A stretch of DNA of 63,995 nt, counting the filler, from Circinaria calcarea (taxonomy: Eukaryota), in the NCBI GenBank assembly GCA_051942165.1. It is 4 parts of 4 records of this genome, joined end to end, with 100 filler letters (N's around TTAATTAATTAA, not from the genome) between each part and the next. Parts side by side here need not be neighbours in the genome. Positions count along the whole stretch, not along the records: positions 1 to 16,673 come from JAVECS010000307.1; 3 more parts are not named here. One strand, given 5' to 3'. The notes beneath the pieces are model-generated. The model was not told where the DNA came from. It saw only the letters and a list, made by a program, of their open reading frames with translations, and did no database searches. Below, one piece after another: positions 1-63,995 of the stretch. A program made the position numbers and the translations under genes. The number at the start of each line of letters is the position of its first letter. Positions within the stretch are counted from its first letter, which is position 1.

Positions 1-294
1 CACAGTCATGATCTGGTATTCCAGGATCCCTTCAAGTTCTAATAACTTCTCCTTGGCTCGCTGCAATGAGCCACTCAGGCTCTGATGGAGAGGAGGTCCG
101 CTTGAGTCGATATCTCTTCTTAGCAATGAATCGATCTCTTGGAGCAAAAGACGAAGGTCTTCGATCTCATTGTTCAAGGCCCGGATTGTATTGGGAGCTC
201 CACGAAGTGAAGCAAGCTTACCTAGGCTTCGACCGACACTGCTTGCAGCTCCAACGACTGCGACAATGCCAGCAGTAACCGACAATGGATCCAT
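1..294 (-). CDS. HeLo-like / fungal STAND N-terminal domain protein, 5' part only (runs off window start)
   Basis: Not in the ORF track. Manual translation from ATG at 294 gives MDPLSVTAGIVAVVGAASSVGRSLGKLASLRGAPNTIRALNNEIEDLRLLLQEIDSLL...LQRAKEKLLELEGILEYQI, with the typical 'MDPLS(I/V)TA..A..' start and 'AP..I.AL.NE..DLR..L' motif. Clear paralog of the 10215-10700 exon. Confidence 0.8.
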   Translation of the reverse strand, partial: MDPLSVTAGIVAVVGAASSVGRSLGKLASLRGAPNTIRALNNEIEDLRLLLQEIDSLLRRDIDSSGPPLHQSLSGSLQRAKEKLLELEGILEYQIMTV

Positions 295-1298
295 AACTCA
301 CATACAGTAGAAGAACGATGAATTGTCAAATGATCATAGAAAGGCATTACACTTGCACTGTGGCTTTGAACATTTCACACCGGGATAAGTCATGGTAGAG
401 AGGAATATAATGATTGGAGATGTCTCCTGAGTCACACTTGTGCTTTGCCTTTATTATTTAGCAGCACCTATCATCTTAACGAGTCCCCCGAGGTTACACA
501 GAAACGACGCAGCTTCCGACTCAGTGTCTGCGGCCCAATTATCGAGTTCATGAAGATGCAGGTGCATTCGGCAATGCTTGCATATGCAGCTGAGACACTG
601 CCAACAAGGCTCAGGTGCTGCAGACAGAATGTTATCGTATCAATAGGGCAAAGTCTCATGTAGCGGGGAAAGGAAAACTGTAGAAGATCCTAGAGCAGAA
701 TGGTTCTCCGATTGGTAGATACTTTAGGTTTAGCAATTTCAGCCTGGACCATACCAGACACTTTCAGGCTGTGATGGTAAGGAAGCAACATTAACCCAGG
801 CACCTGTTTATAGAAAAGCATGTAGCGTCTGCTTGAGCTTGGGCTAGCCACTTTATAAGAGTAATGATAAGGAGTAGGTGGCAAGGAAAATTAGAGTATC
901 TAATCATGGAGAATCATAGAATACAGAAGACTGTAAGGATAGCAGTGAATCAAGGAACAAAGAAAAAGTTCGCAGTGCCTTTGTAGATGTCGTACAAACA
1001 GCATGGCTGAGACCTGATTTGCACGGCTGGAACACGCCTCATGGGCCACTTATCTACACCAAATTACCAGCTGAGTGTAGTAGCTGCATATAAAGCTTCT
1101 TCTTGGTGGGATAAGAATGTTGATCCCCAGCAGTAGGTTCTCGGCCTCGTGCTATCGCTGGTGGCCTTGTGTCATCTATGAAATCATTTATTATCTTGAG
1201 AGCGCTAACTGAGCCACATAGATATGTTTTCTTTCATGCTCTAGAAGTGACTCTTGAGGTGAAGGTGTGTGTGTACCATGAAACCCATATCAGGCTCT

Positions 1299-2021
1299 TC
1301 ACCAAGGAATCTCATCCCCCTCCCTCGAGTAAAACTTCCCCGTGTCCTTCTTTCCAAATCCCTCAATCATCGGCATCATCATCTTGACCGCGTCCTCAGC
1401 ATCAATCGCGCCTTCCTCCCGCATAGTCGGCACCATCCTCGACTCCACCCTGCCCGGATGGACAATCGTAAAGCAAACCTCAGGCACATCAATGGAAAAG
1501 GACTTGACTAGTGCGTTTAGCGCCGCCTTGGATGCACGGTACGCATACTTGGATCCGTCGTGATTGGACGCAATAGAGCCCATCCCTGAGCCCATGATGA
1601 CCACCTTGGCGCCCTGCTTTGGCGCCTTGAGATTCGGGATCAACGCCCGGATCAACAGAAACGAGCCCACAGCGTTGATCTGTAGCGTCTTCATCATCGT
1701 GTCCGAATCCATGACTTCCATTGTCTCGGCGGCGCTAGGATCTTTTTCTTTCTCCGTGATTGCAGGGACGAGACCGCGGATTGCGGCGCTGTGGATGAAG
1801 AGGTCGACGGGTTGTCCATCGAGGGATTTGACGAAACCATCTACGGAGGATTGGGAGGAAGCGTCGATGGTGTGTTCATGAACTTTTGCAGGTACGTCGG
1901 AGATCTTGTCTGGAAACGAAACGTCGAGGGCGTGGAGAGTGTTGCTTTTGTCAGGGGCGAGGAACTTGAGAAACGTATGGCCGATGCCGGAGCCAGCGCC
2001 TGAGATGACAACGGTCGGCAT
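1299..2021 (-). CDS. Short-chain dehydrogenase/reductase (C-factor/CsgA-like), intact
   Basis: 240-aa ORF with ISGAGSGIG Rossmann motif, catalytic YRASK, HPGRV and the C-terminal 'GKFY..EG.EIPW' typical of this SDR subfamily. Confidence 0.9.
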   Translation of the reverse strand: MPTVVISGAGSGIGHTFLKFLAPDKSNTLHALDVSFPDKISDVPAKVHEHTIDASSQSSVDGFVKSLDGQPVDLFIHSAAIRGLVPAITEKEKDPSAAETMEVMDSDTMMKTLQINAVGSFLLIRALIPNLKAPKQGAKVVIMGSGMGSIASNHDGSKYAYRASKAALNALVKSFSIDVPEVCFTIVHPGRVESRMVPTMREEGAIDAEDAVKMMMPMIEGFGKKDTGKFYSREGDEIPW

Positions 2022-2194
2022 TCTGATGGTGATTACCTATATGTTCGTGATGATAATAAACGATTTCGATGATACAGGATTATCCTGCGAAATACACAAT
2101 CGAGAATGTACTATTTCAACCCTACGACACTTTACATAACGGTCACTGCAGAACGGTGATGTGACGTAACAAGTGACTTCATTTGATGCAGGCC

Positions 2195-3817
2195 TTAGGT
2201 TTCTACATCCGGATGTATCTTCTCCAAGTCCGCCTTTCCTGCTCCTTCAATTGCCTTCAACAACCCGTCCACTGTCTCCCTTCTCGTGTCCCTGTTAACA
2301 ACTACTCTAAAGAACTTGCCCTTCTCTCCAGGTGCATAATCAACCATGAAACCCTCTCGGATCAGACGCTCAGCGATATCCTCCGTTGCTTTCGAGTTGC
2401 CTTCGGCTTCTGGGCAGATCTCTCCGTGAGGAGCGTAGTGGAAACACACTTGTAGACAGGGTGGAGGATTCGAAGAGACAAGTCTGAGATGTATGCGGCC
2501 GTGTCGAAAGCTCGGTTGACCTGACTAGCATATCCTGTTTTGCCGTAATAGATCCAGCCAAGGGCAAGTTTCAATGAATCACCTCGTCGGCCACATTGTA
2601 AAGTTAGGTCTGCAAGATCATAGACTTCTGTGTTTTCGTTAATCCCGGCCTCGCTATGAAACAAGTACCCAGCTGGAAGAGTATTCGTCTTGTGGAATTT
2701 ACGCATGTCAGCACCTAAAAGGAATGAACAAGTAATAGGCACACCCATCATTTTATGAGGGTTGATTGCAATAGAATCTGCTTTCTCTGAACCTGCCATT
2801 TTGTGGGAATGCTTGGCGGAGAATATAGCCGGACCGCCCCAGGAGGCATCGATATGAAACCAAAGGTTGTGCGTTCTACAGATCTTGGAAATATCGTGGG
2901 AGGGATCGTAAGATCCAAGGACAGTCGTCCCGGCCGTTGCATTAACGTAAAAAGGGGTATAACCTTCTGCTTCAGCCTTCTTGATTTGCACTTTGAGCTC
3001 CGATGCTTTCATTCTTCCTTCATCGTCAATGGGGACAGACCAGACAGAAGCACTACCAAAGCCAAGCATTTGCGCTGCCTTTTCGATACTGTAGTGGCCA
3101 TAAGCGCTTGTAAACAATACCAATTTCCGACCTGAAGCGAAATTACCGTTCTCCTTGGTGTCTGGAAACAACATATTGCGCGCAATGACAATTGAGGTTG
3201 TATTCGACGCCGAACCACCTTGGGCAGAGATACCTCCAGCGTGAGGTCCAGATAGACCAAATAGATTTGCCAAGGTTTTCGAGGTTGTCTTCTCGATAAT
3301 CGTTAAGGCAGGTGAAATCTGGTAGATATGTAGATTGGTATTGAGGACAGCTAAGATGAGCTCAGATGCAATATTAGAAGCATCTGTTGAAGTATATAGT
3401 TTGTTTAGGAAACCCTGATCCCACGTATTCACCGAGTACTGTAAGATTTTTGCACGAATTTGAGGAACCCATCTTGCCCTTCACTAATATCTGGCAATTG
3501 TAGGTCCAGTAATTGTCCCAACTTCTGCGGTTTATGATGCTCTACCAGAGCTGTCCGGGGCCCATCTTCTTTGACCGTCAGTTCATGCCCTGTCGACTTT
3601 GTTCCAGCATCTTCGTCCGCTGCGCGTATGTATGGTATAACAAGGTTTTGTACAGCATTGAGTAACTATATCAATTAGTCGTATCCTCGCATACATTGAT
3701 TTGTATCCCCATTATAGCTGAAGTCGGAGTTTGACCCACAGTAGAAACCTCATCCGCACGGCTCAATATATGTCTTTTGCTTGGCCTATCTGGCAGCTGT
3801 TCCGCATCTCCAGACAT
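2195..3817 (-). pseudogene. PLP-dependent group II decarboxylase (glutamate/cysteine-sulfinate decarboxylase-like), two frameshifts
   Basis: ATG 3817, intron 3739-3666, motifs ATAGTTVLGSYD, HIDASWGG, INPHKMM, LTLQCGRR. The frame breaks in an A5 run at ~3447-3451, where KILQYSVNTWDQ needs one more A. It breaks again at ~2480, where AYISDL jumps frame to LVSSNPPPCLQVCF. Confidence 0.8.
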
Positions 3818-4030
3818 CGTTAAACAGTGAGCAACGCAGCAGGACTAGCGATAAAGGAAAATAAACTCGAGTATTATAGCGACAAGAAATAATATAGAAT
3901 TTGGAAAGAAGCAACCATTTCTTCGGTCGAGATTATATCATCATTGTTCGCCTTCGGTGCATTAGCTTCCGCCGCTAAAACATAATCTTGCCGGGACGGG
4001 TCTTGAAACTCTAATATTTGTTCCTGAAGC

Positions 4031-5485
4031 TTATTTTCGATTTGCTCCTTTTGCTGCATACTTCTCCCTGGCGAGTTCAATTGCGCTTTTTGCTGTGGCT
4101 TCGTGATTGACTACGGCCTTGATGACTGAGCCGTTCACGCCATTTATAGTACCTTTAGCCTGAGAGATCCATTCGAGTCTACGCCTCTTGTAAAGATCCA
4201 TTATTCAATTCCTCCACACTGCTCGCCCAGAGAAGGATTTCTTCAAAACGGTTTTATGCTCTAGCAGCTCTTGCGCGAATCGCTCTCGTATAAAGAAAAG
4301 ACTCTCGGTAGATATCCAAAATATATCGACAACATATAATGCTATTGCATCAAGCGCGAGCTCTGAGAGATGCTCTTGAAATCGCTGCACAGTTTGGCGA
4401 ACAAAAAGCTTTGTCTGGGAAGAACAAGTAAAAGCTTTTTGCAACACGTGCGTCGCAGTTCGACTTCTGGCCATTAACAAAAGATTTTCCGTTGTACTGG
4501 ATACAATGCTTTCTGTAACTATCTCACGCAACTGTCCTGGAGCATCTAGCATAGCGGGCGGCATAGCCTGAGCTAGGAGTAACGCATAAGTTTTTCCGCT
4601 ATCTTGTACCTCTAATTGCTTCTTGCGCTCTGGAGCCATAGTCTCCACGTCGTACGTATCAAGCTTCAGCATTTTCAACAGAAGGTTAGTACGCTGGCCG
4701 CCGTACCCTCGAAGGATTGCATCTGCAACTAGATCTGTCTGAATTTGCCGAACTGCACAACGTTCAATCATGGTTTTTATGATAGACGACTGGGAGCGCT
4801 CAATTAGTGTTGGGATTTGGGGGCTTATCTGCTTAACTGCATGTTGAAGATCCTCTTGGCTTAAACGCTCTAACATTTTTGCCAGTACAAATCTAGCTGT
4901 CTCGTTCTTGACTAGACTCCCCATCTTTTCCCTGAATAGGTCCTTGTATATTGACTTGAAGACTTTACCAGGAGCAAATTCTATGATCGTCTCCAATAAA
5001 CGAGAACCAACAGGATCATAGAGTAGACTAGTGACAAACGATGCACTTGTGGTGCCCTGAACGAGCGGGTCATCCGGGAGAAGCTTTCGAAACAGAGAAG
5101 TCGCGTCTTTCGTCTTCTGTTTGCCGGACTTTGTGAACTGCAGCTCAAGGAGGAGTTGAAGGACAGGGTTTCCAAGAGGATGTGTAGCTAGTGCCCGAAG
5201 GTATGTAGTATCTAACGCTGCAACTGTACCTGATATCATCTCATCCAGCGCGATGCTAAAAGACTCTGGGACGGTGCGAGTGGCTATGGTATCTGGTTGT
5301 GATCCTAAGGTTCCACCCGTGATATCGATCTTTTCCTTCTTTTTACTTTGCAAAAGCGACATCGTGGCTGAGCCGGCCAACGGCCGTCCAGACAATACGA
5401 TGAGCAGAACTCGTAAGGTATGGGAGGCAAAATGGTCGGTTATAAGATACCCAAGGTTACCTTTGAGCTCATTAATCGTATATAG
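4031..5485 (-). pseudogene. NOP9: Nucleolar protein 9 (Pumilio/Puf-repeat) copy, 5'-truncated with internal stop
   Basis: Motifs LYTINELKGNLGYLITDHFASHTLRVLLIVLSGRP, GNPVLQLLLEL, YDPVGSRLLETII. TGA at 4205-4207 interrupts VWRN*IMDLYKRRRLEW, where W is expected, and the frame continues to KSAIELAREKYAAK. Similarity stops abruptly at ~5485, so the N-terminal part is missing. Confidence 0.85.
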
Positions 5486-5915
5486 GAGGTGGGAAAGAAA
5501 GGAGGAGCATTACAGGGAGGGCACTATTGTCTTCTAGGAGCATGCGTGGAATAGCCACAGCGAATAGGATATGTATGCTACTAAGTATGCTATAAATACT
5601 ACAGCACAGGCACAAAAGTAATAACCAAAAAGTATGAATTTCGTATATGGAATCCGTGTAGAAGAAAGACGTGAGAATCGCTGAGATATGGAGCGAGAAG
5701 CGCGCCCAATTAGCGTGGTTTCCCCGCCTCCTTCTTACGCAGCCAATCGCACGATATTCGTCTAATCCCGGTTCGAAAAGCCGGGTTACAGGAGGGGTAG
5801 AAGTAATCACACGTGATCAGCACTAACCATATATTGGCCAGCGCTTAACTTTCTCGTATAAATCCGTCTTGTTCAGTTCATTAAGCTTATTCTATTATTT
5901 CGTCAGCTAAAAGTT

Positions 5916-6425
5916 ATGGCTTCTCTAATAAACCCCATTGCTCGTTCTAAATTTCAGCCAAAACGAGTAATTCTAAGACTTCGAGTCAACGAGTTTGAGG
6001 GGGAGGGTCGAAGCTGGGAACAGCATGTTGACGCTATAAAAGCCCATCTTACATGGGCAGGACGCTCCACGAGCGAATATGAAGGCGAATACGAGACAAG
6101 AAAACATTTTGCTCACGTCGAGCCATTTCAGGCGCCCGAGCTGAAACAGACAATCTTTCACGTTATCCTCGACATCGAACAACACTTGCTTAAGGAACCG
6201 AACTTTGACACTTTGCCCCACGAAATCTACCGTGTGCGCCGGGATAAAGAGGGAAAGTTGTAAGGTGTGAGCCTCCTCCTTCTTGAGTAGGTTAGTTAAC
6301 TTTCTGATAGAGAGGTCTATGCATTCCAGAACCCCCTTGAAGCAGAAAACGTGATTTATAAAACACGAATGCTCACGGATATTATATACCCTTGGGCTGG
6401 CCAAAGTACCAGATCGCGAGAGTAA
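5916..6425 (+). CDS. Hypothetical ~152-aa protein, two exons
   Basis: ATG 5916; intron 6260-6310 (GTAAGG...TTAAC...TAG); exon 2 continues in frame as EVYAFQNPLEAENVIYKTRMLTDIIYPWAGQSTRSRE* to 6425. Confidence 0.6.
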
Positions 6426-7448
6426 ATGGGCGCAAAGAGAGCTATATAAATCAGGTATAGTATTAGATATTTTCTGGTGCTGAGTTGTCTCTAAGTGCAA
6501 CTGACGCAGGCCAATTCGTAGAACTTCTAATAAAACCTCTTGTTCTGGCCACAGCCAAAATCGCTTACTGCCTGGCTAGCTCCTGCTACGTAAAGATCTG
6601 CACAATGATATACCCGCTCTTTACCTCTATTCACCCTCCCTACCCAAGACCTAATTCCAGCCGCAGGAGCCACCACCAGCTGCCGAGCCGTGTAGTTAAT
6701 CAATGGATGGTAGTCTACAAACACATAAATTTTTAACTTATCTTATTAGATAATTTAAACCAAGATCTTTTTATTATTCAGCTACTCTTCACCTTCTTGT
6801 AACTCTGGGCGTACTGGTGCCAAAGAATATCTTAATTCCTCCCATGTACTGCTGGTCCTCCTTTCCCATCCTGCCTCGGTTATAATTTTATTGAGATCCG
6901 GTTCAGTATCACCCATATATATTACCACTGAGAAGCCGTTTGTGGTTATTATACGATCACAGAACTATAGCGGACATAGATTCCTATAAACGAACTTCAA
7001 CAGGTCATGACTCACAACTATCAGCCGGAGGTTCGGTTAGTTCCGTGATGCTCCGTGATGCATCTATTGATACGTATATCGGCACCCCAGTTCTGATGAT
7101 TATCAGGATCATTGATGAGCTGAAGACACTGAGGCGGACAGAAATGAGTATTTCAGCACCCCCAAAGGCGACGAGCAGGTTGACAGTAACGCCCAGCCAT
7201 AATGCCGTTAATGCACCAATATACGATAGCACACGCTGGATCTGACGAAGTGAAGGAAAGTAGGTATCCATGTGATATCGGATCGGAATAATATATTTGC
7301 GGAGCTAAGATGAAAGTAGTCTGAACCGCCGAGCCCGCGGTGAGAACCGGCTGCGGCATAACTTAGGGATATCTGGTAGAATTCCCGCTTTTTAGGCGAT
7401 TACGATTGGTAATTTTGAAATGGTCATTCGAGCGAAATAGTAAACAGC

Positions 7449-7560
7449 TGAAAGCTCATGGGAGCGCAAACGAAATGAGGAGGAGATATCACCCGAACTG
7501 GGTTCAAATCCCAATAGCGCTACTTTTGGGTGGTCCGGTGGTTCCCCCCTCCTGTTTTCT
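7449..7560 (+). repeat. tRNA-like / SINE-like dispersed element, copy 1
   Basis: Aligns by eye with the reverse complement of 24590-24692. Contains the Pol III B-box/T-arm TGGG-TTCAAAT-CCCA followed by TAGCGCTA, and ends in CCTGTTTTCT. Confidence 0.7.
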
Positions 7561-8034
7561 ACAGCTATTCGGTATGCATGTGCTTTGGTGGCAGATAGCT
7601 GAAATGGGGCGAAATCTTTAGAGGCTCGAAAATTCTGCCGTATTAGGCCCACCGATGAAAAGGTAATAATCGAAGTAGCTAAAGGTAGCAATACGATTTA
7701 CATCAGACTGCCAAATGTTCAATGAGAATCCGTATGATTTAATGGGTGCGCGGGAGTAAGTACCACCTTTCTATGGGTGCATCGGGCGTAGCATATAGAA
7801 TAAGGGGGTGTCTGAGAGTAGAGAATGATATCATATGGGTCCATTGTAAGAAATCGAGAGGAATCCAGGTCTAAACTAAACGCCAAGATAACTAGAACTC
7901 CCAATAAACACACACTACCAACCCATACCCATGTCTCCCCGTTCCCGTCCCCATCTCATTTCCCATAACCACCCCTGATCCCTTTCCAATTTGCCCCTTA
8001 ATGCCTCCTCGCAACACTCCACCCTCAAAGCACC

Positions 8035-10700
8035 TCAGACCTCCTTAAACCCTCCGGGCCCAAGTATATCCCACACCATGCCCAGCCGCCTCATCACCCC
8101 AAAGTTCAGGAAGAGGTACGCAAGTCCCGCAAAGCACAGGCCGAGAACCCAATAAGCCCAGAAGACCCTCGGTCCCCATCCAATCCATGGGTGTAGAATC
8201 GCGGTGGAAATACGTAGAGACCAGCTGGAGCCGCTTCTCTGGTAGATTGATCCTGCCCATAGCTGCCGGACCCACTTTGCTAGATACCGGAGATATGCTC
8301 GATCGCCTGATGTCGATTGTGAGTTGACGGGATTACTGCCGTCTGTACTGGAAGCCTCCTGGCTCGCATTTCGTTCTCGGATACCAGCAAGAAGGTTCTG
8401 AAATTGTGCAATGAACCCATGTGGTTTTACCTCCCGTTCCCGAGCTATCTGGATCGCTGTCTTCCCTTTGTTATTAGTGGCATCGGGATCAATGCTCTTG
8501 AGTTCTGCAGCTTGTAAAATACTGAGTGTCCTTGAACCGCCAGAACGGGCCGCCTGGTGCAGGATTGTGTTTCCATAAACGTTACTCTTGAGATAAGTAG
8601 CCCCGCGATGTAGAAGTAACTCGGTCGTATTATCTGCGTGATTGCGTATAAAGTCAGTTAATGGGGTATCGCGTTCGCAATCCAAAACGTTAAGATCAGC
8701 CCCGTAATCCAGTAATGCTTCTGCTGAAATGGTAGAATCTTGGAACGCGGCATGGCTAAGCGGAGTACAACCCCAAATAGTACGCTTATTCACATCAACC
8801 CCAGCTTCTACCAGGCACTCAATCATCTCCCTACCATTTTGATTCTCCGCCGCATAATGTAATGCATTAAAATTTCGATCGTTAACATGATGAGGATCTG
8901 CGCCCGCTTTCAGAAGCAGTTTTGTACATGTAGGGTCTGATCTTCGTGCTGCATATAGTAAAGGCGACATATAGAGCCGATTTACCAGATTTGGATCAGC
9001 ATTGGCTTTGAGAAGGAGATCAACGGCTATACTATCGCCTCTTCGAGCTGCCCACATAAGAGCAGTGTTACCGTCTGAATCGATGCGGTCGATGTCGGAT
9101 CCGCAGCTGGTCAATTCTTCTTCCAGCCTACGCGATGTTATATTAAGAACAGTTTTATGGAGCGTAGGGAATTGACGTTCTTCTAGACTATTGTCCTTAT
9201 CAGGAAAGAGGTTTCGTAGAGTTTCTAGACCGGCTTGATCTCCGGACGCTGCGAAGATGATGTTCCAGATGTAATCGAAAGCAGATCTATAATATTAGCT
9301 TTAAATAGTTGGGATTGAGATTTATTAACTAACCCTCCACCACCGAAGATTTCGAGGTAAGGATCTGCTCCAGCCTTCAAAAGAAATTCACAAGCTTTAA
9401 TTTTACGGGTTGTTACAGCTGTCTGGAATAAATATATGATTAGACAAAGATTGCATCGATGGATGGGATTTAGGAAGTTAAATCTACTTGGAAGCTTCGG
9501 TCTTATGTGATAGGTAAATTTGAAATATTACATATAATAAGAGCCGGTCCCCCATCACTCATAAAGTCATTTGGCGAAGCCAAACCTTTGCTAAATAGAC
9601 GTTTCAAGCCGTCCACATCATCATCTCTGGCTAAGCGGAAGATTTCTGACTCAGGTGAGACAATTCTTCTAACGGTCAAGGATACACTGATTTTATCCAG
9701 AGAGCCGCTCGCGAGTGTTATTATAAAAGCCTTTGTCAAAATTCAGGAAGGGAAAAGATAATGAACATATGTTCTAAAACTCGATTGAGACAGACAATTG
9801 GTATCTGTACAGTTTTGGAGCCCCATTATGGGGTATCCACAGTAGCCGACGAATAGAGTTCCTATGGCTTTGTGTAGTAATGCTGGTGATTGAAAGGTCC
9901 GGACTTTATGACAGGCGCACGTGCAATATGAAGTGCAGGGCGATTGTTGACAAGTATAGGCTCGGATGCGAATTATCGAGCTCGGAGCGCTGTCTCCAAC
10001 ATAGGTTGGGTGATGAGCTTGCGTAGTGGCTGAAGTTTGAAGGCTGAGTAGACCTTGTAAAATGGACTGGCTGCTTGAAACACTGGCAAGGAGCTTGGAA
10101 TGCTCATCAAGCTGCTGGGAAGTACGATCGCTAGAAAGGTGGTGGCTTGATTGTAACTGGCCAGAGATGACGTGAATTTGATCAATCGTAAAACCAATGC
10201 GAGATTGATGGGAGCTATAGAATTATTAGCCGGCTTTTCCCTGATTCATCGTGTATGTGCACATACGAGTTTACCACTACCATGTGCGTGGTTATATTAA
10301 GCCTAATATCTCGCAAGCTCTGTTGAAATCTCTCGATTGAACTCTTTGCTCTTGTCCATTCCCGTTTGGATACCTTGATTTCATCGGAGATAGATTCTGG
10401 TTTAACAAGCCGATATTGAATTAGTTCGTCAAGTTGAAGGAGTTTATCTTTTGCTCTACCGACTAAGATAGATATGTGCTGTAGCTCCTCTTGAAGTATC
10501 TGTTGTCTCTGTGTATCTTGAGTGATGTAGTGCTGTAGATCATTTAGGATAAGTCGAAGATCGGAGACTTCGTTGATTAGAGCTAGAAGCTCATCAGGTG
10601 CGTTGCGAATATTTTTTATTTTTGCCAGAGTTTTGGTGATGCCTCCAGCAGCTCCAACGACTGCGACGATGCTGGCGGTAATAGAGAGAGGATCGGCCAT
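8035..10700 (-). pseudogene. HeLo-like N-terminal domain + Cys-rich linker + ankyrin repeats + C-terminal hydrophobic tail; premature stop
   Basis: Exon 1 MADPLSITASIVAVVG...; exon 2 with CTSYCTCACH...FPS*ILTK (TGA at 9743-9745 where W is expected); a probable splice donor reads ATATGT (~9535) instead of GTATGT; multiple ankyrin repeats (GNTALMWAA, SPLLYAA, NALHYAA, GCTPLSHAA, GNTILHQAA). Confidence 0.8.
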
Positions 10701-12536
10701 TGTGATGATGGAGATATATCACTTGACGGATTTTAAGCCTTTGTGTATATGAAATGACCAATCGACAGAAATGCTACAATTCAACAGAATATGAGCTTGT
10801 AGCATTCGCCTTCAGAGATTACCGTGTTGGAAAATGAGGAGGGAAAGAAGAAGATCACGGCGATGGATCTCCCTGAGGTAATATGGCACAGCAGCTGCAT
10901 GCTTAAGGCATTGACTCAAGGTAGACGCCTTAGCATCTGTTCGGAGTCATAAATCGTGGAGAGCAACAGCTACGAGCCAAAGAACTTAGAAAGATCTTAG
11001 AAACGCGAGAGATTGGGGCAACAACATTGAAGCCTTGCGTACTAGGCACGGCCTTCCTTGAACCTACCAATCGAAAGATCGGGTAACACAGCATGAAAAA
11101 TGCATGATATTGCCGCTCATCTGCTTTCTGATAGTTCTTACCCGCTGGCACTTCGGCTCATTTACCAATACAGGGGAATGATATGAGTTATGCCCCGCAT
11201 AGACAAAGAAAAGCAAGTTCCTTGGATACTTAATACTTCGCCTGCAATTGATGAAGTATACTTAGGTACTGATAGATCCTTAAGTATTAAAGACTCATGA
11301 GGAGCGATGAAGGAGCTCACAAATTACTCCTACCTTCCCACCTCCCCACCTCCAACGATCCACCCAAACACTGGCGCGCCTTCATCGAAACCCCACTCCT
11401 GGTACGGCACCCTGCCCCTATATATCCAGGGCGTACTCCGTAAGGCGCAGAAAACGGTACTCCGTGCAGACGCATATGCACAAACACCAGCTCACGTCCG
11501 ATCGGCCTCAGGCTTCCAATCACCCACCCTAGCAAGAACCTATCAACTCCCAATGAGTATCCTGATCTTGAACGCCGTTTTGGCCATATGTACCTAGCTG
11601 GAACAATCGCCACCTCTTTCTTATCCATTCGGAGGGTGCGGAAAGCGCGAGGGTTTACTGTTAGGAGCTGCAGCGTAGCGGATACTTTCGAGGAGGGATA
11701 AAGGAGGTGGAGTGAAGGGTGGTTAGCTGGTTGGACGGCGAGGATACCGTAGGTGTGTGCCTGAGGGCGAATTCTTTCCTCTCGGCTTCCTATCACCTTT
11801 GACGGGCGGGGCTTAGATGGGCATTGCTGCCTTTCGCTGCCTTGCTGGCTTGCAGCTGCAGGAGTGCTTTCATCCAATCAGCAGTAGAGGCCTTGCCTTG
11901 AGGTGCCACAACAACAGCACTGCCATCGTTCTACAGCGATTTAGCCGATTGGCCCGCGCTTCGATAGCTGAGAATGGGGATAAAAGGTATAGCATGATAG
12001 CACGCTTGTTGTAACTCGTAAGGAATTAGAGTGCCTACTGAAATGGAGAGTGTTAACGCCTTCCGAGATACGCTAGGCTGTAGGTTACAATTTTTACAGT
12101 ACGATTCAAGGGCGGGTGGAAAAGTCGTTGCCAATGGAAGAAAACCAGTGTATAAAGACTGCCCCGTTCCTACTACCTATAGATTGAGCTTTTAAAATGG
12201 GACTTCTATACCTTCAGTATCTTACAACATTCAACGAGCTATGATTCCTGTGTGAGGGGGTCCTCCATTACCATATTGTGATTTCGGCAACGACTTCTAC
12301 TCACCCGCTTGAGGAAACTGTTGGTTTTGGGGACTCGGAGCAAGTATGAGTGCCTAAATTGCAACTGCCTTTGGGAAGCAGTGCTCTCTTCTGGATCTGG
12401 GCACCATTGCGTTCACTGTGATTATTCCTGTTCAAATTGGAATAACTATGTTAAGTAAGATCCGGTTTACTTGATCGATGTGGTAATTAATATTCACCCA
12501 TTACTTATTCACTAGAACCATGCTTATCGAGACCCT

Positions 12537-13376
12537 TTAGGCCATGTTCATGTTCTTCAATCCATGAACGACCTCATCAGCCGACTCATATCTCCCGGCC
12601 CAGCACTTCTGCACAACCTCGCCACATAGCTCCTCATCCAGAGCAGGAAACCGACCTGCCTTGAACCGGCTTACAATCTCTAGCGTGTCTTGCCAGGGAT
12701 CTAGTTCTGGAAAAGGTGGGTGGTCTTTCATCATGAAGTAGATTGCTGAACCCAAAGCGAATATATCCGTCTTTTGATTCGCGTCGTTGGGATCTGACCG
12801 TGGCATCGATGACTTAATATTCTCACCCGACCCACCATCAAGGTAAACCGTGCCATCGGGATGTAAGAGTTTCCCTTGAAAGTCGCATAATTTGATGTCC
12901 AGATCCTTGTCGAGGAGTAGATTGCCGACGCCGACATCGCAATGAAGGACACCTTTCGTGTGAATATAAGCAACAGCCTCTGCAGTCTGCATTGCCCATT
13001 TCAGCCTTTCCTGTACCAAGGGCCGTGGATTGGCATTGTAGAGATAATCAGCTATTGATCCATTGGGCATATACTCGAGCAAGAGACCGTCCTCATGTTT
13101 ACCCTTAAAACGGATGATTCGATGATGCTGTCCTAAGATTCCGAGAATTTGCTCTTCAACGTCAAGACCAATTTGTTGTTCCTGCCTCAAGATTCTATAA
13201 ATTTTTTCATTTTCCAAATGAAGGCCCAAAGGCTCTTCTGAAGGTAGACTAGGGTATTTAAGAACGGTATTCTCGTCGACAAGACCAATAAAGTGGCTGC
13301 CGCCAGAAGCAATGACTCTCTCGACTCCGCGTGGATACCAGGAGTATATTACAATATCTGGTTTTGGAATGTCCAT
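12537..13376 (-). CDS. Small single-domain protein kinase-like protein (non-RD)
   Basis: 279-aa ORF with Gly-loop ASGGSHFIG, VLKY, LLLEYMPNGS, HCDVGVGN, DFQG, KTDIFALGS. Confidence 0.85.
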   Translation of the reverse strand: MDIPKPDIVIYSWYPRGVERVIASGGSHFIGLVDENTVLKYPSLPSEEPLGLHLENEKIYRILRQEQQIGLDVEEQILGILGQHHRIIRFKGKHEDGLLLEYMPNGSIADYLYNANPRPLVQERLKWAMQTAEAVAYIHTKGVLHCDVGVGNLLLDKDLDIKLCDFQGKLLHPDGTVYLDGGSGENIKSSMPRSDPNDANQKTDIFALGSAIYFMMKDHPPFPELDPWQDTLEIVSRFKAGRFPALDEELCGEVVQKCWAGRYESADEVVHGLKNMNMA

Positions 13377-14380
13377 GATAGGCGTTGAAGGGGATGTATG
13401 GAATTGTGTCGCACGTCCTCGTCACTCTCTCGTCGCTCGTCTTCAAAAATTGCGGTTGCGATTGCGATTGTGTGAAACGGGCTTAGGGAGGGGAACTGCG
13501 ATTGAAGGTGGAGCAGCGTATTTCTCCAGAGAAGTAATGTTCGAGGATATATAAAGTAGTAGGTGTAGGGTACCAGCATGCCGGCGTTGATATTCACACG
13601 AAGGTAACGTTGAGGCAGCAGCGAGTAATGTGGTGAGCATTTTAGGATTAGTCTAGCGCATTGGTACACTTTTCACCAAACTTTTAAGAGCTTCTGAAGA
13701 GCTAAGAGGAGCCACCCGGGTCGAGTCAACACCTTCAGCTGCTGCGTAGCACCGCCGACGAACCTTCTAGCGTTACACTCGATACACAGCAGTCTACTAT
13801 CCCTACGATTGTATCAACTACCTTATCTATTAGTATGTTCCCTCATGGGTCATGTCGAAGTCGTTCTCTTCAGCGACAAGGAGCACTTGGAAGCATTTCC
13901 ACCTGGTACTATCCGTGGTTACTAGCAGCGAGGCAGTCAGTTATTCCCAAACGGCTGTAGGTTGGTCCTGGCTCCTTTCGGACCATCGTGCCACCTAGGG
14001 GCCTTCGAGGCCAAGGGGAGAGGCTTGGGTAGAACTCGGGGATCGGACAATGAACGTGGGTGGGACAGAAGCGTTAGAAAGTGGTGGATTACGGTTTCGG
14101 GCGGGTGAGAGGACGAAAAGAGGGGAGTTGGCTGTATGTAAGAATGGCAATGAGTATCGTTGTAAGGCTAACTTCTACTTTAGATTTTAAATCCCTAAGA
14201 AACACCTCTGGTCCCCAAAACTTTTATGTCAGCGTTCCATCGTCAACTGTGGGACGACATTAACAGAGGACCAAGAGTTTCCATAAGTCATCGTGACTAT
14301 AAATGTTCGTGTCAGCGGAAGTTGTGGTCAGAGGCTTGAGAAGACGATATTCAGGCATACTAACTAATTGAAGATCGGAC

Positions 14381-14563
14381 TTAACATTTTGGACAAATTC
14401 CGCCATGGACAGTAGACTTTCCAAATGAAGAGTTGTCTTTGATTCCCTTGCAGGCAGGAGTGCCAACATCTTTACAGGACCTAATGGTATTTACAACCAA
14501 CGAATGCTTCGGTTGTTTGGTACAGTTTCTGTACTCCCTCGTGATAATGTTTCTGTCACACAT
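14381..14563 (-). CDS. Small Cys-rich putative metal-binding protein (60 aa)
   Basis: ATG-started ORF with pattern MC-x11-C-x5-H-x9-C-x7-C-x18-CPKC*; no signal peptide. Confidence 0.55.
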   Translation of the reverse strand: MCDRNIITREYRNCTKQPKHSLVVNTIRSCKDVGTPACKGIKDNSSFGKSTVHGGICPKC

Positions 14564-15039
14564 GTCGAAGAACTTGAAATCTTCTGCATGTTAACTCTCG
14601 TAGGTCAAACACGTTTAGGTTACCGAACCTGCGTGGGTAATGTGTTATAGTTGTCACAACCAGGAAACGGTATGGTGCTATCGAGTGCCGAGAGGGGATT
14701 CGAAGGAAAGTTGTACTGTTGAGAGCTGAGGAAGAACAGTTAGAAACAGTGGCGGCTCCAGGCAGCTTTGGTTGAGCGGAGTCACCGAATGCAACGATCA
14801 GACAGACGACTTGTGAGTCATCTTGACTGGCGCCTAGAGCATTTACAGGGTTAGGAATAATCTATCAGAAGCAAGGGTAGCTTGGAGGGTGTGTACCCTC
14901 CGACTGTTTCCGACAGGACGCGGGTATTTATATCCACTAATCTCCACGTACTCAACAAGCTGGGTCGAATTTTCCATTTGTTCTTTTAGCCAGCTGTCAT
15001 GTTCGAGGTTTTCCCTAACATACACAGTATACAGACCAA

Positions 15040-15255
15040 TTTCTCCAAGGGTAGCTTGAACGAGGTGGTAGTTGTGTGGAAGCAAAATCCACAGCTTTTA
15101 TTTCACTGACGCGTGAAATGATAATTGACTGAAACAGGAGTGTTGGCTTTGGGACTATAGTAGATCCATCGCAGCATAGTTGCAATGATCGTTGCGACAC
15201 ATGCCGAGACTAGTAGAACCAATAGATTGGGTGAGAAGTGCTTCTCAAAGACCAT
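15040..15255 (-). pseudogene. RSAD2: Viperin/RSAD2 radical-SAM gene fragment (N-terminal anchor + Fe-S motif only)
   Basis: Reading through the TGA at 15103-15105 gives [71 protein letters not shown], matching the viperin signature [20 protein letters not shown]. No downstream GGEPF motif was found. Confidence 0.85.
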
Positions 15256-15635
15256 CCCGGCGTTGAAGAGTAAGTCTTGAGCAGCGATCATGGTGAAGTT
15301 TAGGAGATCCACGGGGAGACCTGACCCCTCTTTATTATCGATAACAATTCCTGCAAAGCAACGGGAAGAGGGGTAACTTGTGCGACCTCAAGTGGTTGTT
15401 GTAATTACCGATCCAGCCTTCTCTTTCTGAATCTTGAGAAATAGCCGTATAAATAATTCGACCCATCAGCCAGAATGGTGTCCGGGAACATCATCTGCGT
15501 TTTGGGTGAGTGAATCCCGTTCCTTTATACGGCGGAGGTAGTAGCATAAGTGCTCTCAATAGGATTGACTCTTACTTCTATTCTCAGAGCTACGTACATC
15601 GTCGCCTTCCACCCCTCTCGTATAATTTATCCCGC

Positions 15636-15880
15636 TCACTTCAACCATGTCCGCTCATGCATGATGATGCCGCGAACCAGAGCAGCATGGTTTAGAAAAT
15701 CGGTCTTTAACTCGAAAACCACATTTGGACACTTGGGATGAGTACAGACTGAATGATCGTCAAATTCAGGGTGTGTTCGATGAAAGTGCCGTTTTAAAGA
15801 GTCTTTGCTACCGTAGGAGAGTTCTGTACGGCTGGTACAGACGAGGCATTGGAAGGGTTTGCAATCCACCCGAATGGTTG
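15636..15880 (-). mobile_element. Relic of DUF3435 (Starship captain-type tyrosine recombinase) C-terminal Zn-finger region
   Basis: CKPFQCLVC...YGSKDSLKRHFHRTH...CTHPKC...FLNHAALVRGI resembles the C-terminal C2H2 region of DUF3435 proteins. No upstream recombinase domain is visible on this contig. Confidence 0.6.
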
Positions 15881-16384
15881 TACAACGTGGAGGCCCGAAG
15901 CTTTGTCATAGTATTTGGTAGATAGTGTGTTCCTTTTCTGCTGAATAGGTTCACTTAACGTGCCAGTGATTTATCGAAGAGACACATCTATTTGTTCATA
16001 AATGATTGTAATCTCACTATCCTCGCAGTACATATCTCTGATATTCACCACATGATCACTGACAAAAGGTGGCATATAATGTCCATTATTTTGTTCGGTT
16101 CTTTTGACCCATTTAATGGCAACTATGATTCAGGCTCTGGTGTTGTCACATCCGATGATAGCTGGTCCGGCTTGATCCAAAGCCATCCACTCGTGATATA
16201 CGGTCTTAGGCTTATTCCCAATCCGTCGCTTGACGCTTTTAAGGATACGTTCTCCAGGATCAAAGACATCGACTGGTGCTGATCTTGTCAAGGAGGGTTC
16301 AAATTCAATATGGCTTTCGAGTTGACTAATAAGTTGCTGTACACTTGCCGTACCGACAGTTCCGGTATCCCAGGATATTCCACT

Positions 16385-16530
16385 TTAATCAGCATAGTTG
16401 ACCGCTTCCGCCAAATTATAGCTCATGTTGAATTTCTGGTGATAGAAGTTGGGCAAGGTGACGACGGCCTCGTTGGGCAGCTGAGAAATTATTTTAAAGA
16501 AGATCCCCCATGCTCCAAGGGTCGAGCACA
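16385..16530 (-). pseudogene. JmjC-domain fragment
   Basis: Manual translation STLGAWGIFFKIISQLPNEAVVTLPNFYHQKFNMSYNLAEAVNYAD* matches the JmjC C-terminal motif QxPGExVxTxPxxYHxGFNxGxNxAEAVN; conserved Gly codons appear changed by G>A. Confidence 0.7.
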
Positions 16531-16673
16531 GTATATAAGTGGCGAAGTGACGTTCTAGAACTTATGTCGTCTCAAAGTTGTTGAAAGACTTCAATGACAA
16601 GTAACAGATCTTGCAATAACATCAAGTGTACTTACGTCTTCAATCCTAGATGCCAATGGGTTTCCAGGTAAAG

Positions 16674-16773
16674 NNNNNNNNNNNNNNNNNNNNNNNNNNN
16701 NNNNNNNNNNNNNNNNNTTAATTAATTAANNNNNNNNNNNNNNNNNNNNNNNNNNNNNNNNNNNNNNNNNNNN
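16674..16773. other. Artificial contig linker (44N-TTAATTAATTAA-44N)
   Basis: Identical 100-bp spacer with a six-frame-stop core occurs three times. Confidence 0.97.
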
Positions 16774-16775
16774 GG

Positions 16776-17111
16776 TTAGGACATAGCCTCGACAGCATGA
16801 TTTATATCAGATGCTAGGAGCCTGGGACTTTAACAATCGATATTCAGGCCCTCATGCATGGCGTACCGAAGATGAATATCATTCCAATGAGCTTGATGTC
16901 CCTTGGCCGGGTAAAGGACGTCCCCTTGAAAATTTCTGATGCTGGTAGAAATAAGGTCGTGTGTAACTCAGAAATACGTGACGCCAGTCGCAGATATAAA
17001 GACGTTCTTGACGTTCTTACTTCTTCTCAAAAGTACACGACGATAGAGGCTGCGTCGGAAAACCTATACTCAGAATATCTAGCCTTCAAAAGGCGAGAGG
17101 TACTGTTATAA
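16776..17111 (+). mobile_element. DUF3435 captain relic A (catalytic His/Tyr region and following helical region)
   Basis: LGHSLDSMIYIRC*EPGTLTIDIQALMHG...MSLGRVKDVPLKISDAGRNKV...SEIRDASRRYKDV...KYTTIEAASENLYSEY. The TAG at 16815-16817 lies about where the catalytic Tyr is expected after the GH motif. Confidence 0.65.
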
Positions 17112-17634
17112 ACCGCATACAAACTCAGAAAACGAGTACAAGGAGTAGGCCGAATACGTCTATCGTCTCCTATATAATAGGCAGGGCATCCTCCTCCGCC
17201 TCCTGTGTCTTCTCCATATCCATTAAGTGCCGTACAAAACCTGGGGCGGAAGGCTATAGCCTTATGGAAAAGCATGCGCGTGTTTTATTACCTTGATCCC
17301 AATCAAACAGAGCCGAATACTACATATACAGTGCCGGGCATGAAGCAACCAGTCTTCCCCGTCCAAGCAGATATTGGGCGATATACCTTCTATTGAGGAT
17401 ACGAATGCCAGTCAGTTGATTAACCCTAGTATACAGAGGATATAACAGGATACCAGTCAACGTGCGGACACCGAGCTCAGTCCAAGCAACCGTTATTTGT
17501 TGGATCAAAAGAGACTTAAGAAATTTTAAACAGGGATATGGATAACATCTTCAAATCTTGAAGCTAGATTTATTGACAGCAGCTAAAGATGAGGAAGGTA
17601 ACGAGGACGACTGCATGCAAAGTCCTAACGGCGC

Positions 17635-17946
17635 CTCTTTCTGTTGTTCGTGCTCGCCTTGATCGATGGGGTGTTCGGGAGCAACATCCATGGCTAGCAG
17701 GATATCCAGGCCCTCCGATTTGGGCCCGGCGGCTCGAGGATTGGCATCGATCTGTCCATACAGAAGTTGGCGATCTTTCGAGGGGTCGAGAGGACATTCA
17801 AATCTGTTCGCGCTCACCGGGCCTCACTCGAAAAGCTGCCGTCCCAGCTAAGTCGTTTGGGGAACGCGGCGGGTTTCAAGGATCGCCTGACGCCCTATGC
17901 TTTGCGGCGCGGGATGGTCATTACGGCTACCACCGATTCTACCTAG
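17635..17946 (+). mobile_element. DUF3435 captain relic B (recombinase core)
   Basis: A frame not reported in the ORF track reads LFLLFVLALIDGVFGSNIHG*QDIQALRF...KLAIFRGVERT...QLSRLGNAAGFKDRLTPYALRRGM, carrying the hallmark L.RLG..AGF...LTPY.LRRG motif; internal TAG at 17695-17697. Confidence 0.8.
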
Positions 17947-20241
17947 AAACTCTTGGATTGCTCATCGTCAGCCACAACATCGTCCGCTCCGCCATCGTTG
18001 ATACCAACCCATACTACCCGAAGCCACAGTCGAGTTCACGCACCGTATAGGAGCTACGCCCGATAATATCTGATGAATGATGCTCCCATGAGACCAAGGG
18101 TTTTCATCTCACCGCTTTAATATCTTGTATGAAGGTGCTACTTCTTAGTCCAATATCTAACTTGGAGCCCCTTACGCATTTCATTCCGTTTCTCAATACC
18201 ATACATCCATCAAAGAGACACGACAAGATTAAACCAGAACTATCAACTTTGGTCTATACTATATGCCAAGAAGAGCAAGCATCCAAGGGAACTTCCGACG
18301 GTCATGTAAGTAGCTGTTGCTGTGAAACCGCAAGGCATGTTATCTATATCGATTTATTTGTAATCTCTCACATTTCAATTCACTAGGAATACGAGAAATC
18401 CGGTCAATGCCATAATCAATTCTGTTCCTGGGCACACGTACTGGGTACGTGCGTCGGCATGATCCGAGGTATTTGTCAATACCAACCCCATTGCAAGTAC
18501 CAGCATGGGGAAGACCGAGAGTCCCACTGGGACAATCGTGACTTTCGTCACGATTGTCCTGAATAGACCTGGGCCTATCTGGGATTGATCCACAGCAATC
18601 CTGTCTTGGTCAAGGGGCGGTTCATATTGTCGAATTGAATTGGAGCAACGACAGCCAGTTAATCGATTGGCCCTGCTATCACGGAATATATGAATAAGAT
18701 ACCAGTCGGGGTGCGGACATCGAGTTCTGTTTTAATTCGACCCTCGCGCTTCACCTAAACGAGCCGATACAGCGAAGTATACATTACAGTCGACCCAGAA
18801 GCCTGGAGAGCAGCGCTTTCTCCACTCATCAAAGAGATATTTGCACTGGTCTAGCAAGATTGGAATCAGCTAGATGAAGCCGTGAACCGCATCAAGATGG
18901 ATTTGTACACGAAATATTCGGGAGCCAGAATTATCCGAGCGGTTGTGCAAATAAGAGGAATTATCCTCCAAGACCACCACCCCTTTACCTAAAACCTCCA
19001 ACTTTTCTTCCCATGAATAATCCCTTTTCCAGGAGAAGTTACGGAAAAATCATGGAATTGATCGGCACCATGAAAACCGAAGTCTCGACCCACGGCCACC
19101 ACTAGTCGAAATATATTCAGTCGGATTACACGTTAAACATCTTACAGACTCCTCGCCCTTCGAAGTGAAATAATATATTGTTACACGGGTGGATGCCACC
19201 CGCATATCCAACTCGCATCAAGGTTTTTCCCCCAAACCTCCACCTTTCTTTCGTATCCCCCTTTTTGGTCTTTCTAGGCAAGAGTAAGGGACATAGGAGC
19301 TCGAGGGAAAAACTCACAGTAAAGAGTTCAGTCAGCGGCGCCCGGCTCCCGTACGTAATGTGGACCTACATTTCCAGGAAAACCTGGCCTCTAGGTCTCG
19401 GGCATAGGGATAATTTTCGGGGTGGGGGGAGGGCAGGCGAGAAGCACTCCCAGAGTCCAATATCCGACAGGAAATCCGTACATAAACTCCATCTTAATAG
19501 CAGGGCAATTAAACCCGTACAAGCTACGTAAAACGTAAGCAGGGATATTAGGACAAACGTCACACTGAAGTTAGGGGGGTGATGTGAATATCAAAAAAAT
19601 ACTCCGATAGAGGTAGATTATTAGTATTTGTATCAAAAACCGTCAAGGGCAAGGCAGGGCCGCAAATCCGATTATTAGAATCTTAGTGTGCTTGACTTCA
19701 AATTCAGCGCCCCCCACGGGCCCCCGCCTTGGGCCCTCACTTCGAGAACAGCGCCGGATAGTCTTGAAATAGAAAAAGGGAGAGGATTTGGAGGCAGACC
19801 TCGCAGTGCAAAGGGAGGCCGAGTGCCGGAAGGATAAATCCTGAATAACGACCAAAAAGGGGATAGGGAAAGAGAGACAGTTTGGGGGTGACGTCTCGCG
19901 GTCCAAAGCAGTAGAGTTATATATCAAGAAATATACTCGAGAGCTCTCCATTACGATACTCAAGCTCAAATGCGACTACGGGGAGGAGAAGCGCTCCCTA
20001 AGAAAGTTCAACACAGCCGAGCAACCTATCTAACAAGCAGGCAGCTGGCCCCAGTATGAACAACTGTGATGAAACTGTGCTATCCAATCTGTCAACAACC
20101 AAAATCGCAAATGGTATCCGTAATCGCTCAAATGTATCCCAAACCCGCGTCATCAATGGCTCCCAGAATGCTGAAATGACAGAATGAAAAAGGCAGACGA
20201 GGCTTTCTGATCCTGTATATACCATTCACCACCCTGCCTTG

Positions 20242-21849
20242 TTACGACAGATCCCCGGTGATTAGTTCCATGAGGTCGTCTCCGTGCGAATCTGTAAGTG
20301 GGCTGACAGAAAGCGTAGGCTCTGGAGACAGGGCACTCAGGATCGATGAAGAGATTTCCGCCGATTCCATGGCACCGAGATCTTGTGCAGACGCAATTGC
20401 CACCGGGGTAGTTATTGGGGCACTCTGAAGCAATGGCGAGGCCGCTGTTGTAGGACGGGAACCTAGAGTTAAAGATAACACGACGGTACTGAGGAGAAAA
20501 ATGATGATGTTCTTGCGATCTTGGCTCGCTAGATACATGTAGTTCTTCAGCAGCGTCCAAAGCGGTATGTCCTGCGCTGATCGCGATGGACAGACGTTGG
20601 TAGGTAAGCTGGTATTGGATTTGCACTCGGGATTCTCTTCCCTCAAACCGTCAACGTATGCTTGGGCATCCTGGCCGTAAATCTCCCTCATCCTTACATC
20701 ATCCATACGACTGGCACCATCAAAATTTCCACCGGCGGACTGACTGTAGTCGGTAGGAGATACCTGATGCTCCTCTTCCTCACTCCTCAGATCTAGCTCT
20801 CTCCTGAGATCATCCTCGATCCATGGTAAGATCTCAACATCCACCCTTTCCATCTCGCTCCACGCTGCACCCCACGCCCCTGCCCTCATGAGCCCATTTG
20901 CAGCGTAGATTTTGATATCCCACCTCCTTTGTCCTGTACCACTTCCACGTAGCCCATCCCTAATCCTTTTTCCACAGTCTCCGCATTTATCCAAGTCGTT
21001 ATCGCTGTCATATTCCTCAGTTTCAGATGCGTCCCGATCATATTCCTCATCTAGATTGAGGTGAAAGTGGCCACATTTCAGTATTCGAGGTATCTGTAAC
21101 TCCAAGGATTCTAGCAACCTTTCTTCAAGTAAGTCGTAATCTTCCCTCGGATGTGGAACCAGTATGCCTCGCTCGAGAACTGTAGCCGTGACCCTTTCCC
21201 GCAAGAGATTCCAATTTTTGATCCAATAGCCGGGTAGAACACTCTCCAATGTTTCCTGAGACCAGGGTAGTGCGATAGGCAGAACAGTGACATGAAGAAG
21301 AACGAGAGGATACTCCTTTTTGATTCTCTTCGTAGGACTTAGTTTCGAGGGTGAGCGCACTGCACTGCGATACGATCTTGCTGATCTAGGCGTACTGTTC
21401 CGCGAGCAATCGTTGAGCTTGTATCGGTGCTGTGAAGATGGGGACATTATGAAAGGTGGAGGTGTATTTTCGAGTTGCATGGCCCGAACGGAGGAAGGAT
21501 TGCGGAATGGCGATCGGGTCTCGATTGGTATATAAGCGGAGGATTGCGTTTGCTCTGGCCCGCAGGAGCCGCCTCTGGACTCAAAGGGTAGCTCTGATAT
21601 CTCATCATTGGAATGATTCGAGGTACGAGGAGAGCTTTGTCCGGTCATGTTGATGGTGTCGTCGAACACTAGCTCATCAGGCCCACTAGAGTTTCGAGCT
21701 GAAAAGCCTTCTTCCCCTTCTTGATAATCAATGTCCTGCTCAATACTCTGCATTGGCTCCACATGTCTCGATGATGGGAGCCGCGAGGAAGAGAACTCGT
21801 CTGATAAGGCAAGCGAGTGCTGATAGGGTCTTTCTGTGCTGTGCATCAT
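20242..21849 (-). CDS. Conserved Pezizomycotina hypothetical protein (often auto-annotated 'pathway-specific nitrogen regulator'), C-terminal TM helix
   Basis: 535-aa ORF with KKEYPLVLLHVT, RGILVPHPREDYDLLEERLLESLEL, CxxCG, WDIKIYAANGLMRAGAW. Confidence 0.75.
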   Translation of the reverse strand: MMHSTERPYQHSLALSDEFSSSRLPSSRHVEPMQSIEQDIDYQEGEEGFSARNSSGPDELVFDDTINMTGQSSPRTSNHSNDEISELPFESRGGSCGPEQTQSSAYIPIETRSPFRNPSSVRAMQLENTPPPFIMSPSSQHRYKLNDCSRNSTPRSARSYRSAVRSPSKLSPTKRIKKEYPLVLLHVTVLPIALPWSQETLESVLPGYWIKNWNLLRERVTATVLERGILVPHPREDYDLLEERLLESLELQIPRILKCGHFHLNLDEEYDRDASETEEYDSDNDLDKCGDCGKRIRDGLRGSGTGQRRWDIKIYAANGLMRAGAWGAAWSEMERVDVEILPWIEDDLRRELDLRSEEEEHQVSPTDYSQSAGGNFDGASRMDDVRMREIYGQDAQAYVDGLREENPECKSNTSLPTNVCPSRSAQDIPLWTLLKNYMYLASQDRKNIIIFLLSTVVLSLTLGSRPTTAASPLLQSAPITTPVAIASAQDLGAMESAEISSSILSALSPEPTLSVSPLTDSHGDDLMELITGDLS

Positions 21850-22874
21850 ATCCGTTTATCTTGATGCCTAACGCGCTGGCTTGGCTGGGAAATGGTTGTC
21901 TGCTCAATTGTTTAGTTTTGACACCCGCCAGCAACAGTGTCCAATGCAAATATACAGCGCTAATTTTGCTTCAATCACGGTCTAAATCGCGTGGTCTGTC
22001 GATCATCACGAAAATCACGAAACGAAGTCACCATGGCAACAACCCCAATCCCGATCCGGATTACAGTAGTTGCAAGGATGTTAGCGTGGTCATGTCGCAA
22101 TGATTATAAAATGCCCTCCCACCCTCTTAAATTTGTATAGAAAATTGGATAGGCAACGGAGAATACCCTCGACAATAAATTTTCTTTCCTTTCTCGGAAT
22201 ATGCAGTTACAGTAGGGTATGAAATGTTGGTCAAAAACGTGTGTTGATGTTTGCAACCACAGTAGTCTACTTTAAGCGCTGCCCTATCAAACTATCAGCA
22301 AACAGCTATCACCAAGTCTTCAAATTAATTCGGGGGCTTAGGTGTTGCTTATCAGAGATATTATGTCCCGGGGCCCCACGCTCATACACATAACCTGGTA
22401 TAATATATTCAACGTAGGCGTGTAAGATTTTGTGAAGAAGGGTTGGTTTTAAGAGGTCTGCTAGAGTAACAATTGTCTTTGCAAATGAACAAGAGAGCAA
22501 CTTAAAGCTAGGGGGCCCATCACAGAGCATTTATAGACTAAATAAACCATTACTACAAGCGTGCTTGAGATATATTCTCTGAGCATAACAGAATACACTT
22601 AAGCCCCCGGAATGGTATATTCTGTTTCTAATGGGTCGTATGGAATATCGTTATCAAGAGGGTAACGAGGAGTATTAGTCTATCCCTGCTGTCTATTGTT
22701 AATACGCCGTAAAATGGTCTATCAAGCGAGAAAGAAAACGCTTCTCTATAGAACTCCATACGCAGCTTGAACCCTCCTATGCTTGTATCTAGGGCAAACC
22801 GCAGTAACCGTCTTTTCAAAGCCATTATGCCATCCTTCATTTCACTCACCTCCACCCTTATTCACATGGCTTGT

Positions 22875-24144
22875 TTACTTTGCGATTTCAACCCCGCCAG
22901 TTGCGCCTGTCATCATTAGCACGGGAAACTCACCAACGTCCCAAACCAGAAAACCTAAAAAATGCGAGTACTTACCAAGGGCTTTCTTGATATCTCCATA
23001 GATGGCAAACTGAAAGGCCGTGAGACTCCCAACTGAATTTTTTCGAACGAAAACGGTTAGCATTGGTATTATACTAGTGGCGATTTCGTCCTCCAAGTTA
23101 TTGTACTTACCCATGAAAAGCCTGGCGCCGATGCCCGTGTAACTACCGCGCAATCCGAGTTCTTTACCAATCTTGATCAGACGACGTGTGGTACCTTCTC
23201 CTGGGAGGCCTTGTGTCTTGTTGATCTTGCTGAGCATAGTATCGGCGGGTTGTGAGACAACCGCAGCAGCGAGGCCTGCAACAAGACCGGACCCGAGATT
23301 GATAACCGTCTGCATGCCGTCGGAGGTTTTTGACTTATCCACACGCCTGTAAACAGCTTCTGCGACCTTTTCATAGACCACAAACTTGGCCATGGTGTAT
23401 GGAACCCTAAGGTGATGTTAGCAGTGTTGGTGAATACGACATGTTTGCACTCCCTGTTTGAAAAGGATAGGCCCGAATCCAGAGTAAAAGGCGCCTAAAC
23501 CCTCATTCTTAGCAATCTTAGTAAAGCCACTCAATAAACCAGAGGCGAATGTAGGCTGAGATACAAGTCGAATTCTTGTAGCCTCAAGTGGACAGAGCGC
23601 AATGTCAGCAAAGAATTCCGCGGTAGCTGCTGACGCGAGGTACACAGCAGTGCGATTCCTCGAGGCTGCCTCGTATCCAAAGTAGTTGATGAATTGCTGC
23701 TTGAATAGCTCATATCCTCCAAATTTGAATGCGCCTTGAAGGAAGTATCCAGCTGCCGTTGGACCGAATCCAGTCAACAGTGCACCAGCGCCTTCGCTGG
23801 CAATAACTTGACGGAAGCCACCGATCATTCCCTTGTTGTAAACCTGAGGTTCTAACTGTATCCGGGTCTTAACGCTGTGCATCGGTTAGCTATGAACTGG
23901 CAATCGATTCCAGATTCCAAAATGGTTGCGCTGTCCCTCTAGCCAACATGACCGGGACCAGTACTCACACATCGACAGGCGTGAGACCGCCATGCGTAAC
24001 GGAGCAGCAGACGGCGCCTGCAAGAGCAAATCTCGAGTATAATGCTACTCCACTAAGCTTTTCAGGGGTTTCTGCGCGGGATTTTTGTACAAGCGCGTCG
24101 AGTTTGGTGGAGCCCGTCGATGTTGAAGGCGGTGATGTAGCCAT
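22875..24144 (-). CDS. MIR1: Mitochondrial phosphate carrier (multi-exon)
   Basis: ATG 24144; [25 protein letters not shown] / [45 protein letters not shown]; several introns. Confidence 0.93.
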
Positions 24145-24589
24145 AGTGATATCAGCAGCAGCGAAGCCCTTCAGGAAGTGAGGTTGTGTTGAAGAGAATA
24201 GTGATTGGCCTCTGTGGAAAGAGCGATTTGCTCTTTTAAGATCGTGAAGATCCGGGTCACATCTCGGAAAAACAAAAAATCTCTTTTCGGATGTTCCTGA
24301 CTAGCGGCAAATCCTCCAAGAAGATCTGCGGTCGTACAGGATTACATGTTAAATCTGAGTAGCTTCAATTCCCATACCCCGACTTCCTAGACTTCTGAGC
24401 TTTTTAACAGCTACGAGTATGGTTCGTGTTCTGAGGTTTTTGGGTCTGGTACTCCTTACCAGTATTCTGCACCAGTAGACTCTTTGCTCCGGCTATACCT
24501 CCCTCGGAAAGATATAAGCTCCTACCACAGCTAATTAGGCTTCACCCTACCAGTAAGTCGATAAAGGCGTGGATAAACTCAGTACCCAG

Positions 24590-24692
24590 AGAAAACAGGA
24601 GGAACCAGACCACTAAGAGTAGCGCCATTGGGATTTGAACCCAATTCTGGTGATATCCCGTCCACATTTCGATTGCGCTCCCACGGCTTTCA
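24590..24692 (-). repeat. tRNA-like / SINE-like dispersed element, copy 2
   Basis: Reverse complement reads TGAAAGCCGTGGGAGCGCAATCGAAATGTGGACGGGATATCACCAGAATTGGGTTCAAATCCCAATGGCGCTACTCTTAGTGGTCTGGTTCCTCCTGTTTTCT, homologous to 7449-7560. Confidence 0.7.
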
Positions 24693-27600
24693 CCCAGAGG
24701 TGGATATTTTAAATAGTCATATGCCAACCTGGATTCTAAGGTAATTGGGTATTATCTTACTTTCGCCATTTACGCTGCATGATGAAAGAGTATACGAAAG
24801 AGACTAGGGCTCTGGTTAGTGCAATCAAACAAGACGTCAAATGTACCTACTGAGTCTGAATATCTCAAACAGAAAGTGCGAGAACTTGTATCCTGGTATC
24901 ATACAAGGCTTGTCTGTGTGCACCTGGTCTTGTCTGTTCTGAGCTGTCTACACTCCGTATGTCTACAAGCATCAGCCTAAAACAATTTGTAGAGCACCCT
25001 CATCAAGAGGACTTGCCCAATACGTTCGGAACGGATTGGGCTAGAGAAACGAAGATGACATGATGAGCAAATCCTTTTCTTCGTACTACAATACGTGTCT
25101 ATTCCATCACCTATCGTTTAATACTATTGACGTCCTCAAAATGAGAGATACCTCATTTAAAGGATGTAATCAACAAATCCGCTGCAAGGTTTCATATTTT
25201 AGCTCTATTTTGACAATTTCACTCAGATCTCTAATTCTAATAGCCCCCTTGATCATCTATAGCAATCACATATGTGCAATGCAGCATAGAGAATAGCAAG
25301 TTGTCCGTACTACACATGATTGGCTCCAAGCTCGTCTAAGCCGGATCGGACTATATTTCTATAAAGCCTGGTGTTTCTCAAATCCTAACAAAGGGTCGCT
25401 TAGCTCAACAGCTGTCTTCAGGCTGGATTCAAGAAATATGAGGCAGTCGAGAGTAGGCAGGGCTGAGTACCTGTGTATTCCAACGTTGAGACATAGTGGA
25501 GGAAGAAATTTGTGCTAATCGAAGTCGACTCTAAAGCATGTTGTACAAAGCCGACTTGAGATTGAGAATGATCTGGATCCGAACCTCCATCGGCGATGCT
25601 GTTGTTGAGATGTCGTTCAAACAAAGATTTCTTTTGGAAACTCATGCACGTCAAGGCTACCTGGACAGTGTGTTCGGGTGTCGCATCAATAATAGTATCA
25701 CCAGGAACAAGGTCCAGCAATCTGAAACAAAGAGTACAAAAATACATTCGTCTTCCAAGAGGAACGTTTACCTTGAAACGCTCCCACCACAGTGGCGTTA
25801 CTAGGTCAGTGTGGAGCTTGTCTAGAGGGAAGTTGACGGCAGAACGATGAACTTATGATCACCGATTTCCGAACTTTGATGCAGCCAATCATAACATCGA
25901 TTGCGTGTTTCATCTTACATGACTTACTGATACTCATGTGATAGGCAAACTGACATGCTATAGGTTCTCGTGTGGCAGCGAGGTACAGACGGCACAAATC
26001 CATGGGACCGCTAAAGATAGACTGCCCTACAGAATGATCTGCAGAAAGCCCAAAATCTGTGGGGAACCTGTTATCATCGAGTTTCGTTTTAGAGGTCTTA
26101 CCTTAGTGCACTTCTTACCTTCTGGCCTGGCCGCTGTTAGCTAATGGAGAATTTCGTCGGATCTTCGAGCTCTTGGCCTGCTCCCTCTTGAGCGCAAGGA
26201 AATTAATACTGCCGCCTAACGGATCGTGCTGCCGGCTAAGCTGATCGATTTGCTCCAGAAGCACCTGCTTTGTCGAATTATCCTGCAGTTTTTGGGTTAC
26301 GGAGAATGACCACAGTCGGAGCCACTTGGGAATGTGGGCTCTGCGACTGAACAACAGCAGTGTGGCGATCAAACCCAACTCATCAGAGTTTCCGATTATG
26401 ACGAGTACTGCGACCATCTCGAGGCCATTGGCATGGCAGAATTGCCCTGAATGATCACCGTATAGTGTGGGGAAGCTGGGCAGAAGTAGCGTTCATGCAA
26501 TCAGCATGTGGATGGCCTTGTCCGGTCGGGCTTTCGGTGGTATTGGCACAAGCAGCCCGTATGTGCCCTCGACCTACATGCCCTAAGCTCGGCATGCTGT
26601 GCCGGCGGCTGTCCCGCAACAGCTGCATTCTAAATGTAGCTCAAAGTTGAAACCACCTTAACAACAGTCAGAATGATGTCGTTTGGTGGATTGGTAGCTT
26701 CCATTGGTAGCTCATAGGGAGACTCTTTTTGCGCTTAGGTATTCTGTGTGCAGCTGCCAGCAGTGCCAGCAGCTCATTAAACTAAGAGTCATTTACTTGC
26801 AGTATCTGCATTGCGACCAGGCTACGTACTACCGAAGGAATACACTAAGGGCATTGTGTCTTACAATCCGAGCAACAAGTCGTCTCTGCAAGGTATCGTC
26901 CAATCAGGGGTTGAATCCTATGGAAGGTTCTTCGTGCCTTCTGCCGACGTTGGTTTGTGCGGAAATAACGTGTTTATGTAATCGATGCCTCTTCGTCTGC
27001 AATTACTCCAACGGGCTTAGCGTCGAAATCTTGGTTTCGTACAAGCGATACCACTCGTACCACTTCGTACATGTTGATAGCCGCACCGCCATATTGAGGC
27101 TATGCCGTCAAAACAATAGGCATCCCAGGGAGTCGAATTCAACGAGCGAGGTAATTCCGGGATAGGTCATCTCGATTGAATTTTGCGGGTGTGTGTTTCA
27201 GGAGTGCTACACTTGATGGTGTAGCCGGATGGGCGATTAGTGGCTGAGCTTGGGTTGAAACGGCTTTCCAGTCTTCTCTCCACGAACTATATCCCGACAA
27301 GATCTGGACCGTTACCACCACCGCCGAGGGAGCCGGTCAGTCCTTTTTCGGACGCTTATGCAAGGGACTCCGAAACCGATCAGAAGAATTTCACCACAGG
27401 TTCGTTTCAGGTATTTTGGTCTCTGCCAAAGCAAACTTTGGCAACAATCCAGATACGTGGGACTGGCGCAACTGTTTCCAGTATGTGTAGGTGAAATTCC
27501 AGACGGTAATGGATGGATGGGGGCCGAGCGTGTGAAGTGCAATGCTGCTTTAGTCCTTTTCTGCCTACCTTCTTCGGTCCTTCCACAATGCCTGCATGCC

Positions 27601-28499
27601 GACTGAGGACGTATGGGCGATCTCAATCGGGGGCCGGGTCTGGCAGCTCAAGAGGTTGATGTAGGGCGTGCCATTGGACGACGGACGTAGTTCCAGCTCT
27701 TCGATGCTGATCGATACTCGGGATCTTGGCGGCGTCCGATTGTCAGTTGGTCGCCCTCGATTCTGGTGGTTGCCTTAAGCGAATAGGGCACCGGTGCTCG
27801 AACGGGGTTCAGCCATTGCCTCCTGCCAACCCCTACCGCAGCCTTAAGCACTAACTTATGCATGTTGATCACCCTAAACTTCTACTATGGTAAGCTGATT
27901 TAGCCCGGTCAGCCATCCCTCATCCCTGGCAAGCATCCCCGTCCCTGGATCCTGGTAATGGCGCACTCTCCATCGAGTATCAACTTGCATTTGCTGCAAT
28001 CAGTCGCAACTTCGACATACTGTGGTAACGTGAAAACAACCCCCGCCCCTCCCCGGAACTGACATGACAGCCAGACGGCGACCCTATGACCCCCCGGGCC
28101 ACATTGACACCCGTCTCGAAAGAGACTAATCGGCAGACAGGCACCCTAGCGCAACATCTCCTACATCAACATGGTGTCAGGGAGCCGTGGACATGGAGCT
28201 CATCCCTCCCCATTTTCCAGATTCGTGCTTCCTGCTCCCATACCCCGCAAGCAGCCCTAACCATCTCTGTGCGCCTATAGCACACCCTGGGCCCCGGTCA
28301 ACTAAGCCTTCGAGTGTCCTGTATCAATTGTTTGGACCGTGGCCGTTTTGGTGATCGGCCTTGATATTCAACTTCGTCTTAAAAGCTGCTTGGATGTCCG
28401 TCTTGTTACTCTCCTGCAAGTCTTCTGGAAGATATCTTCTTATTTGCTATACTAAACTTCATCTAATTCTATCAACCGTCTGTACCATTCACGCCCATC

Positions 28500-30633
28500 A
28501 TGTTGCTGTATCATAGACCTGTACCTGCAAAGATACCTAAACGTCGTTCTCGAGCAGGTAAGCTCTGGGCCACCCGCCATCCCTCCTGCTTTCTAGACAC
28601 GCTGTGTTCGACGAGGATCAAGGACTGATCTCAGCTGCGTTTCGCGTATAGGCTGTGTTCACTGGTACGTTTGATAAGGCTACCGGCAAACACCGAGTAG
28701 AGCACGAGCTGACTTTGAGACAGCAAGGAGAAGAAGAAGAAGTGCAACGAAGAGCGCCCACAATGCGATCGATGCATCGAGCGAGGTCTCAAGTGCGAGT
28801 ATGAACCGGTCAAGCCGAGGAAGAGGAGAAGGACCGTGTCCAACCCAGAGCACTTTGGAATGCGGCCGCCTACGACAGCCCCCGGCCAACACCTTACCGC
28901 GTTCCACAACAGGCTGCAAGCTCTCCGTCACGATTCGAGTCCCGGATCGTCCATCCTCTCGGAATCTCCTACGCCTCCTCTGCCAGCTATTGCTGAGAAT
29001 TGGGAAGTTCACAGTGCGCATTCGGTCTTCAGCGATACTGGGTCGAGTTGTGGGAGTGACACCATTCTAGATATGAATTCTCCATTGCCTCCGTTCGATG
29101 CTTTAGAAGGCTTCCCACGATCGGTAGCAGAACTCTCGGAGATCAAGCCCCTCCACATGGACCCCATGGATGGGTTTGCCAAACACCACTACGACGACGA
29201 GATCCATACGACGCAGGATCTATTCGCACCAACATCTGCGTTATCAAGAAGCAGCTCCTACCCCGATCCTACCAGTGCCTTTATTTCACCCACCTCTGGC
29301 GGATCGCCGTATGATTTTGAGATTCCTGCTTTCTCCGAGTTTACTACAAGAGAATCGCGTAGAGGTCTGCTGGATCACTTCTGCAATGTGCTCAGTCATC
29401 TGATCGTGTTCAAGGAGGATTCTGGGAATCCTTTCCGGCAACTGGTGCTACCTTTAGCACAGAAGAGTCCGCCCCTCCTCAATGCGATATACGCTATTTC
29501 GAGTGCTCACCTCGAGCATCGAGATCTACAGGTGGAGGAGAGAGCGCTGGATTTGCATTCCAAGGCTTTGCAGGGTTTGGCGAATTTGATAGCGCACAAA
29601 GACGAGGGCAATAGAGACGAAGTCCTCGCCGTCATTATCTTGTTGCTCTACTACGAGGTACGTTAACCTGAACTACCTCACAGGACTGAGACAATCAGGC
29701 TGATCCTATCCTAGATCGTACGAAGTGGATCTTCTACGGTTCTTGATAGTCACTTAAGGGGTGCTCTGTCAATAATGCGGGAACGACGGGCCAGGCGTGG
29801 CCCGACGAGTACCTTCCTGGAGCGGGTACATCATCTTCCAACTATCACAAAGACCACAGACTAATCTTTACAAGGCATTCAGGTATTTCGACGTATCCTC
29901 GGCTCTTTCTTTTGGCACTTCTCCCATGTCTGGAACAATCCTTGCACCTACAACTAATGATCTCCTTAACATCCGTGAATGTTCTGCCATGTCCGCTGTT
30001 GACACATTGTTCGGCCTGGTTGCCGACTTATGGCCCCTTCTCCACCGTCTAGCTAGTCTGATTGATGTCAAGCGGAGTCTTGACAAGGAGGAAATGAATA
30101 GCCCAGGTCACGACAAAGCAAATAGTATGCGCTCAGAGTTCGATACCAGCACGGCGAACATTGAGCTTGCCTTACATCAATGGACCCCCAAGATACCAGC
30201 GTCAATGGTATCCATCGAGACACCCTCGGACGACTCTCGCCTTCAATCGGTCCTAAACAATGCGGAAGCCCATAAACAGGCTGCAATTGTCTACCTTTAC
30301 CGTGATATCCATTCCGAACCACGCTCGTCGCCCAGAGTTCAGACCCCGGCCAAGCAGGCTCTCCAAGCGTGTCTACGGGTTGTCATCTTCTCCGGACCCA
30401 TGGCTGCCCTCCTCTGGCCATTGTTCACGTCCGCTTGCGAAGCGATAGAAGACGTCGACCGCAATGTCGCAAGGAAGGTATTCAGACACCTTGAGAACAG
30501 ACAAGGTATGAATAACATCGTCACTGGCTGGGAAGTTTGCATGGAGGTATGGCGAAGGATCGATATCGGCCAAGTGGACATTGGCTGGAGAGAGGTCGCG
30601 CAGCAGTTGGGCAGGGAGGTTATCTTTGGATGA
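28500..30633 (+). CDS. Zn(II)2Cys6 transcription factor with fungal-specific TF domain (Fungal_trans_2 type)
   Basis: Spliced [37 protein letters not shown] (13-nt exon 28652-28664); downstream NPFRQLVLPLA, AISSAHL, LLWPLFTSACEA. Confidence 0.9.
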
Positions 30634-33433
30634 TTACGAGAAACTATTTTACGTTCGCTTTGAATACTGCATTTCTAGCATTTGGATGGAGAGTGGGATC
30701 TTTTTGCCGCATTTACATCGTGGTGTTGGGTTGATGTCGGATGGCGATCATAGATTTCCTTTTGGGTGTCTGGAGAAAGGAAGCATAACCCTACATGCTT
30801 CATACATGTATTTTAGATCCTCTATTTGGAAGAGGCATCCCGGCGGTCGTTTACTTTGATGCAAAAAGGAATACTCTGGGGGAAAAAATTTAAGGAGCCT
30901 TGCGAATTGAGAGACATCTGCTTAGGGTTTGTGCCAAGGCACAAATATCCAACAAGAAACTCGCGCCACCTGATCTCGGCCAGTTGCGGAAACGTGATGT
31001 CGACAGTAACCAATCATTCCAACTCTCTTTCTCTAGTCTCACTAAACATCGATCGACAGTCTTCACCCCGTATCTAGCTATTCACCGCTATTCATTCAGA
31101 CTACAACCACCTTCTTATTGGCCGACCTCCGAACACTTACCCCGACACCCTCCTCATAATCCCTCCTTTCCAGCTCATCCTCGATGATTGGGCGTTGGCC
31201 GTTGCCAGACGCGCCACATTGATCCTTGCGCTCCACATATCAACGTCACAACCACCACCAAAATGGCTCGGAACGTCGAATTACGCCACTAATTCCCAGG
31301 TTCAAGTGTGACACTAAAACGGCCATCGAAGGGCAAGAAATCAGCGCTAGAAGGTCACTAGAAGCTGCAGAATGATTCTAGAATTCTGCTAGAAAGGCGC
31401 TAGAAGAGGTTTAGCGGGACGCCCGATGACTGCATCCTGATCCACAAGGCATAAGGGTGTTTCGAATCGGATCAGCCACTACAGTTCGGCTCCTACCCGA
31501 GACCTCCATTCAGATCAAACGTTAATATATCGTCAACAACAAATCTCTCAGGGACTACGGGCAGCGCGTCACCAAAACATGCAGACTCGGGAACTGAGAG
31601 GTCCGTTAGGTCGGGGCCTTGGGGAGAAGGAAAATAGCCGACAGGGTGTTATGGTAGAAGACCACAAGGCTGATGTTGGTAGTATTGTAACTACCTTAGC
31701 GCTGAGCTCGATACACATAGTGGAAGCCACAGGAAAGGGTGCTTTGGCCCTTTGCACTTCTTCCTACGAACCCCACAACTAAGCACAGCCAACCACGACT
31801 AGTGAACCACTATCCGTGGTTGTCTCCTTTCGGGTTCCTCCTGGTTGTGACATGGTTAGGTGGGGACTAAGGAGTGCCCGCCCTTGAGGGTCATGCAACT
31901 GTTGGAATTTTTGAATACGAAAGCTGGAGCAGCGACGATAGCCTCATGATCCGTTCAGATACGGATACGTTACTCGCCCGTTGTCAGTCGCTACGAGTTT
32001 CCTACCGTAAGGGCAGAATCCCCTCCCCCGGATACTACGAGTCATGGAACGCTCGATTACCATGTGAACCAACTCTTGACTAGCCCCATGATCTTTTCCA
32101 CGAAATTTACTTTTTAAGTCGAACCCGAATACCTTACCTTGGCAGTTCCTGAAGTGACTGGGAGTTTGCAGTTGGGAGCCCCTAAATCTATGCCACCGTC
32201 AGGTCCGCCCGGTCGGACTTCCACCGTTTCAGCTCTCCCTTTGGGGGGGGGGGAATCCAATTAATACGAACTGCACATTGAGATAACAAACCCATGGGTA
32301 AGTGTGCCCGCCTCTTACGCCCCTAGTGCGGCCTAACCCGCAGCCCTATTGTGCCCGGAATGTGGAGATTGAACCTTCCACCGTCCTTCTGTTCCCTTCT
32401 GTTACTATACATAGTCCCTTTTTTCCAAAATGTAAAATAACAGGGGTTGCCACGGAGCCCCCAGTCCGTGAACTCACACATCCAGTTTTCCTCCTCCTCC
32501 TCCATCCCCTTATCATCTGCAACTCTTACATTTTAACCTGCCCTCATTCCCCCAAGAGCGCCACGGGCGTAGTTGCCCCTTACCCCCCCCCCGTTGGAAA
32601 TTTAGGGGGCCACGGAGCCCATAGCACAGTTGTAGTATCAGGGTTGGGTATCCCTCGATTATGGGCGTTGCGCTTCGTCCTCCTTCTCCTTCTCCGGGGT
32701 CTTATGATAACATTTTCTCAAAACAACCAACCCAACCAACCTACTCCATCCATCCTTAAAGGACAAGAGCCACAACTGTTGGCATCAGCCCAAGTCTAAA
32801 TCCGCCCACTGGGGTCACGTACTATGTATAGTAGGCTACCACCGTAGAGTTAACGGGAAATAGTCCCGACGACTTGTCGGTTTAGTCCGTTCTAGGTCAG
32901 TCAATTCACCACCGGTTCAGGGAATTTCCCTATCCAACATCTCTCGGTAGAAGTAAGTACCCAAGGGGCCTCAAGGATGTTGTTGGTTTCAGATGCAGGC
33001 GAAAAAGGAATCATTCCAGTTTCTCTTCAACTAAAGCCCCCCCTTGGCTATTCTTCTATACTATAGAGTCACTTAATTCGTCTGAAAGTGGAGCAGAAAC
33101 ATCGTGTCAGCCCCCCGACCTGGTCCATCCTTCGCTCCCCCTTTGTTCCCACAAATCCGTCTCCTAGAACCGTCTTATCAATCCACATGTATGAAGCCTG
33201 TGCCCCTGTTCCTTTGATAAATCTGCAAGAACACATGTTCCCAAACGAGTCAGATGCCAGGGCACGGAGACTTGGGGTGCTGAAAGGCGGTTTGGGACAT
33301 TCTCAAGTTCTGAAACAATGGTACACTGGTATTCTGAAATCTCAAGAGGCAATTACCTCACCGTATATCTCTCCCCTCCTCTTCTTCCATTCCTTCCTCC
33401 CTCTTTCCTCTTTCCCTCCTCCCTCCTCCCCCT

Positions 33434-33533
33434 NNNNNNNNNNNNNNNNNNNNNNNNNNNNNNNNNNNNNNNNNNNNTTAATTAATTAANNNNNNNNNNN
33501 NNNNNNNNNNNNNNNNNNNNNNNNNNNNNNNNN
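33434..33533. other. Artificial contig linker
   Basis: 44N-TTAATTAATTAA-44N. Confidence 0.97.
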
Positions 33534-36134
33534 GAGTAGGGAGGAGAGGGAGGGGAGGATGCAGATGAGGGAGCGCGGGGTGATGCCTTGGAGGGTGGAA
33601 GTCGTCGTCTGATGGGCGATGGGGCCAGGGATGACGTAGGATTGCGAGATGACGTGAGGGAACCCCGGGGATTGGGAGGGAAGGAGACTGGAGAAATTTT
33701 GGGCGGAGCCGAGGGGTCCGCGGTCGTTGGGCCAGGGAGATTCGTAGAGTTCGGAGATGATGAGTTGATAGCCTTTTGGGAGTTGGTTGTTGGTTGAAGA
33801 GTTGGTGGGAGGGACAATGGATGGGTCCGAGTAGAGGGAATATGTGAACCAGTTCTCGGAAAAGGTCGCGGAGATGGGTTTGCTCGCGTCAACGCCAGAA
33901 TGAGTGGTGGTGTAGAGAATTTGACCCGAGATGGCGTCGAGGAGGTAAATTGACAAGGTAGAGGCCGCGAGTGACGAGGCGACAAGTAGGACAAGATTGG
34001 GACTCAGGTATTTGTACAGTACGTTCCGATCACCGAGTACCTTACCAATGGAAGCCACTGGATCGTGGGGTGGACGTGTCGCCAATTCGGAAATGGACTC
34101 GCCAGGAGGTAGGGTAAATTTCCAAGTCAAAGCACGTTTACCCTCACTTGTCAGGCTCCATCCTCCGATATCTTCATTTGATAGTCGAGTGACAATGGTC
34201 GTCTTTCTGAGTTTTGCCCGAGGCTCGCTAGGGGAGCCGTCTTTGTTGATGATGACAAGGGTCTTCTCCCCAGATGTGTCAGGAACAATCAAGAAGGTCT
34301 CAATTGTCGGGGTCAATCTTGCGGGCTGGTATTGTACGATCTTCCCTGTCAGATTCTCAATGCGTAAATATTCTCCATCGGCGGCCGTTATGTCAGAAAA
34401 CCCCTTTCCCACGTCGATAGTATTGACCTTCCATTGAGTGTGTGGTGGTAGTTTGACAGCTTGTATATTCCAGATGACTCTACCCTGCGCTCCGGTATCT
34501 AGTGCCATCAAACGACCTTTCTCGGTAGCGACAATCACCACTTTCCGAAACCCAAATCCATCACGTTCCAGGGTCTGAACTTGCGAGCTTAATTGGTCCC
34601 CAAGTAGACCGCCCAGAAGTCGAGAAGGTAGTTTGGAAACCCAGCTAGGAAACTTCTTCATATCTCTCGCGTGCCGACTGACCCGGTGGATGTATGCTGA
34701 GAGGATATTGTTCTGGCTTTCCATGGAAAGCTCCTTGGCCAAGTCTTCCTCTATAGGTAATTCAACCCATCCAGCAGCAACAACTCCTGCTAATCCTTCT
34801 TGCCTAAGCCAAACAGGATCACCGTTACGAATGAGAACCCAGTCACCGGATGACAATGTCACAGCAGATCTGACAGCAAAGCCTGAACCACCTTTTGACA
34901 CAACCTCTGATACAGCATGAACAACGTCTTCTGGTTCTGTCCACCCGCCGTGGCTTTTAGGACTTATCGGCCAACGTTCTAGTATCCCATGAGAGCTCGA
35001 AGCGACGAGAGTAACCTCGAAGTCAGTGTTCCTAGTAAAGTATACATTTGCATTCCTTGTGCTTGTCGAGAATGCTCCCTGTCCATCTACTCGAGGGAGA
35101 TCGTATGCTTTAGCCACAGTTCGTGCGGCGACATCGATATGGTAAACCTGTGCCCAGTGTGAATCCGAGGTCTGATAATGAACCAGGAAATGAGGTTGAG
35201 CGTTGGCGGTGTTGGGTGCGTGGACGGTAAATCGTGTTATCGCCTCCTTTCCATAATCTCCCACGTTGATACTGGTAACGTGTTTCGAGCCTAAAACGTT
35301 GATTTTCAAGGTCTTGGAAGATTTCTCCATCCACAATAGCGTCGGTGCTGCAATGTTGCCTGTAATCTGCACAATTGGCTCGTCACTATCAAGATTGAAG
35401 GTGTGATGCCATGTTTGTGTAGCCTTGACAGGATCAAGTGTAGTAACCCCAATCTTGAACCCTTTTAACAATGCTGAGTGAAGGGAAACGAGGTGAATAT
35501 CCGTAGCCGAAGCCGATATTGCGAGCGGTGTATCTCCACTGTGCAAGTCAGCAATGAACCAAGTTAATCATACAATCTCCTGCCCATCCCACCTCTCATC
35601 AACATAAGTCCATACAACTTGTCCATCTGCAGTTCCCAGTCTCGTAATTATGCTTTTGCCGTCCTCTAGACTGAGGACAATCACGTCTTTACTGGCTCCC
35701 TCCATCTCCAGAACTTCTAGGCCTTGGATTATACCCTTCGTCTCCCATGCCCACGCCAATCGTCCGTCTGCCGCATCCCAAGCTTTTACGGCACCTCCTA
35801 CAGCGCTAACAATTACATTCTCTCCTTCTCCGGCCTTCAAAAAGCTCCTCGCAGCTGTCTCGTTGTACACATCTTCTTTCAAGTATTGCCGCCAAACGAT
35901 TGCGCCATCTTTGGGATTCACAGCACCTAGTACATGCTTTTTGGAGAGGGTGTAAAGTAGAAAAGCTTTCGAAGCGGCCGAGGGTCGGTGGAAGAATGTG
36001 GTATGCGGCTGGGGAGTACCTAAAAGGGCATGGTGGTAGTCGTTTTGATAGGCTTCGTCTGCGTATATTCCTTGTGTGATTGCGACGAGTATGGACAGAG
36101 ATAACAAGAGGAGGGAGAGCGCATGAGAGCGCAT
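33534..36134 (-). CDS. EMC1: ER membrane protein complex subunit 1, 3' end cut by contig break
   Basis: Signal peptide then IYADEAYQNDYHHALLG, GAVNPKDGAIVWRQ, GFGFRKVVIVAT, PVASIGKVLGDRNVLYKYL, TLQGITPRSLI; intron at ~35541-35592. Confidence 0.92.
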
Positions 36135-36615
36135 ATTATCGGACGCAAGCACTGTATTGTATTATGTCTTCTCAAAACCACGACGAAGTATGTTACTTCT
36201 GACTAGCTTGCCCTAATTCAATGCAAACCAAGCAAACACGATCGGACCCTGCAGATCATCGTTTCCCCTGTCCTTGATATCCAGCCTTACAAGGTAAACA
36301 TTTCCCCAACCCATACAAAGAGCACAGCTACGATTTAGGCATTTAATCAAGCGTAAGCATTTATATTTGCTATGTACTTTTACTAAGAAGTTCCGATTTT
36401 CTTATTTATATCAACCCATCTCTTACGAATTTAGGGTAGGCTTGGAGATTTAATTCCTGCAAGTTAGCCTTTTTTTTTGCCAGTGGAAAACTTACCTGGT
36501 ACCAATTGTCTTTTTTTTACCCCCCCCCCAATAAACCCAACTCTTTCTATTGATTCCCATCTCTTGAAACTTCCCAAAGCGCTTGTCGGTATCTCAATCC
36601 AGACACAAGGCTAGA

Positions 36616-38155
36616 TCAAGTCTCAGGTTTAGCATACCTAGGCAGCTCGTTGGCAAGAGTGTTAAGCCAGTAATTGGCAATACGTCTTTGTTCAATAGTG
36701 TACTGGATCGGCAAGGTTTGATACTCGGTTGGTAAGCCTAGAATTTCACCCAAAAGCAGGGTAACAGTTGTTTCCCCCCTCTCCCAATCAACGCCGTATT
36801 CCAGTGACAGAATTTGTTCTTCTCTGAGAACGAAGACCACTTCCTCAGCACTTCCTTGGTTGGTGACGAGAAAGTACAGACCAAACGGTTCAGTGATGAG
36901 ACATAGCCCCGAGGCAAGTCCACTGTTGGTATCGTTCAATACTGCAATTCGCCGCTCCTCGTAATTTGGTATAATCCCTTTGCTGGAAGCCTCCAAGGTC
37001 CAAGATTGAGTAGGCTGTTGGCCCGAGAGCAGCTGCGTAACGTAGTCATACATGGCTATCATGACAAACGAGTGTTCCAAGATGGAAGGGGATCTCGACG
37101 TGATTGCCGTGGAGAGTTTGTTGAATTGTGCAGCGACATCGAATTTCTCGATGCTTTCTGGCCAGACGTGGAGAGTTTCGTGCATGTATGCACACATTTG
37201 CAGAGCGAGGTAGATCTCAATCACTATAGCCAACGATTAGTCACAATCCCCTTGATAAGTCAAGACACAACTCACCATCTGATTTCAAGAGATCCTCTTC
37301 TATCTTGTAGTCAGGTTGGCCTGCCTTTGCCGAGATGCGTCTTACTATCTCCTGCAACGCACCGAATACCCACGGCAGCCTTCGTAGCCTGGATTCGGAT
37401 TGCGGCCCATGAACCAAAACGTCCGTCCAACGGGCGTTAACCAAATCCCCTGAGACGGCTAGGAACCAGAAAATCCCTGCTTCCCAGGTAGTGACCTCTG
37501 TAGACTCTCTGCGCAACAACGGGAACTGGATGATCGGAATCGTAAATTGCGTATCACGCATATCGTTGGCATCCAGCTTTGAGCTAGACTGCATAATGTT
37601 GGAGAATTTCTGGACAAAGTGATCGTTCACCATATTTTCGATTTTGTCCTGCTCGATTGAGGTGCCGAATTGAAGCAAAGACTTTACGATGCCAAGAATC
37701 ATTTCCTGTCGTTTCTTTTTTTCCCTCGCGGTCTTGTCCTTGGTCGCTTTGAGCTGTGCCAAGTCTTGCTTTGCCTTTTCAAGTTCGGTGTTCTTTGCAT
37801 CCAGTTCTTTTTTATGCTTTTCCTCCATTAGATTAATAGCTTTCGTATGTATTTCCTCCATCTCCCTTTCCTTCGCCTCCTCGGCTAGCTGGATTTCCCG
37901 GGCATGCTCACGGGCCAGCTCCTCCCTTAACGCTTGCAAAGCCCCAGCGTGATCTCGATCTCTCGTATCAACCGTATCTCTCAAGATACTATCATCATCC
38001 GACTTTTGCTTCTCCATTGGCAATCTCGATTCTTCACGTATACGTTGGATTGCAGTGGCGTGCTCAGTCTTCAGCGACATAACCTCGTCAAACTGCTGCT
38101 GTTTCGCTTTTGTAGACTTATTCAAAGCTTTCAAGGCGAGAAGTCGCGCTATTTG
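36616..38155 (-). CDS. Hypothetical protein with N-terminal coiled coil (at least two exons; true start not located)
   Basis: Long ORFs 37241-38134 and 36616-37233 joinable by an intron (GTGAGT ~37276...CTAAT...TAG); E/K-rich heptad region. Confidence 0.55.
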
Positions 38156-38960
38156 CTGAAATGTGGGAAGTCATAGGGCTTGCTGGATCACGTGTTACCT
38201 TCGCGTAATGCGTGGTCCATGCTCTACACTCTCCACACCTCATAAAAGCACTTTTCGTAGATAGTTTGCTTAGTTACACACTTAGATAGCAATGCCACCA
38301 TAGATATTGCTGCTCAATATTTACATTACCGAATTTATATGCTACTATTTACATTTTACTATATATACTAACTTAATGCCCCCATATAATAGAGAGGTCT
38401 CATGCAATCCAATTACTGTTGCCTGTATGTTATATCTATTCGATCAGGAGCTTCCTCTACATCACTCTCGCCCTTGGCACCGCTAGTCTCAATGCATCGA
38501 CTCGTCCTGCGAGCCATTCTCCGAAACATATTCTGAGCAATCCGAGTTGGTATCGATATCCTCATCACTTTCACCTTTCTAGTTTACTCCTGCTTAACGA
38601 AGGCAGGGGCATGCAGAGTGTGAAGGTTGCTTGCATTTCTATGTGTGCGCTACTCGCCTTTTATCGTATGGAAAGCAACACGCCGCTAAGCCTAATCGGG
38701 CCTACAGGGTGACTTCCAATACCCCCTTTCCTCGTCGCTCTGAAAATGGAATCACAGACGAAGTTCTTCCCTTAGTGACAGGCTCCGCGTGTCCAAGTTA
38801 TGTTTTATCTTCATACCAGTGGTCTTTCCTAACCTGGTGGTCGTGCGTGATTTGGACGCGGCCCTACCCTTATGGACCAAAAGCAGGTACAAGCAAAAGT
38901 ACACAGTCCCGTTAATGCCAAGGCTTCCAATAGTGCAGCCGGTGCAGTGCGGCTACACTA

Positions 38961-39714
38961 TTGGAAGCCTTGCTCGGTCTTAATGACATAAATGATAAGG
39001 TTGGCAAATTCTTTGCTGATGCTGCTAACCAGGGCGTGCAGGGTAAGGACAGCAGATCTACATTCCGTACATACAACCCAGGTTCCCGCTACGAGGTCAT
39101 TCTCTCAATGGACTTGCCGTCAGGCTTGAATGTCAAGGACAACATGGAAGCCAACTGCAACAAATACATGATAGGCATTGTAAATGGTAATTATCTGCTT
39201 CTAATCTATTAATTCTGGGTTACTGATGTGATCTTCAGATTGCGACGGTAACGACCCTAAGAACCCGTTGAAGTGGAAGCACGGCGGGTACCACCAAGTG
39301 GGTGAAATCAAGTATAACATCATCCCGACGATACTTCAAGGCTACACGCCAGGTATCTGCTCCTTTCACCTTCAAGAAGACGAGTCGTTTTCTGGGTTCG
39401 AAGGGCCAGGCACAGAGCGCACTTGGTCTTACCAGATTGAGAAAGTCACGTTGAAGGACGGCGCCGGAGCAGTAATCAGCACTCTGGGCTTCGCGAGTAA
39501 TGGCAAGGACGGCGCTCCAGTCAGCGCAGGCGACAGAAATCGGCTCACATGGAACTCCACGCTGCCCAGTGGCCTCATAATCATTCCCGAAGCTCAAGGT
39601 GACCCTAAAGATTACATCCAGTTTTATATTGGCGCGCAGAGCTGGACAAAGTCGACAGATAAGGGTATTCCTTATTGTCAGACTGGCGGCTGGAGGTGTG
39701 GAGAAAAAAAGTAG
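38961..39714 (+). pseudogene. Orphan C-terminal module of a secreted fungal protein (CDGNDPxNP..WKHGG / YTPGxC...DYIQF...QSW...C.TGGW)
   Basis: Two exons (intron ~39188-39238) resembling C-terminal domains appended to secreted hydrolases. No intact N-terminus or signal peptide was found, and the C-terminus appears cut short. Confidence 0.5.
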
Positions 39715-39791
39715 GAACCGCTAAAATATAAAGCGAAATGCGGCCCCAGTTAGCAATATTTCCCCGCCACTTTTGGCCAACATCGAAAAGC

Positions 39792-41673
39792 CTATAATGT
39801 ATTATTTGAAACCCTAGAGCCTATATTTAATAAAGGCACCGCAGAATCACGGCTTGAGTTTATATTGCTTTTTCTTCCATACCTTGTCAGTCCAGTAAGT
39901 AATAACACAGGCTGCTCTTTTAATAACATGACTCTTAGCATTCCCATCTTGCGATTCGCTGCATCCCCATCCCAGTGCTTTGCAATTAATTCAAAGTCGC
40001 CAGTTGTGCTAGCGACACCCAAAATAGCACTTTTTAGATCAAGCGAGTTAAATAATGGTGACATCTTCCAGAATTGAGTCCGTAGCGCATCTGCAATAAT
40101 AAGCATGAAAATCGCCACACTAATAGCGAAAATGGAGTACGTGTATTTCGCCTCGCCGATCTGCATAACTTGAATTACTATATTTGCAGGGACGAGTTGT
40201 GGATCACCTGCAAGCTTGATCTGCGCGGCGCCAGTGGAGCCGAGGACATGATCGAGAAGGACTTCAAGACCTTCTGCCACTCCAATGAGGTAATCATCCG
40301 TTGTAGCGTTGGTATGATTGTTGCGCATAGAGATGTTATTGATGTTTACTTTAAATGCCTTGGCTAAGGTGTTGACGTACATCGTGGTAAGTGTTTGTGC
40401 AAGATAGCTGGGTCCGTAGAACGCCGTCTGGATAACGGACTCATCGAGAGAGACATGGTCCATTGTCGAGGTTGTGTCATTGATTATTCCGACTGCTTCA
40501 GCTGTGATGATTTGTGATTTTGCATCGACCTCGATTGAGAACAGCATGGGTGAGAATTTGACCTCACACTGGATGTGGTTCAGATCCTCACTCCAGTAGC
40601 CGACGGCAAAGCCATACATGTAGTGGGATGAATTGGCAACGGCAGCAATTGCTGTCACAGTGCCGTTGTGTAGGACCGCCCACGTCGGATAGCCATCCCA
40701 AGTCCCTGTAGGAAGAGCGCCGTTCGCCCAAAAGACAGTTGGGTGGTAGATTCCATCAGGAGTTTCGAAGTATCCAATTTGTTCAAGTGAGAGGTCACTT
40801 GTGTTGTTGTAAATGCAAGTGACCGAGGAATGGTAGCCAGGCTCTTTGTATCCAAAGGTTTGTAAAGAACCGGAACTGATTGCTCCTTTAAGGCTGGGAT
40901 CTGGCACCAGACCCACTGTAGAGGCAACACCGTAAGAGCGGCCACGAAATTTGTATCCGCTGTTGTCGAGTTTGTTGAGCTGTGGATATGAAGAGTTGGT
41001 GCTAGACGCCCCCCGTATGGAGTTCAAGAGCAAACCGGTTTTCTCTGTAAAAAGGTGATTAGACCAGTGTTGCAATGCATGTTGGGAGTATTATACCTTT
41101 CCATGCAATGTAGGTGAAAGTGCCCAGCTGAGAAGAGTTCCCAACATGGCTGTCATAAACGGTTGCAGGTGCACAAACATATCCCCAAAGATCTCGACTT
41201 GATTTGCTGTACTGTGGGATTATATATTGTGTAGTAGTGTTCTTGTTAATCAAGATAGGGGTAAACGCACCAGCCTATAAGGCTGACGGAATCTGAGTTA
41301 TTGTTAAGTAAATAAGTAGAACTGTTAGAGCCTGGGTAGGCACATCTAGATCCAATCTGCATGACGTGATCGCGTCCAGCACCTTTAATGTATCCAGTGT
41401 AATTGGGGTTGTTGACAGATATGTGTTGGTCCAGAAACGGATACTTGTGCTAAGTGCGTAGATCTGACATGCACCCATCAACATAGAAAGGACTTGAACC
41501 CCAATCTGAATTGGTGCTCGGTTACTTAAAACCCATGTCTTGAGACCGTTGGCAACATAGGTGTTTGACAGAGTTAATCCAAGGAGTGTTGCGCTGATGA
41601 TCGTTGGTATAACCAAGGACGAGAGAAGATAAGCCTTGCTGCGAAAGCTCTTTTGGGATGCCGTCGAAACCAT
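39792..41673 (-). pseudogene. Multi-TM glycoprotein of unknown function with one in-frame TAG
   Basis: N-terminal TM helices, then PSAL*AGAFTP (TAG 41275-41277 where W is expected). The frame continues through an intron (~41093-41047) into a long ORF with GYKFRGRSYGVAS and a C-terminal TM helix. Confidence 0.6.
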
Positions 41674-42330
41674 CTCTGTTGTTGAGATCGCACTCGATAG
41701 ATAGGATGCTTTCGTTATCCGCTTGTTTCCCAGGGTTGATGATCAAATTCTCATCGGCTTCAAATAATCAGATAATCAATGCCAACTCTCTATTTTCTTC
41801 GTGGTAAACATATTGAGCAGGCTGAGTAAATCATGCCATCTTTAGATGTTTTCTTGGTCCCCAGGATAGGTTTTGCGTTAATTGGTACTAATAATTCTTC
41901 GAGAAATAAATAACACGCTGCAGGCATCGTGGGCAATGCTATCAGAAGGGTCGTTAAGGGGTGCTGTCTGCATAATACATGCATCCGAGGCGGCGCGTAA
42001 AGTCACCGCCGACCTGTTATTAGGCGACACTACAGGCGAGTTGGCCATATTTCTTACATGCACACGCGGCCTCGATGGGGTACTTTATGCACCTCAAAAC
42101 ACCTTAGCGCAATCCGAAATATATTCCCGAGCGGCTAATTACTTGCGCGGCCGTAATGGCCTCCTGCCTCCTACCGTCCATGTTATGATATGAGTTCTAA
42201 AGCACTTTATTCCACCACATTCCACCATATTAGTTTCGACAGACTGTAACTGCGAGACGTCCTCACATTATATCTCGCATCTCTGCCTTACTTGGCAACT
42301 CCCTTCTTTTTTTAACCAGCGTAATATACG

Positions 42331-43011
42331 ATGCATTCTTTCACCATTCTCCTCTCCATTGCCTCCCTTATTCTCCCTCAAGCATTCTCCGGAGCAGGGC
42401 CGTTATCGAAAATACCCACTCAACAAGCCCCAACAATGTATCCATTATCGACCTCCAATCCCTTCAAAGTCCCAGGCGAATCCCCAGCGTACTACTGCTC
42501 TGACCCATCCGATGATATCTTCCAGATCTGGAATTTTGACTTCATACCGACCAATGCACGGATGCATATCTTTCACACTCACGTTCCCAACCAACAGCTT
42601 CACTAACACCCAACTTTTTCCAGCGGCTACTACCTCAGAACCCGGTTCACCGGCATCTTCACCTCCACCACTGGCGATGTTCCATGGCTTAACATTACCG
42701 GGAGCATCAACGGGCGCCGCAAGCTAGGGCCTTTATATGATTCGTCACTGTGTGACATCGACGTGATTCGAAAAATTTCAGTGCCGAGACCTAGAGACGG
42801 TCACGAGCACAACGATCATGATGAACAGCCAGGCATGCACCGCGCCTGTCCGTCTAGCATACAAAAGGGCTACGCGCAGGTGCTTTCGCCGCCAATGCCG
42901 CTGTCGCCGCAGGAGGTGCCTGAGGGCAGGTATGAACTCAGAGCGGAGGCGAGAACGCAAGATGGGAGGAGAATATTCTGCATTGAAGGAAGCTTCGACG
43001 TTACGACTTGA
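42331..43011 (+). CDS. Secreted ML-domain (NPC2/PG-PI transfer protein-like) lipid-binding protein
   Basis: Signal peptide, KVPGESPAYYC, ..CP.., VPEGRYELRAEARTQDGRRIFCIEG; exons join in frame through a GC-AG intron 42564-42623. Confidence 0.75.
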
Positions 43012-43281
43012 AACCAGGCTTTAGGTGTTACATGTCATCATAATCCCATGTCATTCTAGACGTTCCTAATAAGATATACCCATACCCGCATTATCTTCAA
43101 ACGTTGCATATTTGTAATGCAGTTTAGATATACTCGTTGCAGCCAAAGACTTATGAATCCAGACTTAATTATCTAACTAACATCTCGCCCTAAAGACCAC
43201 TATCTATATGTACTAAGTAGCGCCCAGAAAAGAAAACCAAATTCATCGCAAAAGAAGTCAACTCGAGGCTCATGACCTTTT

Positions 43282-45382
43282 TTACCAAGAAACGGGATGA
43301 CTTAGTACTCTCACAGCTTGTTTGTCCTGATAAAGGTACAAATCAATAATCGGTGAGATCCGTGGGCTTGGTAAGCTCGGGGTTGGCGGGAGGGGCCGGT
43401 CCAGTGCCAGTAGTTTGTGCGGAGCTGATGGATAAGTCACTTTTACGCCGCATATTGAGCTCTCAGCGGACAGGTGAATGGCGAACCTTTTATTTCGGTT
43501 GGGGCTTATGAACGTGGAGGCCCCGTCCATATCCAAACGAGCCATTGGCTCGCCTGTCATGGATTGATCTGACCGCGGCAGTTGCGTAACTTCTTGAACT
43601 GATACGGAAGTAGATCTTTCAGCTCGCAGCTCTGCTATTCCGCTGTCATCCATTTCCCGATACCCGAAAAACAGGCTGTTGTTATCGATTTCCTGTACTT
43701 GGGAGATTTCCGGTGGCTCTATCTCTTCTGGGGGCCTCGAAGGGGTAGCGGCAGCGCCCTTTCGTCGTTCAACTTGTGCGGATCGCCGTTTTTTCCTGAG
43801 AAAAACCAGAAGTAGAACGCCGAGCGTCAGAAACCCGGCAATTCCCAAGGCTATACCAATAATACGGCTCTTATTGACTTGCGGAGCTGCTGGAGGACTT
43901 TTTAAAATAGCTGGAGGACTTGTTGAAATAGCTGGAGGATTTGTTGAAATAGATGGAGGATTTGTTGAATTGGCTGGAGGATTCGTTGAAATAGATGGAG
44001 GGTTTGTTGAAATGGATGGAGGAATGGCTATGATGTCATTCTCAAGACCGTCTATGTATTTGCATTGAGAGACGGAAAAATTGGAGTGTTCGTAGTTGGT
44101 GATAAGGTATCTAGAAGAAATTTAGTGTCCTATATGGCGAAGATAGTTTATTATAGGATGCTTACGCTTCCTGTAAAAAGGTTCGACCAAGAGTGTATTG
44201 GGATTCACCTTTTGCTTGTTGCAAAGGGAAGTAGCGCATGGTTCTCTTTACAAATGGAGGGTTTGCCATCAGATTGAAAGCTGCATAGGGTAAGACAATA
44301 TCCACAGTAGGCCCACCGGACAGAAGATCTCCAATTTGGAACGTAAAATTATATCCATTCGCGGTTAAGTTATTGTGCAAATCATCGCTTATCAAGTACA
44401 ATCTAGTCAAGTTGTCCCAGGCTAATCCAAGTTCCTTTTCGAATTCTTGACAAGCTTTCAAGGGCAGATAAATCCACGGTATGGTTGAATCGATAAACGT
44501 AAATATCGGCGATGGAAGGAGCGGAACAGTTGATCCAGCAGAGCTTGTCAACGAAATTGATTGGAGGCCGACGACAAGGTCACGGGAGATATCGGGGGCA
44601 AGGAAAAAAGGAACGTTGTTAGGCACAAAGCGTGAAAGATCATAGCCTCCAAACGTTAAGCTTCCAAAAACACCTTTAAGCTCTGTGACGAATTAGAAAC
44701 TATATTTGCACTCTATGATAACAACACTTAGATCTGTTTCGGGCCTCTCGGCAGCTTCACCATGTTCCGCAGTATCTAAGACGAAAAGTTTCACTTACGA
44801 TAGTGTGCGCCCGCGGTGTAACTCCAGGATAGACTCGGGATCATATTCCTTGTTTTCAAAGTTGCCAGAAAGCTCGGCTGGGAGTTGTCATAAGTGGACA
44901 GATTGGTCGGCTGCTGACCCAAGCCAAACATGCCCACGTAATAGTACTCGTCAGCAATACCAGCAATCACTTGAGATTCCAACGGGGCTGCACCGCTAAA
45001 GCCTAGCGCCACTTTATCGTGCCCATATAGCCCGCTCACATTGTAGTCAAGGTTGAGCTCGAGGCCTAGAAAGTAGTTGCCGGTGCTATTCCAAGACTCG
45101 GATTCAGTGTAATGGAAAAGGCCACCGCGAGATTGATCACAGTTCGAAACGGTGCTACCCTGACAACCAAAGGGGATGACGACCCATGTTGCCTGCCCAG
45201 CAGTCGAGATAAGGACACGGACAACCTGCTCCGGGGTTCCTACCCGCAAGGCGAAGGATGACCATAAACCATCATCACCGTCCCTAGGAAAGATATCAGC
45301 AGCTATAAGACTGTGGATTAGGTTGAGCATACCAATATTGCGAAGGAGACCAAGAAATAGGTGACGGTTGGAGAGTCATCAT
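43282..45382 (-). CDS. Pepsin-like (A1) aspartic-protease-fold membrane protein, first catalytic Asp absent
   Basis: W-DGDDGLWSSFALRVGTPEQVVRVLISTAG, PSLSWSYTAGA, SLTFGGYD, FIDST, YTLGRTFLQEA, S/T/P repeat stalk, TM helix followed by RKKRR; three introns; start uncertain. Confidence 0.8.
43888..44023. repeat. 21-bp coding minisatellite (~6.5 units) encoding PP(S/A)IST(N/S/K) on the minus strand
   Basis: Repeated G(C/A)TGGAGGA(C/T)TTGTTGAAATA units. Confidence 0.9.
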
Positions 45383-46864
45383 CACGAAAGGAAACCCCCT
45401 GAAGTTCTGTATCAACCAGATTCATCTAGACTGAAATCGCGGGAAAATCCAGTCTGGTCTTACACGCAGCTGAGTAGGTTCAACGAGTTGTAGAATTAAG
45501 ACGAGGAATAAGGACCAGGACAGCAAATCCAGCTAATGATTAAGGACTTCCTCTAAAAGGTAACACCTGCTCCCAGATGCTTTTTATAACCTTCCCTTAC
45601 CTTTTTGCCCGGACTTACCTAGCCGTCCTTGTGCATTTGATACTTCTCTTGCCCAATAATTTCTGGTCCACCTAAGTGCGCCAAGACATAGGAGGTTTAC
45701 CTACGCGCTGTAACTGAAAGAGAGTACATGCTTTAAAACGCTGCTTGCTTTGCCAGTCCTCAGCGTACCAGCGGGATGTTTTACCTGCTGGGTCGGAATT
45801 CCTTCACGGCGTATAGCTCTAACAGCACAGATTATGCTGTTATACGGCGTTCGTGGCGAAACCATCCTTTTCAATCTTACAAGAATAGACTCAAATTAGA
45901 TTGACATTCTACTTTTAGGATCTCTGTTAGCATGCGGAAATAAGGATATACACAAGAAGCCAAAGTCCTCTGCGCTCGGTAGTCGATCGTAAAGTCTGTT
46001 TAGTGCCAAGATCTGGAGATCTCTATTTTTAGCGCGAGGATCACCGCCTTGTACGGTACATATTTGCTGTCAGGATAGGAGGTGATGGTGGTGTCACTCT
46101 TCAAGGAAGCTACCTACAAGATTACAAATCCGGTCTCAAACCTGTACTCCAGTATAATTTAGCTGGATCAGATGTATGGACCGCATTCCCCCTTGCGGCG
46201 TATGGTGGTCTGGAGCACAAGTGGATGCACCACGGAAGCACATCCGCCTCAGGCATGTATGCATTTGTTGGTTTCATGGTCTGGCCAAGGGTCTACAACA
46301 TATCTCCTAACTGATATGCATAATTCAGGAGCATCTGAGATAAGTTCATCCTATTCATCTTACTCGTCTCAAATGTATGCAGGAGCTCTAGAAGATCGTT
46401 TTAGGGGTTATTTCCCGCTTCCTCTAGAGGATATCCTCATCTATTCCGTTCGTCTCGAGATATGTACGAGGAGGACGAAACCCATATATACTTACCCGTT
46501 CATTCGATGTTTCCGTCACCTCCCAGAGCATCTCAAGCTCAATCCCACCTTCGCTTCACAAGCTCACAGCTGGTATAATCTTAAGCTCTTCTTGACTGCG
46601 TTTCTACAATTCCAACCATGCCAGCTATGCGAAGAGTATTTGGACTTCTCAACTGCCTTATAATTCTTCTCTCGTCGTCTATTAATGGTATACTTCAAAG
46701 GGGTTTGGTGCAAACAAAGTTAAGGCTGACAATCTTAAGCTCAAGTTTACAATCGCCAATGGCCTGGTCGGAACATCACCGGTGCAGAATCTGCGACTGT
46801 CCTGTCTAACACAAATGAAGTCTGGCCCTCAAGCGATGCTTCAGCCGCCAGCTTTTCTACAGTT

Positions 46865-47550
46865 TTGTCCGGATCTCCAGTTGATCATACTCCATCATGT
46901 TTGCAATGCTCCCTTTACTACAAGTATGCCAATGTATACTATTGGCCAGAGAGTTCTTCGGATACTGCCTGCCTCAGCGCAGTAACAAGCGTCCCGAGTT
47001 TGCCGCTGCCATCTGGACTCTCTGATTTGTGCCGCTCTCTCAGCTCTTAGTGTGTAAGCAGTAGACTAACAAAGTTTCCAGCCAATCCCCGAGCGCATAT
47101 GTCATCTTTCCAGAAATTAGCGCCGGGAATGCTTGCACGCGTGTTGGAGAAATATATACCAATGTTACAATGTCTTTTGCGCCGGGAGAGCTGTCGACGA
47201 TAGAAGGTCTCAACGGGCCGACGAAGGCTTTTAACTTTGCAGATCTACCATGTCCACCGTCAGCAGTCGCGTCAGGCAATGCATATTTCTATAATCCTCA
47301 AATAAACCCCGGACAAGTCTATTCTCCATTGCTTGCGCCCCCTCCGGGAATCTTTACCCTGGACCCTGCCTTTAGTGGTTGTATTCCAGCAGAAAATCAA
47401 GGCTTCGACCCTCCATCACCTCTACCAACTGCCAATGGGATAAGCGGACCTGGCCATCATCCACCTGGACCTCCTGGACGGCAGAGAAAGGCGCGAGCGC
47501 ATGCCCCTAATGTGGCGTGGACTCCCTTGGAGACAAGTCCTCCGGCCTAG
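46865..47550 (+). CDS. Hypothetical Cys-containing cell-surface-type protein, 3' exons (5' structure unresolved, possibly degenerate)
   Basis: CLQCSLYYKYANVYYWP, intron, SPSAYVIFPEISAGNAC...SFAPGELST...AFNFADLPCPP...LDPAFSGC...GFDPP. Confidence 0.5.
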
Positions 47551-49355
47551 ATACTGGCCTTCCAATTAAGCAAAAACCATCGCTCTCTGACGACATGAAG
47601 GTCTATTTGATTAGGAGGGCAGTTGACTGGATTATTGTGCGATCGGAAATTGCACGAGGCAAGAGGGTAGCACGAGGTTGATATATTGGACTTCAGAGGC
47701 AACAGGGACATTAATACTATCAACATTGTTACTTAGTAAGCTCATCTTGGTCTTTGCTCTACCTTATCTTTTGCATTGGGCAGCATTCTCATCATAGTAT
47801 GCTATGTAGCTAGTCCATACTATCAGCAGCAGCCGAAGCCGAAGCCGTTTTATGTCTTGGTGTAAGAGTGATCCTTGACATGATCTAGGCCCATTTTATA
47901 CTCCTAGGACGCATCCATTATTGCCCTGACCGATTGGCCTTGACGCCCACAAGTTATGACATGATTCCACTTTCTACGCTGCTTTGAGGTTCCACACAGC
48001 ACCTGATGAGTGTATCATAAGCAAATGTAACGTAATATCCGGGGGTCAGGCAGTGACAGATATCGACACAATGGCAAGGCAACGCAAGCTTCAATGCCTT
48101 TGGATGAACCAAGAAGCCATACGCCCGACAGGCTACTTCCGCCTGCAGAAGAACCCTTATATCACTGTCGCCGTCGGCCGAAGCCGTCTCACAAGACTAT
48201 ACAATCCTGATCCAGTAGGATTCGATTCTATTACAAATGCAAACCGTCACCATGCCATGCCTCGAAAGCCTTGCTTACCTGGAGCCTCCCACGAGAACCT
48301 TCTAGCCTCGGCATCAATAAAGTGCTGGTCCATCAACCCTGTAAGATCAAGGCTACGAGCCAGCCAGCTTATGGCATATACGAGATAATATACACATTTT
48401 GTGCATAACTTCGGTTGGAGTCGGGAACACCCCGTTACTGGCTTCTTTTGGTCCTCATCTACCATAGGATATTCGACATGTAGTACGTAATCCCAAGCAA
48501 CGTTGATCATTGTTTGTGGGGAATGAATTTCTCATGTCGTCAGCCAGCTCAACTCCGAGCCCCCGGTGCCCGTGGTATGAATAGTGAGCTATGTCACTAG
48601 GTCTCGGGGTGGGACCCTGATGGTGGTGGGTGCCTATCTAAAGTCGGAGTACGCCTAACCGTCGTATGCTACTCTCAGCCCTATGCGACTAACATCAACT
48701 TCCCTTTCAGTTGCCAAGAAACCTTCACACTCAGCCTCACAGTCATAGCAGTACGATTGACACCACGGTTGACACCACGGATACTGCCGCTGTGCACTAG
48801 ACTTGTACCCGGTATATGTTGTAGACCCAAGGAACCAGAGCTTTCCCTTTGGCCGTTGGGCCGCCCGTTTACTCCTGGCTTAGGCTGGTGGCCGCCCACG
48901 CGTGCTAGACGCCCGACAGTGGTGCAGACTCTACCAGTCATCCCAGGTTGCGCACAAGGGATTCCCAAAGGTAAGCTGCATGCTGTTGTCGGGCATTCCT
49001 TCGGTTGTCAGCATATGCAAGTGTCGTCGCACAGCATTTCACCGATTGAGTCTTCCAAAACCTCTCCACGCCTAAATTGTCCACCTGTCAAAACAGCCTC
49101 GACGTTCATTTGCTGTACGGGCTTTCAACAATAGTGTTATTTCTCCCATACAGGTGAGTCGGCCTTGCAATCAACCGCGTGGCCGAACGTGTTCACTAAT
49201 ATTGAATTACCACCTAAGCTTACATTTCGTCAAATCCAATCCTTTTACCGAATTCCGTCGACAGCCATAGTCCGCTGCGTCATTTAGCAAAACGTCCGCG
49301 CCGTTTCCCATAATATCATCGGATAACCCGATTCTTCTAAAAAACCCCCTCGACA

Positions 49356-50180
49356 ATGGACCACCGCCTCAACCGACCATCCTCCCCGGGCAGCCGCCGC
49401 TCAACCCGACCGTTCAGGTCGTCAACAGGCACTCTGATATACCCGGCATCCTACGATCCATATCATGCTCCCTTGCGATCAAGTACAGAATTCATTCCTG
49501 GTCCGAGGACCAGCGTTGAACGAGTAGCTGGCCCGCGGATCATCAGGACCCACAAGGACGAACATGCGACTCTTAGACGAGCACACGATGACTACCACGT
49601 TCCACCCCGCCGTACAACACTAGAACCACCAGCACCTACGATACGGAAACCATTGACAGTCGTTGCAACCAGTTCACCGAATCGATACCGGCCAGTGATT
49701 TCCAGTGCTGTAGAGAAACCATCTACTACATCGACAAAGTTTATAGTCCGCGACGATGGACCGTACCTTATCCAACCAGCTTCTTCGTCCTCCAGACGAG
49801 ACCACCACCGCAATTACAGCGCCGACAGCAGAGATGTCGATCGATTGATGGCTACTGGTGGCAAGGACAGGGATGGAAGCGACCGAGGTGGTCATAGAAG
49901 TTCAGGTCTTGGGAGTGGACGACCCACGTATAACCCGGACAGACCATTGGTAAAAGTGCCACAAGCAAATGATCGCGATTACGGTTACGAGTATACCGAT
50001 CGAAGGGAGCAAATGTATCGCGACACAGCACCCAGGCCAAGACAGAGGAGAGAAAGTCTCTCTGGCAGACCTGAGAGGCCTATCAGCATGAGTGGGTTTG
50101 ATGAGTACCTTCCGAAAGTATCATCGTCAAATAGAAACGGGCCACCCGTCACTACTAGGGGGTTTGGCAAGATTGACAGA
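49356..50180 (+). CDS. Arg/Ser/Pro-rich hypothetical protein, 5' part (cut by contig end)
   Basis: Open from ATG 49356 to the linker; contains YEYTDRREQMYRDT and GPPVTTRGFGKI. Confidence 0.7.
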
Positions 50181-50280
50181 NNNNNNNNNNNNNNNNNNNN
50201 NNNNNNNNNNNNNNNNNNNNNNNNTTAATTAATTAANNNNNNNNNNNNNNNNNNNNNNNNNNNNNNNNNNNNNNNNNNNN
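50181..50280. other. Artificial contig linker
   Basis: 44N-TTAATTAATTAA-44N. Confidence 0.97.
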
Positions 50281-50981
50281 CATACCTTTCCCGCCGCAAA
50301 AAGATAGTAGAAATATTAGATGATTAAAAAATTATCTAAAATAAAACCTGGCTTTCTCGGGGGAAAAAAAAAAAGTGAAGGATATACATAACATCATTCA
50401 CCTCACTCACTCACTCGTTTCTATACCGGGGGTGCGTATATCGCCATTTTCTGCATTTTTTTTTGCAGCAGAAACAAAAAAAAAACAAAAAAAACAAAAA
50501 AAAAGAACAATAATGGAGTTCAAAAGACGGCCGTGACACCATCATAGCTTTGTCCCCTTTTCCCCTCCCCTTCCCCTCATTGTGTTATTTTAATCCACCC
50601 TCACCGCACCTCACTGGAAGTTTTGGTTTTGGTTTTGGTTTGGTTGAACCGGGGGGTTTTTTAGTCAAGTCGGAAAACAAATTTCCCAATGGTAAAACTT
50701 CCGCCCTCACGGCGAGTATGGAATGGAGTTTGATTGTTATTGTTGGTTATGGTTATATCATTTTTGCTATAATATTTTAAAAAAAAAGGCTCAAAAAGAA
50801 TCTATGCGCCCCTTTTTGGTTTTTTTTTCCAGAGTCCCGAATTTTCTTTGGTATTCCGGCCCTTCCACCCCCCTCCCCCCCCTGGCTGGTGTGGGGGGAA
50901 AAAAGGGGAACCCTAAATGCATTCATCCATACATACCCCCTCGCTCATCACTCTGTCGCGCCTGCCCCTCAGCCCAATATC

Positions 50982-53900
50982 TCAAGCTTGAACTTGAAAT
51001 CTCATCTTCACGCCCATGGCACTCAGCTCCACGTCCAGGAACTTCAGCACCCCCGGCACCGCCACCACCGTCGTATCCTCGCCCCCCACCCAGCTGCCCC
51101 CGTCCCCATCCTCCCAGACCTCACTCTTGGACACCGCCCCTCCATCCGTGACCCGTCTCGCACACCGCCGGCATCTCACCACCCCGGTTCCTCTTCCGCC
51201 TTTCCGTCCTGCGCCGCCGACGGCCACGGTCGGTTGCGTGCTCAGAAAACTGCCGCAGGCCCTGCAGATCCACGCGCGCGTGTAATCGCTGCAGTTCAGC
51301 AGCCGGTCTTGCAGGAGGAAGGCGGCGCCGTGCGCGAGGAGGGCGTCTCGCTCCATCTCTCCGACTCGGATCCCTCCTCCTTTACTCCGGCCTTTGATGG
51401 GCTGTCCCGTAAGCGGGGTGACCGGCCCCGTCGTCCGGACTTGAAATTTATCATTCACCATGTGCCGGAGGCGTTGGTAGAAGACCACGCCGACATAGAT
51501 GTCGGCGGCAAACTCCCGCCCTGTGATGCCGCTGTACATTGGCTCATTTCCGTGATAATTGTACCCGGCAGCCTGCAACTGCGTACCAAAATAATCGCCA
51601 GCGGTATTTTCCTCATCGAACTTCCATGGTGATGAATCTTGGGCGATGCCGTGCAAAGCGCCCGATTTTCCGGCCAAAGACTCAACAAACATACCGATGG
51701 TCATACGAGAGGGGAAAGCGTGCGGGTTAATGATCACGTCGGGTACAATACCTGACTCCGAGAAAGGCATGTCGACCGCCGGCCATTTCTGGCTGCAGAC
51801 GCCCTTCTGCCCGTGGCGGGAGGAGAACTTATCGCCAATTACAGGGGAGCGAGGGATCCTGAGCTTGATACTGAGAGCTTGGCAGGGTAGGTCGCCACTT
51901 TCGGAGCCAAGGAGTCTGACTTCTTCAATGAATGCCGTTTCGCTATCTTTGTATTTATGGTAGGTGGTATGAGCGTCGCGATTGATAAACGCCTGGGTAG
52001 TGGAGTCAAAAGTGACGGTGTGTTCAGCACAGAGAACATCACCTTCTTGAATCATTGAGCCGATGTACGGGAGGCCATCTTGGTCAAGGCGATTTTTGAT
52101 GTTTGCGGCGACGAAACTGTTTGGGGCGAAGCCGAAGAGCTTGGTGATGGCGCCACGTGCGGTGCGAGATTGAGATTTGGCTTTCTCGTCAAGACGGATT
52201 ATCTTGGTTTTATAGATGGTTCCGTGACCAAATCCACGCTCATGCGCGGACTTATTCAAAATCATAGCGTCGTCCATGTCATAACCGGTATAAGAAATGA
52301 CCGCCACGACAGCGTTCATACCGTTGGGGAAATTGTCCAGCCCGTAGGCGTTGTATAGGGGTGGCCGGACGATTGGGGTTTGCCCCGTTTGTAGGCGATA
52401 TGCTTTGTTATCTGTACGGTATACGAGTGCTGTCCCTGGAGTACCCATGGCTTGTTTTCCCATCTGACATTGATACATATTCCGGGGAGATTGGTTGAAG
52501 TCTGAAAAAGGGGTTTGGTTCGCGACGATGGACAGGATGTTGGTAGGGTCGTACTCGACGTGTGTCGACTCTCCCGACTCGATCTCGGTTTCGATGCACG
52601 CTATGGACATGAATGGCTGTTCGAATGGGCCGACATAATCATTCTTCTCGAGTGGTAAATATCGGACTGGTCGGATCATTCGTGCAGCCTGAGATGAGAT
52701 GTATACGCCAGGATACTGACCCCCGTTTGAGTTCGGAATGTAACCGACCTCCAGCTCAACAGGTACCTTGTTCTGTCGTCCGACCTTCCAATACCGGAGA
52801 GTGTCTCCGATAATTCGGGCTTGCTTTGGTGAGCAATACCCCATAATACGGCCGTCAAGTTGCACAACGACGCTGTCATCAGTTGAAGCAGAGGAGGACA
52901 CCACTACGCCCAAGCCAGCAAGCAATCTGGGTAAGGCGGACACATCGAGATTTCGGGTGGTGATCTTGCATTTGTGAGCTAAATGATTCAACAGGCCGCA
53001 GGGGCTGCCATCAGGAGTATGAACGGGACATAAGAAACCCCAGCTCTCTGGTAATAGCTTTCGTACAGTGGTCGTTTTCAATTGGGCAAAGAAACTTCCT
53101 CTATGCACCATACGAAAGTGACTGATGAATCTGTAAAAATTGATTTTCTCTGCTACAACAGTAAATCCGGAAACTTGCTGCAAGTCAAGTCCAGAACGAC
53201 TAACCAAGTTTCCCGTGGACAAGAAATAATCAAGAAGACTGCCAATGTTCTCGTTCGTCTTTCTCAGAATCTTGTTGCTAAAAGTTTTGAGAAAATCCTG
53301 GTGTGTGAATCTGGTTCCATTGATCCGACACCAGTCTCGACATTCTCTTTGCATTGAGTCCAACCAGTCCTGCAACCTCTCCTTGATAATCATTCCGTAG
53401 AGGAACCCACCCAGCAATATTTCTTGGTTCGAGACGGCATCAGGGTTATCAACGGCGCAATCACCAGCCACTAATGCATAAAGCTTTCTGATCATGAAGA
53501 GCAGCATCTTAAATTTGTCACTGTCCTGGGATTCAGTTACCTTGACATTCCCTAGATGCACAAGGACAATCTTTCGTAAGAACTCAGCACCAGCCTCTTC
53601 ATCAGGCATATCCTCGGACACACCAAGCACAGGTTTGAATTTTCCACCTAGATAGGCACGTGTCTTTGCTTTACCATGTACCTTATAAGCTTTATATGCA
53701 CGCAGCAGGAGTTCGACGCGATCTGTCATAAACGAGTTTTCTGCGCCCTTGGAGCCGGCTGTGCCAACAAGACCTTCAAAGATCTCTCGATCATTAGTTT
53801 CAACTAGAGCCTTGAGTATCATCACAACGGGCACCAAGTACTCATTCTTCTGCCACGAAAAACGGAAGGTAATATTGCCGTCACTTAGGTAATGGAGGAC

Positions 53901-54656
53901 ATTAGTTTGTGACGTTTGATCTGGCCGTACACATCGGATCTGGACTCCAAATTTGGTGTATGCTGATCCGCGTTTGACAAATGAAGTCCGAATGATAGCC
54001 ATAGGATAGTTACGTTTGGCAACGATAAGCATGCGTATGAGTTTTTCATTCCCGTTAACGATGAAGTAGCCACCCAGCTCCTCGGATTCCTCCTTGTGTT
54101 GGACAAGCTCAGCGGGTGAGCATTTCTCGAGATGGCACCTATTACTCCTAAGCATAATTGGGATTTGACCCATCTCCCGAACCGATTCCTGCCATTCTCC
54201 ATTGTTGACCCTAAACTCGATTTTGGTTTTCAGTCTACCGCGGTAGGTCGCATGCCTCTCTCGACATTCCGCCGGATAGATTTCTCGGTTTCTCGTACTG
54301 AACTTGTTGGTGGGAGGAAGAATGGCCTTCTCGACATAGAGATTCCTAATTCGTACACTGAACCTATTTCTCTTTTCATACGGCCTGCCCTCCGTTTCCC
54401 TATCCGCCCTGTCTTTGGTAGTCTCCTCATTATCCAAGAACGATTTTGTCCCAATATCCTTCAGAGCCGCCTCAAGGAGGCTATCATTCTCGAGAAGTGC
54501 ATTGAAGGATTCAATGTGAGGTCGGATAGCGTCAAGGAGCATTGGGTAGGCCGAGTGGTCCCTGGGGGGGTTTTGAAAGAGTCTCTCGCGACGCAGAGTA
54601 TCGAATTCGGTGGTCCACTGAGTGTTAGTTGGAGAGGTCACAGAAAAGGATGCCAT
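50982..54656 (-). CDS. RPA135: DNA-directed RNA polymerase I second-largest subunit
   Basis: 1224-aa ORF: YPAECRERH, RKLLPESWGFLCPVHTPDGSPCGLLNH, NQSPRNMYQCQMGKQ, GDKFSSRHGQKG, GGIRVGEMERD, C-terminal Zn ribbon. Confidence 0.98.
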   Translation of the reverse strand: MASFSVTSPTNTQWTTEFDTLRRERLFQNPPRDHSAYPMLLDAIRPHIESFNALLENDSLLEAALKDIGTKSFLDNEETTKDRADRETEGRPYEKRNRFSVRIRNLYVEKAILPPTNKFSTRNREIYPAECRERHATYRGRLKTKIEFRVNNGEWQESVREMGQIPIMLRSNRCHLEKCSPAELVQHKEESEELGGYFIVNGNEKLIRMLIVAKRNYPMAIIRTSFVKRGSAYTKFGVQIRCVRPDQTSQTNVLHYLSDGNITFRFSWQKNEYLVPVVMILKALVETNDREIFEGLVGTAGSKGAENSFMTDRVELLLRAYKAYKVHGKAKTRAYLGGKFKPVLGVSEDMPDEEAGAEFLRKIVLVHLGNVKVTESQDSDKFKMLLFMIRKLYALVAGDCAVDNPDAVSNQEILLGGFLYGMIIKERLQDWLDSMQRECRDWCRINGTRFTHQDFLKTFSNKILRKTNENIGSLLDYFLSTGNLVSRSGLDLQQVSGFTVVAEKINFYRFISHFRMVHRGSFFAQLKTTTVRKLLPESWGFLCPVHTPDGSPCGLLNHLAHKCKITTRNLDVSALPRLLAGLGVVVSSSASTDDSVVVQLDGRIMGYCSPKQARIIGDTLRYWKVGRQNKVPVELEVGYIPNSNGGQYPGVYISSQAARMIRPVRYLPLEKNDYVGPFEQPFMSIACIETEIESGESTHVEYDPTNILSIVANQTPFSDFNQSPRNMYQCQMGKQAMGTPGTALVYRTDNKAYRLQTGQTPIVRPPLYNAYGLDNFPNGMNAVVAVISYTGYDMDDAMILNKSAHERGFGHGTIYKTKIIRLDEKAKSQSRTARGAITKLFGFAPNSFVAANIKNRLDQDGLPYIGSMIQEGDVLCAEHTVTFDSTTQAFINRDAHTTYHKYKDSETAFIEEVRLLGSESGDLPCQALSIKLRIPRSPVIGDKFSSRHGQKGVCSQKWPAVDMPFSESGIVPDVIINPHAFPSRMTIGMFVESLAGKSGALHGIAQDSSPWKFDEENTAGDYFGTQLQAAGYNYHGNEPMYSGITGREFAADIYVGVVFYQRLRHMVNDKFQVRTTGPVTPLTGQPIKGRSKGGGIRVGEMERDALLAHGAAFLLQDRLLNCSDYTRAWICRACGSFLSTQPTVAVGGAGRKGGRGTGVVRCRRCARRVTDGGAVSKSEVWEDGDGGSWVGGEDTTVVAVPGVLKFLDVELSAMGVKMRFQVQA

Positions 54657-55272
54657 GGTGAATCAGAAGGCCGCAGAGACCACTTGACGCAATGGGACGG
54701 GAGAAGACGTTATGCTACCTGTAACAAACGAGTAATACCTTTTTTAAATAAAATCATATGTTTTTCCTTTAATGGACTTTCGAGAGCTCACCCCAGTTTT
54801 CTTATCGATAAACGGACCCATTCAGGCTTAGCGGCACCGATGCGCACAACGGTGGTGGCGGCCTTAATGCAACCGCCGCCATGGATGGATGGGCAGAACG
54901 AATCCGTAGATTCACGCGCCCGAAAAAAAGACATTCGATCACCTGCACACCGCAACAGAGGGACGGAGAACCAGCCACCTTCATTACCGTTGCCATATTC
55001 ATCCGGGCAGTCGGAGTAAGCCTACGGGAGGAGCTTTTGCACAACATTCGAGTCTCGCACAAGCCGTCAATTATTCGTGTTCATCGACTTTTATCTAACT
55101 ACCCGGGATCTTTCTCCCATCACGTCTTTGGGCAGAGCCCCCCGCTTCCCGCTTGCATTTCTCGACCGCGCACCAGTCATCCGAGGATACATCCACCCGA
55201 TTCCTTGTCCACCACGGCCTTCACGACGAGTAACAGAACTAGATCAGTTTGTCAACAAGGTCCACTGCGAGC

Positions 55273-56210
55273 ATGGCAGGCTTCTTCAAAAGCATCTATG
55301 ATTGGCTGTTGCGCCTCTTCTGGTCCGTTCGTCCATGCCTCGCCTGGTGACAGAGCTCGTTGGAGCTACATTTGATGAATGGAGCAACGCCTAATCTCTG
55401 CTGTCATGCTGACGAGATTGTCGTAACCGTAGGGCGACCGAAATGGATATCACCATGATTGGCTTGCAAAACGCTGGCAAGACGTCGCTGTTGCGAGTAT
55501 TGGCGGTATGGATCCATGCTTCCCGTATCGACGGTGCATGAATTGGAGAAGATTCATGCAATGGCTGACAGTGTATTCGCTAGGGTGGCGAGTTCACGAT
55601 AGAGTACGTTTGGACGATGCGAACTGTATTTCTCTGCGTAGTTGTCGTCAGCGCACCATTTCTGATCATGTACCTTGTGCAGCTCGATCCCCACGGTAGG
55701 CTTCAACATGAAGCGCGTCCAGAAGGGTCATGTCACATTGAAGTGGTACGTCGATGGGGTCCCTGTCCGCCCACTGGTGATGGTTTTAGACTCGTCCTAA
55801 TCTCTCTGCAGTTGGGATCTAGGCGGTCAGCCTCGGTTCCGCTCAATGTGGGAGAGGTATTGCCGCGGAGTCAATGCGATTGTGTATGCCTCCAAGAGGG
55901 TACCGACTCGGTGCAATGACTGACAACCTCCCCTAGGTACATCGTGGACGCGGCGGATAAAGAAGCTCTTCCCATAGCAGCCGAAGAGCTTCATGCCTTA
56001 CTCGAAAAGCCGGTCCTGGATGGCATTCCATTGCTCGTGCTCGGCAACAAGTCCGATCTGCCGGAAAAGCTTTCAGTCGACCAGCTCATTGAGGCCTTGA
56101 ATCTGAAAGCGGTGTCGCATCGCGAAGTGAGCTGCTATGGGATCAGTGCAAAAGAAGAAACAAATCTTGACGCGGTGTTACAATGGCTGATTGCCCGAAC
56201 GAGCAAGTGA
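55273..56210 (+). CDS. ARL8: ADP-ribosylation factor-like GTPase 8 (six exons)
   Basis: [17 protein letters not shown] / [18 protein letters not shown] / GGEFTID / [12 protein letters not shown] / [19 protein letters not shown] / LVLGNKSDL. Confidence 0.95.
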
Positions 56211-57089
56211 TCATCAGGACGAGACATGAACAAAACAAACGAGAGTGACTTCGCTACGATCTTGGCTGGGAGGTATTTTATGAATTGACGAAGTGATGGA
56301 AAACGCAAGCAAGTCGCATTGCAAACCAGCAATGGCAAAGCGTAATACATCCCCACTGCCCATAGCAAAACGTTCTGGCTTTTGATTTCCTGTGCTTTGA
56401 CAGTCTTACTTCTCTTTCTGATATCTCTCTCCGAACTGTAAGGTTCTAGTTGGATTGCAAGTATAAAAAGGATGTAGCAGGGTCGGGGCCCAGCCCTTCA
56501 AAATAGGAACATATACGGAGCATGCCCAGTCCAAGAGTGACAAATTCCTCTGTGGTTAGCAGCCGTAACGTCTTGGTCTCAGGGATAGTCACTTTGATAG
56601 AAGAGGCCTTTGTAGGATGAAGACTATCGAAATGTGGTAGGTTGAGTATCAACAGCACACAATAGACAGAAAATGCGACGACTGCGTACACAACAATCAC
56701 AATGGTTGAAGAGGGAAGCAGAGCGAAGACAGACATGAGGGCCATAAACAAAAGATGCCACGGACAACGCATAGTGCATAAAGATCTGCGGCTAGCGGTT
56801 GACAAATGATCATGGGCCAGGGTCCCCATTTTGCCACCGGGGGAACCCAGTTCCGATTCAGGTGTGCTTGGCATGCGTCAACACAGCCTTCCTCCTCTTG
56901 CGCGTCCCTCATGTCCAAGGTTGTTGCCATTCCTAAAAAGGCCTTCCAGCATCAGCTTTATATCAGGCTGTCATCCACCCGTTCTTAGCATCCTTTATCA
57001 TCGTTCCTACCCATTAATCTGCCGTTACTCAACGAGAACCGCTGCACTTGAGCGTGTCATTGTCTAAATCTCAGTTGTTTTAGGTAACC

Positions 57090-57758
57090 ATGGCAGTCCT
57101 TGGGCTTGTTCCTCGACAATAGTGAGTACCGGACTCTACGCCAGCACTTGGGTCAAAGCTATACCACTGATACTCTCCCACAACCATGGAGCTGACTTTG
57201 TGCCTTTCACGTTAGTGGTTACGGTTACGGTTACGGTTACGGATACAGGAGCGGTTGGAATGGCTACGGTCGATGGATTCTTCTGGGGGCCATCATTTTG
57301 GCGGCCTTCCTGATCTTCCTCCTCTTCTCGTAGGTTGGCCAGTTGCTGGAATGAAACTTGTTGAACGCTACTAAACATGCTTTAGCTGTATCACCGCTCG
57401 TCGACGTCGTCGCGCGGGATTCCGTCCTTATCCTTTGACCGGATGGGCAGCAGGTCGTACTCCCCCAGGCCATGCACCAGCACAGTACACTGGTGGCCCA
57501 GCACACCCTTACAACAACAATCCCGGCACTGACTACAGCCACCAAAACCCTCCAATTTACTCGGCTCCACCAAACCCGCCGCCCAATCAAAACATATATG
57601 GTAATGGAAATCAAGGTTATTTTGGAGGTCAACAGAGTGGGGTAGAATTGCAGCAACCCAACAATGCGTATCAGCCGCCGAGAGGAGATGAATCTGTCTA
57701 TGGCGCTCCTCCAGGTCCGCCTCCAGGCAAGAAAGAGAGCGATGGATTCATCAGATGA
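57090..57758 (+). CDS. RCR-type (chitin synthesis regulation / Congo red resistance) single-pass membrane protein
   Basis: Three exons: MAVLGLVPRQ / GYGYGYGYRSGWNGYGRWILLGAIILAAFLIFLLFS / CITARRRRRAGFRPYPLTGW...PPIYS...GVELQQP...PPPGK. Confidence 0.8.
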
Positions 57759-58476
57759 ATTTTTGCATCGGTGATATTTGTTACGGTTGGATGAGAACAC
57801 ACTGGAACTGCTTTTAGGGAATCGGTGCAGCGGAGTTGATGATCATCACTGTTCATTGAACAGGATATTCCAGAAGGCGTTTGGCACAATTGACAAGGCC
57901 GTATGCTTTAGGTATTCTGAAGTTGGTTAACCCGTTATTGCCGGTAATTTCACTTCATGTAGACAGTTTGCACCCTCATAGATCCTAATTCACGCAATGG
58001 TTGTCACTTACTACAGGTTAATCGAACAGCGTTGCCTGCACAATTGTCACAAGTTTTTGGAGAATGACATTCTGACACCATAGAGAGAGATCTATTGATG
58101 ATCTTGTAATCCCCTTTGCAATATGTATGGAGTACTCCGTACGTAGGCCTCGAATTGTGGCGTGACTTGTGGCGTGACGTGCATTCTTAGCGCCCTCTTC
58201 TGCCTTGTTGCTATAAAGTATTTACGAACGTTCCCATCATTTTGTGCTTGAGAAGATATCTGGTGTTGTTTCCAACCACCGAGTCATCTTTCTGTACCTC
58301 CACCACGAAGTCCTATTACCTGCTTGCAAACCGCACTCCATCTTAAAACTACGCCATACACACATGTATACGAATAGCCGTCGATGGCTCACTGACTCTC
58401 GCTCTCTTCGTTAGGTCCAGGTCGTGTGCCAGCACACAATAAATCTAATCAAGCTTCAAAGTAACTCATCTTCGCC

Positions 58477-60694
58477 ATGGCTTCTATTTCAGATGACGAA
58501 CTAGAATATCTCTCGCCTTCGTTCGACCCCTCAACTCTTACAGTACCGCGCATACGAGCTATCTTAGTCTCACATGATATCCCGTATCCTGCGTCAGCAA
58601 AAAAACCTCAACTGATTGACATCTTTACCCAGGAGCTTGTTCCGCGATCGCGCAGGATTCTCGCTGCGCGGTCAAGGACGCAGCGGACCAGTAGGGGCAT
58701 TAAGGACATGCCAAGTAGTCAAGAGGGAACCGTCAGTGGGGATGAAGAAGATACCGGACTGATGCCACCACCCCCCGTGCCTGACACAACAAGACGCAAG
58801 ACGAGGAGAAGTCCTCGCGCATCGATTGAAGATACTCCAGACGATAATAGCCTGCCAAAGAGAACGCCCGGCACTCGGAAGAGCACCAATAAGCACCCTC
58901 GAACATCGGACAGTGAGGCTGGACCAGAGATGGACGCTAGAAAACCTCAAGTACGCAGGACCCGAAAGAGTGATATCACACCTAGTGTAAAATTGGAAGA
59001 GCCCCAGAACCCTCCCATAAGGCCTTCATTAGGTGCAAGCGCGTTTAGCGACGAAAACCCTTTTCAAAGTGGCAGCTCGCCTCTGGCTTCATCTGAAAAT
59101 AGACGCAAAAGTGCTGGGCTCAATAGCGATAGGAGGAAAAGCTCATCGCGGCGTAGGAGGACTGAAGGTGTCAGCAACTCAGATTCGACCCAGGTTAAGC
59201 AGGAGAACGGGGTCATGGTTCCTTCAGCTAAAACGTTTGAAATTCCAATAGCACGCCTAAAACAGAAAGGCTCGAAGGTAGAAGATGGGTCTCCAGATGA
59301 CGCTGATGTCGGAGAAGAGTTCACGCCCGAGGAGCAGCTAGAGCTCGTCCGAGAACGCGCTGCCAATGGTGAAAGGGACATTCTCCCTCCGAGAAGGAAG
59401 AAGCGAGTGCAACAGTCAAGTCGAGTGTCTAAAAGTGCACCCTGGATAGTCATCATGACCTTGATCACAGGATATGCAGCATGGTTGCGAAGGGAGAAGA
59501 TTGAAGTCGGATACTGTGGGGTCGGAAGACCATCAACAACATTGGCGAATGTACAACTACCTTACTGGGCTAGCTTTTTCCAACCAGATTGCGAACCTTG
59601 CCCACAACACGCCATTTGCTACCCGGATATGGTAGCGCGCTGCGAACAAGATTTTGTGCTCAAGCCACATCCCTTGTCCTTGGCTGGGTTGGTACCGCTG
59701 CCACCTACGTGTGAACCTGATGGCGAGAAGGCACGTAGAGTCAAGGCTGTAGCTGACAAGGCTGTGGAGGAGTTAAGGGAAAGGCGAGCGAAGTGGGAAT
59801 GTGGAGATTTGGTAGAGGAGAATGGCAGGGCTGCGGTCGCAGTGGAGATTGACGAGGTCGACCTCAAGAAGGAGGTGAGTCAAAAGAGACGGAAAGGCAT
59901 GTCAGAAGCCGAGTTTGAGGATCTCTGGAGAGGAGCACTTGGGGAAATAATGGGGAGAGATGAGGTGACTAGTGATATCAGTGGGTATGTTTTCCTGACA
60001 TGCTTCAAGCCCGAAACAACCCCAACGCGCCTGCTATCATGCATTTCTGACACGACCGACTAACCAGATACCTCGTCACTACCACAGAAACACGCACACT
60101 CACCGTCTTAGTTCCAGCTCCTTCTCTCGCCTGCCCCTCGGCTGCGCCATCCGAAGATCCGCGCGCCTCACGTTGGCGCGATATCGAGTCGAGCTTGCTG
60201 GCCTGATTCTCTTGGCGATGCTCTTTGGTATTGTGCGTCACCGTATACTCACACTACGGGACGATACTGCTCGAGTGCCGGTTCTCGTCTCTACTACGTT
60301 GGATCGCTTGGCCACTCAAGCAGCCCTGCATGCACAAGGTAGTAGCCCGGAACCGTGGATTAGTGTTGGGCAGATGAGGGACGATGTTTTGCGTGACGAG
60401 TTTTCGGCCAAGAGAAGGGAAGCGATCTGGAAACGAGTCAAGGCTGTGGTGGAAGCGAATGCGAATGTTCGGCCCAGTGTCCGGGAAGGGAGGGCTGGGG
60501 AGGTCAGTCGGGTTTGGGAATGGATTGGGAGCGTCGGGATGATGGAAGATGCTTGGTCAGGGGATAGGAGGAAAAGTGGAAGATACAGCATTGGTCCGAT
60601 TGCAACACCGGACGGGACTACTACTCCGGGCTCTGGAGGAAAGGCAGAGGTGATGGAGCAGAGGAAATGGAACGAAGGCCATCCTATTTTCTAA
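58477..60694 (+). CDS. SRC1: Inner nuclear membrane LEM/HeH + MSC (Man1-Src1) protein
   Basis: N-terminal YLSPSFDPSTLTVPRIRAILVSHDIPYPASAKKPQLIDIF, TM helix, GYCG...CEPCPQHAIC, intron ~59985-60068, second TM helix, RDDVLR...W...VEANANVR...WEWIG. Confidence 0.92.
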
Positions 60695-61493
60695 CGTAAC
60701 GTTATAATACCATTAGAGGTGCTATTATCGTATGCTAATGTGTCGATTGCCTAATGAAGGTGATGCTCGGATCAAATCCATCAATCCCAAGGTGGCGATG
60801 ATGAATAACTAGAGTGCTTAAATAGGGGGCCGTATGCAGATATTTCTACTGGAGACAAGGTGGAACTCAAGCACGGGGTAGGCATCACCTTGAGCACTGC
60901 TCTGATACCCGACGGTTTCTCGTCCTAGTAGCCACCTACAGTGTATGTCTGAGTCTTTGGAGGAGTCGAACTCGAGTACTCCGTACTTTGTATGCTGGGG
61001 AACAGGAAAATCCCAAAAAAAAAAAGAGGCATTGGGGTGACCTTGATATTACCACAGGCGAGTAGCAAGGCCCAAACATTTTAGTGCACGGGTTTTTACA
61101 AGTTCGGTGTATTCTCGGTGGAATCGGCTATGCAGATGCTAAAAATAAAAGCAGATGCGATATACTTTAGCTACGATGAAAACACGTACGGCGTATGGAC
61201 GAGGGTTTCAAGGAGAATATAGAGACTTATTCAGTACTGCGGACGTGTTAGGTTGCTTTGGTGAGCAAAGGTCATTGGCGGGCGGACTTTTTAAGGGCCC
61301 GGGATCCTTCGCGCGATAAATGAGGAGAAGCGAATTGAAATGTGGCCTCGAGCTACCGGGTACTTAAGATAGAGCCACATTGGAGACAGCTCTACCACAC
61401 CTCACTCCATCTTCATCCCCCTCCCCCATCGAAAGACTCTGGAAGTCTGACACTTTTCCCGTCTTTACAAATTCACCAGTACACGCCACAATC

Positions 61494-63509
61494 ATGCGGA
61501 ATTTCCAACATGTTGCCCTCGGGCTGCTTGGGGCCGCCGCCGTAGCTGCTGCATCTGACGTCCACGATCTGAAGCAGGACACCTTCAACACTTTCATCAA
61601 GGAACATGACCTCGTCCTCGCCGAGTTCTTTGCCCCGTGGTGTGGTCACTGCAAAGCATTGGCGCCCGAGTATGAAGAAGCTGCCACCACGCTAAAGGAC
61701 AAGAACATTCCTCTAGCAAAGGTGGACTGCACCGAAGAGGCAGACCTCTGCAAGGAATACGGCGTCGAGGGCTATCCCACCATCAAACTCTTCCGAGGTC
61801 CAGACAGCGTTTCACAATATTCTGGACCGAGGAAAGCACCAGCGTAAGCTAAGCTCTCCATACCTTTGGGACGACCGTCCACTAACCCCTTTCCCATCAG
61901 CATCGTTTCATACATGACCAAGCAATCGTTACCGGCGGTATCGGTATTGACCAAAGACACACTGGAAGAGTTTAAGACCGCAGACAAAGTTGTTTTGGTC
62001 GCCTACTTCGACTCTGGCGACAAGACATCCAACACCACCTTCACCGAGGTCGCCGAGACACTACGAGATGATTACCTCTTCGGCGCTACCAACGATGCTG
62101 CTTTGGCCAAAGCGGAGGGCGTCAAGCAACCCAGCATTGTTTTATACAAGGCCTTCGACGAAGGAAAGAATACTTTCGAGGAAAAGTTCGACAAGGACAC
62201 CATCACCAAATTCGCCAAGACCGCCGCCGTTCCATTGGTTGGCGAGGTTGGCCCGGAGACTTATGCTGGCTACATGGCTGTATGTTGTTCTAGCTATGGC
62301 GGATTTTGCACTAATCGCTGACCCCATTGTAGGCTGGTATCCCCCTAGCGTACATCTTCGCCGAAACTCCCGAAGAACGTACTGAGCTCGCCGAAACCAT
62401 CAGACCCCTCGCACAAAAGCACAAGGGCGTCATTAACTTCGCGACCATTGATGCCAAGGCTTTTGGTGCTCATGCCGGAAACCTTAACCTTGACGCGGAG
62501 AAATTCCCAGCATTCGCCATCCAGGATATTGGAAAGAACGCCAAGTTTCCCTTTGATCAGGCCAAGAAGCTTACCCACAAGGAGATTGGAAGCTTCGTAC
62601 AGGATGTCATTGATGGCAAGATTGAGCCAAGCGTAAAGTCCGAGCCCATTCCCGAGAAGCAGGAAGGTCCCGTCACGGTGGTCGTCGCGCACAACTACAA
62701 AGATATCGTCATGGATGATGAGAAGGATGTTTTAATCGAGTACTATGCTCCATGGTGTGGTCACTGCAAAGCGTAAGTCTTCACTTGCGGGCAATTTCAA
62801 TTTCCGTATCCATCTAACCTGTTTCAGTCTCGCTCCTAAATATGAAGAGCTCGCCTCCATGTATGCCTCCAACCCAACTTTCGCCAAACAGGTCACCATC
62901 GCCAAAGTCGACGCTACTCTGAACGACGTTCCCGAAGAGATCCAAGGCTTCCCAACCATCAAGCTCTTTCCAGCTGGTGACAAGGGCGCTCCCTCTGATT
63001 ATAATGGCGACCGGACCATTGAGGATCTCGCTCAATTCGTCAAGGAAAAGGGCAAGTACAAGGTCGACGTGATGGCCGGAAAGAAGACGGCAGCAGATAA
63101 GGAAGGAGATGTCGAAATGCCAGATGCCGAGGAGATGGGACAAGCCGCCAAAGCTGCGACCAAGAAGGCCGGGGATGCTGCCAAGGCGGCAACGGATAAA
63201 GCTGGGGATGCTGCCAAGGCGGCAACAGATAAGGCTGGGGATTCAGCCAAGGCTGCGACCGAGAAGGCCGGGAATGCTGCTAAGGCGGCAACTGAGAAGG
63301 CTGGAGACGCGACCAAGAAGGCTGGAGAGGCCGTGAAGCCGGCAACCGAGGGGGCCGGAGATGCGGCCACGGCTGCGACAGAAAAGGCCCAGGAGACGGC
63401 GACGGGTATAAAGGAGACGATCAAGAGTAAGATCAGCGAGGTGGCGGACGCTGCCAAGACGGCGTTGGTGGACAGTGATGGGGATAAGGCCGAGCATGAT
63501 GAGTTGTGA
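61494..63509 (+). CDS. PDI1: Protein disulfide-isomerase with long repetitive C-terminal extension
   Basis: Signal peptide, two APWCGHCK thioredoxin sites, three introns, C-terminal HDEL. Confidence 0.97.
63144..63396 (+). repeat. 33-bp coding tandem repeat (11-mer AAKAAT(D/E/K)KAG(D/N)) in the PDI tail
   Basis: Five full units, one 7-aa partial unit and two degenerate units in the translation. Confidence 0.92.
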
Positions 63510-63995
63510 GCGTGTCCGGGAATGAAATGAAAGGAAAAATTTTCAGATTGTGTTTATCTGGGATGAAATGAGAGAAAAGGGGGGGTTGGGGGAGAGGGTG
63601 CAAGATTGTGACCATTTCTGTAACTTTAAACTCCTGATACTAACACCGACGGGTAAAAATATGGAAGGGGGGGCGATAACAATCCATTATACGAATCTAT
63701 GTATGCTACTGTCGTGCATGACTTTTGCATATCTTGTTCGAAGTCACGTTTTTTGTCAGGTGAAGCTTGAGCTCCCCGTGTATGTATGTGTATACACTAT
63801 GATATATAATACACAACGCCCCGCTTGGCAAGTTAGTGCAACCACACTACCTACCAAAAACAACTAACCATATTCTCGTGGTACAACTAACTGCAAGTGT
63901 AAGTGTCCGTGTCCACTAATTAGTGTGTGAGTGACACTCACTAACTAACTAATAGTTGTCAGTGTTAGTGTTAGTGTCTGTGTGTTGGGGGGGGT

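Follow-up and report, generated by a model that had tools for sequence, protein, structure and literature searches.

Does this contig hold the decaying cargo of a Starship-type giant transposon enriched in immune-like genes, as an earlier note proposed, or is it something less coherent? Positions 1-16673 of the window, by which we mean the whole 63,995-nucleotide stretch of DNA analysed, are one whole contig, C307 (JAVECS010000307.1), of the 31.5-Mb, 5512-contig genome assembly of Circinaria calcarea, a record that is a MAG. The genes that had been listed are present (a viperin fragment, a small Cys ORF, a non-RD kinase, two HeLo-like genes, ankyrin repeats and housekeeping genes), and nearly all lie on the minus strand. 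The exception is a plus-strand ORF of 115 aa at 5916-6263, possibly a first exon, which has no Pfam match; for positions 5961-6262, run X3 has an 87% match on a contig of 29.6 kb. Exact look-ups of five ORFs from the window in the protein collection found none of them.

A captain relic and its flank

The assignment of a DUF3435 C-terminus to 15636-15880 on the minus strand held up: positions 15636-15890 encode a true captain Cys/His tail, which aligns over 91 columns at 80% identity (E 2e-40) with residues 555-644 of P0001, the 644-residue, PF11917-bearing captain of Trapelia coarctata (MCJ1249974.1), and has lost 7 aa by deletion. It is not part of an ordinary C2H2 protein, and PF11917 is carried by four of the five database matches of the tail. 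Homology to a DUF3435 protein was thus recovered, but the profile search itself gave no PF11917 match on C307 (24 in the genome, many with stops); the tail comprises only the ~90 last residues of 644 and falls outside the Pfam DUF3435 domain, which spans P0001 residues 83-494. C307 encodes no DUF3435 tyrosine recombinase that is full-length and retains catalytic residues, and the tail is far below the starfish filter of 25% of 812 aa. Loss of the recombinase body is not due to the contig end, since JmjC and other gene relics occupy its place: the 780 bp upstream of the tail hold the relic of a JmjC gene and an ORF broken by two stops (15935-16381, minus strand; no Pfam, PDB or own-genome match) and include no captain sequence. 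A kinase N-lobe was considered for 15935-16381 but gained no support, the ORF showing no similarity to the kinase alignment. Judged from its sequence, the captain is a 255-bp relic, predicted to be unable to mobilise anything.

The JmjC relic (KDM4-like; 16314-16552, minus strand; PF02373, E 3e-8), from which a repeat continues to the contig end, is 80% identical at the amino acid level to an 856-aa JmjC ORF adjoining a near-complete captain gene on C363, and copies of the relic or repeat are found on C962, C1355, C4473 and C519. The JmjC gene lies upstream of the captain here and downstream of it on C363, which likely reflects a nested or rearranged state. The proposal that the captain heads an element with its cargo downstream gains no support from such a scrap with a cargo-type relic upstream.

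Elsewhere in this genome, KDM4-like JmjC genes adjoin Starship hallmark genes, namely the captain on C363, DUF3723 on three of the six DUF3723 contigs (C745, C920 and C185), and an NLR on C92. The last of these, one of two possible right neighbours of C307, carries a SesB-NB-ARC-TPR gene. On C307 itself, no DUF3723, FRE, PLP or NLR gene was detected among the 28 ORFs scanned, and a genome search for DUF3723 returned nothing on this contig. Our literature search found no paper connecting Starships with JmjC, Jumonji or related demethylases, the matches being unrelated demethylases or topics.

It had also been suggested that viperin, this kinase family and HeLo-like-ankyrin genes might recur near captains. 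One such pairing was found, with another captain scrap adjoining a PigL_N-ankyrin gene on C1923, but the metagenome contigs gave no captain relative (497 pattern matches to P0001, 0 relatives), so that linkage of captain to viperin or to kinase in other genomes is conjectural.

A duplicated block under decay

The captured-looking housekeeping block duplicates a native locus, and this extra copy is broken. On the minus strand, the block comprises an intact 240-aa short-chain dehydrogenase (SDR; 1299-2021, PF00106), a broken glutamate-decarboxylase-like gene (GAD; 2195-3816, PF00282) and a NOP9 pseudogene (3937-5487, PF22493) whose 5' part is gone and which has a premature TGA at 4205-4207. Native copies of NOP9, GAD, SDR and the ankyrin gene are 79-85% identical to those of the window, with dN/dS of 0.05-0.14 for the housekeeping genes. 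GAD has two frameshifts (near 3450 and at 2440-2490) against the continuous ORF on C777 and a dN/dS of 0.05-0.06, while the intact NOP9 copy on C1983 is 79% identical in nucleotides with a dN/dS of 0.14. Purifying selection acted while the window NOP9 diverged; the gene has since broken down. In the tree it is sister to P0007, from another assembly (support 100/99), and not to the genome's own copies; likewise, the SDR is 95% identical in amino acids to proteins of three other assemblies versus 86% to its own C777 copy. Run X6 is collinear with positions 1-5487 at ~90%, and a genome search for NOP9 found no fourth copy.

Both HeLo-like (PigL_N)-ankyrin genes, on the minus strand, have the N-terminal PF17111 domain above cut-off and are putative HeLo-like effectors; the available text of PMC9815663 describes PF17111 as HeLo-like and MLKL-related. 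The first (ANK1; 8035-10700, introns predicted; PF17111 E 1.1e-10, Ank_2) has 80% copies on C1819 and C2606 and a TGA nonsense codon at 9743-9745 where C1819 encodes Trp. The second (ANK2) is represented by its 5' end (1-294; PF17111 E 1.5e-7) and runs on into C1916. It is 90.5% identical in nucleotides to its homologue at the native locus C777 (dN/dS 0.07) and belongs to the native order TIP20-ANK-SDR-GAD-NOP9. The Pfam scan of C307 detected no NACHT or NB-ARC domain, only PigL_N and ankyrin repeats.

A kinase shared across orders and its cassette

The intact 279-aa protein kinase at 12537-13376 (minus strand; PF00069, with HCDVGVGN and DFQG motifs) is non-RD, the residue before the catalytic Asp in HCDVGVGN not being Arg. 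It is identical at 275 of 279 positions to a protein of Lambiella insularis and at 274 of 279 to one of an Umbilicaria vellea record that is itself a MAG, so that a kinase 98-99% alike is common to three orders, Pertusariales, Baeomycetales and Umbilicariales, whereas the NOP9 proteins of the same Lambiella and Umbilicaria taxa are only 55-63% alike. The Lambiella protein is MCJ1473155.1, encoded on an 883-kb contig, and the Umbilicaria protein is KAI4126631.1. No paper naming Lambiella emerged from our literature search. At 14381-14563 (minus strand) lies an intact 60-aa Cys/His-rich protein that adjoins the same kinase family at other loci, with 52-53% homologues beside the kinases of L101 and L102 and another occurrence in X2 record 7. 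Protein-atlas searches returned generic kinase clusters and a weak match (0.91) to small ascomycete proteins. Comparison of the kinase with metagenome contigs gave six loci, four with real matches; in tblastx of C307 against these four, no viperin or captain match was among the matches listed.

These two intact genes and scrambled viperin pieces make up a 2.7-kb cassette. Positions 12449-15159 recur in another organism on X2 record 6 (20.6 kb), where the ungapped alignment takes in non-coding sequence and shows 48 differences (98%), and beyond both cassette ends that record diverges into other sequence. The kinase identity and the differing X2 flanks amount to variable cargo with a signal of horizontal transfer, and gene order here is not fixed. 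Comparison of these sequences suggests that the kinase cassette was likely spread by recent horizontal transfer between lichen-forming fungi.

Viperin is represented by two fragments, both on the minus strand, neither with an intact CxxxCxxC motif and full radical-SAM domain. The N-terminal relic (15013-15291; TIGR04278, E 2.8e-13), in which TGA replaces the first radical-SAM Cys of CxxxCxxC, begins 345 bp past the captain stop and had only generic matches among cluster representatives. The second piece (13848-13904, residues ~216-234) is 84% identical in amino acids and 89% in nucleotides to the viperin on C936. Between the two lie the Cys gene and a DUF7924-family gene fragment (14912-15016, minus strand; 69% over 35 aa to an L103 ORF, PF25545). 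The viperin/captain junction (15043-15676) has a RIP-mutated duplicate on C1355, in which 63 of 67 differences are C>T or G>A. Two intact viperins are encoded elsewhere in the genome, in non-mobile contexts. Our literature search found no paper joining viperin with fungal Starships.

Assembly and mosaic structure

As a mosaic, C307 combines duplicated blocks of chromosome with scraps of genes and a kinase cassette that crosses species, and its pieces differ in age (98%, 90% and 80% identity). A MITE-like element with 27-nt inverted ends (12106-12312; 72-77% copies on ~9 contigs) lies where the 80%-copy block meets the kinase cassette; X1 record 5 spans this junction, at 12308, at ~99%, and the join there is therefore not a chimera. 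A dispersed repeat (5496-5790; 73-75% copies on C4304, C1237 and C626) sits at the NOP9 breakpoint. In runs X1, X2, X3 and X6, four of ten listed runs, no independent contig crosses 5487-5960 or 15676-15950, and these two joins therefore rest on this assembly; X2 covers 6 of 30 bins, and uncovered parts were not counted as absence. RIP thresholds were passed in 2 of 65 windows (GC 46%), which rules out a broad RIP signature on C307. The decay of the contig is by deletion and point lesions.

Origin of the region

The reading we favour, with reasonable though far from complete confidence, is that C307 carries cargo from a Starship, now derelict, together with a kinase cassette transferred recently, and the contig is likely the interior of a derelict Starship-derived region that has lost self-movement. 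The sequences show the relics, the duplicates, their selection history and the 98-99% sharing. We infer a Starship as vector, a donor lineage and an order of events as follows. A captain-driven element would have captured ANK2-SDR-GAD-NOP9, and ANK1 with upstream DNA, in a related lineage of Megasporaceae type in which the captured genes were presumably functional. On arrival in the host genome, NOP9 and GAD would have been redundant and begun to decay; deletions and nested insertions may then have taken out the body of the recombinase and left the viperin, JmjC and DUF7924 genes in disorder. Exchange of the cassette of kinase and small Cys protein between lichen-forming fungi would likely be far more recent. 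Against this reading, C307 has no catalytic captain, DUF3723, NLR or termini, and a scan for inverted and terminal repeats found no terminal repeats inside the 16.7-kb contig. It also counts against it that the host and Umbilicaria records are both MAGs.

The lack of termini and the mere 255 bp of captain would also suit a generic accessory compartment, in which introgression or old segmental duplication brought the ~80% blocks, the cassette travelled on another element and the captain tail is debris. Captain scraps are common genome-wide, so their adjacency here may be incidental, and the left neighbour C1916 (129-bp exact overlap) also bears an 81% copy of the C2846 locus, such that the blocks could together represent a single chromosome segment, with deletions, from a relative. 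We give this account a minor but real share of the probability. However, the JmjC relic connects the right side of the contig with hallmark genes of Starships, and 98% sharing across orders exceeds introgression, the hybrids reported in the accessible part of 10.1101/2023.11.22.568313 being within genera.

It is unlikely that C307 belongs to another fungus binned together with the host, or contains misassembly, with the apparent duplicates being another species' orthologues. In favour of this account, the host record is a MAG, and the window SDR and NOP9 are nearer other assemblies than their own copies. Ten Cpn60/TCP1 matches are expected, and matches lie on 11 contigs. A wholesale mixture of two genomes is, however, ruled out by single-copy markers, as RPA2, TIP20, a 7.1-kb stretch of C295 and the six-locus MCM family are all single-copy; the C307 NOP9 is dead and so not a second genome's sole copy; and the contig ends overlap exactly with C1916, C519, C92 and C2724.

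Least probable of all is a selected mobile defence island headed by the captain and since partly inactivated: the two PF17111 genes on a contig of 16.7 kb, set against at least 49 in the 31.5-Mb genome, their MLKL-related domain and the duplicated captain-viperin junction speak for it and the inactivation is real, but an intact SDR and kinase stand beside a dead viperin and a dead ANK1, intact viperins sit elsewhere, ANK2 belongs to the housekeeping block, the pieces differ in age, the kinase family has no assigned function and an NLR nucleotide-binding domain is missing, so that C307 is not evidence for such an island.

Relation to known Starships

The favoured origin, Starship-derived cargo, has precedents. 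Like the derelict and degraded Starships of 10.1101/2021.12.13.472469, as far as its available text describes them, C307 shows cargo outlasting its captain, nested captain remains and an accessory mosaic; the degraded class there needs at least three DUF3723/FRE/PLP/NLR matches, whereas C307 has none but keeps a captain tail. Tangerine and other lichen Starships, in the available text of PMC13486527, have in common with C307 a host among the Lecanoromycetes, cargo with ankyrins, copies marked by RIP, horizontal transfer between lichen-associated fungi and single surviving "fossil" genes, with cargo similarities that include 73-76% and >95%. Unlike C307, Tangerine is delimited by defined ends, with an empty site, and its genes include a captain, DUF3723, PLP and NLR. 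That available text mentions no 98-99% kinase across three orders, though its supplement may list such captains or transfers. Starship-borne ssf clusters, in the portion of 10.1101/2023.11.22.568313 available, exceed 96% nucleotide identity across >100 bp where the genome background is far lower, and show the same cargo on unrelated captains, to which we liken the C307 cassette; their cargo function is known, whereas a vector for C307 is conjectural.

As Starships and their derelicts are already known, lichens included, the region is ordinary in kind. Its value lies in a candidate case of gene transfer, very recent at 98-99%, that crosses orders of lichen-forming fungi, in captured housekeeping DNA of a relative caught decaying after arrival, and in a lead, open to testing, towards histone demethylases as Starship cargo. 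More tentative, and on balance doubtful, is the combined proposal, drawn from sequence comparison, that a Starship-borne kinase and its Cys/His partner act together and are being exchanged by rock-dwelling lichen mycobionts of three orders, and that in Starships of this lineage a KDM4-like JmjC gene is a fifth auxiliary gene whose product would strip the element's silencing marks.

The fungal viperins with a nucleotide kinase described in the accessible text of 10.1101/2023.09.13.557418 share the radical-SAM viperin and hydrophobic N-tail, but the window viperin is a relic beside a protein kinase, not an NMP kinase. The NMP-kinase-linked viperin copy of this genome is the one on C936.

A kinase cassette shared across lichen orders

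Positions 1-16673 of the window are contig C307, complete, of the fragmented fungal assembly G000 (31.5 Mb). The host is likely the lichen fungus Circinaria calcarea (Pertusariales, Megasporaceae): the assembly's intact NOP9, on C1983, agrees at 528 of 529 residues with a record from a Circinaria calcarea MAG. The main value of C307 lies in a cross-order kinase cassette and a JmjC lead. The cassette is preceded by a MITE at 12106-12312 and encodes a 279-aa non-RD kinase identical at 275 of 279 residues to a protein from an 883-kb contig of Lambiella insularis (Baeomycetales), and at 274 of 279 to one from an Umbilicaria vellea MAG (Umbilicariales). NOP9 identity across these lineages, with Lasallia standing in for Umbilicariaceae, is 55-63%. 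In the kinase tree, the three proteins form a near-zero-length cluster with Xylographa. Two sequencing runs hold matching DNA. Against 12449-15159, the 20.6-kb record 6 of X2 shows 48 differences and zero gaps, through the kinase, the small Cys/His gene, the spacer DNA and the scraps of viperin, before turning into unlike sequence beyond both ends; X1 record 5 spans the 12308 junction at ~99% identity. These identities exceed the >96% yardstick described for Starship horizontal transfer (10.1101/2023.11.22.568313). The gene for the 60-aa Cys/His protein also adjoins kinases of this family in L101 and L102, out of four real loci, as well as in record 7 of X2; the two genes thus form a conserved module, putatively a regulator-kinase pair.

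Captain and JmjC relics

The captain C-terminus proposed in the earlier note is real: 15636-15890 (minus strand) aligns at 80% identity to residues 555-644 of P0001, a 644-aa DUF3435 captain from Trapelia coarctata. An ordinary C2H2 finger is ruled out because four of its five database matches carry PF11917. The Pfam DUF3435 domain of P0001 spans residues 83-494, and a profile search of the genome's contigs found no PF11917 domain on C307. The 780 bp upstream of the tail hold a JmjC relic (PF02373) and a broken ORF of no assigned family, so the body of the captain was deleted or displaced and not truncated by the contig end. The captain-first geometry of Starships (PMC10104507) is not claimable here. 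C307 behaves like a derelict Starship region (10.1101/2021.12.13.472469); without an intact captain, it is formally not a Starship. In its host group, both Starships and transfers between lichen fungi are already on record (PMC13486527). A comparison of P0001 with metagenome contigs found no captain relatives with flanks. A weak DUF3435 relic on the next contig, C308 (window 17641-17913; E 8.5e-5, under cut-off), has no link to C307.

The JmjC relic is 80% identical to an 856-aa JmjC ORF on C363, which follows directly after a captain gene that is nearly complete. Across the genome, PF11917 has 24 matches and DUF3723 has 17; JmjC genes akin to the relic lie on three of the six contigs with DUF3723, next to the captain of C363 and on the NLR-bearing C92. 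These KDM4-like genes, on C363 (L065:3532-6099, adjoining the captain), C745 (L116:6058-8646), C920 (L117:5344-7662), C185 and C92, lie within ~1-6 kb of a hallmark gene (captain or DUF3723) or on the NLR-bearing contig; those on C363 and C920 keep the HxED motif. With a presumed KDM4 activity, the family could possibly be a Starship auxiliary gene so far unrecognised, with an anti-silencing role. Neither a JmjC-Starship nor a viperin-Starship link was found in the literature searched.

Probably captured housekeeping genes

The earlier description of a captured-looking housekeeping block held up. The window is collinear with C777 over 1-801 and 1135-4749 (77-79% identity) and with C1983 over 3937-5487 (79%). 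C777 also holds single-copy TIP20 and overlaps C1983 over 893 bp at 95%; the two probably represent alleles of a single native locus. In the window, NOP9 has lost its 5' part and is interrupted by a premature TGA, GAD (glutamate-decarboxylase-like) has two frameshifts, and the short-chain dehydrogenase (SDR) is intact. Despite this damage, codon counts show that all three diverged from the native copies under purifying selection (dN/dS 0.14 at dS 0.78 for NOP9, 0.05-0.06 for GAD, 0.14 for SDR).

A tree of 29 rows places the window NOP9 as sister to P0007, a NOP9 from another assembly (support 100/99), apart from the host's own copies and on the longer branch (0.14 vs 0.043). The SDR is 95% identical to proteins of three other assemblies versus 86% to the C777 copy, and run X6 carries 1-5487 in matching order at ~90%. 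Capture in a related lineage, with decay following arrival, fits these data; the block may instead be an old duplication with differential loss. A general second genome in the assembly is ruled out by the single-copy RPA2, MCM2-7 (six loci) and 7.1 kb of C295; Cpn60/TCP1 matches on 11 contigs leave room for one stray extra.

By exact end overlap, C307 is flanked on the left by C1916 and on the right by C92 or C2724, via a repeat into which C519 also runs. C1916:382-2508 (L067) is a further 81% duplicate, of C2846 and without TIP20, so the foreign-looking segment reaches past the window. None of the independent contigs listed bridges the joins at 5487-5960 and 15676-15950. Short dispersed repeats lie at L059:1652-1823 on C777 (at least 40 copies) and at window 7445-7560 (~9 copies).

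Viperin and HeLo-like genes

The mobile defence island envisaged earlier is weakly supported. A viperin relic and two HeLo-like (PF17111) genes are present, the latter denser (two in 16.7 kb) than across the genome as a whole, where at least 49 fall in 31.5 Mb. The viperin is broken into two pieces with other DNA between them, and a stop codon stands in place of the first cluster Cys; one PF17111 gene is dead, the other is part of the native housekeeping order, and a Pfam scan of contig ORFs found an NLR nucleotide-binding domain in neither. The intact genes are the SDR, the kinase, the Cys protein and probably the second HeLo-like-ankyrin gene, making a selected defence island unlikely. The first HeLo-like-ankyrin gene carries a nonsense codon, and its block (7653-12308) recurs at 75-82% identity on C1819, C2606 and C2966. 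The C1819 and C2606 copies are 85% identical (dS 0.47), as highly divergent alleles or paralogues. A second captain/HeLo-ankyrin adjacency occurs on C1923 (L114:97-3671), where a PigL_N-ankyrin gene neighbours a captain fragment with 47% identity to P0001 residues 205-293.

C307 is largely not RIP-mutated (signal in 2/65 windows only), while RIP has altered the second copy of the viperin/captain junction, found on C1355 (63/67 differences). Two intact viperins lie elsewhere in the genome: one on C936, the other on C295 in the company of housekeeping-type genes. Viperin-NMP-kinase linkage is already published (10.1101/2023.09.13.557418). The C936 gene sits in a cluster (L081:12-8064) of Argonaute, an AAA_28 P-loop protein, the intact viperin, an adenylate-kinase family protein and CYTH.
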